NCBI GenBank assembly: GCA_964016885.1
Contig: OZ024765.1
Span: forward strand, 6,634,001 to 6,698,000
Source: Eledone cirrhosa
Lineage: Eukaryota
DNA length: 64,000 nucleotides
Direction: 5' to 3'
Translations under genes and position numbers: made by a program
The notes under the pieces: model-generated
Database searches by the model: none
Told to the model about the DNA's origin: nothing
What the model saw: only the letters and a program-made list of their open reading frames with translations
Shown: positions 1 through 64,000 of the stretch, one piece after another
Position numbering within the stretch: position 1 is the first letter of the stretch
Layout: every line of letters begins with the position of its first letter

Positions 1-1365
1 GTGAGGTTGGTGATGGTGTTGTGTGATTTATAACAGTGTTGTGAGGTTTGAGGTGGTGCTGTGTGGTTTATTGTGACATTGTGTGGCTTATAGGGGTGTT
101 GTGTAGTTTGTACCAGTGTTGTGAGGTTGATGATGGTGTTGTGTGGTTTATATCAGTGTTGTGAGGTTTGAGGTGGTGCAGTGTGGCTTATAGAGGTGTT
201 GTGTAGTTTGTACCAGTGTTGTGAGGTTGGTGATGGTGTTGTGTGGTTTATAACAGTGTTGTGAGGTTTGAGGTGGTGCTGTGTGGTTTATTGTGGCATT
301 GTGTGGCTTATAGCAGTGTTGTGAGGTTGATGATGGTGTTGTCTGGTTTATACCAGTGTTGTGAGGTTTGAGGTGGTGCTGTATGGTTTTTGGTGGTGGT
401 GTAAGGTTTATGACGGTGTTGTGTGGTTTATAGTGGTGTTGCGAGGTTTGAGGTGTTGTTGTGTGGGTTATGGCGGTGATGTGAGGTTTATGGCACTGGT
501 GTGTGGGTGTACAATAGTGGTGTTGGATGGTTGTTGTGAGATTCATGGTGTGTTGTGAGGGATTATGATGTATTGTGGGGGATTATGATGTGTTGTGAGG
601 TTCATAATGTTTTGTGAGGAGTATGGTGTGTTGTGGGGGAATTATGATGTGTTGTGAGGTTTATGGTGTTGTAAGGTTTGTAATTTTGTTGGCAGCGGGT
701 GGTTTAAGGTGCTGTGTTGTGAAGTCTATGATATCAATGTATTTACTGTAGTTAGTTGTGAGGTCTAATGTGCTGTTTTCTTTACTGTGTGGTTGTGAGG
801 TCTCTGGTGTCAATGATGTATTTACTGTGTACTGTGGTGGCGTTGTGTGGTCTATGGTGTTGTGAGGTCTCTGGTATTGATACTGTAATTACTGTGTAGC
901 TGTGAGGTCTATGGTGTAGTTGTGTGGTCTATAGTGTAGTTGTGAGGTCTTTGGTGTAGTTATGAGGTCTATGGTGTAGTTATGAGGTCTATGGTGTAGT
1001 TGTGTGGTCTATGGTGTAGTTGTGTGGTCTATGGTGTAGTTGTGAGGTCTATGGTGTAGTTATGAGGTCTATGGTGTAGTTATGAGGTCTATGGTGTAGT
1101 TATGAGGTCTATGGTGTAGTTATGAGGTCTATGGTGTAGTTGTATAGTCTATGATGTAGTTGTGTGGTCTATGGTGTAGTTGTGTGGTCTATGGTGTAGT
1201 TGTGTGGTCTATGGTGTAGTCTATTATGTAGTTGTGTGGTCTGTGGCCAACAACACTACTACTCTATGGTGTAGTTCTGAGGTCTATGATGTAGTTGTAT
1301 AGTCTATGATGTAGTTGTATAGTCTATGATGTAGTTGTGTGGTCTATGGCGTAGTTGTGAGGTCT
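1..1365. repeat. GT-rich minisatellites (~30-nt units 1-480; 20-nt tgtgaggtctatggtgtagt units 900-1360)
   Basis: Direct inspection. Confidence 0.9.
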
Positions 1366-1494
1366 CAGGTGTGAGGTGCAGTTTCATTCTTCACCAAGGG
1401 CGTTAGCTTGGCGACATGTTGTGTAGGTATGAAATATATGGAGCGGTTACGAAAACGATAGCTTGCAGTCATTATGTTGGATGCACTCGCACAC

Positions 1495-1545
<51 letters not shown>

Positions 1546-1635
1546 GGTTTGTGTGTGTACACTCAGATCTAAATAAAATGTTATACATACATGTGCAGAT
1601 CGGCTATCTTTCACACATACATCCACAGATAAGTG

Positions 1636-1671
<36 letters not shown>

Positions 1672-2017
1672 TACATCCACATATACGTGTGAATATATAT
1701 ATATACACACACACACTCATACATCCACATATACGTGTGAATATATATATATATATACACACACACTCATACATCCACATATACGTGTGAATATATATAT
1801 ATATTCACACGTATATGTATATATATATATATATATATACGCACAAACGTGTCGGTGTGTGAATGTGTATAGGCAGATCTATATATAATTATATACATAC
1901 ATGTGCAGATCGGCCTTCATATATATATATATATATATATCTACCGACACACACACACGTTCGTGTGAGTATATACTCAGATCTGTATATAATTATATAC
2001 ATATATGTGCAGATCGG

Positions 2018-2049
<32 letters not shown>

Positions 2050-2079
2050 AACGTTTAAACTTGGTCATAGGGATTTACA

Positions 2080-2115
<36 letters not shown>

Positions 2116-2235
2116 GTCAGGTTAGGTATACACATATATAGATATGTATGTGTGTATGTATGTGTGTCTGTGTATGTATATATATTTATGTGTGTGTGTA
2201 TATATGTATAGATCATTTTATTTTATTTATATATA

Positions 2236-2357
<122 letters not shown>

Positions 2358-2682
2358 TGTGTGTGTGTGTGTGTGTGTGTGGATCATTTTATTTATAGAT
2401 ATATATATATATATATATGTGTGTGTGAATTAGTTTTGCGAGGTTTTTGATCTGAAATCGTGTGAGTGTGTTCTGTTATTAATTCTGGCAATATTATTAC
2501 ACAAATATGACCCTCCCCGAGTATATATACATATATACATATATATATATATGGTTTCTCTGATTTAAATAACATCAAATACATTTTTTTTAAATAATAT
2601 ATAAAATAATACTTAAAATAACCCCAAACGAGAGAAATATATAATATATAATGAGTAAAAGTTAAGTTTAAAGTTTCTTTAC

Positions 2683-2882
2683 CTTTCAAAAAGTACCCTA
2701 GTAATACAGAGGGCGATGGCTAAAACTGGTACCCAGAGAAGATCCTCAGTTTGGGGTTTGTACATCCCTTGTTCCTTGTTCAGGTAATCCTCCCATGTTA
2801 AATGTCTCGGTAACCAGAACCAGTCATTCCAAAACTTTGTTTTGAGGGAATGCCACCAAGATGTGGCCTCAACGGTCTCCAT
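2683..2882 (-). CDS. Ceramide synthase (Lag1/CerS family), first coding exon; gene continues beyond the left edge of the window
   Basis: METVEATSWWHSLKTKFWNDWFWLPRHLTWEDYLNKEQGMYKPQTEDLLWVPVLAIALCITRVLFER matches the CerS N-terminus (FWxxxFWLP..TW.D....P...DL....R..FER as in CERS5/6). It ends at FER with AG|GTAAAG donor (2682-2681); acceptor cattag at 2892-2891 lies 8 nt before the ATG. Confidence 0.9.
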
Positions 2883-2936
2883 ATCCAGAACTAATGATTG
2901 TATGTGTGTCTCTGTATAGATATATGTGTGTGTGTG

Positions 2937-2968
<32 letters not shown>

Positions 2969-3050
2969 TATGTATGTGTGTGTGTGTCCGTATAGATATA
3001 TGTGTGTGTTTGTAGTGTGTGTATATATATATATTAGAATGTAGTATAAA

Positions 3051-3081
<31 letters not shown>

Positions 3082-3143
3082 AGATCTTACTGACTGACAG
3101 AGGAGGAGGAGGGCCGGAACAACCAACCACAACGGAAATAGAA

Positions 3144-3178
<35 letters not shown>

Positions 3179-4157
3179 TGTATATGTGTGTATGTATCTA
3201 TATATATAGAGAGAGAGAGAGGTGTGTGTGTATATATGTATATTTCTTTTTTTATAGATTTATGTGTGTGTATATATATATATATATGTGTGTGTGTATG
3301 TGTGTTAAGGTGAAAAATTAATTAACATTTATACCGATACATTTTCTCAGTGTATATATAAATATATACGTGTTTGTGTGTCTATATATACATACGTGTG
3401 TGTAAATATATTTATATATATTTATATATGCTTACATTAATTTCTCTATTTTCATTTATATATATATATATATATATATATAGTTATGTGTGTGTATGTC
3501 TATATATATACATCGGTATATGGATGTATATACACATATGTATATGTGTGTGTGTATGTAGCATGTGAATAGAGAGAGAAAATACTGAAGTAAATTTTAT
3601 TTCACAGGAGAGCTCCTTTCTCCCTCCCTCCCACGTTAGAAGTTTTAACTTTTATGGATCTGAGCAAGGGAGATAACTGCGTTAATACAGTTGCCCAAAA
3701 CGCAGCATAGCCGAGTGGTTAAGAAGCTTGCTTTAGAGTCAGGGAATTATAGGTTCGATTTCTGTACCTGGCAACAGAAACAAGATTTTTTTTTAATATA
3801 TACTTTTGGTAATATATATATATGATATACATTTATATATATACTAGAATTTTTCAACTCGCTGATGCGTATGGGTTTATAGTGTGCGTGTGTGTGTGTG
3901 TGCATATACATACATTTATTTGTATGAGTATATAAATATAAATGTGCAAACACAAGCGCACTCACAGACATACATTCACACAAACACACACACACACACA
4001 CATATATATGTATATATATAAATAGAAGGGGTATTTAATTTGTTGGAAGTCCGACAAATATAAATGTTTATAACTGATTTAGAGCACTCAACAGTTTACT
4101 GGAGTAAATATTCAATGATATTAAATAAATGGAAACTATATTTATAAAACCATATTT

Positions 4158-4219
4158 ATATTATTATATATATTTCAAGGGTACCAAGACAACATTGGTA
4201 CGCTTTCATCAGATAAAAT
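4158..4219 (-). ncRNA. Minimal type I hammerhead ribozyme-like motif
   Basis: Minus strand: tattttat-CTGATGA-aagcgtaccaa..ttggtaccctt-GAAA-tatata-TA-ataata. Confidence 0.7.
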
Positions 4220-4339
4220 ACAAAGTTTGTTTTATAAATAGAGACATACCCATAAAAATCATACCTTATCGGTTGGAAATTCACTGGACAGTGAGTATGT
4301 ATATATATATATCATCATCATCATCATCATCATTTTACG

Positions 4340-4505
4340 TCCGCTTTTCCCTGCTTGTAAGATTGGGACGGGTCCTATTCAGCACAGCATCTCTCCACTT
4401 GTCACGGTCCTTCGTCATCTCCACCGTGAGCTTCAGCGATCTGAGGTCTGCTCTCACCACCTCCGCCCATGCTTTTCGTGGTCTTCCTCTACTGCGTCTA
4501 CCTTC
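4340..4505 (-). mobile_element. RTE-type LINE 3' end
   Basis: Minus frame GRRSRGRPRKAWAEVVRADL...DRDKWRDAV..REKRT* followed by (GAT)n tail. Confidence 0.8.
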
Positions 4506-5205
4506 TAAATATATATAGGAAAAGAGTCAGGACCTCGACGGCTGAGTTCCGGTCGTTTCGAACTCGGATCTAGCTAGCAAAACGGCCAGAGCTCAGCCGT
4601 CAGGGTCCTGGCTCTTTTCCTAATACCCACTCTATTACCCTAAGTATCGAGTACTCTGGTATGTTATGGTCCACCTGGTATCTTACCACACCTTCTTTGT
4701 TATATATATATATATAAGCACCCAGCACTCACTGTAAATGAGGTTGGTGTTAGGAAGGACATCCAGCTGTAGAAATCAAGCCAGATCAGTTCCTGTATGA
4801 GCAAGGCATGGTCAGCCGACCAGACACTGCCCACAACAGGACAACCCGTCTAACCCATGCTAGCGTGGAAGAACGGACGTAAAACGGTGATGATGATGAT
4901 GATGATGATATATGAAGCCAGGGCACATTGTAAAGTGGCTGTGTTGGTGACACAACAAAAAGTGACCAGTTCACACTGTAAGATGATCGTTTTGGTAGCA
5001 CAATAAACTCTGCTTCAGTATTGAGTACTCTTCTCTCTCACTCATCATTATATAAGTATCAATATGCTTATTCAGACATAACGTGCATTTTGTAATCAAT
5101 CAGCTCAAGGTATGATCGGCAGTAACCAAGCCTCACCCTGGAATCGATAGCTCATCAAACTTGTGGATTCTCAAGAATATACACATGCATATATATATGT
5201 GGTAT

Positions 5206-5251
<46 letters not shown>

Positions 5252-5615
5252 ATGGTCCCGTAATTCCTGATAGAGTCGTAGGGGTGCCGTATTAACATAC
5301 AGCGATTCTTGGGCAATGTTAAGCGTGTTGGCGCACACCCCTCTCCAGGCCTGAGTACAGCAATTTCTTCCAGAGAGAGGAAGAATCGACCCCAGTACTA
5401 GACTGGTACTTTTTTTTATTGAAAAAGGATGTAGGACAAAAGGATGTAGGGCAAAAGGATGTAGGGCAAAAGGATGTAGGGCAAAAGGATGTAGGGCAAA
5501 AGGATGTAGGGCAAAAGGATGTAGGGCAAAGTTGACCTAGGCGGGATTTGAAGAGAGCAGGAATGAATACCGCAGATATTCTATCCAATGTTCTAACATC
5601 TCTACCAATTCGCCC

Positions 5616-5675
<60 letters not shown>

Positions 5676-5764
5676 ATATATATGTGTGTGTATGTATGTA
5701 TGTATGTATGTATGTATGTATATATATATATACTCTGATATAACACCTGCAACCCTGATGGTAT

Positions 5765-6090
5765 CCAATGATGTTGACTTGTTCTTATTTTTGGTAAATA
5801 TCATCTTGGTTAAGAGAGTGGGACTGGCTTTGTGCAGTGCCTTTGCTCACTATAAAAGCTTCACGGCACAGGCATTGCTTTATATCTGGAGATCTCTCTG
5901 CATTTGTCGTCACATGGTACCATGGGCCCAGCACTATGTGTCAATAATTGTCACAAGTGTAGTGTTTGTACCAGAGTTTTCAAGTCGCTGGCTGGACTAA
6001 AAAGTCACACTCGTTCAGCGCATCGGTAGGGGTTCTCCTACATGGGTATAAAGTAGTGGCCGTACTCGAAAACGAGTTGGCAGCCACCAT
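5765..6090 (+). mobile_element. RTE-like LINE 3' end with C-terminal C2H2 finger
   Basis: Frame [25 protein letters not shown], short 3'UTR hairpin (tactcgaaaacgagt), (AT)n tail; near-identical copy at 12707-13026. Confidence 0.7.
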
Positions 6091-6552
6091 ATATATATAT
6101 GTGTATATATGTGTATGTATGTATGTATGAATGTATATATATATATATATATATATATATCCCATGCTACCGTGGAAGATAAACGTTAAACAGTATTGAT
6201 GATACATATATATATACATATATACATATATATACATATATACATATAAATATATATATCTATATGCATATATATATATATACATATACATATATATATA
6301 TATATATATGCATATTTATATATATATATATATGCATATTTAAAAGTTAAACAAGGTTCAATGAATAAATAAAAGAATGAGTTTTATAATAGATTGGAAG
6401 CACTCAACAGAAATGGTTTTCCAGAGTTATTAATATTAATTCAAAATATTAACAAAATAGATATTCTTGTGATCTAGTTTTGTCATATGTTACTCACTAC
6501 CATGACTGAATCTTAACCATCTACTATGTCAGGGTATGTCATGCATCATCTT

Positions 6553-6617
6553 ATTTTATCTGATGAGGACGTGCTGTTGAAGTTAACTCAGTACCTCTGA
6601 AATATGTATAATAAAAT
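6553..6617 (+). ncRNA. Minimal hammerhead ribozyme-like motif
   Basis: attttat-CTGATGA-ggacgtgctg..cagtacctct-GAAA-tatgta-TA-ataaaat. Confidence 0.65.
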
Positions 6618-6962
6618 ATACTTGATCACAAGAATATCTATTTTGTTAATATTTTGAATTAATATTTATATATGCATATATATCATCATTTCATCATCAT
6701 TTCATTTTACGTCCACTTTTCCCTGCTTGCAAGGGTGGAACGGGAACTGATTCTGGCTTGATTTCTACAGCTGGATGCCCTTCCTAACACCAACCTCATT
6801 TACAGTGAGTGCTGGGTACTTTTTTGCCATGGCACCTCCACGACCACTTTACAGTGGAATGATAGGGACCCCAGTCCCTATCATCTCATTTCTCCAGCTG
6901 AGTAAACTGGAGCAATGTGAAATAAAGTCTCTTGCTCAAGGAAACAACACATATATATATAA

Positions 6963-7010
<48 letters not shown>

Positions 7011-7173
7011 CACACACACATATATATATATTTGCAACAATATGTTTCATACATTTGCAGGATTGATACTTTTCATTTTGTTTTTTCATTGCCAGTTATT
7101 AGAGGAATGTTATTTAAATTAAGTCTGCTGCTCTAATTAAAAATTTCACTGTGTATACACACACGCACGCACG

Positions 7174-7253
<80 letters not shown>

Positions 7254-7519
7254 TTAACATCATTATCACCATCATTGCGACCACAACTAAACATTCCTCA
7301 CAAAGTGTCTCTACAATTCCCGAATTTTCCATTGCCACCAATATTTTTAGACCCAGTCCACCATTGTATATATTATCATCATCATCATCATATTCCACGC
7401 TAACATGGGTTAGATGGGTTTTTTCCATTTGATGCGAGAATGATCGGGAGACCGTCTCTCACTCGTATGGAAGCGTCTCTGGCAGGTATTTTACAGCTGG
7501 ATGCCCTTCCTAACATGAA

Positions 7520-8515
7520 CCACATTTACAGTGTGGACTGGGAGCCTTTTTACTGTGTCTCCTACATGACCACTTTACAGTGTGGACTGGGAGCCTTTTT
7601 ACTGTGTCTCCTACATGACCACTTTACAGTGTGGACTGGGAGCCTTTTTACTGTGTCTCCTACATGACCACTTTACAGTGTGGACTGGGAGCCTTTTTAC
7701 TGTGTCTCCTACATGACCACTTTACAGTGTGGACTGGGAGCCTTTTTACTGTGTCTCCTTCACGACCACTTTACAGTGTGGACTGGGAGCCTTTTTACTG
7801 TGTCTCCTACATGACCACTTTACAGTGTGGACTGGGAGCCTTTTTACTGTGTCTCCTATATGACCACTTTACAGTGTGGACTGGGAGCCTTTTTACTGTG
7901 TCTCCTATATGACCACTTTACAGTGTGGACTGGGAGCCTTTTTACTGTGTTTCCTACACAACCACTTTACAGTGTGGACTGGGAGCCTTTTTACTGTGTC
8001 TCCTACATGACCACTTTACAGTGTGGACTGGGAGCCTTTTTACTGTGTCTCCTACATGACCACTTTACAGTGTGGACTGGGAGCCTTTTTACTGTGTCTT
8101 CTTCACGACCACTTTACAGTGTGGACTGGGAGCCTTTTTACTGTGTCTCCTACATGACCACTTTACAGTGTGGACTGGGAGCCTTTTTACTGTGTCTCCT
8201 ATATGACCACTTTACAGTGTGGACTGGGAGCCTTTTTACTGTGTCTCCTATATGACCACTTTACAGTGTGGACTGGGAGCCTTTTTACTGTGTCGCCTAC
8301 ACAACCACTTTACAGTGTGGACTGGGAGCCTTTTTACTGTGTCTCCTATATGACCACTTTACAGTGTGGACTGGGAGCCTTTTTACTGTGTCTCCTACAT
8401 GACCACTTTACAGTGTGGACTGGGAGCCTTTTTACTGTGTCTCCTATATGACCACTTTACAGTGTGGACTGGGAGCCTTTTTACTGTGTCTCCTACACGA
8501 CCATTTTACAGTGTG
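7520..8515. repeat. 49-nt minisatellite (~20 copies) expanded from a SINE interior
   Basis: ccactttacagtgtggactgggagcctttttactgtgtctcctacatga, continuous with the SINE at 7375-7520. Confidence 0.92.
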
Positions 8516-9269
8516 GGTCTTTACCAAGTCAGTTGCCAGGTGTCGGCAGAGTCATTAGAATGTCAGATGGAATTTTTTGTGGTATTCGTTCTGGATGTCT
8601 GCTCTCTGAGTTCAAATCCTGTTACAGTCAACTTTGCCTTTCAACCTTTCAGGATCGATAAAAAAAGTACCAGTCTACTACTGGGGTCGATTCTTCCTCT
8701 ATATCTCTTTATCATTTTTCCTCTACACGACTATTTTACAGTGTGGACTGGGAGCCTTTTTACCGTGTCTCCTACACGGCCACTTTACAGTGTGGACTGG
8801 GAGCCTTTTTACTGTGTCTCCTACACAACCACCTTACAGTGTGGACTGTTGTGTCATCGACACAGTGGCCGGAACGAGAGAGAGAGGATGGGGTAGGGTG
8901 TGGGCAGTGGGGTGTACATTGGGTTAAGCAGTGCCTTCTGACTGTAGGTTTGTATGCAGTGGCAGTCGGGTCTTCTGTACAACTGCATGAATAATCTTTG
9001 CTTTATAAAAATTATGACCACCATATAGCCATAACTGATGATAATTTTTTTTTTTTTTTTTCTTTTAGAATAATCTTTGCTTTATAATTATAGACAGGTA
9101 TAAAAGATTAAAAATGAAAAAAAAGACGGCAGAAATAATCAAGAGATAAAAAAAGCAACATGAAAATAGAATTTCAATTATAAAAAAAAACACAATTATT
9201 AAATATAATTGTGTGTATGTATCGGGTCTAGAATTGGAATTGATGAGTTAATATCTGTATACAACAACT

Positions 9270-9595
9270 ACAACGGTACGCAATGGGTCCCACCCACAGC
9301 CCCGGTGGACAGAATGGAGAAGGCGTTTCCCCGGAGGACGGCAAGGGAGATGCGCTAGAAAAGCCACTCCAACTCACGGGGCTCGCACCTACGGTGGTGA
9401 GTAGGGTGCTAGCCCTGGAGCCGAGGACACCAGAAGTCTCCACTGCCAGGGGTACGACCGCAAACCTGTCAGAGAGAAACCGGTATTTCAGGAGTTTGGC
9501 CCCCCTCAGCCCGACGCGCAGCAGAACCTGAGTCAGTCGCAGACTGCACCAGGTTGCGGCTGCAGAAAGTGTCGGTGCAAGTGGCATCCCAGATG
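9270..9595 (-). mobile_element. CRE-clade (RLE) non-LTR retrotransposon 3' fragment, frameshifted
   Basis: WDATCTDTF ... KYRFLSDRFAVVPLAVETSGVLG ... ELEWLF*RISLAVLRGNAFSIL. Confidence 0.8.
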
Positions 9596-9673
9596 TAAAT
9601 TTGTATGTATTGAAGCACGTATGATAATAGTAAATATACACACACATATAATATATATATATATGTATATATT

Positions 9674-9745
<72 letters not shown>

Positions 9746-10023
9746 AAGGTTGTGAGTTCAATTCTCAGACCGGGTGATGCGTTGTTTCCTTGAGCAAGAC
9801 ACTTTATTTCACATTGCTCTAGTTTACTCAGCTGTAGAAATGAGATGATAGGGACTGGGGTCCCTATCATTCCACTGCAAAGTGGTCGTGGAGGTGCCAC
9901 AGCAAAAAAGCACCCAGCACTCACTGTAAATGAGGTTGGTGTTAGGAAGGGCATCCAGCTGTAGAAATCAAGCCAGAATCAGTTCCCGTCCCACCCTTGC
10001 AAGCAGGGAAAAGCGGACGTAAA

Positions 10024-10055
<32 letters not shown>

Positions 10056-10334
10056 ATATATATATATATATAAACATATGTGTTTGTTTGTATTTGGCTG
10101 TGTTAGTTAAGTAATAATCATGATTTGTATTAGTTTAATTAGACTTCTCATTAATTTGAATATTAAATATATAGTCTCTTAATTAGAATGTTGATTATTT
10201 TCATTAGATTTCAACTGTCTGAAGTGTGTATGTGTGTAAAGAGAGAGAGAGGGGGGGGGGCTAGAGTGTAGATAGATATACACACATATAACAGTTTGCA
10301 TAGTCAGGCAGATGTACACACATGTAATTCTGTT

Positions 10335-10378
<44 letters not shown>

Positions 10379-10680
10379 AACGAGTAGGACCCCGACGGCT
10401 GAGCTCAAGCCATTTCGATGGCTAATTCACAGAATTAGGCGTCGAAACGGCTTGAGCTCTGCCGTCGGGGTCTTACTTGTTCCTATTACCCACTCTACTA
10501 CCCTAAGTATTGAGTACTTTGATGCGTTATGGTCCACCTGGTTCCTTACCACATTTCCTTCGTTATATATATATAGGAACGAGTAGGACCCCGACGGCTG
10601 AGCTCAAGCCGTTTCGATGGCTAATTCTGGAGTACTTTGATGCGTTATGGTCCATCTGGTTCCTTAGCACATTTCCTTCG

Positions 10681-10726
<46 letters not shown>

Positions 10727-11006
10727 TATATATATATATATATATGTGTATATATCCCTCCTACTGCAAAGTGGTTGTGGAGGTGTCACAACAAAAAAGC
10801 ACCCAATCCACACTGTAAAGTGGTTGTGTAGGCGTAACGGTAAAAAATTTTCTATTAACATTACAAGGGTCTGATGAGCCGCGGATTACAGAGTCGAGTC
10901 GGGTGAGATCGATACAGATTGAACCTTGAGCTGATCAGTGGCAAAACGCGTGTCACCAACCAATAAACGTAATGAAGGAGAAACCAATCGTCCTTGTTAT
11001 CTTATT

Positions 11007-11075
<69 letters not shown>

Positions 11076-11078
<3 letters not shown>

Positions 11079-11340
11079 AGGGATCAGATGTTGTTTACTC
11101 GAGAGAAGGCTACGTTGGTATGGACACGTGATGCGCATGAAAGTCGATAGCTGTATAACAAAGTGCAGGGCAATAAAGATAGACGGTAGCCACAGAATAG
11201 GCAGACCTAGAAAAACCTGGGACGAGCTGATAAACTCTGACCTCACACACTTACACCTCTCCAAGACAATGTCACTGGACCGAGACCTTTGGCGGTACTC
11301 AGTAACAGAGAAGACCCGCCTTGCCAGTAGGCATCTCTAA
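11076..11340 (+). mobile_element. RTE-type LINE 3' fragment; related relic 40270-40410 (-)
   Basis: RRLRWYGHVMRM....GRPRKTW....DL......DRDLWR. Confidence 0.85.
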
Positions 11341-12106
11341 CAAAATACACCCCGTCCCGCCACCACCCCCACCCCATCCACACCACCCCGTTCTATGTAA
11401 AGTTATGTTGGTGCCGCGCCATCCAGGCCGAAACAAATGAGATCGTGTAGGTGTCACGACAAAAAAACACACAGTCCACGCTGTAATGTGGCCGTGTAGG
11501 CAACACGGTAAAAACCTCCCAGACCCACACTGTAAATGTGGTTGGTGTTAGGAAGGGCATCCAACTGTAGAAAACCTGCCAGACAGTCCTATGCGAGCAA
11601 GACAATCACTCTTGCCTCAAGTGGGACTACCCCCGTCCAAACCCATGCAAGCGTGGAACACGGACGTTAAACGTTGATGATGATGATGATGATATATATA
11701 TATAAAATTAAAAAACAGAGTTAAAGATTCACATTCATTCCCTATAAATTAATTAGCACAAGGAATAAATTCCAGTCTCTTTATAAATCAGTATATAGAG
11801 AGAAGTATATGTAGAGATATGGTTTTTGATCCCCTATGATTGAACACATATCTCTATGTATACTTCTCTCTATATGATGATTTATATATATATATATATA
11901 TATATATATCCTTATGACCGTAGAGTGCTCAACTTATCGGGTTGGAAGATGCCAATCACATAGATATGCAGAATTTGCGTCGATCATTCCTGTTGGGAGC
12001 TGTTTAAATGTTAAGTATTTCCGAAGAAAAAGCAAAGGACAAAAGAGCGTTCTGTTTTATACATAGAGCACTCTTTTTTCCTTTGCTTTTTCTTCTGAAA
12101 TACTTA

Positions 12107-12138
<32 letters not shown>

Positions 12139-12668
12139 CATCATCATCATCATCATCATCATCATCGTTTAACGTCTATCTTCCACGCTAGCATGGATTT
12201 GGACGGGAATTTTCCCACTTGAAGCAAGATTGGTTGTCTTGCTCGTATAGGACTGTCTGGCGGGTTTTCTACGGCTGGATGCCCTTCCTAACACCAACCA
12301 CGTTTATATATATATATAAATATTTCCACATTCACCAATTAAACAAAGTCACAGGTATATATGTGGGATTTAGTGATTTAGTCCTAGTATGTATATAAGC
12401 ATTTCTAACATTAATTTTTACCTAATTATGTATGGTTGACCGTGTATTTAATTAATTTCCACGTGCTGTTGAAATGTTGGGTAAATATTCTATAGCAGTT
12501 GCACGCGAAGACGCCGCTTGGCGTATTTATTTACTGTTTCTTCATAGATGCCTTTTATTCTTATAGCCTGGTCTAATTGATTTTTTTGTGTGGTTAATTA
12601 TGCTGATTGGGAGTAGAGATGATGTATATATATTATCAAATAATTCTCTGGACATGCTTTACTCTATA

Positions 12669-12706
<38 letters not shown>

Positions 12707-12708
<2 letters not shown>

Positions 12709-13024
12709 GTTGATTTGTTCTTCTTTTTGGTAAATATCATCTTGGTTAAGAGAGTGGGACTGGCTTTGTGCAGTGCCTTTGCTCACTATAAAAGCTTCAC
12801 GGCACAGGCATTGCTTTATATCTGGAGATCTCTCTGCACTTGTCGTCACATGGTACCATGGGCCCACCACTATGTGTCAATAATTGTCACAAGTGTAGTG
12901 TTTGTACCAGAGTTTTCAAGTCGCTGGCTGGACTAAAATGTCACACTCGTTCAGCGCATCGGTAGGGGTTCTCCTACATGGATATAAAGTAGTGGCCGTA
13001 CTCGAAAACGAGTTGGCAGCCACC

Positions 13025-13026
<2 letters not shown>
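12707..13026 (+). mobile_element. Second copy of the RTE-like 3' end
   Basis: Near-identical to 5765-6090, also set in (TA)n. Confidence 0.7.
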
Positions 13027-13064
<38 letters not shown>

Positions 13065-13499
13065 ATATGTAGTACCATGATGACAAAAAACACCCTGATC
13101 ATCAACTTCATTACTACCATCATCTTCATCACCATTACCACCATTACCATCATCATCATCATCACCATCATCACCATCATCTTCATCACCATCTCCATAA
13201 TCATCACCTTCACCATCATCATCACCATAATCACCATCATCACCACCATCATCACCATCATGATCATGATCATCACCATCATCATCACCATCGCCATCAC
13301 CATCCCAGAACTTGGCACTCATCATCACTAAAGTGCATTAGAACATTCTAGGCGGGGGGGGGGACAGTAAGAGGGAGGGGGACAAACTGTGAGGGGAGTG
13401 AGAGGAGGACAGACAGTAAGAGGGAGAGGGTGAAAGGGGCTGGGAACTATTCCCTATTCATTCATAGCTCCCTTTTTTCTGAGGCTGTTCTAGTTTCTA

Positions 13500-14020
13500 A
13501 CCCCACCCTCTCACCACCACCACCAACAACAACACCAACATCACCAACAACACCTCCACCACCAACAACACCACCACCACCACCAGCAACACCACCAACA
13601 ACAACACCACCAACACCTCCTCCACCACCACCACCACCACTATCATCAACAGCACCAACACCTCCACCACCACCATCAGCAACACCAACAACAACAACAA
13701 CGCCTCCACCACCACCAACAACAACAACACCAACATCACCAATAACACCTCCACCACCGCTATCAGCAACACCACCAACAACAACACCACCACCACCACC
13801 ACCACCACCACTATCAGCAACATCACCAACAACACCTCCACCACCGCTATCAGCAACACCACCAACAACAACAACACCTCCACCACCACCACCACCACCA
13901 CCACCACTATCAGCAACACCACCAACAACAACAACACCTCCACCACCACCACCACCACCACTATCAGCAACACCACCACCACCAACAACAACAACAACAC
14001 CAACATCACCACTACCACAC
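13500..14020. repeat. (CCA/ACA)n compound trinucleotide repeat
   Basis: Direct inspection. Confidence 0.9.
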
Positions 14021-14339
14021 TATGCCACACTACCTAGACCATATTTGACCCCTATTAACTATTATCAGAGTAGAGTTGGTTACCTGCAGGATTGAGATCC
14101 TTCTGGTATTCTTGGGCCCTTAGCCACCTCCCTCGTCACTGCTATTGGGATAGAGTTGGTTACCTGCAGGATTGAGACCCACGAGGAGAATAGGCCTCTT
14201 GTCAAAGCTATTGTAGGGGAGACTTCTAGTGTTCTTGGTCACTGAAAAACCTCCCTAGTCACTGCTATCAGGGTAGTGTTGACCACCCACAAATTTGAGG
14301 CCCATGAAGTGATCTTGTTTTTTGTCAAAGCTCTCGTGA

Positions 14340-15145
14340 TAGAAGGTGGCGAATTATATAATGAAATTATTGTGTAAAGTGCTCAGGTGCACTACAACTC
14401 GTCAAAGGTGCATGTATAGTACATAGAATAATATACAAATGTCAGGGAAGTGAATAGTGTATGCGTCATGATATATACACGTGTGCATGTGTATGGAGGG
14501 GGGAATATCAGGTGTAGTGTTGGCGAATCTCGGGAAGCATGGAGGTTTTAAAGGATGCAGTCTCTCGGCAGCTAACAACTGATACAGGTAGTTTGTTCCA
14601 TGGAGGTTTTAAAGGATGCAGTGTCTCGACAGCTAACAACTGATGCAGGTAGTTTGTTCCATGGAGGTTTTAAAGGATGCAGTGTCTCGACAGCTAACAA
14701 CTGATGCAGGTAGTTTGTTCCATGGAGGTTTTAAAGGATGCAGTGTCTCGGCAGCTAACAACTGATGCAGGTAGTTTGTTCCATGGAGGTTTTAAAGGAT
14801 GCAGTGTCTCGACAGCTAACAACTGATGCAGGTAGTTTGTTCCATGGAGGTTTTAAAGGATGCAGTGTCTCGACAGCTAACAACTGATGCAGGTAGTTTG
14901 TTCCATGGAGGTTTTAAAGGATGCAGTGTCTCGACAGCTAACAACTGATGCAGGTAGTTTGTTCCATGCTTCAGCAACTCTGAGCGTGAAAATATGTTTT
15001 TGAAGGTCATGGGAGCTGTGTTGTTTTCTGACTTTGTTGGCATGTCCACGTGTGTTAGACACATGGAAATCAAAAAGGTACTCAGGGTTGTTGTTGGCAA
15101 GATGGTTAATAATTTTGTGGGCCTTTACCAAGTCAGTTGCCAGGT
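14340..15145 (-). mobile_element. CR1/L2-type LINE 3' end with internal 61-nt tandem expansion (7 units, 14538-14964)
   Basis: NTRGH..K......IFTLRVAEAWNKLPASVV....FK motif. Confidence 0.8.
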
Positions 15146-15482
15146 GTCGGCAGAGTCATTAGAATGTCAGATAGAATTTTTTATGGTATTCGTTCTGGAT
15201 GTCTGCTCTCTGAGTTCAAATCCTGTTAGTCAACTTTGCCTTTCAACCTTTCAGGGTCGATAAAAAAAGTACCAGTCTAGTACTGGGGTCGATTCTTCCT
15301 CTATATCTCTTTCTCATTTTTCCTCTCTCTCACTTTCTATCTTTCTCTGGAAGAAATTTGCTGTAGTCAGGCCTGGACAAAAGATGGGCTCTGTCGGGCT
15401 TAAAATACCCAAGAAACGCTGTATGTCACTACGGTGCCCCTACTACTTTATCAGGAGTTATGGGACCATACCATACCATACC
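15146..15482 (+). mobile_element. SINE variant with (ccata)n tail; copies 20017-20470(+), 59650-59955(+), 5250-5600(-)
   Basis: Shared head (gagttcaaatc) and core, different 3' end ctatcaggagttatgggaccataccatac. Confidence 0.7.
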
Positions 15483-15631
15483 GAGTGAGCCCTTGAAAAT
15501 TGGAATGGCTGTTCCAACAGCTCCCCTCCCTCTCTGCCCATCCGTCTGTCTTTCAGTCTATCTGCCAGTCACTCTGTCTGTCTGTATGTCTGCTGGCATC
15601 TGGCTGGCTTTGTCGGCAGGGAAGAATGGCT

Positions 15632-15680
<49 letters not shown>

Positions 15681-15979
15681 TTGTGTGAGTGTGTGTGTAT
15701 GTGTGTATGAGTGTATGTATGAGTGTATGTGTGTGTGAGTGTGTGTGTGTGTAAGAGAGAGAGAGATGTAAGTTTGGCATTCCTGTTATTTTTTTTTTCT
15801 GTAAAGGCTAAATGTGAGATACTGAATACATGTGTGTGTGTGTGTGTTAGTAGTGATGGTGGTGGTAGTGATGGTGGTGGTGGTGCTGGTGCTGGTTGTA
15901 TAATGATAGAGGGGTGGTATTGTGGTGGTGGTGGTGGTGGTGTTACTGCTACTGTTGATGTTGGTTGTGGTGGGACGGT

Positions 15980-16620
15980 GCTGAAACCAGTAAAAGAATA
16001 CAAGACTAAATTATTTCAAGGCAGTGCCCCAGCATAGCAACAGTCTAATGACTGAAACCAGTAAAATAATACAAGACTAAATCCCTTCAAGGCAGTGCCC
16101 CAGTATGGCCACAGTCTAATAACTGCAACCAGTAAAAGAACACAAGAGTGTGGTGCCCCAGCATGACCTGTCTAATGACTGAAACTAGTAGAAGAATACA
16201 AGACTAAATCCCTTCAAATCCCAGTATGGCCACAGTCTAATAACTAAAGCTAGTAAAAGAACACAAGAGTGTGGTGCCCCAGCATGGCCTGTCTAATGAC
16301 TGAAACTAGTAGAAGAATACAAGACTAAATCCCTTCAAATCCCAGTATGGCCACAGTCTAATAACTAAAGCCAGTAAAAGAACACAAGAGTGTGGTGCCC
16401 CAGCATGGCCTGTCTAATGACTGAAACTAGTAGAAGAATACAAGACTAAATCCCTTCAAATCCCAGTATGGCCACAGTCTAATAACTAAAGCCAGTAAAA
16501 GAACACAAGAGTGTGGTGCCCCAGCATGGCCTGTCTAATGACTGAAACTAGTAGAAGAATACAAGACTAAATCCCTTCAAATCCCAGTATGGTCACAGTC
16601 TAATAACTAAAGCCAGCATG
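15980..16620. repeat. ~120-nt tandem repeat of a SINE-tail-like unit
   Basis: gtgccccagcatggcc..tctaatgactgaaac repeated. Confidence 0.85.
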
Positions 16621-17308
16621 TATGGACCCGTAACTCCTGAGGGAGTCGTAGAGGCGCCATATTGATATACAGCACTTCTAGAGCATTTTTAAACCTGGCA
16701 AAGCCCATCTCCCTCCAGGTCTGAATACAGCAGATTTCTTCCAGATAAAGATAGAGAGGGTGAGAGAGAGGAAGTGAGAAAGAGATATAGAGGAAGAATT
16801 GACCCCAGTACTAGACTGGTACTTTTTTATATACCTTAAACCTTTAGCATTTACATTAATCTCTATATACTATTGTATTTTTGTGGTAAAGACTTTATCC
16901 TACATAATTATCTCACATAATATTGAATCTACAAGATTTTGATGCTATTTATTTTGAGAACAATACCTTAATGTCAGTATGAGTGGCCGGTTATGGCTGG
17001 TTTGGACAGAAAGAGGGGAGAGAATTCTGGCCGGATACAGCCGGTTTGAATGCTAAATAAAGGGTTAAATGGATTAAATGCAAAGTTGACCGTAGCAAAC
17101 TAGTGAAAGGAAATGAAAAAGAATCAACCCCAGTACTAGACTGGTACTTTTTTTATCAACTTTAAATAGATGAAATGCAAATTTGACGTCAGTGGGATTT
17201 GGACTCGAAGAGCCGAGAGTCAGAACAAAATACTGCAAAGCATTCTATCCGACATTCTAACAACTCTGCTAATTTGCCGCCTAATTAAAGCCAGTAAAGG
17301 AATATATA

Positions 17309-17412
17309 GAGGGTGTCCCCCCCAAAAATGTATACACACTAGAACAGCATTCTAATAAATATCACCTGTCCAAGTAATCAAAGTGTGCATACATTTTGGG
17401 GGGGACACCCTG
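17309..17412. mobile_element. Tc1/mariner-type MITE (TA-flanked); relative 52213-52505
   Basis: TIR agggtgtcccc..aaaatgtat / atacatttt..ggggacaccctg. Confidence 0.65.
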
Positions 17413-17499
17413 TATATATATGCAGTGCCCCAGTATGGCCACTGGAACCAGTAAAAGAATTAAAAAGACATATGGAGTATATGATTGCCTTGTTTTATA

Positions 17500-17847
17500 T
17501 GTTGCTGTTGTTGCTGCTGCTGTTGTTGTTGCTGGTGATGTTGGTGTTGTTGGTGATGTTGTTGTTGTTGTTGTTGGTGTTGCTGTTGGTGTTGGTGTTG
17601 TTGCTGCTGCTGTTGTTGTTGTTGTTGGTGTTGCTGTTGGTGTTGGTGGTGTTGTTGCTGGTGTTGTTGTTGTTGGTGATGTTGTTGCTGGTGATGTTGG
17701 TGGTGGTGGTGTTGTTGTTGGTGGTGTTGGTGTTGTTGGTGGTGGTGTTGGTGTTGTTGGTGTTGTTGTTGTTGTTGGTGGTGGTGGTGTTGGTGTTGTT
17801 GTTGTTGGTGGTGGTGGTGTTGTTGGTGGTGGTGGTGGTGGTGTTGG

Positions 17848-17878
<31 letters not shown>

Positions 17879-18130
17879 GTTGGTGTTGCTGTTGTTGTTG
17901 TTGTTGATGCTGTTGTTGCTGCTGCTGTTGTTGCTGGTGGTGGTAGTGTTGTTGTTGTTGGTGGTGGTGGTGGTGTTGGTGTTGTTGTTGTTGTTGGTGG
18001 TAGTGGTGGTGTTGGTGTTGTTGGTGGTGGTGGTGTTGGTGTTGGTGGTGGTGGTGGTGGTGGTGTTGGTGTTGCTGTTGTTGTTGTTGTTGATGCTGGT
18101 GATGTTGCTGCTGTTGCTACTGCTACTACT
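17500..18130. repeat. (GTT/GGT)n compound trinucleotide repeat
   Basis: Direct inspection. Confidence 0.9.
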
Positions 18131-18405
18131 CACAATAGTAGGTCTATCTCTCACCTTTGGTACTTTCCTACTCGTCAATGCCACAGAGTACAGAGATAGC
18201 ACTCAGTAATTACAGGTGACACTGTACTAATAGCCGTAGTGGGTGGGAGGAGGGACTAGCTATCATACTAGTTATACCGTACTGATAGAGATGTGATGTG
18301 ACAATTATAACGGTAACTTGTACCGATAACTTTACTGGGACCTTTCATATCGGCTGACAATCAAACAAAGAAGAAAAAAAAGAAGAAATTTAAATCTCGG
18401 TTAAG

Positions 18406-18945
18406 TACGAGAGTCGGCTGAAAAGTTCATAGGCTGTAAAGTTCATTGGCTGACTAAGATACTCTCATGGAATGACCAAATGAGGTTTATTTTTTAACAT
18501 TTTCAATGTAGTTATTAAGAATTGTTGAAATTAACCTAGAAAGAAACAATTAACCTAGAAAGAAACAATGCAGGTATTAATAAGAAGAATTGAAATGAAT
18601 GCCTGCAAGAATTCACATCTCTAGCATCACTTCTTCATAGGCTGACTCTCATGGAATGACCAAATGAGGTTTATTTTTCAACATAGACTCTAGAAAGAAA
18701 CAATGCAGTTATTATTAAGAATTGTTGAAATTCATGCTTGCACGATTTCACAGCTCTAGCATCACCTCTTTAGGCTGATCAAGATACTCACATGGAATGA
18801 CCAAATGAGGTTTATCTTTCAACATAGTTCCTGGAAAGAAACAATGCAGTTATTAATAAGAAGAGTTGAAATTAATGCATGCAAAATTTCATAGCTCTAG
18901 CATCACTCCTTCATAAGCTGACCAAGATACTTTCATGGGATGACC
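18406..18945. mobile_element. Mariner-like TIR relic with ~130-nt internal tandem repeats
   Basis: tacgagagtcggctgaaaagttcataggct; repeated catggaatgaccaaatgaggtttat. Confidence 0.55.
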
Positions 18946-21900
18946 CCCCCCCCCCCAAAAAAAGACAGTCCATGCTGTAATGTGGTCATGTAGGTAACAC
19001 GGTAAAAAGCTCCCAGTCCACACTGTAAATGTGGTTGGTGTTAGGAAGGGCATCCAGCTGTAGAAAACCTACCAGATAGTCCTGTACGAACGAGACACAG
19101 TCACCCGACCAATCTTGCCTCAAGTGGGACAATTCCCGTCTAACCCATGCTAGCAGGGAAGATAGACCTTAAACGATGATGATGATCATGATGATGATAT
19201 ATCAGGATAGATTCAGTTTGAAACTGGTCAGACCATTACTCAATAGAGTACTAGATACTTGGGTTAGTAAAGTATGGCTATATGATAAAGAGTTGGGACC
19301 TGATGGCTGAACTCTTGCTCTTAAACCCTTTTGTTACCATATTTCTAATGAAAGAGAGTTTATGATTTTCAGATAAATTAATATAGGCTTTTAAATAAAT
19401 CTAAACACTTTAACCCTTTCATTACTATAATTATAATAAAAGGTACTGCCTATCATCTTCAACTGATCAGGTTAGATCCCCAAGCGAAACCAACCAAGCT
19501 CATGGATGTTATCCAACCAACTTGCTCAGGGTCTACCCCTGGGTCTCCCACCGATTGGTTTTGCCCATAAAATCTGTCCAGTGATTCTGGAATCGGTGGC
19601 TTCTGACAAGACCCAGTGGAAGAAGCGTTATAGGACTCTGCCCCCATGACTCTCCCAAGAAGAAGGAGAAGGAGGAGGAGAAGAAGAAGACGAAGAAGAA
19701 GATTAGCTCTGCCTTTCATTCTTACAGGATTGACAAAAAAGTACCAGTAATGCACTAGGGTTTCGATTTAATTGTCTTTTCCTTCCCCTTCAAACTGTTG
19801 GCCTTCTGTCTGAACCAGAAATCATAATTAAGCTAGTCTCTACTTGAAGTTCTCACATATAATTATGACGGAAGGATTTTAGATAAATATAAACACTTTC
19901 GTTTTGTAGAACCAGAGCTGGTTTCAAATGGTTTGGTACCAAAGGTGCTCAAAGTGTGAGTGTAATGAAAAAAAAAATGGCTCTTGTTCACTATAAATGT
20001 TCTATGTAGAATTCAGGTGGCCAATTGGCAGAGTCGTTAGAACGTTGGATAGAATGTTTTATGGTATTCATTCTGGTTCTCTGCTCTCTGAGTTCAAATC
20101 TCACCGAGGTCAACTTTGCCTTTCATCCTTTCGAGGTCGATAAAAAAAGTACCAGTCTAGCACTGGGGTGGATTCTTCCTCTATATCTCTTTCTCATTTC
20201 CTCTCTCTCATTCTATCTATATATACATATATAATACAAGTCCAGTACTGGGTCGATTCTTCCTCTATATCTCTTTCTCACTCTATCTCTCCATATATAA
20301 ATATATTTCTCATTTCTTCTCTCTCACTTTCTATCTTTCTCTAGAAGAAATATTCTGTATTCAGGCCTGGAGAGGGATGGGCTCCGCCAGACTTAAAATG
20401 CCCAAGAAACACCGTATGGCGATTCGGTGCCCCTACAACCCTATCAGGAATTACGGGACCATACCATACCAAGTAGAGTTCAAAAGAGCTCAGTTCGTGA
20501 AAAATGACCAATAAGACAAACAAGGTTGCCTCCCTTGATCGTGAAAAATGACCAATAAAACAAACAAGGTTGCCTCCCTTGAAATACAAGAAAATATTTT
20601 TTTCAAAAATTAGGTTAAGTTCTCTACAGATCAAAGATTTTAAGTGAAAAGTAAAAGTAGGAATGGGCAGAAATGTATTTAAAGAATTTGTTTTTCTTTA
20701 ATCCAACAAAACAAATATTTAAAAGACTGTTACGATTTGGGAGACATTGCAATAAATATAGATATACTTATTGGCTAGTCTCGCTAGGGGAGTTGGTTGG
20801 TTGTGACAGGACCTGCTGGAGGGTGTGTTTAAGGACTCTCCCTCCACGAGCCTCTCAAGAAGAAGAAGAAGAACGACAACAACAACAACAAAACAGGACT
20901 TACCTGGGTATGATAATAATTGTTTCTACTTTTGGCACAAGGCCAGCATTTATCCCAGTGTGTTACTGGTACTTTATTTTATCGACCCCGTAAAGATGAA
21001 AGGCAAAGTTAACCTCGGCGGGATTTGAACTCAGATCATAAAGGGACGTAACTCTATGCTGTAAAGCATGGCGTCCGACCCTCTACCGATACTGCCAAAT
21101 GATAATAATTATTTCTACTTTTGGCACAAGGCCAGCAATTATCCCAGTGCATTACTGGTACTTTATTTTATCGACCCCGTAAGGATGAAAGGCAAAGTTA
21201 ACCTCGGCGGGATTTGAACTCATGAAGATGATGGTGATAAAGATGATGATGATACACACGAGAAGATGGGGGGGGGGGGGTCAGTGGCACATTCTATAAA
21301 AAGAAACTGAGGTTGTTATTCGCTGCAGAGAATGATGTTGGTGCTGTTGCTGAAGGTGTTGATGACGAACAGGAAGAGGAAGTATTCAGTGATTGGCGGA
21401 TTAAGTAAACGTAAATTAACAAGTATAAAGTCTTTCTCGAGCCTGGAGGCTCATCAGGCCAGTCCATTGCATGGTTAAACCCCCAGCTATTACTGGTACT
21501 CAATTTCAGGTGAGTATACTGGAGCAAAATGAAATAAAGTGTTTTGTTTAATAACACAACATGCAACCCAGTCCAGGAATCAAACCCACAACATCATGAT
21601 CATAATTCCAACACCCTTACCATTAAATCAATGTGAAATGAAGTGTTTTGCTCAAGTATACAACACACAACTCAGTCCAGGAATCGAACACATGATATTA
21701 TGATGATAAGTCCAACACCCTCACAACTAGTCCACACACCTAAAGTCTAAAGTCTCTTGTGCTTGGAGGCTGATTAGGTCAGTGCTTATCTGGGTTTCCA
21801 TAGTGTTAAGCGATTGAGAATACAAGACTCCTCCTGGACAGGACACCAACCCATCACAGAGTCAAACCCCCAGCTTTTGCTGGTACCCATTCTCAGCTGA

Positions 21901-23644
21901 GTATACTGGAGCAATGTAAAATGAAGTGTTTTGCTCAAGAACACAACACACAACCCAGTCAAGGAATCGAATCCATGACATTAAAACTACCTACATAAAC
22001 ACACTAGGACTTATCTTCACCTGAGCACGGTACACAATAATTTTCATTACTATTGTATTGGTAGAGAGTCAGACACCCTGCTTCGCGGCAGAGTTACGGC
22101 CCTTTATGTTCTGAGTTCAAATCCCGCCGAGGTTCACTTTGCCTTTCATCCTTACAGGGTCGATAAAATAAAGTACCAGTAATGCACTGGGTAATTGCTG
22201 GCCTTGTGCCTAAAGTAGAAACAATTATTTGATAAATATAGTTTGCTATTTAGACACAAAGCCAACAATTTGGAGGTACCTGTGTAAAGTTGATTAAATC
22301 AACTTTACACAGGTAAAGTCGACTAAGGACGAAAAGAAAAGCATAACCTCGGCGGGATTTGAACTAAGAACGTACAGAGCCGTATCAATATGCCGCAAAG
22401 CAGGTTGTCCAACGCTCAACCGATTATTGTCAATCCTCCATCCACACAAAGTTCATGTTATCCACAATACCAAAAATATTTTATTCAAGGGAAATCATTC
22501 AACAGTTTGCGAGAGTTGTCTCCCTTGAAACTTCATTCTTCTCCCTCTTCTTTATCGCCTACGTATTCCTGAGAGTGTCGTGGGGGGGGGGGGGGGGACA
22601 GGGTGCTCAGTCCAACGCTCAACCGATTATTGTCAATCCTCCATCCACACAAAGTTTGCACTATCATGTTATCCACAATACCAAAAATATTTTATTCAAG
22701 GGAAATAATTCAACAGTTTGCGAGAGTTCTCTCCCTTGAAAATTCTTTCTTCTCCCTCTTCTTTATTCCTGAGAGGGTTGTAGGGGGACAGTGCTCAAAC
22801 AGAGTGCTCAACAGATCCGGCTGGATCCTCAAGTGTGAACATCCAAGCTCACGGATGTTATACAACCATCCTGCTCAGGTGTTCTCCCTTGACGCAATGT
22901 ATTATATTTATAAGTTTCAATTGGCGCTTACGATCATAAAATTGTGGGTTCGGTTTCTAGACTGGGTAGCGTGTACTATCTTTGATAGGATATTCCCCTT
23001 TCATCTCTGTGAAAATGTTTGGCTATTCCGATGTATTATTTTTGCTATTATCTTCTCTTACTGAATTATCATGTGATAGTCGTGAAGCCACTTGGCTATT
23101 TTAGCATCTTAGCCACGCCATCATTCGTGGTTGCGTTGTGTTTTCGTTTGTTTCAAAAATCCCCACCATTCACCATATGTATGTATTGATAGATGAATCT
23201 ATGTGTATGTATATATATATATTATAAATATATATATATATGCCTGAGTGCGCATATATGCATAATTACTATGACCACTCCGACAGGTCGGGGGAAAAAA
23301 AATGCGAAAATCACAAGATGCTAGCTCTGTATGTCGATGGTAAGAGAGCGCGGCGAAGACGAACAGTCACCGATGGAGATAGACTAATAAATAAGTAGAA
23401 TGAGTGGGAGTGGGTGATAGATAGACAATAACAGATAGATAGAGGAAGAGTGAGTAATAGATCAAGAAAGAGAGAGAGTGAGTAAGAAAGAAAGTAAGCG
23501 TAATAGAGAGAGTAATTAAGAAAGAGGGTAAGCGTAATAGAGAGAGTATGCGAAATAGAGAGAGTAAGTGTAATAGAGAGAGAGAATGAGTAGAAGTAAG
23601 AATAGGGCGGTATGAGTAAGAGTGAGAGTGTGATACTGGACTTA

Positions 23645-23655
23645 CAAGATGGCGG
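23645..23655 (+). promoter_or_regulatory. YY1-type motif overlapping the XPO4 start codon
   Basis: CAAGATGGCGG matches the YY1 consensus, often found at the starts of housekeeping genes. Confidence 0.55.
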
Positions 23656-23699
23656 AACAAGCAATGATGGAGTTGGAGAATGCAACCCAGATTGTTTTG
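23649..23699 (+). CDS. XPO4: XPO4 exon 1 (MAEQAMMELENATQIVL)
   Basis: ATG in AAGATGGCGG context; resembles XPO4 'AQLENAAKVLM'; donor TTG|GTATGT, phase 0 fits exon 2. Confidence 0.85.
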
Positions 23700-23896
23700 G
23701 TATGTTGTTTATCTACACAACACACATTTCCTCAACATGGCTAAATATATATTCCCCTCTCTCCTCTCTCTCGGTTCGTCTTCCTCCATTAAACTAGGGA
23801 TCTGTTACTTCCGATTCTCACCATATCTTCCACGCATAACAGACATGCATGTCTATACAGATATATATATAGAGAGAGATAGAGATAGATATACAT

Positions 23897-23968
<72 letters not shown>

Positions 23969-23977
23969 CATATATAC

Positions 23978-24010
<33 letters not shown>

Positions 24011-24266
24011 AGGCTAAGAGCTCAGCCGTCGGGCCTTGATTCTCTCTTTCCATGTATATATATAATCTGTATGTGTATTATAAATATATTTATTATATGT
24101 ATGTGTAAATATATATATATATATATATAGTAGTGAGTCAGGGCCCAGCGGCTGAGCTCTTGCCGTTCTCTATTTAATGTCGCCATTCATACATTTTCCT
24201 TTTTCTTATCGTCTCTTCTCTCGCTCAATCATTCCAATAATAATATTTCAATACGATCGATTATCT

Positions 24267-24303
<37 letters not shown>

Positions 24304-24734
24304 CATAGATCTATCAAGTGTTTATCTGATCAATTAATATAGGTATTGTTTTGGTAGGGCCGCGATTCCCAATACTACAATAATATCTCCATGTGTTAAC
24401 TCATATATATATATATTAGTTTACTTGCTTTTTATTCTGTATATATGTATATATATGTATAATAATGATAATGATGATAAGCAAAAGACAGTTACTTTAG
24501 TCCATCCCCATTTATTTTGTACGTATTTCGAAGATGTATGGCTAAAAAAACATTATATATATATATATATATTTATTAAAATAAAGGGTGAAAGCAGCGA
24601 TTCTTTGCTTAAACTTTAATCTGTTATTTTAATAAATATTTGTTCTAGGGTTCTTATATATTTGCTTATCGAGCCCTCTTTGGATTTTAGTCTTACACAT
24701 TTATTATTACTATGTATATAAACTTAATGTTCCG

Positions 24735-24775
<41 letters not shown>

Positions 24776-25479
24776 TATTATAATAACAGGTTAAAGTTTA
24801 AGCAAAGAATCGCTGCTTTCACTCGTAACGGGATCTTCTGTAACTGAAAAAAAATCAATCGAGGCCTCTTCGGATTTTAGTCTTCACATTTATTATTATT
24901 ACTATATATATTATATACCCACTCTACTACCCTAAGTATTGGTAGTGCGTTATGGTCCATCTGGTTCCTTACCACACCTCCTTCGTTATATATATATATA
25001 AATGGTTTCTACAGGAAGGACTAGAATTGTTTCATTCGAAGGAAATCATCAGGGCTTTCATAATGATTTCCTTCGAATGAAACAGTTCTAGTCCTGTAGA
25101 AGCCATTTCTATATTACACATTGTATATACTCTACTATATATTGAGTACCTGACTTACTGTGGTTACCCCGGAATACATACATATATATAATCATTTTAT
25201 TATAGAGGGATTTTGATGATGATTTCAAACGAATGAAACAGTTTTAGTCCTGTAGAAGTCATTTCTGTATATAATAAAGCTGCCTATACTCTACATATGT
25301 ATTGAAGTACCTTTTTTAAGAGCAGTTACCCCCAACGCAATTCGGGGAATCTACACATGAAATAGAATTATATATAGATTTGTGTATATGTGCGTATATT
25401 TAGTGACACGTGAGGTGAAATAAGTCGATGGCAATACAAGGGGCTTATATAGTTTTAAAGCCGAGGATTATACATACAT

Positions 25480-25532
<53 letters not shown>

Positions 25533-25769
25533 GCGTCGGGCTAAACTGGTAGTATATATATATTGTATATAGTCAATAAATCTCGTGTATTTTTACAAAA
25601 GTCTGAAATACGCATCTGAGAGAGAATTGGTCTGTACACGAGTGTATAAATAAATGTGACAGCATGCACTATATATATATATATATATACATCGTTTAAG
25701 CTTATATATATATATATACACACACACATCGCCTAAACCTATAACGAAAGATCGCTACCCCTCTCTCTT

Positions 25770-25822
<53 letters not shown>

Positions 25823-27751
25823 ATTAAAATAACAGATTAATGTTTAAGCAAAGAATCGCTGCTTTCAGGGTTCTTATATATTTGATATATATTTACCCTT
25901 ATCGAGCCCTCTTTGGATTTTAATCTTCACATTTATTATTATTACTATATATATATGTCATACGGATTGGACACTACCGTAAACTTTTGGTAGATTTATC
26001 TACATATATATATATATACACATACACAGTGAAATTACGTTATAACGAAATTCATGGGGTATAAGTAAATTCGTTGTAATGAAAAATTCTTTATAACGAG
26101 ATCGTCCTCACTCATCAAGCGTGTGATCGGGGATTGAAAAAAATGCCGTTATAATGGTTTTCATTATAACAGAATTTTACCTCTATCTATCTATCTATCT
26201 ATATTGTATTTGTCCCCTTCTTTTGTGCCCCTGTGGCTAATAAAGAAATATATCTATATATAGGTAGCGACCTTTCGTCTCAGATCTAAACGATGTATGT
26301 AATGACTTAGGAATGTCGATTTCAGTTTCTTTGTCGCCAAACTCGTCGTGTACACTATATGTCTGTGTGTGTATATGTATGTATGTATGAATGTGTGTTC
26401 GTCAGTTTCTGTGATGTACGAAGGAGATATTGCCGAACATTTACTAATATCACCACCTCTATCTACCCAAACACATATACATATATCTATTGTGCAACGA
26501 CTTCCGGCGTGTATATATACTAAGTTATTGTTTACAATAGCCTTGACTTAAGACGAAATGTAGCTGTTTATTAATTACGACATCATCCTCATTTAACGTC
26601 CATTTTTTTTCACACTACTAGCATGGGTTACACGAGTTGTCCCGTTGTGAGACAGCCAGGTCAGGTGACTGTGTCTTGCTAATACAGAACTGCTTCTGGC
26701 AGGTTTTCTACGGCTGGATGCTTTTCCTAACGCCAACCACGTTTACAGTGTGGACTGGACACTTTTTGTCGCAACACCTACCCGACCACTTCACAGTGTG
26801 GACTGGGTGCCTTATATCGGGATACCTACACGACCACCTTATAGTGTGGACTGGGTGCTTTTTGTCATGATACCTACACGGCCACTTTACAGTGTGGGAT
26901 GGGTGCTTTTTGTCATGATACCTACATGACCACTTCACAGTCAGGCTGGGGGGGCTTTTTGTTGTGTCACCAACACAACCACTTCACAGAGTGGACTGGG
27001 TGCTTTTTGTCATGATACCTACACAATGACTCTACAGTGTGGGCTGGGTGCTTTTTGTCGTGACACCTACATGACCATTTTACAGGGTGAAGTGGGTGTT
27101 CACCCCCATAAAATAAGTGATGGTGAATGGGAGTGTGCCTTCAATTTGTATTGTAATTAACAGGTGTGTTGAATGCAGTGTGAAAGGTGGACCTCCGTCA
27201 GTTTCCATCAACGAGCATTCCACTTGTTCAATCATGGAATTAACATGCAAGTGGCTGAGTATTCCATAGATAACGTATACCCTTAATCCTTTAGTGTTTA
27301 AACCAGCCGAATCTGGCCAGAATTCTCTCACCTCTTTCTGATCAAATTAGCAGTAACTGGCCACTCATACTGATGTTAAGGTATTATTCTCAAAATAATA
27401 TGAATATTATGCGAGATAATTATGAGATAAATCTTTATCATGAAAATATAATAGTAAATATAGAGTACTAAAGGATTAAAATAATTCTCAGGGAGATTCA
27501 GAGGGATACTGTGTGACTAGGCTAAACCCTTCAATCACAAAGCATGGGTTGACCTGAGGTTATGGTAAATGACATATCTTCCAAGATGCCACACAGTGGG
27601 ATCAAACCTGGGACCTGATGATTGTGAAGGACCTTCTTAAAGATTTGGTTATATATCAACATGCTCTGAACATCACCACTCTTAATATCACCTTGCTGAG
27701 ATACGAAATGTGATGTGTAAATTTTTAATTCATCATCATCATCATCATCAT

Positions 27752-28081
27752 TTCATTTTACGTCCGCTTTTTCCCTGCTTGCAAGGGTGGGACGGGAACT
27801 GATGCTGGCTTGATTTCTACAGCTGGATGCCCTTCCTAACACCAACCTCATTTTTACAGTGAGTGCTGGGTGCTTTTTTGCTGTGGCACCTGCACGACCA
27901 CTTTGCAGTGGAATGATAAGGACCTCAGTCCCTATCATCTCATTTCTACAGCTGAGTAAACTGGAGCAATGTGAAATAAAGTGTCTTGCTCAAGGAAACA
28001 ACACATCACCCGGTCTGAGAATTGAACTCACAACCTTTCGATTGCAAGGCCAATGCTCTAACCACTAAGCCATGTGCCTCC
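27752..28081 (-). mobile_element. Full-length tRNA-derived SINE
   Basis: Reverse complement of the 29005-29330 family. Confidence 0.85.
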
Positions 28082-28349
28082 ATATATATATATGTATGTA
28101 TGTATGTATATAGTAGAGGAAGTATACAAAAAACATGGACGGAGGTGGTGAGAGCTGACCTTATCGCTGAAGCTCACAAAGATGATGAAGGACTGTGACA
28201 ATAAATATCTATACTCTGCTATTGCTATGTATTGAGTACCTTACTGTGGTTACCCCCGATTGAACTCGGGATACACATCTATATATATATATCATCATCA
28301 TCATCATTTGTATATATATATAAATATCATCATCATCATCATTTGTATT

Positions 28350-28413
<64 letters not shown>

Positions 28414-28453
28414 TTCAAATATTAATAAAATAGATGTTCTTGTGATCAATAAA

Positions 28454-28519
28454 ATTTTATTATACATATTTCAGTGGTACTTGAATCAGGTTCAACAGTA
28501 CGTCCTCATCAGATAAAAT
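28454..28519 (-). ncRNA. Minimal hammerhead ribozyme-like motif (left arm of fold-back element)
   Basis: Minus strand: attttat-CTGATGA-ggacgtactgttgaa..ttcaagtaccact-GAAA-tatgta-TA-ataaaat. Confidence 0.65.
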
Positions 28520-28629
28520 AAAATGATACATGACATACCCTGAGATGTTAGATGGTTAAGATTTCATCAAAGATTTAATCAAATCTTAACCATCTAACAT
28601 CTCAGGGTATGTCATGTATGTATCATTTC

Positions 28630-28694
28630 ATTTTATCTGATGAGGACTACTGTTGAACCTGATTCAAGTATCTCTGAAATATGTATAATAAAAT
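28630..28694 (+). ncRNA. Minimal hammerhead ribozyme-like motif (right arm of fold-back element)
   Basis: attttat-CTGATGA-ggactactgttgaa..ttcaagtatctct-GAAA-tatgta-TA-ataaaat. Confidence 0.65.
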
Positions 28695-28930
28695 TTAATT
28701 GATCACAAGAACATCTATTTTATTAATATTTGAATTTTAATATTAATAACTCTGGAAAATATTTTCTTTTAGTGTATCCAATCTACTGTAAAACTCATTC
28801 TTTGATGTTCTCATTGAATCTTGTTTAACTCTTTAATATATATATAAAGAATGAGTATTGACTTTCCATTGAGACGGCTTTTAAAATATTTTAAACTTTG
28901 CTCACTGTTTCAAAACTAACTTGGTTTGTG

Positions 28931-28961
<31 letters not shown>

Positions 28962-29004
28962 ACTTGGTTTGTGTATATATATATATATATATGGAGGCAT
29001 ATAT

Positions 29005-29330
29005 GGAGGCACATGGCTTAGTGGTTAGAGCATTGGCCTTGCAATCAAAAGGTTGTGAGTTCAATTCTCAGACTGGGTGATGTGTTGTTTCCTTGAGCAA
29101 GACACTTTATTTCACATTGCTCCAGTTTACTCAGCTGTAGAAATGAGATGATAGGGACTGGGATCCCTATCATTCCACTGCAAAGTGGTCGTGGAGGTGC
29201 CATGGCAAAAAAGCACCCAGCACTCACTGTAAATGAGGTTGGTGTTAGGAAGGGCATCCAGCTGTAGAAATCAAGCCAGAATCAGTTCCCGTCCCACCCT
29301 TGCAAGCAGGGAAAAGTGGACGTAAAATGA
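29005..29330 (+). mobile_element. Full-length tRNA-derived SINE (Meta-like core, RTE-type tail); copies 27752-28081(-), 33470-33906(+), 9742-10053(+), 6690-6950(-), 31175-31489
   Basis: A-box TGGCTTAGTGG, B-box GAGTTCAATTC, core ccttgagcaagacact..., gttaggaagggcatcc, tail ggacgtaaaatga(tga)n. Confidence 0.85.
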
Positions 29331-29676
29331 AATGAAAAATGAAATGAATATATATATATATACACGCACACACAAAGCAAGTTAGTTTTGAAACTGAGCA
29401 AAGTTTAAAATAAAGTAGAAATGTAAGTTTACACGGTGTTTTGATTAAAGAAATTAGTCTGATATTGGGGATATTTTAAAAACTGTCTAAATGAAAAGTC
29501 AGTATTAATCCTTTTCCATTTAGAAGGTTTTTAAAAAATCCCCACTAAAATCAGGCTAATTTCTTTCGTCAACATACAGCATAAGCTTACATTTCTTAAT
29601 ATGCAAGGGTGGGACGAGTCCTCTTCAGTCCTTTGTCATCTCCTCTGTGAGCTTCACTGATCTGAGGTCAGCTCAG

Positions 29677-29707
<31 letters not shown>

Positions 29708-30280
29708 AGTATTCCGAGTTCAATCGGGGGCAACCACAATAATTAAAGTACTCAATACATAGAGTGTATAATGTTTAATATAGAAATGGCTTCTACAGGA
29801 CTAGAACTGTCTCATTCAAAGGAAATCAGGGTTTTCCTGATGATTTCCTTCGAATGAAACAGTTCTTGTCCTGTAGAAACCATTTCTATATTAAACTCTA
29901 TATATATATTATAATAATAATAATAATAAAAAAAGGACGATTTGTTATGTCTTCATTACATTTATTGAGTAGTGATCAGCTCAAGGTTCGATCTGTATCG
30001 AACTGGCCCGACTTTGGAATTAAAAGCTCATCGGACTTTTACCACAACAGAGGTCTGACAAACTCTTTTTATTATTATTACACTGTGCTTAGTTCTTTAC
30101 CTCTATACCGAGTGGAAACTACACATCGAGTGCTCACTCTGGTGAACCTACAGTAACTATATATATATATATATGTTTATTATATATAAAAATTAAAGTT
30201 TAAACAAAGATTCTTTGCTTAAACTTTAATCTGTACATATAATAAATATTTGTTCTACAGGTTTTTAATATATATATATG

Positions 30281-30338
<58 letters not shown>

Positions 30339-30654
30339 CATCATCATCGTCGTTTAACGTCCATCTTCCACGCTAGCATGGGTTTGGAATATATATAATC
30401 CTTATCGAGCCCTCTTCGGATTTTAGTCTTCACATTTATTATTACTATATATATATATATATATACATACATACATACATACTAGCTTTTATTACTATAT
30501 ATATATATTCATTATATGTAAAAATTGAAGTTTAAGCAAAGTTTCTTTGCTTAAACTTTAATCTGTACATATAAATATTTGCTCTACAGCTTTTTAATAT
30601 ATATATATATATATATATGGAAAGTTATATTTAAATTAAAGACTGTTTATATTG

Positions 30655-30720
30655 TATTTTGTCTGATGAAGGCATAACATATTGTTAATATGATGTCCCT
30701 GAAATATATATAATGAAATA
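30655..30720 (+). ncRNA. Minimal hammerhead ribozyme-like motif
   Basis: tattttgt-CTGATGA-aggcataacatatt..aatatgatgtccct-GAAA-tatata-TA-atgaaata. Confidence 0.65.
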
Positions 30721-30760
30721 AATATGGTTTTATAAATATACTTTCCATTTATTTAATATC

Positions 30761-30792
<32 letters not shown>

Positions 30793-31972
30793 GTATATAT
30801 ACTAAATATATATATATATATATATATATAATCCTTATCGAGCCCTCTTCAGATTTTAGTCTTCACATTTACTATTACTATATCATCATCATTTAACATC
30901 CATCCATCTTCCATGCTAGCATGGGTTAGACGGTTTTGTTCCATTTGATGCGGGAATGGTTGGGAGACCATGTCTTGCTCGCATGGAAGCATCTATGGCA
31001 GGTTTTGTTTTACAGCTGGATGCCCTTCCTAACACCAACCACATTTACAGTGTGGACTGGGAGCCTTTTCGCCATGTTTCCTACACGGCCACCTTACAGT
31101 GTGGATGTTGTGTCATCAACACAGTGGACGGAACGGCAGAGGGAGGTTGGGGTATATATATATATATATATAACCAGTCCCTATCATCTCATTTCTACAG
31201 CTGAGTAAACTGGAGCAATGTGAAATAAAGTGTCTTGTTTCCTTGAGCAAGACACTTTATTTCACATTGCTCCAGTTTACTCAGCTGTAGAAATGAGATG
31301 ATAGGGACTGGGGTCCATATCATTCCACTGCAAAGTGGTCGTGGTGGTGCCACGCCAAAAAAGCATCCAGCACTCACTGTAAATGAGGTTGGTGTTAGGA
31401 AGGGCATCCAGCTGTAGAAATCAAGCCAGAATCAGTTCCCGTCCCACCCTTGCAAGCAGGGAAAAGCGGACGTAAAATGATGATGATGATAACCAAATAT
31501 ACACTCCAGCCCACTTACCCCTACTCCATCCTCCCACTCCCAACAACACCACCCCTTTCTCTGTAATGTTGGTACCACAACATCCAGTCCAAACTAATGA
31601 GGTTGTGAAGGTGTCACGAGAAAAAACACACAGTCCACACTGTAATGTGGCCGTGTAGGTAACACGGTAAAAAGCTCCCAGTCCACACTGTAATGTGGCC
31701 GTGTAGGTAACACGGTAAAAACCTCCCAGTCGACGCTGTAATGTGGCCGTGTAGGTAACACGGTAAAAACCTCCCAGTCGACGCTGTAATGTGGCCATGT
31801 AGGTAACACGGTAAAAACCTCCGTCCACACTGTAAACGTGGTTGGTGTTAGGAAGGGCATCCAGTCGTAGAAAACCTGCCAGACAGTCCTATACGAGCGA
31901 GACACGGTCACCCGACCAATCTTGCCTCAAGTGGGACAATTCCCGTCAAAGATAGACGTTAAACGATGATGA

Positions 31973-32012
<40 letters not shown>

Positions 32013-32353
32013 GCTAGTTCTCAACTAATCTTTACTGTTCTTCTTGAGCACAAATGAGAGCAGGCAGTGCCACTAGTTTCATGCTAAAACTCCAACAATA
32101 ACAAGACAGCAATGAAGCACAGCTTAAGCCCTCATTAAGAACAATTTAATCAGATTAAATATAATTAAGGTAACAACAATATGTTCAGTTGGGGTTTGTT
32201 TACTTGGGTTTTGTATACATATATATATAATGTTATTGTACAGTTGCTGTATGTGTGTGTGTGTATATATATATATATATGTGTGTGTGTGTATGTATAT
32301 ATATATATATATATGTATGTATATGTGTATGTATATATATATATATGTGCATG

Positions 32354-32384
<31 letters not shown>

Positions 32385-32800
32385 TAAAATACAAATATTA
32401 ATAAAATAGATGTTCTTTTGATCAATTACATTTTATTATACATATTTCGGATGTACAACAGTACATTTAAAAAAAAAAAAAAAAAAAAAATATTGAATCT
32501 TCACCCTATAAAACCATAAATTAAATATTTTCAAAATTAACCGTTTAACTTTCGACAAAAATAAATCTCCTTCAGCATATTAACCCCCTTTATTCATAAC
32601 TTGTAGTATCATACATCTTAATATCTTTATAACTGTTACATTAAGCAACGTTTTTCTTACTCGCACTTTCTCTATTGAATTTATTACGTTTTCACATTTT
32701 CTCATTATTAGGGTAAAAATGTTAAATTTTTCTTGGGTTAATCACTACCTTGATTAAATCTTAACCATTTAACATCTCAGGGTATGTCATGTATCATTAT

Positions 32801-32853
32801 ATTTTGTCTGATGAGGACGTACTGTTGTACATCCGAAATATGTATAATAAAAT
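32801..32853 (+). ncRNA. Minimal hammerhead ribozyme, best-formed copy
   Basis: attttgt-CTGATGA-ggacgtac(tgtt)gtacatcc-GAAA-tatgta-TA-ataaaat; core intact, stems I and II pair. Confidence 0.8.
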
Positions 32854-33123
32854 GTAATTGATCAAAAGAACATCTATTTTATTAATATTTGTATTTTAAT
32901 ATTAATAACTCTGGAAAATTATTTTACCGTTGAGTGCTTCCAATCTACTGTAAAACTCATTCTTTGACATACTCATTGAATCTTGTTTAACTATTTAATA
33001 TATATATATGTATGTATGTGCGTATATATATATATATATATATGCTGGTGAACAACGTATATGTATTTACTATGATGGGTATATATGTGTGTGTGTATAT
33101 ATATATATAATTATCGTTGCCAG

Positions 33124-33229
33124 GCTCCACCTGATGTTGTCACTCCAGTACAAAGACAGGCAGCAGAGAAAGTGGTCCTAGATTTCAGAAAATCCAAAAT
33201 GCCTTATTCTACATGCAAGCATATTCTAG
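33124..33229 (+). CDS. XPO4: XPO4 exon 2 ([35 protein letters not shown])
   Basis: ttgccag acceptor, G|GTGAGT donor, matches APPSMV..QRQHAE..FRKSK.P...CKHIL. Confidence 0.93.
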
Positions 33230-33469
33230 GTGAGTCTTAACTTCCACTTACTTTGTTGACAGACATGTGTGTGTTGGTTGGTGTGGTACATGTGTGTATA
33301 TATTGGTGTATATCAGTGTGTATATATAAGTTGTTGTATACCTGTTTGTCATGTGTGTATATATAGGTTGGTGTGTGTGGGGTGGTGTCCCTATGTCAGT
33401 TTGTGCGTGTGTCTGTCACCATATGTGTATATGGGTTGGACATGATGTATATACATCCACACATTCAGT

Positions 33470-33906
33470 GAAGGCACCTGGCTTAGTGGTTAGAGCATTG
33501 GGCTTGCAATCGAAAGGTTGTGAGTTCAATTCTCAGACCGTGTGATGTGTTGTTTCCTTGAGCAAGACACTTTATTTCACATTGCTCCAGTTTACTCCGC
33601 TGTAGAAATGAGATGATAGGGACTGGGGTCCCTATCATTCCACTGCAAAGTGGTCGTGTAGGTGCCACAGCAAAAAAAAAAGCACCCAGCCTACACTGTA
33701 AAAGTGGACATGTAGGCGCCACGGAAATAAAGCATCCAGCACTCACTGTAAATGAGGTTGGTGTTAGGAAGGGCATCCAGCTGTAGAAATCAAGCCAGAA
33801 TCAGTTCCCGTATGAGCAAGACAAGGTCAACCGACTGGACACTGCCCACAACCCGTCTAACCCATGCTAGCGTGGAAGAACAGACGTAAAACGGTGATGA
33901 TGATGA
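33470..33906 (+). mobile_element. tRNA-derived SINE
   Basis: Same head and core as 29005-29330, (GAT)n tail. Confidence 0.85.
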
Positions 33907-34623
33907 CATTCACACAAATATACATGGTGTATATATATAGATATATAGATATATTATGTTTTAAAAAAGGAAAAGAATGACTTGTAGTTCTAAACAATTT
34001 AATTTAATTTTATAATATTATAATTTTACAATTTGGTTTGGTGGATCTAGTAAGTTCTTTGTTAACTTTGTGGGGAGATTTTTTTAAGATTCTTGGTTAA
34101 CTTTCCTGGAGAACTTTTTCTGGCAATCGCCACCGACAAATGCGAGAAAGTTCTCCTGGAAAGTTAACTGAGAATCTTTAAAAAATCTCCCCACCAAAGT
34201 TAACAAAGAACTTACTAGATCTACCAAACCAAATTGTAAAATTAAATTAAATTGTTTAGAACTACAAGTGAAGTCATTCTTTTCTTTTTTTAAAACATAC
34301 CTAACTGTACCAAGGATTTCACACATTTCCCAATATATAACTCTGGTGCGTTATGGTCCATCTGGTTTGTTACCACAATTCCTTCGTTATATATATATAT
34401 ACAGTCACACACAAATGCATATGGTGAATTGGCAGTATCAGTAGAGGGTTGGACGCCATGCTTTGCAGCATAGTTACGTCCCGAGTTCAAATCCCGTCGA
34501 GGTTAACTTTGCCTTTCATGCTTATGGGGTCGATAAAATAAAGTACCAGTAATGCACTGGGTAATTGCTGACCTTGTGCCAAAAGTAGAAACAATTATTA
34601 TGGATGGTTGATTGTATTTTCAG

Positions 34624-34765
34624 AAAACTGCCAGTCAGACTATGTTTTGTTCCAAGCTGCCACAACAATTAAAGAAGGAGTTATTAGAGAATGGCTACTG
34701 CTCTCATCAGAGCAGATTGAATCTTTGCGCTCCTTCCTACTCCGGTTTATCACACAACATGTCAG
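34624..34765 (+). CDS. XPO4: XPO4 exon 3 (ENCQSDYVLFQAATTIKEGVIREW..)
   Basis: tttcag / AG|GTAAGA; DYVLFQAAT..E.V.REW motif. Confidence 0.95.
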
Positions 34766-34884
34766 GTAAGAACCTGTGGCCACTACTACTACTACTACTA
34801 CTATAAAATGATGATTTGTTTGTATTTTTAAATATTTTCTTTTTCTTTTCCCTGTTTTATTTCTTAATTTTGTTATTTCCTCAG

Positions 34885-35026
34885 TCTTCAAAGTTATGTA
34901 CGGGAACAGATATTACAGACAGTTGCTGTCATTCTTAAAAGGGGCACCATTGATGATAAGGGAGCAAGCCGGCAGTCCTTATTTGACGACGTCACTCGTC
35001 TCGTTAGTAGCGGCAATGTCACAATG
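34885..35026 (+). CDS. XPO4: XPO4 exon 4 (LQSYVREQILQTVAVILKRG..)
   Basis: cctcag / ATG|GTGAGT; YVREQIL..VAVI.KRG motif. Confidence 0.95.
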
Positions 35027-35800
35027 GTGAGTTATGACACGCATGGTTCTTTCTTCAACACTAAACTGTTTGTGTTTATCTAAAACCTTTCCATAACAAA
35101 TTCACGGAAGAAGATTTAACCCTTTAGCATTTACATTACTTTATATATACCATTATATTTTCACAGTAAAGGCTTTACCTCACATAGCATTTACATTACT
35201 TTATATATACCATTATATTTTCACAGTAAAAGCTTTACCTCACATAATATCGTATTTATGAGATTTTGATATTATATATTTTGAGAACAAAACCTTAACA
35301 TAAGTATGAGTGGCCAGTTACTGCCAGTTTGAACAGAAAGAGGTGAGGGAGTTCATCTTTCAAGAAGAAAGATGAACAAACCTGCCTCAACACTTAATTT
35401 TAAATCTTTAATTCTTTTTAATTGTAATACTCAACATTTGATAAGGTGGATTTCACTGATACATTATAAAACTTTTTTTTTTAAAGAGTTGTTCCTCTCA
35501 TTTTTTCAATAATGTCACTTGGACAAATCAAAGAAGAAAAAAACAGACCCTTCAATATATTTTCCGTGCTATTTCCAATTCCACATTTTCTCTATAATCA
35601 CTGTTTTGTATAGAACCTTACTCCCTTTTCAAATATATATATATATATATATGAGAGAGAGTGTGTGTGTGTATATATGTATATGTGTAAATATAGTGTA
35701 TATATAAATGTATATATATATATATAGAAAGAGAGAGAGTGTGTATCTATATATATATATGTATCTAAATGTGATGCCTTTGTTATGTTTTACTCTGCAG

Positions 35801-35917
35801 CAATTGGTTGCCTGCTCCCTGTTAATTGCCCTGTTAAATGAATACGCCAGTGCCAGTCGAACTAGCAGTGTTGGCTTCACTTGGGAGTTCCATTTCAAAT
35901 GTAAAAGACGGTTTGAG
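35801..35917 (+). CDS. XPO4: XPO4 exon 5 (QLVACSLLIALLNEY..FHFKCKRRFE)
   Basis: ctgcag / GAG|GTGAGT; EFH..CKR.F motif. Confidence 0.95.
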
Positions 35918-37088
35918 GTGAGTCAACAAAGTTATCATCTACCTGTATATACTTCATTGTTGTATGGACGGGATAAGTAAGATTTGCTGGGGGGGTTACT
36001 AAGTTTTAACTAGGCTATGTTTGTGGTTTATATGTAGCATACATTTAACATATTGTGTATAAACATCACATCGTAATCATAACGTTGTGTGTGTATATAT
36101 ATATATATCCAGTCCGAAATAAATGAGGTCGTGTAGGTGTCATGACAAAAAAATACACACAGTCCACGCTGTAATGTGGCCGTGTAGGTAACACGGTAAA
36201 AACCTCCCAGTCCACACTGTAAACGTGGTTGGTGTTAGGAAGGGCATCCAGCCATAGAACACCCACTAGACAATCCTATATGAGCAATACAACCAATCTT
36301 GCCTCAAGTGGGAAAATTCCTGTCCAAACCCATGCAAGCGTGGAAGATAGACGTTAAACGATGATGATGATATATATAAAGAGAGAGATGGAGATAGGAG
36401 AGGAGAGATTGGTGAATTAGTTAGAAGCCAAAGCGTAAAGGCATGTACTCAATGTGCAATATGCAGTAGAAAGCAGCAAGGTGGCTGGGGTCATGCAGAA
36501 GTTAGGTGCGCAGAACTGGAAATATTCATTGGTTAAGCAAAACAAGACCACAAATTTCACAAGGAAAACATTATTAAAAGATTGTCAACATATTTTAGTT
36601 TGATGTAATGAATGTAGAGAATAATAATAATAATAATTGTTTCTACTATTGGCACAAGGCCAACAATTACCCAGTACATTACTGGTACTTTATTTTATCG
36701 ACCCCGTAAGGATGAAAGGCAAAGTTAACCTCGGCGGGATTTGAACTCAGAATGGCAAGGGCCGTAACTCTATGCGTCAAATATGGCGTCCGACCCTCTA
36801 CGGATACTGCCAATCCACTGCCAATAATAATAATAATAATGATGTCTGTTTACAATTGTTTCGCTACTCCATATAATATTTCTGGATCAGATGACTATAT
36901 ATCATTATTGACATCAAACTAAAATATGTTGACAATCTTTTAATAATGTCTTCCTTGTGAAATTTGTGGTCTTGTTTTGCTTAACTAATGAATATATATA
37001 TATATATATATATGTAATAAAATATGGAGAAAAATACTGCAGGGAAATATCTATGATCGTCGGCAAATCACTGATGAGGGACTCATTT

Positions 37089-37122
<34 letters not shown>

Positions 37123-37448
37123 TTAAGATAAACATTGATGCAATTCAATTCAAGCACTCAACGTACTTTTTCCCAAAGGAGTGATGGAGTATATATAGAA
37201 TAAGAAAATGCGAAGTAGTTTCAGATGTTAAAGTCCTTTAATGATAATGCTGTGATACATATTTCAATGACGACAGTGGTTTGGTGTTCCCAGTGCCGTG
37301 GCATCCTTCAGACTTGCACCTGTGCAAACCGGTGGGGGTGAATTGGGACTCACAAGGGAACAGGCGAAGGTTTCAAGAACACTCTTTGTCCGTGCCCTTA
37401 TCGATTCAATTTGGATTGTCTCGGGCACATCACCTTATTATGTAAGAA

Positions 37449-37523
37449 GCTGTCTGATGAGGTCATGCCACTGGGAACACCGAAGCGTGTGGCCACTGTT
37501 GTCATTGAAATATGTATCACAGC
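37449..37523 (+). ncRNA. Hammerhead ribozyme-like motif (second family, long stem II)
   Basis: gctgt-CTGATGA-..-GAAA-tatgta-TC-acagc. Confidence 0.65.
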
Positions 37524-38151
37524 ATTATCATTAAAGGACTTTAACGTCTGAAACTACTTCGCATTTTCTTATTCTATATATATATATATATATATATATC
37601 ATCATCATCATCATCGTTTAACGTACATCTTCCACGCTTGCATATATATATATATATATATACCACACAACATCATAACATTGTATATAAACACCACATA
37701 ACATCATAATATTATATATATATGTATACACATCACACCATAAAATTCTATATATACACACGACACTATAACATTGTATATATATACACGTCACTCCATA
37801 GCATGACATACTGTATAAACACAACACTACATCATACACATTGTTAGCCTATATATATAGAGAGAGAGAGGGAGAGTCGGGACCCAACAGCTAGTTCCAG
37901 AACTGACTCTACTACCCCAAGTATCGAGTACTCTATTTAGTAATGTTCTAACTAGTTTCAAACTGGTATATATATATATATATATCAAACTTTCCTTATA
38001 TATAACAAAGAACTTACTAGATCTACAAAACCAAATTGTAAATCATAATATTATGACATTAAATTAAATTGTTTACAACTACGAGTTGTCATTTCTTTTC
38101 CTTTTTTTAAAAATACCTAACTGTACCAAGGATTTCACACATTTTCCTATG

Positions 38152-38199
<48 letters not shown>

Positions 38200-38207
<8 letters not shown>

Positions 38208-38630
38208 AAGGAAAAGCGAAGTAGTTTCAGATGTTCAAGTCCTTTAATAATAATGCTGTGATATATATTTCAATGACGACACTGGCCACACTGTTCTGTG
38301 TGCGAGTGTCGTGTCATCATCAGACAGCTTGTTACATAATAAGGTTGTTTCCGAGGCAATCCAAATTGAATCGACATGGGAACGGATGAAGTTCGTGCTT
38401 TGGGGTTTTTCATCCGTTCCCTTGTGAGTACCAATTCACCCCCACGACACTCGCACACAGAACAGTGTGGCCAGTGTCGTCATTGAAATATATATCACAG
38501 CATTATTATTAAAGGACTTGAACATCTGAAACTACTTCGCTTTTCCTTATTCGATATTTACTCCGTCACTCCTATGTGGAAAAAGTACGTTGAGTGCTTG
38601 AATTGAATTGCATCAATGTTTACCCTAATA
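38200..38630. mobile_element. Fold-back Penelope-like element; related copy 37120-37578
   Basis: Inverted arms about 38203-38312 / 38444-38552, hammerhead, (TA)n flanks. Confidence 0.62.
38255..38328 (-). ncRNA. Hammerhead ribozyme-like motif (second family)
   Basis: Minus strand: gctgt-CTGATGA-tgacacgacact..agtgtcgtcatt-GAAA-tatata-TC-acagc. Confidence 0.72.
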
Positions 38631-39599
38631 TATATATATATATATATATATATAACGATAAATTAACGGAGGCATAGGCCGTCGTTATTCCCTGTAAATA
38701 ATGTGCTCAAAGGGGAAGAGATCCTGAGCCCTTTAAAATATAATATGTTGAGAAGGTAACACACCAGAGAGAGATATATAGTGCGTTGTCAATAATACAG
38801 GGAAAAAACCACCAGTGTATGGAATCTATAACCTATGAAAGGCAGACTATAACACGATAATTAAAAATATAAATTAAAGCGTAAATAAATACCTTTATAA
38901 CTATATAACACACGTACAAATCCAAAGATATGTTTCACCCAAAAATTTGTTGAAAGAAATGGTCTAGTCTCGGTTCATCAGCGTGTGTAAGGCCATACAT
39001 TTCAGACAACACTAAGAGAATTTTACAATTGACTGTCCAGCTACACGTGGGAGAGAGAAGTCACAGCGTGTTTAAGGGCAGTGAACCAGTGGCCTCTGAG
39101 AGACGAACTGCTAGAAAGGGCAGCCCAGAGCCACATATATATATATCATCATCATCATCATCATCAACGTTTAACGTCCGTGTTCCATGCTTGCATGGGT
39201 TTGGACGGGGGTAGTCCCACTTGAGGCAAGAGTGATTTTCTTGCTCGCATAGGACTGTCTGGCAGGTTTTCTACAGTTGGATGCCCTTCCTAACACCAAC
39301 CACATTTACAGTGTGGGTCTGGGAGGTTTTTACCGTGTTGCCTACACGGCCACATTACAGCGTGGACTGTGTGTTTTTTTGTCGTGACACCTACACGATC
39401 TCATTTGTTTCGGCCTGGATGGTGTGGCACCAACATAACTTTATATAGAAGGGGGTGGTGGGACGGATATATTTATTTATCTAATATTATACACATTGAT
39501 AGTCTATACACATTGATAGTCTATATACAGATGTATATCCTATATATATACTAATCATTATAATATATTTATATATATTTTTTGTTTTTCTTCTGGCAG

Positions 39600-39756
39600 G
39601 AGGAAGATTTAAAGAGGGTGTTTCTGTTTGCCATTCAAGTTCTCAATGAGTTAGAGAAACAACCAAACCCACTGAGTCGGGAGGCAACAGCTGTGATGAA
39701 CAGACTACTGTCTATAGCAGAACAGGTCCTTAGTTGGGAGTTCACACCTAAAGCTT
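39600..39756 (+). CDS. XPO4: XPO4 exon 6 (EEDLKRVF..EQVLSWEFTPKA)
   Basis: ggcag acceptor; ends at U12 donor GTATCCTTT; QVLSW.F motif. Confidence 0.93.
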
Positions 39757-40484
39757 GTATCCTTTCATTTACACACTACCAAGGTGTGGCCTAGTGGTCG
39801 AGGTGTTGGATTTACAATCATAATGTTATGGCTTCGATTCCTGGACTGGGTTCTGTGTTGTGTTCTTGAGCAAAACACTTCATTTCATGTTGCTCCAGTG
39901 GTAAGTGTGTTGGACTTACAATCATATTCCTGGACTGGGTTCTGTGTTGTGTTCTTGAGCAAAACACTTCATTTCATGTTGCTCCAGTGGTAAGTGTGTT
40001 GGACTTACAATCATATTCCTGGACTGGGTTCTGTGTTGTGTTCTTGAGCAAAACACTTCATTTCATGTTGCTCCAGTATACTCAGCTGAAAATGAGTACC
40101 AGCAATAGCTGGAGTGTTTAACCCTGCAATGACTGGCACCCTGTCTAAGGGAGGGTCTTGTACTCTCAGTCCCTTCGTGCCTCAGAAACTGGAATAAGTA
40201 CCAGCCTCATGAACCTTCTGGCTTGCGACAGACTTTAAACCTGAGAGAGGGGAGGTGCAAGTGTGCAAGTTCAACTTTTATCACCTCGTCCTTTCTGGGT
40301 CTTCCTACTCTGTAGCTTCTATCAATTTTTATCACCTTGTACCTTTTTATTACAGCTGTCGTCCTTCATACACATCACATGACCATACCAATACAGTCTC
40401 CTCTCTAGTATGTTGAAATATGTTATGTAATATTTTAGTTCTGTTTGCTACCAACTCGATCCTTCCTTAACAAATGTTGTCCAG
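39757..40484 (+). other. U12-type GT-AG intron (XPO4 intron 6)
   Basis: 5'ss GTATCCTTT; branch TTCCTTAAC 40463-40471 close to the AG, no long pyrimidine tract. Confidence 0.93.
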
Positions 40485-40597
40485 TCTTTCGTCGATATGT
40501 CGGTTGCTTTGAATCAACACAGAATGTCATTCTACGTCCAAATGACACTTGGCGAGACACTTTATTGGACAGTGACCTAATGCAGCTTCTGTTTCGA
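40485..40597 (+). CDS. XPO4: XPO4 exon 7 (FRRYVGCFESTQNVILRPNDTWRDTLLDS..)
   Basis: U12 branch TTCCTTAAC then ccag; CGA|GTGAGT donor; FES.QNV.L.P...WR.TLLDS. Confidence 0.93.
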
Positions 40598-41437
40598 GTG
40601 AGTACCACATAATTCTCAGCCATGTGAACAAGGCACACCTGGTTAGAGTATTGAACTCTTGATTATAACATAGCACATTTCATTCTTGGATTTGGCTTAG
40701 TTTATTTAATTTATTTTATTTTAACCCTTTAGCATTTACATTACTCTATATTTACTATTGTATTTTTGTGGTAAAGTCTTTATCTTACATAATTATCTCA
40801 CGTAATATCTCACATAACGTTTACATTACTCTATATTTACTATTGTATTTTTGTGGTAAAGTCTTTATCTTACATAATTATCTCACGTAATATCTCACAT
40901 AACATTTACATTACTCTATATATACTATTGTATTTTTGAGGTAAAGGCTTTACATCACATAGTTATCTCACATAATATCGAATCTACAAGGTTTTGATGT
41001 TATTTATTTTGAAAACAATACCTTAATGTCAGTATGAATGGCCAGTTACAACCAGTTTGAACTGAAAGAGGTGAGAGAATTCTGGCCTGATATGGCTGGT
41101 TTAACCCTTTTGCATTTTAACTGGCTGCTCATACTGATGTTAAGGTATTGTTCTCAAAATACATAATCTCATAGATTCGATATGTGAGATGATTGTGAGA
41201 TAAAGCCTTTACCACAAAAATACAATAGTAAGTATAGAGTAATGTAAATGCTAAAGGGTTATAATACTAGTCAAATACTGGGGTTGATTTCTTCTCTAAC
41301 CTTCCCTTCTCTCTACCCCCACTCCTTTCTCTTTCTACCTTCCCTCTTTCCTCTCTCCCTTCCTCTCACCACTCTCTCTCTCTCTCCTCCCTCCATCACA
41401 ATACACTATTGTTCTAGCTTCTGTTGTTTGTCTCTAG

Positions 41438-41595
41438 GTGCACAAGAAAGTGCGACACAATTCCGAAATGGCACACCGTTCCATGCAGTGCCTCACACAA
41501 CTTGCATCACTCAGCGGCCCAATCTTCCCCAATGACGCAGCACGTACCCAGTTCCTTGCCTCATATATTGAAAATTTCCTACACATGTTCGGCTG
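41438..41595 (+). CDS. XPO4: XPO4 exon 8 (VHKKVRHNSEMAHRSMQCLTQLASLSGPIFP..)
   Basis: ctctag / TG|GTAAGT; QCL.QLASL.GPIFP. Confidence 0.95.
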
Positions 41596-41658
41596 GTAAG
41601 TTATGACCTATCATCATTATCACATTATTATTTTTATTATTATTATTATTATTATTAA

Positions 41659-41832
41659 GGGCGGTGAATTGGCAGTACCGGTAGAGGGTCGGACACGTTG
41701 CTTTCCGGCACAGAGTTACGTCCCTTTGCGGTCTGAGTTCAAATCCCGCCGAGGGTAGCTTTGCCTTTCATCCTTACGGGGGTCGATAAAATAAAGTACC
41801 AGTAATGCACTGGAGTAATTGCTGGCCTTGTG
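41659..41832 (+). mobile_element. Second tRNA-derived SINE family; copies 34421-34600(+), 36619-36841(-), 43898-44083(+), 59262-59449(-), 20912-21221(-), 22060-22229(+)
   Basis: ggcggtgaattggcag..GAGTTCAAATCCC..gcctttcatcct..gtcgataaaataaagtaccag recurring many times. Confidence 0.8.
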
Positions 41833-42466
41833 AGAGAATTCTGGCCGTATACAGCTGGTTTAACCCTTTAGCGTTTACATTACTCTTTATATACTATTGT
41901 ATTTTCACAGTGAAGGCTTTACCTCACATAATATCGAATCTAAAAGATTTTGATATTATTTATTTTGAGAACAATGCCTTAACATCAGTATGAATGGCCC
42001 GTTACAACTGGTTTGAACAGAAAGGGGTGAGAGGTGAGAGAATTCTGGCCAGATACAGCTGGTTTAAATGCCAAAGAGTTTACATAAGTATGAACAGCTG
42101 GTTACTGCCGGTTTGAACAGAAAGAGGTGAGAAGATTTTGGCTGGATGTGACTGGTTTCAATGTTAAAAATAAACTTGAATATGAGCAGCTGGTTACTGC
42201 CAGTTTGAACAGAAATTGGTGAGAGGATTCTGGCCAGATACAGCTGGTTTAAGTGCTAAAGGTTTAACAAGTATAAGCAGCCAGTAAAGGCTTTATTTTA
42301 CATAATATCGAATCTATGAGATTTTGGTATTATTTATTTTGTGAACAATACCTTAACATCAGTATGAGTGGCCGGTTTGAACAGAAAGAGGTGAAAGAAT
42401 TCTGCTTGGTTGCGGCTGGTTTAAATACTAAAGTGTTAAGTATTTTTTCCTTTTTTCCCATTCCAG

Positions 42467-42641
42467 TATAGACCTGCAGTACTATGAATACCTGGGAGTT
42501 GCTCAAACCATCAAAAACCTTGTCTTAATGTTTCCTCTAGCCTGCTTCACTAATCTATCTGAACAGCTACTGAATGCCTTTATTAGTCAGATGACTAAAT
42601 TGACGTGTTCCCTCTGTAAGAAGGCTGTACATGAAGATCTG
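42467..42641 (+). CDS. XPO4: XPO4 exon 9 (IDLQYYEYLGVAQTIKNLVLMFP..HEDL)
   Basis: ttccag / CTG|GTAGGT; phases fit the neighbouring exons. Confidence 0.92.
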
Positions 42642-43491
42642 GTAGGTTGTTGTTGTTGTTATTACTGTCATGGTTATATTAATGCCATTGGTGGTGGTGA
42701 TGGGGAATTAAGGTGGTGGTTGCTTGATCAACCAACAAATTACTTGGAATTATATATAGGGAGGTTGTCAAGTCCTTGACACAACTAATATATATATATA
42801 TATATATAGTAATAATAATAAAATTGAAGACTAAAATCCAAAGAGGGCTCAATAAGGATAAATATATATCAAATATATAAGAACCGTAGAGCAAATATTT
42901 ATTAAAATAACAGATTAAAGTTTAAGCAAAGAATCGCTGCTTTCACCCTTAACGGGATCTTCTGAAACTAACAAAGTCAATCTGTAAACGCAGAACTGGA
43001 TATTTCAAAAAACGTTGCAACCGGAGGAAGACGATACTTTGGTTCGTGGAAACGTTCGCTGGCAAAGAACGGGAAAAAACGTTAGTTTCAGAAGATCCCG
43101 TTAAGGGTGAAAGCAGCGATTCTTTGCTTAAACTTTAATCTGTTATTTTAATAAATATATATATATATATATATATATATGGAGGAAGTTATAGTTCACT
43201 TGAAGCATTGTCTAATGAGGTATAAACGTTTGTATATGTATGATAAAGCCAAAACAATGCAGGTATGGACATAGAATAAAGAATGCAAAATGCAAAAGAT
43301 ATTGTTGACAATTAGTCTTTTACCTTAGATTTATTTAAATGTCCTTAATTTTCGAGATAATATCTCTTCTTCGGAAGGAAGTAAAGTGGTTAAACCAGTG
43401 TTCTAAATAGCTTGCCAAGCATGACTTGGCAATATTTGATCCAATCCAACCCAACCATGCCATCACCACTGCTGTTTCTCTTCTGTTCCAG

Positions 43492-43668
43492 ATCAATAAA
43501 GATGAGACCATCCACATGGAGGCCTACGAGAGAATGCTGGAGGCGTGGATGCAGATAATTTCCAATGCTCGGAACTTTCCTCTTGGTTTCCTGCGGTCCC
43601 AAGCTGTTGAGGTGTTCAACTCTTACCTCCAGTGTCACCTCAGCCCTCCCGATGGAATACGCAACCAG
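43492..43668 (+). CDS. XPO4: XPO4 exon 10 (INKDETIHMEAYERMLEAW..FNSYLQCHLSPPDGIRNQ)
   Basis: ttccag acceptor; VFNSY.QCHL..PDG.RN; probable GC donor CAG|GCAAGT. Confidence 0.92.
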
Positions 43669-44272
43669 GCAAGTACTTTCATACATTCGCGGCCCCAGTT
43701 ATTCATGGAATTTTCCTTAGACACCTAACTAATAATTGTTCATCGAAACCTTACACGTTTTTTCGTGGCAATATAAATATTTTTTAACACTAAATTATTA
43801 ATAATAATATACCATATTTGCTTGTCTATTGGTTGCCGATTCGCATAAGATGTTCCCTTTTTTTTTATGGCCTTTTTCATGCGTTTTAATGCTAAATTAT
43901 GGCAGTATTGGTAGAGTGTCGGATGCCATGCTTTGGCGCATAGAGTTACGGCCCTTGCCATTCTGAGTTCAAATCCCGCCGAGGTTAACTTTGCCTTTCA
44001 TCCTGACGGGGTCGATAAAATAAAGTACCAGTAATACACTGGGTAATTGCTGGCCTTGTGCCTAACGTGGAAACAATTATTAATAACAATATACTGTAAT
44101 TGCCAGCCTATATTTTGACGTTTATCAGGCATTTTTATGGACCATGTCAAATATTCACGGTTTTTCACTCTAAATGGGTGCTCTAGCAATGTAACCCCTG
44201 TGAATACCGGGTGACCCCTGTATTGCTATCTGTTGTTATTATCATGTAAGAAATGCTATATTTTGTCTATAG

Positions 44273-44412
44273 ATTTTAGGAACTGATGTGATAGAAGATG
44301 AAGAGATAGAAGAAATTGATGAAGATGACCGAGACAAGTTTACTGACCAATTAAGTAGTATTGGCTCCCTGGGCCGACTAGTGGCTGACCACACAGTCCC
44401 CTTAATGGCCAA
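44273..44412 (+). CDS. XPO4: XPO4 exon 11 (ILGTDVIEDEEIEEIDEDDRDKFTDQLSSIGSLGR..)
   Basis: ctatag / AA|GTAAGT; EDDRD.F.DQL.S.G.LGR motif. Confidence 0.92.
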
Positions 44413-44539
44413 GTAAGTAGACTGTTTCATCTTGAGATTACCTTGTTGTTATTGTTGTAGTGATGGTTGAGGTTATTGATGTTGAAGTTGTTGAAATTGT
44501 TATTTTTATGGTGGTTGGTGTTGTGGTGGTGATGGAGGT

Positions 44540-45395
44540 TGTTGTGTGTTTATGGTTGTGGTGTTGTGTTTATGGTTGTGTTGTGTGTTTATGGTTGTGG
44601 TGTTGTGTTGTGTGTTTATGGTTGTGGTGTTGTGTTGTGTGTTTATGGTTGTGGTGTTGTGTTGTGTGTTTGTGGTTGTGGTGTTGTGTTGTGTGTTTAT
44701 GGTTGTGGTGTTGTGTTTATGGTTGTGTTGTGTGTTTATGGTTTTGGAGTTGTGTTGTGTGTTTATGGTTTTGGAGTTGTGTTGTGTGTTTATGGTTGTG
44801 GTGTTGTGTTGTGTGTTTGTGGTTGTGGTGTTGTGTTGTGTGTTTATGGTTTTGGAGTTGTGTTTATGGTTGTGTTGTGTGTTGTGGTTGTGGTGTTGTG
44901 TTGTGTTTGTGGTTGTGGTGTTGTGTTGTGTGTTTATGGTTTTGGAGTTGTGTTGTGTGTTTATGGTTTTGGAGTTGTGTTGTGTGTTTATGGTTGTGGT
45001 GTTGTGTTGTGTGTTTATGGTTGTGGTGTTGTGTTGTGTGTTTATGGTTGTGGTGTTGTGGTTGTGTGTTTATGGTTGTGGTGTTGTGTTGTGTGTTTAT
45101 GGTTGTGGTGTTGTGGTTGTGTGTTTATGGTTGTGGTGTTGTGTTGTGTGTTTATGGTTGTGGTGTTGTGTTGTGTGTTTATGGTTGTGGTGTTGTGTTG
45201 TGTGTTTATGGTTGTGGTGTTGTGTTGTGTGTTTATGGTTGTGGTGTTGTGTTGTGTGTTTATGGTTGTGGTGTTGTGGTTGTGTGTTTATGGTTGTGGT
45301 GTTGTGTTGTGTGTTTATGGTTGTGGTGTTGTGGTTGTGTGTTTATGGTTGTGGTGTTGTGTTGTGTGTTTGTGGTTGTGTGTTTATGGTTGTTG
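44540..45395. repeat. GT-rich minisatellite (tgtgtttatggttgtggtgttgtgt)
   Basis: Direct inspection. Confidence 0.9.
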
Positions 45396-45539
45396 GTGTG
45401 GCTGGGAAAATCTTTTGGATTAGAAAGATAATTCACCAACACTATCACTATCATCACCACTACTATTGCTACAACTACTAATATCACAACCACCACTATT
45501 ACAACTACCACTAACACTACTATTACTGTTATGTTTCAG

Positions 45540-45694
45540 GCTGATAGAAGACCGTGTAAGACAGTTCAACAGCCAACTACAGCTACTACAACAGATGAGG
45601 GCAGCACATAATATGAACAACTCTGATGTGTCATTAAATGAGGAACTGTTTAAGGTCCTACATGAGGATATGCATTGGTTGATCCTTATTGCTG
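45540..45694 (+). CDS. XPO4: XPO4 exon 12 (LIEDRV..LHEDMHWLILIA)
   Basis: tttcag / G|GTAACT; L.ED.HWLIL motif. Confidence 0.94.
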
Positions 45695-45859
45695 GTAACT
45701 TGGTTCATTCCTAAATCTTCTATTTTTCTAATACCTTACCTTAGAAGGAGCTAGAATAAGAACATATGGAGAGGTTTGTCATGGGGGAAGATGGCTTTAA
45801 AATCAACTGAAATTAGAGGTTGTATTGGTTGATGTTTATTGCTGGTAAGTTGTCTAAAG

Positions 45860-46035
45860 CGGGCATGTCAAACTGAGGGTCGCCCGAGGGCCACATGGGT
45901 CACAGATGTGTTGTCTGAGGGCCACATGCGACAACTAATTGCGCACATTACAACACTTTTTTATTTTACATTACGAAGATAAAATATGCTCGTGCTGTAA
46001 AAACCTTTGTGTGGGCCAGATGTTAGACATGCCTG
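45860..46035. mobile_element. hAT-like MITE
   Basis: TIR cgggcatgtcaaac / gttagacatgcctg. Confidence 0.55.
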
Positions 46036-46578
46036 TCTTAAGCCTGGAGGCCCATCCGGCCGGTACTTATTCCAGTTTCTGTGGTGTGAAGCGACAGAGT
46101 ACAAGACCCCACTCCCTGGATAGGACGCCAGTCCATTACATGGTTAAAGCCTGTCTCAAGCCAAGAGGCTCATCAGGCCAATGATTGTCTTTATTGCCAT
46201 AGCATTGGGCAACTGAGAGTACAAGACTTTCCCCTGGATAAGATGCCAGTCCATCACAGGGTTAAAGTCTATCTTAAGCCTGGAAGCTCATCAGGCCGAT
46301 GCTTATTCCAGATTCTGTAGCGTGAAACAACTGAGGGTACTTGGTGATGCATTTTGTCCTTGAGCAAAACACTTTATTTCACACTACTGCTAGGAGTTGA
46401 GACTGTGTATGTGTTTGTGTGAATGTATGTGTGCGTGTGTGAATGTATATCTGTGAGTGTGTCTGTGTTTGCACGTTTATATTTTATACTCATACATATA
46501 AATGTATGCATATGCACATATGCGTCAGCGTGTTGAAAAAAACCCTATTATTCTAATAACTTCTCTTTGTTGGAACAG

Positions 46579-46759
46579 GTCACCTATTAACAGAGGAGTG
46601 TGAAGGGGATACGCCTTTGATCCCTGCTGACATAATGGAATATTCCATATCACAGGAACCCTCTGTCAACATTGATGTCACCCTCAGGGTTCTGGGCAGT
46701 CCATCGGAGCAACTGGAGAATATTCCAGGAAGTGAACAGGGGACAGATAATGTTGTGAG
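46579..46759 (+). CDS. XPO4: XPO4 exon 13 (GHLLTEECEGDTPLIPADIMEYSI..TDNVVR)
   Basis: aacag / AG|GTAAGG; G.TPLIP..IMEYSI motif. Confidence 0.95.
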
Positions 46760-48124
46760 GTAAGGGGTGAGATACCTTCTCTTGTGTGTTTGTATGACAG
46801 TTTGTCTGTGTCTACCTGTGTGTGTGTGTGTGTGTGTATGATGTATGACAGTTTGTCTGTGTCATTCTGTCTACCTGTGTGTGTATGTGTGAGTTTGTCT
46901 GTATGCGTGTGTCTGCCTGTGTGTATTAGTCTACCTGTATGTGTGTATGATAGTTTGCCTGTCACTGTCTACCTGTGTGTGAGTTTGTATGCATGTATAT
47001 CTGTGTGTATATTAGTTTGTGTCTGTCTGTATGCGTGTGTCTGCCTGTGTGTATTAGTCTACCTGTATGTGTGTATGATAGTTTGCCTGTCACTGTCTAC
47101 CTGTGTGTATTAGTCTACCTGTGTGTGAGTTTGTATGCATGTATATCTGTGTGTATATTAGTTTGTGTCTGTCTGTATGTGTGTATTAGTCTGTCTGTAT
47201 GTGTATTTGTCAGTCAATATCTGTCTGTATGTGTGTGTGTGTGTGTCAGTCAGTCTGTATGCATGTGTGTATTAGTCTATGTATGTACCTGTCTGTCTGT
47301 GTGTGTGTGTAGGAAGGGTTTATTATTTTTTTCTCAAGATATCAAAGATAGTTTGGGGTAGGACATTTTCTTTTCCTTTCTTTAACCTTTTAGCATTTAA
47401 ACCGTCCGTATCCAGCCAGAATTCTCTAACCACATTCTGTTCAAACCAGCTGTAACTGACCACTCATACTTATATTAAGGTGTTATTCTGAAAATAAACA
47501 TCAAAAGCTTGTAGATTCGATATTATGTGATATAAAGCCTTTACTACAAAAATACAATAGTATCGACAGTCGATCGACTTTCGTCAAATCAGACCGAGGA
47601 AACAATGTTTCTGTTGGTCTTTCCAATTGCTAATACTATCTATTGGTTGCAACTCCAAGTAGAAGTAGCAACGTGAAATAAAGTGTCTTGCTTAAGGACA
47701 TAATGCATCGGCTGGTCCAGGAATTGAACTCACAACCTCACAATTGCAAATCCAATTCTCTTACCACTCAGCCATGCGCCTTCACAATAGTATATATAGA
47801 GTAATGTAAATGATAAAGGGTTAAACAGAAAGACGAGAGAGACTTCTGACTGGATATGGCTGGTTTAAATGCTAAAGGGTTAAAGAAATCAAATGGTTTT
47901 TAGTGGGTTTTTATGGAAACCGAACACAGTTTTGGGTAGGGTTTTTTATTTTCCTTCAGAGAACCAAAGACAATTTTAGATGGGTTGATTAATATTTCAA
48001 ATGTCAATGAAATTTATGTGGGTGTTTTATAGGAGTCAACGTGTTATTATATTTGATTGAATATGTCATTATCCATGTGCAGCTCTGGCTATTTACCTGT
48101 CGCTCTCGCTCTCTCTCTCCCCAG

Positions 48125-48284
48125 ATTAGTGTCAGCTGTGTTTAAGGTGTGTGATCTCCACCGTCAGGCAATTGAGGCACAACTAGCTGAGTGTCTCAGT
48201 CCCCAGGTGGGCAGTACAGTGATGTGGTTTCTACAGCGGTGGGCAGTGTCATACTTGCTACCTGATGAAAATTGTTATCCTCAG
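48125..48284 (+). CDS. XPO4: XPO4 exon 14 (LVSAVFKV..LSPQVGSTVMWFLQRWAVSYLL..)
   Basis: ccccag / CAG|GTAAGT; LSPQ.G....WFL.RWA..YLL. Confidence 0.95.
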
Positions 48285-48789
48285 GTAAGTCTATCACCTG
48301 TTATCAGTGGAGGCTGTGGTGTTTCTCTCACATACGCACACTCCCTTTCTCTTTCATACTGTCATGCACAGTCTCTCTCTCTCTCTCATACTCCACCTCT
48401 CTCACTCACACACACTCTTTCTCTCTCTCATACTCCACCTCTCTCACTCACACACACTCTTTCTCTCTCTCACTAACACACAGTCTCTCTCTCATACTCC
48501 ACCTCTCTCACTCACACACTCTTTCTCTCTCTCACTAACACACAGTCTCTCTCTCATACTCCATCTCTCTCACTCACACACTCTTTCTCTCTCTCATACT
48601 CCACCTCTCTCACTCACACACTCTTTCTCTCTCATACTCCACCTCTCTCACTCACACACACTCTTTCTCTCTCATACTCCACCTCTCTCACTCACACACA
48701 CTCTTTCTCTCTCTCACTAACACACACATTCTCTCTTACTTTCTCACACTCTTACTCTCTCACTCACACACTATCTCTGTCTTCCTCAG

Positions 48790-48959
48790 ATCAGTATGGC
48801 AATAGTGTCAGCGTTTGGTCGAGACACTACAGCGTCCCAGTGGGCCGTTGATTTCCTCCTGGGTCGGATCAACTCCAATTTATCAATATGGAGTTCAGAG
48901 GACCAACTCATGAACGACTCTTTGCAGCTGTTGGTGGCACTTGTGGAAAATAAACCAAG
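48790..48959 (+). CDS. XPO4: XPO4 exon 15 (ISMAIVSAFGRDT..NLSIWSSEDQLMNDSLQLLVALVE)
   Basis: cctcag / AG|GTATGT; SNLS.WSSE..L.ND..QLLV.LVE. Confidence 0.95.
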
Positions 48960-49018
48960 GTATGTACAACTCTGGGTTTTTATAAGGGACAGGCTTAGTG
49001 GTTAGGGTGCCTGTTTAA

Positions 49019-49939
49019 CCCTTTAGTATTTAAACCGGCTGTAACCAGCCAGAAGTCTCTTTCATCTTTCGTTTAAACCGGCTGTAACCAGCCAGAAGTC
49101 TCTCTCATCTTTCTGTTTAAACCGGCTGTAACCGGCCAGAAGTCTCTCACGTCTTTCTGTTTAAACCGGCTGTAACCGGCCAGAAGTCTCATATTTTTCT
49201 GTTTAAACCGGCTGTAACCAGCCAGAAGTCTCTTTCATCTTTCTGTTTAAACCGGCTGTAACCAGCCAGAAATCTCTCTCATCTTTCTGTTTAAACCGGC
49301 TGTAACCAGCCAGAAATCTCTCGCGTCTTTCTGTTTAAACCGGCTGTAACCAGCCAGAAGTCTCTCTCATCTTTCTGTTTAAACCGGCTGTAACCGGCCA
49401 GAAGTCTCTTTCATCTTTCTGTTTAAACCGGCTGTAACCAGCCAGAAGTCTCTCTCATCTTTCTGTTTAAACCGGCTGTAACCGGCCAGAAGTCTCTTTC
49501 ATCTTTCTGTTTAAACCGGCTGTAACAGGCCAGAAGTCTCTCTCATCTTTCTATTTAAACCGGCTGTAACCAGCCAGAAGTCTCTTTCATCTTTCTGTTT
49601 AAACCGGCTGTAACCAGCCAGAAGTCTCTCTCATCTTTCTGTTTAAACCGGCTGTAACCAGCCAGAAGTCTCTCTCATCTTTCTGTTTAAACCGGCTGTA
49701 ACCGGCCAGAAGTCTCTCACGTCTTTCTGTTTAAACCGGCTGTAACCAGCCAGAAGTCTCTTTCATCTTTCTGTTTAAACCGGCTGTAATTCGCCACTCA
49801 TACCAACATTAAGGTATTGTTCTCAACATAAATAACATCAAAATCTCATAGATTCAATATTATGTAAGATAAAGCCTTTGCCACAAAAATACAATAGAAA
49901 ATATAATAGTATATATAGAGTAATGTAAATGCTAAAGGG
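49019..49939. mobile_element. TTAA MITE with internal ~46-nt tandem array, inserted in a SINE head
   Basis: TTAA at 49015-18 and 49940-43; the SINE A-box lies before it and the rest of the head after it. Confidence 0.75.
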
Positions 49940-50370
49940 TTAACTTACAATCTTGAGGTTGTGCATTCAATTCATGATTTTATGTTATAACCTATATTAA
50001 GTTATGTTCCAAACAAACAACTTAGTAATGAGGAAGTTAGTTATATTACTAAATCCTTCCAAATTCTTAATTATTTTCAAAATCATTTGCAAACCATAGG
50101 CAGTGTCTTTCATGAGAAATACGGTAATGAAAATGTTATGGTATCTAAATTTATCTAAAAACCTTCCATCATAATTTTATGTGAGAACCTTTAAGTTATG
50201 TTCCATTAGAAATATGATAATGAAAGGGTTCAAATATTTGTGGTTGTAGTTTTTCAATGTAATGTCTTTTTTTTCTTCTTTCTTTTCTCTCGTGTGTTAC
50301 CACCAATCAACCAACCAAACCCACCAAACCAAACCGTCAAACCAAACCCGCCAACCCAACTGACAAGTAG

Positions 50371-50545
50371 ATGTAATCTAGTTGTGAAATGCAAACATTT
50401 GTGGGATTTGGTGAAACAGGAGGCTAGCAACCAACCACCTCTCGTCCTTTTATCACCAGCATCCAAACGATATCTATTGAAGGGTCTTGTTCTAGCAGGA
50501 ACTGCCACCATGGAATCACCACAGAAGGATGAATACTGGAAATAT
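50371..50545 (+). CDS. XPO4: XPO4 exon 16 (CNLVVKCKHLWDL..PPL..LLKGLVLAG..YWKY)
   Basis: AAGTAG tandem acceptor; TAT|GTAAGG donor; the start could be 50368. Confidence 0.9.
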
Positions 50546-51078
50546 GTAAGGCTTTTTGTTGTTTTACAGTGGTATATGTTGTGGTGTTTGAGGCTTATAT
50601 TCAGTGCATGTGTGTTTGTATTCCAACATATACTAGCTTTGTCCCATTGTTACGATATATATATATATATTTACACACACATATATCATCATCTTCCACA
50701 CTAGCATGGGTTAGACGGGAATTGTCCCACTTGAGGCAAGATTGATCGGGTGACCGTGTCTCGCTCGTATAGGACTATCTGGCAGGTTTTCTTCGGCTGG
50801 ATGCTCTTCCTAACACCAACCACATTTACAAGTGTGGACATGTTACCTACACAACCACATTACAGCGTAGACTGTGTGTTTTTTTGTCATGACACCTACG
50901 CGACCACTTTAGTTTGGACTGGATGTTGTGGTACCGACATAACTTTATAAAGAAAGGGTGGTGTTGTAATGGAGTAGGGGTAGTGGTTTAGGGTGTATAT
51001 TTGGTTAGGAGGGGCCTACTGACTGTAGGTTAACTTAAATAATGTGTCATTTATTTTCTCTTTGTTCTTCTCTCCCAG

Positions 51079-51283
51079 GTGCTGCAATCTCTCCATGACA
51101 GGTTCTACCAGACGGTGTGTCATGCTGACTTTAGTAAAGTGTGTCACACTGCTGCTGTGAAGACCAACATCCTTAATCTGTTGGAGTCTATGTGTGGAGT
51201 TGCACTGGCGTCTCGTGTTGATATAGTGCAGCAGCTGTTTAACTTTCTTCATCCACTGCTGGTGGAGACTGTCAAAATATTAG
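51079..51283 (+). CDS. XPO4: XPO4 exon 17 (VLQSLHDRF..LESMCGVALAS..LFNFL..)
   Basis: cccag / AG|GTAAGA. Confidence 0.95.
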
Positions 51284-52102
51284 GTAAGATCTCCTTTCAA
51301 TGCTTCTTGTCTTTCTCTCTCCTTCTGTACACAACCATAAGGTCGTTGGTTTGATTCCCAGTCGCGTGTTGTGTCCTTGAGCAAGACACTTTGTTTCACG
51401 TGGCTCCAGTCCTCTCTACTGGCAAAAGTGAGATGTACCTGTAATTCGAAGTGCCAGCTATGTTAAGGTTATGTGTGTCTGTGGAATGCTCAGCCACTTG
51501 CATGTTAATTTCATGCGCAGGCTGTTCCATTGATGGTATCAATTCGAACACTTGTTATTGTAACTGACGGAGTGTTTGTCTGCATGTGTGTGTGTGTGTG
51601 TTTGTATTTCTGAGCTACTTATCTATCTGTAGATACATATATCTCTGAATGTGTATATGTGTGTGTGTGTGTATATATATATATCATCATCATCACCGTT
51701 TTACGTCCGTTCTTCCACGCTAGCATGGGTTAGACGGGTTGTCCTGTTGTGGGCAGTAGCCGGTCGGCTGACCATGTCTTGCTCATATGGGAACTATCGT
51801 CAACATTTAATACCTGCTTTCCCAAAACGAGTTGGAGATGCATGCATACACATATATGTCTCTCTCTCTCTATATATATATATGAGCGAGAGAAACGGTT
51901 ATTGGAAAAAGAAACAATGTTTTTTCCGGTAGAAAATGTTGAAAGCAAATTGTTCTTCTTTCAGTGAAGTGTCAAAACATTAATTTATTTATTTATTTAC
52001 AATATATCAGAAGGTTCCATAATAGGGTGAAAGTAGCGATTCTTTGCTTAATTTTTAATCTGTACATATAAGAAATATACACGCACACATCTTTCTCCAC
52101 AG

Positions 52103-52191
52103 ATCTCTACCACAACTATGAAGATGTTGTACCTCTTGTATTGGAATTATTCTCTGAAGTCGTCCAACGTCAACTCTGCTATCTCCCTGAG
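52103..52191 (+). CDS. XPO4: XPO4 exon 18 (LYHNYEDVVPLVLELFSEVVQRQLCYLPE)
   Basis: ccacag / GAG|GTCAGT; Q.CYL.E motif. Confidence 0.93.
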
Positions 52192-52736
52192 GTCAGTCCA
52201 CACACATATATATATAGGGTATCCCAGAAAAATGTATATACACTTCAACAGCAACAAAAAACGCATTAAAATAAATTCTGTTTTATATGCATTATTTAAA
52301 TTATGTAATGCACTGGGATAATTGCTGGCCTTGTGCCTAAAGTAGAAACAATTATTTAAATTATGTAAACATTATTGGCTGTTTATATTATATACAATTG
52401 AATTATATCTGTAGATCATTTTATTTTTGGGAAAGGCTGTGCATTCTGATAAATATTGCCTGTACAGGTAATCAAAGTGTGTGTACATTTTTGTGGGACA
52501 CCCTGTTTGTATCTTTACTTCTCTTTGCCTTTCTAACTATCTTACTACTTCTCTAAATATTTCTCTATCAAACATTAACTCTGGGTCTCCCGTCAGTTGA
52601 TTTTGCCTGTAAAATCTATCCAGTGATTCTTCCCTTAGACATTCTAACCCAATGTCCATAATATCAGAGAAGTAGAGGCTCTATCTGGATCGACTCCCTA
52701 CAATGATTTACTCAGATATATTTTTCTCTTTTTCAG

Positions 52737-52803
52737 TCTGATTCCAGAAAAATCTATGAACTTGCCCTGTCTCTAATCCAAACCTATTCAAAACACAATG
52801 TCA
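52737..52803 (+). CDS. XPO4: XPO4 exon 19 (SDSRKIYELALSLIQTYSKHNV)
   Basis: tttcag / A|GTAAGT; YE..L.L.Q.YSK.N. Confidence 0.92.
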
Positions 52804-53119
52804 GTAAGTATCAAATAATCTATCATACACACGTTTTTCAGATTATTACTAATATTTACACAATATCTTTAACCCTTTAACATTTACATTACTCTATATT
52901 TACGATTGTATTTTTGTGGTAAAAGCTTACATAATATTTTCATAATATCAAATCTTTGAGATTTTGATTCATGCCACCAGCACTAGAGAAGTTGTCTTAC
53001 TGGGCTCAGGGGACCCTCTCAACCCCATACTTTGGCATGTCAAATATAAACCAAAATCAACAGTGGTGATGCTGATGATGATTCTAGATGGTATAATGTA
53101 TGTTGTTGTTTGTCTTCAG

Positions 53120-53236
53120 GTCGGAAAATTGCTGGACTCAACAATGAAGAGGAAGAGAAATACTACGACATTGTCTTACTGATGGAGATGTTGACACATC
53201 TATTGTCTAAGGACTTTATTGACTTCAGTGGTCCTG
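53120..53236 (+). CDS. XPO4: XPO4 exon 20 (RKIAGLNNEEEEKYYDIVLLMEMLTHLLSKDFIDFSGP)
   Basis: cttcag / G|GTAAGT; ME.LT.LLSK.FIDFS motif. Confidence 0.95.
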
Positions 53237-53990
53237 GTAAGTTGATTGTTGTTATTGTTGTTGTTGTGGTGGTGGTGGTGACTTCAGTGGTCCTGGTAAG
53301 TTGATTGTTGTTATTGTTGTTGTTGTGGTGGTGGTGGTGACTTCAGTGGTCCTGGTAAGTTGATTGTTGTGGTGGTGGTGCTGTTGTTGTTGAGGTAGCG
53401 GTGATGATGGTGTTGACGTTAGTAGTAGTGGTCCTAGTAAGTTGATTGTTGTGGTGGTGGTGCTGTTGTTGTTGAGGTAGTGGTGATGATGGTGTTGACG
53501 TTAGTAGTAGTGGTCCTAGTAAGTTGATTGTTGTGGTGGTGGTGCTGTTGTTGTTGAGGTAGCGGTGATGATGGTGTTGACGTTAGTAGTAGTGGTCCTA
53601 GTAAGTTGATTGTTGTGGTGGTGGTGCTGTTGTTGTTGAGGTAGCGGTGATGATGGTGTTGACGTTAGTAGTAGTGGTCCTAGTAAGTTGATTGTTGTGG
53701 TGGTGGTGCTGTTGTTGTTGAGGTAGCGGTGATGATGGTGTTGACGTTAGTAGTAGTGGTCCTAGTAAGTTGATTGTTGTGGTGGTGCTGTTGTTGTTGA
53801 GGTAGCGGTGATGATGGTGTTGACGTTAGTAGTAGTGGTCCTAGTAAGTTGATTGTTGTGGTGGTGGTGCTGTTGTTGTTGAGGTAGTGGTGATGATGGT
53901 GTTGACGTTAGTAGTAGTGGTCCTAGTAAGTTGATTGTTGTGGTGGTGGTGCTGTTGTTGTTGAGGTAGTGGTGATGATGGTGTTGACGT
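53221..53990 (+). repeat. Donor-site-containing tandem repeat (59-nt then ~82-nt units)
   Basis: gtggtcct(g/a)GTAAGTtgattgttg repeated. Confidence 0.9.
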
Positions 53991-54171
53991 TAGTTGTGGT
54001 AGTAGTGGTGTTGGTCATATTGATGGTATTGTTGGTGATGATGGTGTTGATGTTAGTTGTGGTGGTGGTCATATTGATGGTATTGTTGGTGGTGCTGTTG
54101 TTGAGGTAGTCTTGATGTTTGTGGTGGTAGTTATGGTGTTATTGGTGGTGGTGGTGGTAGTAATGGCAGAG

Positions 54172-55090
54172 CAACTTTGGTAGACATTACTGTCAGCAAC
54201 TGCTGTCTCACCCCCTCCACATGTTATTGTGTATCTGGCACCACCTACACCAAGGCAACTTTGGTAGACATTACTGTCAGCAACTGCTGTCTCACCCCCT
54301 CCACATGTTATTGTGTATCTGGCACCACCTATACCAAGGTAACTTTGGTACACATTACTGTCAGCAACTCCTGTCTCGCCCCCTCCACATGTTATTGTGT
54401 ATCTGGCACCACCTATACCAAGGCTACTTTGGTAGACATTACTGTCAGCAACTCCTGTCTCACCCCCTCCACATGTTATTGTGTATCTGGCACCACCTAC
54501 ACCAAGGCAACTTTGGTACACATTACTGTCAGCAACTCCTGTCTCACCCCCTCCACATGTTATTGTGTATCTGGCACCACCTATACCAAGGCTACTTTGG
54601 TAGACATTACTGTCAGCAACTCCTGTCTCACCCCCTCCACATGTTATTGTGTATCTGGCACCACCTACACCAAGGCAACTTTGGTACACATTACTGTCAG
54701 CAACTCCTGTCACACCTCCTCCACATGTTATTGTGTATCTGGCACCACCTATACCAAGGCTACTTTGGTAGACATTACTGTCAGCAACTCCTGTCTCACC
54801 CCCTCCACATGTTATTGTGTATCTGGCACCACCTACACCAAGGCAACTTTGGTACACATTACTGTCAGCAACTCCTGTCTCACGCCCTCCACATGTTATT
54901 GTGTATCTGGCACCACCTATACCAAGGCTACTTTGGTAGACATTACTGTCAGCAACTCCTGTCTCACCCCCTCCACATGTTATTGAGTATCTGGCACCAC
55001 CTATACCAAGGCAACTTTGGTACACATTACTGTCAGCAACTCCTGTCTCACGCCCTCCACATGTTATTGTGTATCTGGCACCACCTATAC
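54172..55090. repeat. 84-nt minisatellite, ~11 copies
   Basis: ctttggtagacattactgtcagcaactcc..ccaccta units. Confidence 0.92.
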
Positions 55091-55565
55091 GCCAATTTAT
55101 ATAAATTTTGCAGTTGCTAATCGCTGTTTTCATATCAAAGGGGAGCATAACAATTATTTAGGTGGGGCATGGTTCTCAAAACGTTGGGAGCGACTGGTCT
55201 AGAGCAAAGCACGTCTACCACCACTATATATGTAATATGTAACTTGTGTATAAATGTATATAACTGAGTGTGTGTATATATATATAGCGAACGTAAAATG
55301 ATGATGATGATGATATATATATATATATATATATAGTAATACTGATAAATTTTAAGACTAAAATCCAAAGAGGGCTCGATAAGGATAAACATATATCAAA
55401 TATATAAGAACCCTAGAGCAAATATTTATTAAAATAACATTAAAGTTTAAGCAAAGAGTCGCTGCTCTCAATATATATGTAAAAGGTAGACAGAAATAAC
55501 AACACAATCGGTACAGTATATGGAAGGGATATATTAGGTTAACGCTTGATATAGCAGGAAGAGGG

Positions 55566-55601
55566 TCTTAACGTTTCGGATGTTAGTCCTTCATCAGAAG
55601 A
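55566..55601 (-). ncRNA. Minimal PLE-type hammerhead motif
   Basis: Minus strand: tctt-CTGATGA-aggactaacatcc-GAAA-cgtt-aaga; palindromic AACGTT stem III. Confidence 0.7.
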
Positions 55602-56388
55602 AAGAATGAGAAATAAGATAGATTGAGGGGACAGGCGGGTTGGAATTGGAAAAAAAAGCATCCAGCCGTTGAAAACCTGCCAGATAGTCCTATACAAGCG
55701 AGACACGGTCACCCGACCAATGTTGCCTCAAGTGGGACAATTCCCATCCAACCCATGCTAGCGTGGAAGATAGACGTTAAACAATGATGATGATGATATA
55801 TTCAAAGTTAAGGATGTCATGATTAATATCAAATCAAACAAATGTCTTGTCTCTTAAAAACAGCTCATAGAAAAAATTCAGAGAATAAAATCGAGCATTC
55901 AATCATTATAAAAAAATGAATGATATTTATCTATACCGTGTAGGCAACACGGTAAAAACCTCCCAGCCCCACACTGTAAATGTGGTTGGTGTTAGGAAGG
56001 GCATCCAACTGTAGAAAACCCGCCAGACAGTCCTATGCGAGCAAGACAACCACTCTTGCCTCAAGTGGGAAAACCCCCGTCCAAACCTATGCAAGCGTGG
56101 AACACGGACGCTAAACCTGATGATGATGATGATGATGATGATATCTACACACACATAAGTGTGTATTAAGATACATCAAACTTAAACTAGAGACAACCTG
56201 CACAGAATATAAGATTACATAATATGTTGAGTATCATATTAAAATTTAACAAAAAATTAAAACATAGATACCTGATAAAGATCAATATATCTCCCTCATA
56301 TGTATTCACTACAAAATCAGAATTATGTAATCTTACATTCTGTGCAGATTGTCTCTAATTTAAGTTTGATGTATCTTAATTATGTGTA

Positions 56389-56427
<39 letters not shown>

Positions 56428-56562
56428 GTAGAAGTTATATTTAATTTGTTGGAATTGAAACAAATATAAATGTTTATAACTGATATAGAGCACTCAACAA
56501 GTTACTGGAGTAAATATTCCAAGATATTAATAAATGGAAACTATATTTATAAAACCATATTT

Positions 56563-56625
56563 ATTTTATTATATATATTTCAAGGACGACCAAGCCAATC
56601 TTGGTGCGCTTTCATCAGATAAAAT
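56563..56625 (-). ncRNA. Minimal hammerhead motif (left arm)
   Basis: Minus strand: attttat-CTGATGA-aagcgcaccaag..cttggtcgtcctt-GAAA-tatata-TA-ataaaat. Confidence 0.68.
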
Positions 56626-56793
56626 ACAAAATTTGTTTTATAAATAATAATGACATACCCATGGGAATCAGACCGTAACGGTCAGAAAATTCGCTGGATA
56701 GTGAATTTTCCAGCGAACTATCCAGTGAATTTTCTGACCGTTGCGGTCTGATTCCCATGGGTATGTCATTATTATTTATAAAACAAATTTTGT

Positions 56794-56846
56794 ATTTTAT
56801 CTGATGAAAGCGCACCAAGATAGGCTTGAAATATATATAATAAAAT
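56794..56846 (+). ncRNA. Minimal hammerhead motif (right arm), 77 nt upstream of XPO4 exon 21
   Basis: attttat-CTGATGA-aagc(loop)gctt-GAAA-tatata-TA-ataaaat. Confidence 0.72.
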
Positions 56847-56922
56847 AAATATGGTTTTATAAATATAGTTTCCATTTATTAATATCTTGGTATATATATA
56901 TTTATGTATTTTCTCTCTCCAG

Positions 56923-57026
56923 AGCCAGAAACCTCCTCACCACCCCCATCACAGATATCAGCCGCAGAAGTTGTCCTCTTTGGGTTAAACATAATCATTC
57001 CACTTATGAATTCTGAGCTGCTTAAG
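56923..57026 (+). CDS. XPO4: XPO4 exon 21 (PETSSPPPSQISAAEVVLFGLNIIIPLMNSELLK)
   Basis: ctccag / AAG|GTTGGT; SAA.VVL.G.N.I.PLM...LLK. Confidence 0.93.
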
Positions 57027-57183
57027 GTTGGTCTACCTCTCTTCCTCCTCTCTCTCTATCATCAACAACACTTACAATGTTAACACTTATAACACTTACA
57101 ATGATGACACTGATGACAACACTTACAGTTTCTCAATCTATGTAGCCAGTAAGTACTTCTCTAACCCCATTGACCTAGCATGG

Positions 57184-58184
57184 CCTCAGCTGACTTCTGA
57201 CCTCTCTCTCTTCCAGTTCCCCAATCTATGCAGCCAGTACTTGACATGACCTGACATGACCTCAGCTAACCTCTGACCTCTCTCTCTATTGCAGTTTCCC
57301 AATCTATGCAGCCAGTACTTGACATGACCTGACATGACCTCAGCTAACCTCTGACCTCTCTCTCTATTGCAGTTCCCCAATCTATGCAGCCAGTACTTGA
57401 CATGACCTCAGCTAACCTCTGACCTCTCTCTCTATTGCAGTTCCCCAATCTATGCAGCCAGTACTTGACATGACCTGACATGACCACAGCTAACCTCTGA
57501 CCTCTCTCTCTATTGCAGTTCCCCAATCTATGCAGCCAGTACTTGACATGACCTGACATGACCTCAGCTAACCTCTGACCTCTCTCTCTATTGCAGTTTC
57601 CCAATCTATGCAGCCAGTACTTGACATGACCTGACCTCAGCTAACCTCTGACCTCTCTCTCTTCCAGTTCCCCAATCTATGCAGCCAGTACTTGACATGA
57701 CCTCAGCTAACCTCTGACCTCTCTCTCTATTGCAGTTCCCCAATCTATGCAGCCAGTACTTGACATGACCTGACATGACCTCAGCTAACCTCTGACCTCT
57801 CTCTCTATTGCAGTTTCCCAATCTATGCAGCCAGTACTTGACATGACCTGACATGACCTCAGCTAACCTCTGACCTCTCTCTCTATTGCAGTTCCCCAAT
57901 CTATGCAGCCAGTACTTGACATGACCTCAGCTAACCTCTGACCTCTCTCTCTATTGCAGTTCCCCAATCTATGCAGCCAGTACTTGACATGACCTCAGCT
58001 AACCTCTGACCTCTCTCTCTATTGCAGTTTCCCAATCTATGCAGCCAGTACTTGACATGACCTCAGCTAACCTCTGACCTCTCTCTCTATTGCAGTTTCC
58101 CAATCTATGCAGCCAGTACTTGACATGACCTCAGCTAACCTCTGACCTCTCTCTATTGCAGTTCCCCAATCTATGCAGCCAGTA
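57184..58184 (+). repeat. Acceptor-site-containing tandem repeat (14 units of ~66-78 nt)
   Basis: cagctaacctctgacctctctctctattgcAG|ttccccaatctatgcagccagta. Confidence 0.93.
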
Positions 58185-58292
58185 TTTCAAGTTAATCACC
58201 TTCCTAGCAGAATGTCATCCCCAGAAGTTCTGCCTTCTTCCAGCAGATTTGTTTAAAGCTTTCATGGATTCTGTACAGGTCGGACTTAACAC
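58162..58292 (+). CDS. XPO4: XPO4 exon 22 (FPNLCSQYFKLITFLAECHPQK..QVGLNT)
   Basis: Last unit of the acceptor array; FP.LC.QY.KLITF..E..P.K; ends at U12 donor GTATCCTTT. Confidence 0.93.
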
Positions 58293-58860
58293 GTATCCTT
58301 TACACAGTAGTGTGTAGTAGTGCTGTGGTCTCGTGGTGGTGTGTACTAGTGTTATGTGGTGTACAGGTGAGACTTAACCCTTTAGCATTTAAACTGGCCA
58401 TGTCTGGCCAGAATTCTCTTACCTCTTTCTGTTCAAACCAGCAACTCATACTAATGTTAAGGTATTGTTCTCAAAATAAATAACATCAAAATCTCAGATT
58501 CGATATGTGTGTGAGATAAAGCCTTTAATGTGAAAATACAATTGTAAATATAGAGTAATGTAAATGATATTGGGTTAACACATCCTTTACAGAACATTGT
58601 GTAGTGTGATAATGTGGTGGTGTAGTGTATAGGTGGGACTTAACACGTATCCTTTACAAAGCAGTGTGTGGTGTAATATTGTATGGTGGTGTGGTGTGAT
58701 ACTGCAGTGTGGTATGGTGGTTTAATTGGTGTGGTATGGTGGTTTAATTGGTGTGGTGTGGTGTGGTATGGTATGTTGGTGGAGAAGAAGAAACAATCGC
58801 TCCCGAATATTGCTGTTATTCCCCCGTTCTTTCTTCTTCGTCCTTAACCCTAAACCCCAG
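58293..58860 (+). other. U12-type GT-AG intron (XPO4 intron 22)
   Basis: 5'ss GTATCCTTT; branch TCCTTAAC 58841-58848, AG 58859-58860. Confidence 0.93.
58378..58574. mobile_element. TTAA-flanked piggyBac-type MITE
   Basis: TTAA|CCCTTTAGCATT...GGG|TTAA; other copies 16836-17068, 27284-27478, 35117-35350, 40722-41261, 41861-42438, 47383-47882, 49019-49939. Confidence 0.75.
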
Positions 58861-58978
58861 ATACGGCCCAGATATTACCAAATTGTGCCTTGAAATTATA
58901 GCAGCTCTTGCATCACATGTATGTAACAATGAATTAAATGGATCTCCTTTATATTTAGCCATGGAACTCTTCCTAAAG
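58861..58978 (+). CDS. XPO4: XPO4 exon 23 (YGPDITKLCLEIIAALASH..SPLYLAMELFLK)
   Basis: U12 branch TCCTTAAC then cccag; AAG|GTAAGC. Confidence 0.93.
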
Positions 58979-60398
58979 GTAAGCCACTTTCCTATCATAT
59001 AATTAGGATGTAATGTTTAGACATCTTTATATCAATCATAGGTGGGGAATGGCAGAGTCGTTAGAATGTTGGATAGAAGGCATTATGGCATTCGTTCCGG
59101 ATCTCTGCAATATGAGTTCAAATCCCGCCGAGGTCGACAAAAAATGTTGATTCATCCTCCATATCTCTTTCTCATTTCCTCTCTCTCTCACTTTCTATCT
59201 TTCTCTGGAAGAAATCTGCTATACTCAGACCTGGAGAGGGATGGTAAGTAAAGTGTTAAAGATAATTGTTTCTACTTTAGGCACAAGGCCAGCAATTATC
59301 CCAGTGCATTACTGGTACTTTATTTTATCGACCCCGTAAGGATGAAAGGCAAAGTTAACCTCGGTGGGATTTGAACTCAGATCATAAAGGGACGTAACTA
59401 TGCTGGAAAGCATGGCGTCCGACCCTCTACCGATACTGCCAATCCGCCAAAGATAATATGATGATTTTAGTGTTATTATTTAACTGGAGAAGGGCGGTGG
59501 ATTGGCAGTATTAGTAGTCCGTCGGACACACTTATTTGTGGCATAGTTACCACTCTTTACGTTCTGAGTTAAATCATGCCCAAGAAACACCGTATATCAA
59601 TATGGCGCCTCTTCCACACTATCAGGAGTTAGGGGACCATACATATCAACCATAGGCGGTGAATTTACAGTCGTTTGAACATTGAATAGAATGCTTTATG
59701 GCATTCGTTCCTTGCTCTCTGCTCTCAAATCCCACCGAGGTCAATAAAAAAAGGTACCAGTCTAGTACTGGGGTTGATTCTTCTTCTATATCTCTTTTTC
59801 ATTTCCTCTCTCTCACTTTCTATCTTTCTCTGGAAGAAACCTGCTGTACTCAGGCCTGGAGAGGGGTGGGCTCCACAAGGCTTAAAATGCCCAAGAAATG
59901 CTGTATGTCAATACAGCTCCCCTACGACTTTATCAGGAGTTATGGGGCCATACATACATATATATGTATATATTTAGAGAGAAATGAACACATTGATTGT
60001 TTTTGTTTTGAACTGTTTCCATTTCACATTTGAAAAGAGGGCAATAGCCCTGAAATATCATGTGGAAATATACTGGGTAAACATTACTTTGTATGTGTGT
60101 GTGTGTTTGCACATTTATATTTATATACTCATACATATAAATGTATGCACATGCACATACACACACACACATATATACACGTCAGCATATTGATAAAAAT
60201 TCTAGTATTTAAAAATATTCTTACATAAAATTATGATGGAAGGTTTTTAGATAAATATAAACACTGAAACAGTTTTTGTATCCTAGAACCGGGGGTGGTT
60301 TTAAGCAGTTTAGAATCAAAAGGAATAAGTAGTTTTGAACCTCTAAAAGATGGCCATAGAAGTGTATCCAATTCAAAATGTCTTCCATCTCCTTTCAG

Positions 60399-60491
60399 GT
60401 TGTGTTCCGACTTCTGTTACTGGAAAGTTTTGACATGGATCTTCTAGAAACAGCTAGTACTACACTGTTCTGCCTTATTTGCTGCCATCAG
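60399..60491 (+). CDS. XPO4: XPO4 exon 24 (VVFRLLLLESFDMDLLETASTTLFCLICCHQ)
   Basis: tttcag / CAG|GTAAGT. Confidence 0.94.
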
Positions 60492-60558
60492 GTAAGTTTC
60501 TGGATTGATATAGGTGGCCCCTATGGTGTATGTGTAGCATGTAGGGTTGTCTGTGGTG

Positions 60559-60767
60559 TACGAGGGGGCTTCAAAAAGGACAGTTTAAGTTAAGAAAAAC
60601 CAGTTTAAGTTATGATGTTTATTTTTCAACATATGCTCTATCTAGATCAATACACTTCTGCAAGCGTTGATACCAGCCTTTACATTCATCTGTGTAAAAC
60701 TGAGGGCCATGTGATTTAAAGCATGTCAAAGCAGCTTTTTTTACATCTTCAACTGGGTAAAACTTTC
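60559..60767 (-). mobile_element. Mariner transposase C-terminal relic with TIR
   Basis: Minus: DVKKAALTCFKSHGPQFY....YQRLQKCIDLDRAYVEK*; terminus tacgagggggcttcaaaa. Confidence 0.7.
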
Positions 60768-61039
60768 AGTTCAAACCATGTGTAACTGTCCACTCATACT
60801 GATGTTAAGGTATTGTTCTCAAAATAAATAATATCAAAATCTCATAGATTCGATATTATGTGAGGTATTACCACAAAAATACAATAGTATATATAGAGTA
60901 ATGTAAATGCTAAAGGGTTAATGTCAATATGAGTAGCTGGTTTAAATGTCAAAGGGTTGAACACCCAAGAAACTTTCTGTGAGATGAAACCAACTAAACC
61001 TGCAAAAATGTCAGCTATAAATTTCATATAATTTCACAT

Positions 61040-61260
61040 TATGCAGAGGAAAGGAAGATAAACAAAAACTGGGGGTTGTCCAGCCTCTTCCTCTTCACAC
61101 CGGTCACCATCGAGCTCCTCCGCAAGCTCGGAACATTGGCAGCCCATCTGAGGAAGGAGCCTCGTGAGGTGGGGTGGATGCCGCTGAACATAGTCCACGG
61201 GAATGCTTTTGCAGTCTTGTCTGCGAGGAACGCCCCCGTTACCGCTGTCCCTAGGCCCAT
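61040..61260 (+). mobile_element. CRE-like RLE retrotransposon 3' fragment in XPO4 intron 24
   Basis: FLFTPVTIELL..LG....KEPREVGW..IVHGNAFAVLS resembles the CRE C-terminus. Confidence 0.65.
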
Positions 61261-61372
61261 AACCCAATCACCCTCTCCATTCTTCCATGACACCAGAGCC
61301 TTTGGGTTTCCCTTCCTTTTCAATTTTTTTATATTTTCTTATTTTACATTCCATTCTTTCGTGTAATTTCAG

Positions 61373-61570
61373 GAGAAATACCGTCAGCTAGTGAGTGAAT
61401 TGCTGTATAGCCAAGAGGTACCAGCCTACAAGGAACGGCTACTGACCGCCTTCAACCAGCTCACACCGGCCACTCTCAAGTTGACCGTCAACAGACAGAA
61501 CAAGATTGCCTTCTTACAGAACTTTGAACAGTTTCTCATCAATGTGAGAGGCATCCTCTGTGTAAAGTGA
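61373..61570 (+). CDS. XPO4: XPO4 exon 25, terminal ([30 protein letters not shown])
   Basis: tttcag acceptor; C-terminal LCVK* as in vertebrate XPO4. Confidence 0.95.
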
Positions 61571-63379
61571 TGGTGATGATGATGGTGATGGATGTGGTGG
61601 TAGTAGTGTTGGTGATGATGGTAGAAAATCAATATGTGTATATATATATATAATATATATATGCATATATATATATAATATATATATATATAAATATGTA
61701 TACACCATCATTAAAGATATATGTATGTGTGTGTATATATATATATACATATGCATATATATACATACATACATATGTATACACCATCATTAATGATATA
61801 TATATATATATGTGTATACATCATTGATGATGGTATGTGTATGCATATATATATATGTGTATACATGTATGTATACATGTATGTATATATATATATACAC
61901 GCACACCAAACAACGACGATGCAGAACAATATATGACAGACAATAAAATGTCTGTGTGTCTATCCCTGTGTGGTTTTCCCCACTTCTATCTCAACTGGAA
62001 GAAGCGAGTGGAAAATGTTGATGGTGATGGTTAGGGCAGAGGTTGTGCTGGTGGAGGTGATGGTTAGGGCAGAGGTTGTGGAGGTGATGGTTAAGGTAGC
62101 GGTGGTGGAGGTGATGGTTACGGTAGCGGTGGTGGAGGTGATGGTTAAGGTAGCGGTTGTGGAGGTGATGGTTAAGGTAGCGGTTGTGGAGGTGATGGTT
62201 AAGGTAGCGGTTGTGAAGGTTATAGTTAGGGTCATTGTTAGTGGTTGTGGTTAAGGTAGAGGTTGTGGTGGTCGTGGTGATACCAATCTTGAAGTAAAGG
62301 GGTGTGGTTTAGTGGTTAGGGTCTCAGTTCATGATCAGGAAGTCATGTGTGTCCTTAAACAAGGTACTTTGCATTGCTCCAGTCCATTTAGCTAATACAT
62401 ATGAGTACCAGCTACAGAATCTGGGTGGAAAGGAAGTTAACCTTGTGAGGGAGTGTTGTTTTCTCCAGAGAGCCATCTACTCTCAGCTGCTTAACACGGC
62501 TAAGATTCAGCCTGATGTGCCCCTTACACTCAAGATAGGCTTAAACCCTTTTGTTACTGTATTTCTCATAAAATACATTGCCTATGATTTCCAAATAAGT
62601 TTGAAAATATGAGAATTTTATTAAAATAAATAATATTTCTCATTATTAATCTGGTGTTTGGAACATAACTTAACAAAGAATCTTACATAAAATTATAATG
62701 GAATTTTTTTTTTTTTAGATAAATATCAATACTTTAATTCTTTCATTATCATATGTCTAATGAAATATGGTAATGTTTTAGTAATATAACAGGTTTTAGT
62801 TATTAAACTGGTGTTAGGAACATAACTTAAAGTTTTTTTTACATAAAATTATGATAGAAGGTTTATTATCATAATTTTATGTAAGAAACTTTGTATAAAT
62901 GCCACCATATTACTTTGACAGTCGGCTTCCTGATGATTTCTCCCAAATGAAGCAGTTCTAGTCCTGTAGAAGCCATTTCTATATTATGTATTAAATATTT
63001 ATACTCTGCTATGTATTGAGTACCTTACTTACTGTGGTTACCTGGGATAAACTTTATATATATATATATAAAGGATACCCCTGATTGAACCTGGGATAAA
63101 CTTTATATATATATTATATAAATTAAGATAAACAGCTTTGAAGGTTTCTAAATGAATATATAGTTTAATATTTGTAGAACTGTGGACCATTTCAAAGGAC
63201 TTGGTCTCAAAAGGGTTAATGTGTTTTCTTCTGGATCACTGTAACTACCATAGGGGGAGAGAAAGAAATAAAGGATTAAAGGAAATTTTGCTAGCATTTT
63301 GTTGGAAGTGTATGGATCTTTCTAGAAAGGGATAATGGTTGGGGGGGAGGTGTGAAAAATAACACAAACACCAATACAA

Positions 63380-63710
63380 GCGACCGAAATGGCGTTCCTC
63401 TGTTGGATCTTTGGTGTAACGCTACTCAGTAGCGTGCAGAGCTTGGAAGTTAGAGAGTCACTCCCGATTAATCTGCTGCTTCTCCGATTTGAAAGATTAC
63501 AGCTCCGATACTACAGACGTGGTCAGAATGTCCCAAGAAAGAATGAATGGGCAGATTTTACGAGTAAAAGCAACCAGAGGAGGAGTAGATGCCACCACCC
63601 TGAGCAAGATGGTTGGATAACATCCATGAGCTTGGTTGGTCTGGTCTGGTCTGGTCTGGTCGCACTTGTGAATCTAGCTGGATTAATTGGAGACGGTTGC
63701 TTGTGTTAAG
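63380..63710 (+). mobile_element. Degenerate RTE LINE fragment; related relic 19460-19650 (-)
   Basis: EMAFL..I.G.TL...V.S.EVRE.L....LLL..ERLQLR. Confidence 0.65.
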
Positions 63711-64000
63711 ACCCATGGGAGGGGGGAATGCTTGACAGTTATGCTGCCACGACCCTCCCAAGAATAATTGTGTGAAGCAGAAAAAGAACACTCATCGTTA
63801 AACTGCCCTTGCTCGTGCTGTGCAGATTCACAGGGGTTTTCTTGCATATATCTATCTAGATAGGTGCTATTTCTGTGTCCACAGAGGGGAGGGCCAGCCT
63901 GCTACTACTACTATGGATGTTCGGGTAGCAAGTGGGTGTGTGTATATATTTACACAGACTGACTGGTGCTCTCATCTGTGTGTGTGTGTGTGTATGTATG

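What the first reader, a model, noticed from the sequence alone, without database searches (positions are those of the whole stretch)
57184..58184. Thirteen decoy 3' splice sites stacked in front of XPO4 exon 22
Seen: a unit made of branch-like CTAAC + pyrimidine tract + CAG + the first ~23 nt of exon 22 is repeated 14 times (AGs at 57216, 57294, 57372, 57440, 57518, 57596, 57667, 57735, 57813, 57891, 57959, 58027, 58095, real 58161). Every decoy reads in frame FPNLCSQYLT-stop, and only the last continues into the exon. Each spacer also begins GTACTT and ends CAG, so it looks like a ~46-58 nt mini-intron. Inference: correct splicing must rely on exon definition with the downstream U12 donor. 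Array length could tune productive vs NMD-targeted or C-truncated XPO4, which would make it a VNTR splicing rheostat or an intron-gain intermediate.
Basis: partly seen in the sequence, partly recalled or inferred. Interest (0 to 1): 0.8.

Follow-up and report, generated by a model that had tools for sequence, protein, structure and literature searches.

The report
Tolerated splice-acceptor repeat in octopus XPO4
An intron of the nuclear-transport gene XPO4, likely from an octopus, holds 13 extra head-to-tail copies of the next exon's splice signal and first 23 bases, but the one RNA assembly examined joins only to the last, genuine copy, so this is likely a harmless repeat of a kind already described in lancelets ("mirages").

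Summary
Fourteen acceptor units end at the stated AGs. Each of the 13 decoys reads FPNLCSQYLT-stop, and a 15th, degenerate copy lies at 57128. The gene is XPO4, with 25 exons and an intact 1146-aa frame, 1091 residues identical to Octopus vulgaris. DNA contigs show the array far deeper than its flanks, so it is unlikely to be an assembly artefact. The single RNA run assembles one 3559-nt transcript contig, spliced 57026→58162 and 58292→58861. The rheostat reading has no support here, though low-depth contigs cannot exclude minor, NMD-hidden decoy use. The mini-intron idea fails: the spacer donor CCA|GTACTT lacks both -1G and +5G, unlike 22 of 22 U2 donors in the gene. Three other XPO4 junctions are also duplicated, including the U12 donor. 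Junction duplication (3 of 48 by script) is within the intronic background of 2-11%. This is an amphioxus-type "mirage" (PMC3087553). The scan has already noted the same kind of array on other DNA (5 notes). I found no cephalopod report. Verdict: new member of a known kind, low interest.

The parts
56923..57026 (+). XPO4 coding exon 21; donor AAG|GTTGGT, phase 0
   Evidence: tblastn with O. vulgaris XPO4; match to mouse Xpo4 5DLQ 910-934; in RNA contig X4 record 25
57027..58161 (+). Intron 21 (1135 nt, U2-type GT-AG), about 85% of it made of the array
   Evidence: skipped whole in X4 record 25
57110..57160 (+). Diverged edge copy (AG at 57127-57128): no pyrimidine tract, in-frame stop, followed by GTAAGT
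57179..58184 (+). Mirage array: 13 decoy units (branch-like CTAAC/CTGAC, CT tract, CAG, first 23 nt of exon 22, stop) plus the real acceptor; 66-78 nt units with a 78+78+68 higher-order pattern
   Evidence: DNA depth raised over flanks
58162..58292 (+). XPO4 coding exon 22 (131 nt), the only acceptor used in the RNA contig
   Evidence: match to 5DLQ 935-972; X4 record 25, 0 differences
58293..58860 (+). U12-type intron 22: donor GTATCCTT at 58293, branch TCCTTAAC at 58841, AG at 58860
   Evidence: removed in X4 record 25
58352..58600 (+). Second, decayed copy of the exon 22 end and U12 donor: split by a high-copy TTAA-flanked element (about 58374-58578) and missing the GT
   Evidence: alignment; positions; very high contig depth over 58330-58625. 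MITE label is my reading, from no library
58624..58670 (+). Third copy of the exon 22 end with an intact U12 donor (GTATCCTT at 58647), not used in the RNA contig
53220..53994 (+). Donor mirage behind exon 20: 9 extra copies of the exon end plus GTAAGT (2 with CCTG|, 7 with CCTA|), periods 59 and 82
45822..45855 (+). Single diverged copy of the exon 12 end and donor, 150 nt downstream; the copy (CTG|GTAAGT) fits U1 better than the real site (CTG|GTAACT)

Best explanation
This is a minisatellite inside XPO4 intron 21 whose unit straddles the intron 21/exon 22 junction (a 'mirage'); the one transcript assembled uses only the last acceptor, likely because only that copy is followed by a full 131-nt exon ending in a strong U12 donor, and the array is likely neutral. 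Steps: (1) Shown: a 66-78 nt piece (intron tail plus 23 exon bases) is present in 13 extra tandem copies with diverged 5' edge units. (2) Inferred: it arose by the same local tandem amplification that is common in this genome, then grew in multi-unit steps (78+78+68 blocks), probably by slippage or unequal crossing-over. (3) Shown: the decoys' core signals match the real site (0-6 differences over -20..+23, mostly a 2-nt CT-tract register shift), so site choice cannot come from the acceptor itself. (4) Inferred: U11/U12 on the donor at 58293 and enhancers in the 108 exon bases that the decoys lack recruit U2AF across the exon. Decoys would define exons of 197-1076 nt, or 20-nt micro-exons with a very weak donor. 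(5) Inferred: rare decoy use gives a stop at codon 978 of 1146, three junctions from the end, which NMD would likely remove, so selection against the array is weak.
For: RNA: X4 record 25 (3559 nt, depth 9.19, 0 differences) joins 57026→58162 and 58292→58861. It accounts for all depth in the exon 22 and exon 23 bins. Reality of the array: array bins reach about 10-22 times flank depth in 3 of 3 DNA runs, all one sample (the tool warns this is not a copy number), and units vary in an ordered pattern. Generic origin: 36 complex tandem arrays in 200 kb of neighbouring DNA; with a looser filter 55 of 93 are seeded on dispersed repeats. Junction duplication of 3 of 48 lies within a copy-weighted intronic background of 1.9-10.8%. 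Decay without apparent constraint: a copy of the U12 donor lost its GT and took an insertion. At exons 12, 20 and 22 the frame-preserving site is always the copy attached to the full exon. Class: mirages in amphioxus globin, Adh3, troponin C and PGBD5 are reported not to disturb splicing (PMC3087553; PMC3902484). With the CBS 68-bp intron 7/exon 8 duplication the downstream copy is strongly favoured (PMC2630376). Cross-exon U11/U12-U2AF contact is described in PMC8329584. The decoys are not hidden by folding (z = +2.88). Decoy unit purine content is 0.36 with no GAA, against 0.42 with 2 GAA in the rest of exon 22 (weak).
Against: The RNA evidence is one run at depth 9, as contigs, which drop rare variants, with no NMD block. 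That run also holds one 106-nt array piece at depth 7.16. Collapsed over 13 units this is about 6% of the mRNA level, or about 11% if it all came from decoy use spread evenly; it could be far more if only the nearest decoy were used (rough arithmetic). One X4 bin at the end of exon 21 has about 3 depth units that record 25 does not explain (6.5 against 3.35). Some human junction VNTRs do use pseudo-sites (6-16, CBS intron 13; PMC1557585). Four duplicated junctions in one gene, against 0 clear cases in 31 TBL3/DUS1L exon matches and 1 in 30 myosin exons, may be more than chance: P = 0.015 for at least 4 of 48 at the lowest background of 2%, and 0.068 once the ascertained junction is left out. 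Exon definition was not tested.
Confidence: 0.8

Rival explanations
1. Splicing rheostat: a sizeable share of transcripts uses decoy acceptors and is destroyed by NMD or makes XPO4 cut at residue 977, and array length or minor-spliceosome activity sets that share.
For: Decoys carry the same core signals and a stop at codon 978. An array piece is present in RNA. Human junction VNTRs in 6-16 and CBS use pseudo-sites, and tandem-repeat length is tied to splicing genome-wide in humans (PMC10078293). U11-dependent activation of an upstream 3' site regulates SNRNP48 and RNPC3.
Against: Only the productive junction was assembled. No copy-number variation was shown. No sign of conservation: edge copies and donor copies are decaying. 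Mirages are reported as silent. Duplication rate at junctions is within background.
Confidence: 0.1
2. Intron-gain intermediate: spacers are removed as 46-58 nt introns, leaving 20-nt micro-exons; multiples of three keep the frame and would add 20 residues.
For: Each spacer runs GT...CAG with a branch-like motif and CT tract. Three micro-exons in a row read open. PMC3087553 proposes intron gain from mirages.
Against: CCA|GTACTT lacks -1G and +5G; 0 of 22 U2-type donors of the gene lack both. The shortest real intron is 119 nt. One, two or all 13 micro-exons shift the frame. The RNA contig has no micro-exon. The Octopus, Argonauta and bivalve XPO4 proteins seen have no insertion here.
Confidence: 0.03
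3. Assembly artefact: one or two units were expanded by the assembler.
For: No contig spans the array, and the DNA runs may be the assembled sample. Exact copy number is not confirmed.
Against: Array bins are about 10-22 times deeper than flanks in 3 of 3 DNA runs. A contig runs without a difference from exon 21 into the first units (56920-57243). Units fall into distinct, ordered variants.
Confidence: 0.03
4. Junction-biased amplification: something about exon boundaries, or this locus, seeds tandem duplication more often than ordinary intron DNA; the array is still silent.
For: 4 of 48 XPO4 junctions are duplicated, 3 of them within 5.5 kb. A myosin donor is also duplicated. The scan has five similar notes in other genomes (unchecked).
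Against: Background local duplication in introns is 1.9-10.8% copy-weighted. There were no clear cases in 31 TBL3 and DUS1L exon matches. The window was picked because of the array.
Confidence: 0.15

Closest known systems
Amphioxus 'mirages' (BflGb6, BflGb9, Adh3, troponin C, PGBD5; PMC3087553, PMC3902484; term from Canestro et al. 2002, not held)
   Same: Minisatellite-like tandem copies of an intron end plus exon start (as in BflGb6). Donor-side versions also occur, edge units are less homogenised, and normal splicing is kept.
   Different: A cephalopod mollusc rather than a lancelet; 13 copies against 3-6 in BflGb6. The exon is closed by a U12 donor that is itself duplicated. Length instability was not shown here.
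Human CBS c.844_845ins68 (PMC2630376; Romano et al. 2002 seen only as a reference entry)
   Same: A 68-nt duplication of an intron/exon junction that duplicates the 3' splice site; the downstream copy, joined to the full exon, is strongly favoured.
   Different: One extra copy, a polymorphism; here 13 copies in a homogenised array.
Human junction-spanning VNTRs: F7 intron 7, CBS intron 13, 6-16, lamin B2, PDGF (PMC1557585)
   Same: Splice site repeated in each unit; mostly the site next to the intact exon is used. Direct counterpart of the exon 20 donor array here.
   Different: Those repeat donors; this repeats an acceptor. In 6-16 and CBS nearby pseudo-sites are used, which was not seen here.
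U11-binding splicing enhancer (USSE) in SNRNP48 and RNPC3 (PMC8329584)
   Same: U11/U12 on a minor-type donor activates an upstream U2-type 3' site across an exon, the contact inferred to pick the real acceptor here.
   Different: USSE is a conserved tandem donor with no U12 intron behind it and makes unproductive mRNA on purpose; here the donor opens a real U12 intron and no regulation is shown.

Membership tests
Mirage (intron/exon boundary minisatellite) | Head-to-tail tandem array of minisatellite-size units | tested here: met
   13.8 copies, period 66-78, 91% matches
Mirage (intron/exon boundary minisatellite) | Unit spans a real intron/exon boundary and repeats the splice signal | tested here: met
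   Boundary fixed by protein match and RNA contig; unit = intron tail + 23 exon nt
Mirage (intron/exon boundary minisatellite) | Regular splicing to the authentic site is kept | tested here: met
   One RNA run, one contig at depth 9.19 uses 58162; minor use not excluded
Mirage (intron/exon boundary minisatellite) | Inner units homogenised, edge units diverged | tested here: met
   Units at 57128 and 57216 diverge; inner units nearly identical
Mirage (intron/exon boundary minisatellite) | Length instability between haplotypes or cells | not testable with these tools
   Only contigs of collapsed repeats; no spanning reads
Splicing-regulating VNTR | Pseudo-sites are used in transcripts | tested here: inconclusive
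   No decoy junction assembled; a 106-nt array piece in RNA at depth 7.16 is unexplained
Splicing-regulating VNTR | Copy number varies and tracks isoform level | not testable with these tools
   Two samples, one study, no paired genotype
Intron gain by tandem genomic duplication | The duplicated segment supplies a usable donor and acceptor so that a new intron is removed | tested here: not met
   Donor lacks -1G and +5G (0 of 22 real U2 donors lack both); spacer under half the shortest intron; no micro-exon in RNA
U12-type intron (intron 22) | Donor GTATCCTT and branch TCCTTAAC near the AG | tested here: met
   58293 and 58841; intron 6 has the same pair. Consensus recalled from general knowledge
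Exportin-4 | Full-length orthologous protein | tested here: met
   1146 aa, one terminal stop, 1091 of 1146 identical to O. vulgaris exportin-4-like; 5DLQ match

The most novel reading that the evidence does not exclude
The real acceptor wins only while U11/U12 occupies the slow minor-class donor of exon 22. When minor-spliceosome activity drops, splicing falls back on the 13 upstream copies and XPO4 mRNA goes to NMD. Array length would then be a heritable dial that couples XPO4 dose to minor-spliceosome activity: a repeat-built, USSE-like sensor.
Probability: 0.06. Interest if true: 0.6.

Novelty: new member of a known kind. Interest (0 to 1): 0.16.

Why it matters
As it stands it matters little: one more mirage, which extends the class to a cephalopod (no such report in searches, or in the passage checked). 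It has some value as a natural test bed. Fourteen near-identical acceptors compete in front of an exon closed by a U12 donor, which is itself copied, so a minigene could measure directly how much major-minor cross-exon definition contributes to 3' site choice. If decoy use proved large and length-dependent, it would be a repeat-encoded expression dial on a nuclear export receptor.

Tried and rejected
RNA structure hiding the decoys: rejected; 57960-58300 folds worse than 99 of 100 shuffles. Mini-intron ladder: rejected. Dispersed transposon as the unit: the own-genome search found only this locus (that search skips very common words). Enrichment of arrays at junctions: one search used a strict complexity filter that dropped the GT-rich exon 20 arrays (1 of 5 in-gene arrays at a junction, 0.42 expected), so I replaced it. 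One search missed the exon 12 copy seen. Its window background includes the arrays themselves, and its downstream background was not exon-masked. Genome-wide frequency: 30 of 72 myosin matches (the top 30, some overlapping), 20 TBL3 rows (one an off-strand fragment) and 11 DUS1L rows were tested around match ends, not exact junctions. Single k-mer hits (TBL3 +294, L032, XPO4 exon 6) were not followed up. Run search: no RNA holder listed; X4 turned out to be RNA only by its spliced contig. That only organism A holds the stretch is no evidence of species specificity. Holes in DNA cover over exon 22 prove nothing. The 2-nt gap in X4 record 26 and the 22-nt gap in the DNA contigs may be graph paths through repeats, so I did not count them as polymorphism. 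Orthologous introns in other octopuses could not be fetched (no relatives held). Cluster members showed no truncated isoform at this junction. The original mirage paper and the CBS mechanism paper are not held, so those rest on citing papers. Literature searches added no closer acceptor-array case. No supplements were read.

Full report
Observation. A script found acceptor Gs at all 14 stated positions and one more, diverged, at 57128. Units are 66-78 nt. All 13 of 13 decoys read FPNLCSQYLT-stop in the exon frame; only the unit ending at 58161 continues. All 13 spacers start GTACTT, end CAG and are 46-58 nt, and CTAAC lies within 35 nt upstream in 13 of 14 units. TRF gives 13.8 copies and higher periods of 146 and 224 (78+78+68), which points to growth in multi-unit steps (inference). 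The two 5' units are the diverged ones. A DNA search of the own genome (3.0 Gb) matched only this locus.

The gene. The flanking exons match mouse Exportin-4 (5DLQ) residues 910-934 and 935-972, with no gap between them. A homologue search returned 5 proteins, led by Octopus bimaculoides and O. vulgaris exportin-4. tblastn and hand-set boundaries give 25 coding exons at 23649-61570. They form a 1146-aa frame with one terminal stop, 1091 of 1146 residues identical to O. vulgaris. The organism is therefore likely an octopus, though the protein is not identical to the O. vulgaris or O. bimaculoides entries. Intron 21 is phase 0. Introns 6 and 22 carry the U12 donor and branch motifs (consensus recalled).

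Is it real, and which site is used? Four runs from one study hold the stretch, and all four were laid. X1-X3 behave as DNA of one sample. In X1 and X2 a contig runs from exon 21 into the first units without a difference (56920-57243). Peak array bins are about 10-22 times flank depth in 3 of 3. The tool warns that this is no copy number, and the sample may be the assembled one, but it argues against an assembler expansion. X4 is RNA by its content: record 25 (3559 nt, depth 9.19, no differences) joins exon 21 to 58162 and exon 22 to exon 23. It explains the depth of every exon 22 and exon 23 bin checked. Against a fully clean picture: X4 also holds one 106-nt array piece at depth 7.16. Spread over 13 collapsed units this is about 6% of the mRNA level, or about 11% if it all came from evenly spread decoy use; if only one decoy contributed it could be much more. 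One bin at the end of exon 21 has 6.5 against 3.35 expected, possibly a low-complexity match. Contigs drop rare forms and NMD was active, so minor decoy use is open.

Why the last AG? The decoys differ from the real site by 0-6 letters over -20..+23, mostly a 2-nt register shift in the CT tract, and have branch-like motifs at similar distances. Folding does not hide them (z = +2.88). What only the last copy has is the other 108 exon bases and a consensus U12 donor 131 nt away; decoys would define exons of 197-1076 nt. Cross-exon contact between U11/U12 and upstream U2AF is described in PMC8329584 (passages). Exon definition is therefore the likely cause, but it is inferred, not tested. Decoy use would put a stop at codon 978 of 1146, upstream of three junctions, and would likely trigger NMD (general knowledge; not checked for molluscs).

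The mini-intron idea. The spacer donor CCA|GTACTT lacks both -1G and +5G; 0 of 22 U2-type donors in this gene lack both. The shortest real intron is 119 nt. Micro-exons of 20 nt shift the frame unless they come in threes, and 13 lead to a stop. No micro-exon is in the RNA contig. I reject it.

Three more junctions of the gene are duplicated. Exon 20's end and donor have 9 extra copies in 53220-53994. Exon 22's end and U12 donor have two: one split by a high-copy TTAA-flanked element and missing its GT, one intact at 58647. Exon 12's end has one copy 150 nt downstream with a better U1 match than the real site. In each case the frame-preserving site is the copy attached to the full exon; RNA confirms this only for exon 22. 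This region amplifies local sequence freely: 36 complex arrays in 200 kb of neighbours, and 55 of 93 under a looser filter are seeded on dispersed repeats. A 24-mer test found local copies at 3 of 48 XPO4 junctions, against a copy-weighted intronic background of 1.9-10.8%. Elsewhere there was no clear case in 20 TBL3 and 11 DUS1L exon matches, and 1 of 30 myosin exons had a short donor copy (strand and junction read by eye). No enrichment is shown. At the lowest background a mild local excess is not excluded (P = 0.015, or 0.068 without the ascertained junction).

What is known. The lead to the class came from earlier notes of this scan (five similar arrays, which the notes place in worms and sea urchins; unchecked). 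I then read the passages myself. [quoted passage not shown] They include an intron end plus exon start in BflGb6, show diverged edge units, are reported not to interfere with splicing, and are proposed as a route to intron gain. PMC3902484 (one passage) adds troponin C and PGBD5. PMC1557585 (abstract, outline and passages) lists human donor-spanning minisatellites; pseudo-sites are silent in F7, lamin B2 and PDGF, and partly used in 6-16 and CBS. PMC2630376 (passages) describes the CBS 68-bp intron 7/exon 8 duplication, where the downstream copy is strongly favoured. PMC10078293 (passages) shows that repeat length can tune splicing in humans. Canestro 2002 and Romano 2002 were seen only as reference entries. 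Searches found no cephalopod mirage; the one 'mirage' hit in an O. vulgaris repeat paper is a transposon name (PMC13282606, passages). The library lacks most subscription journals.

Verdict. A real, well-formed mirage: four of five class features met, one untestable here. New member of a known kind; interest 0.16. The only unusual touch is that the exon is bounded by a minor-class donor that is itself copied, which makes it a handy splicing test case.

Noticed in passing
window 53220-53994: Ten tandem exon 20 ends with GTAAGT (1 real, 9 copies): a donor-side mirage like human F7 intron 7. Which donor is used was not covered by the laid RNA.
   Followed up: partly
window 58352-58670: Two copies of the exon 22 end with the U12 donor; one interrupted by a TTAA-flanked high-copy element and lacking GT, one intact. 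A duplicated minor-class donor.
   Followed up: partly
window 45822-45855: Copy of the exon 12 end whose donor (GTAAGT) is stronger than the real one (GTAACT), the only U2-type donor in the gene without +5G.
   Followed up: partly
window 39757-40484 and 43669-44272: Intron 6 is also U12-type (GT-AG); intron 10 is GC-AG.
   Followed up: no
L014 1385-1525 (G000:C5): A myosin exon on the minus strand has a 23-nt copy of its donor region 110 nt into the intron.
   Followed up: partly
window 14538-14968 and L041 3454-3759: The same 61-nt unit, apparently from a dispersed repeat, is amplified in tandem at two separate places, in opposite orientation; likewise several 48-nt arrays from one repeat family.
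   Followed up: no
L037-L044, L052: Neighbouring genes on C26: TBL3 and DUS1L (mapped with Octopus proteins), an aromatic amino acid hydroxylase and a TLC-domain gene (Pfam), and a weak proteasome-subunit hit.
   Followed up: partly
L035-L044 joined, about 35078-35176 (in L038): A lone copy of one TBL3 exon on the opposite strand, about 17 kb from the original.
   Followed up: no
L036 3823-5592: 590-codon open frame with a repetitive motif and no Pfam match.
   Followed up: no
window 54171-55090: 84-nt x 11 array in intron 20, next to the donor array, with no exon sequence seen.
   Followed up: no
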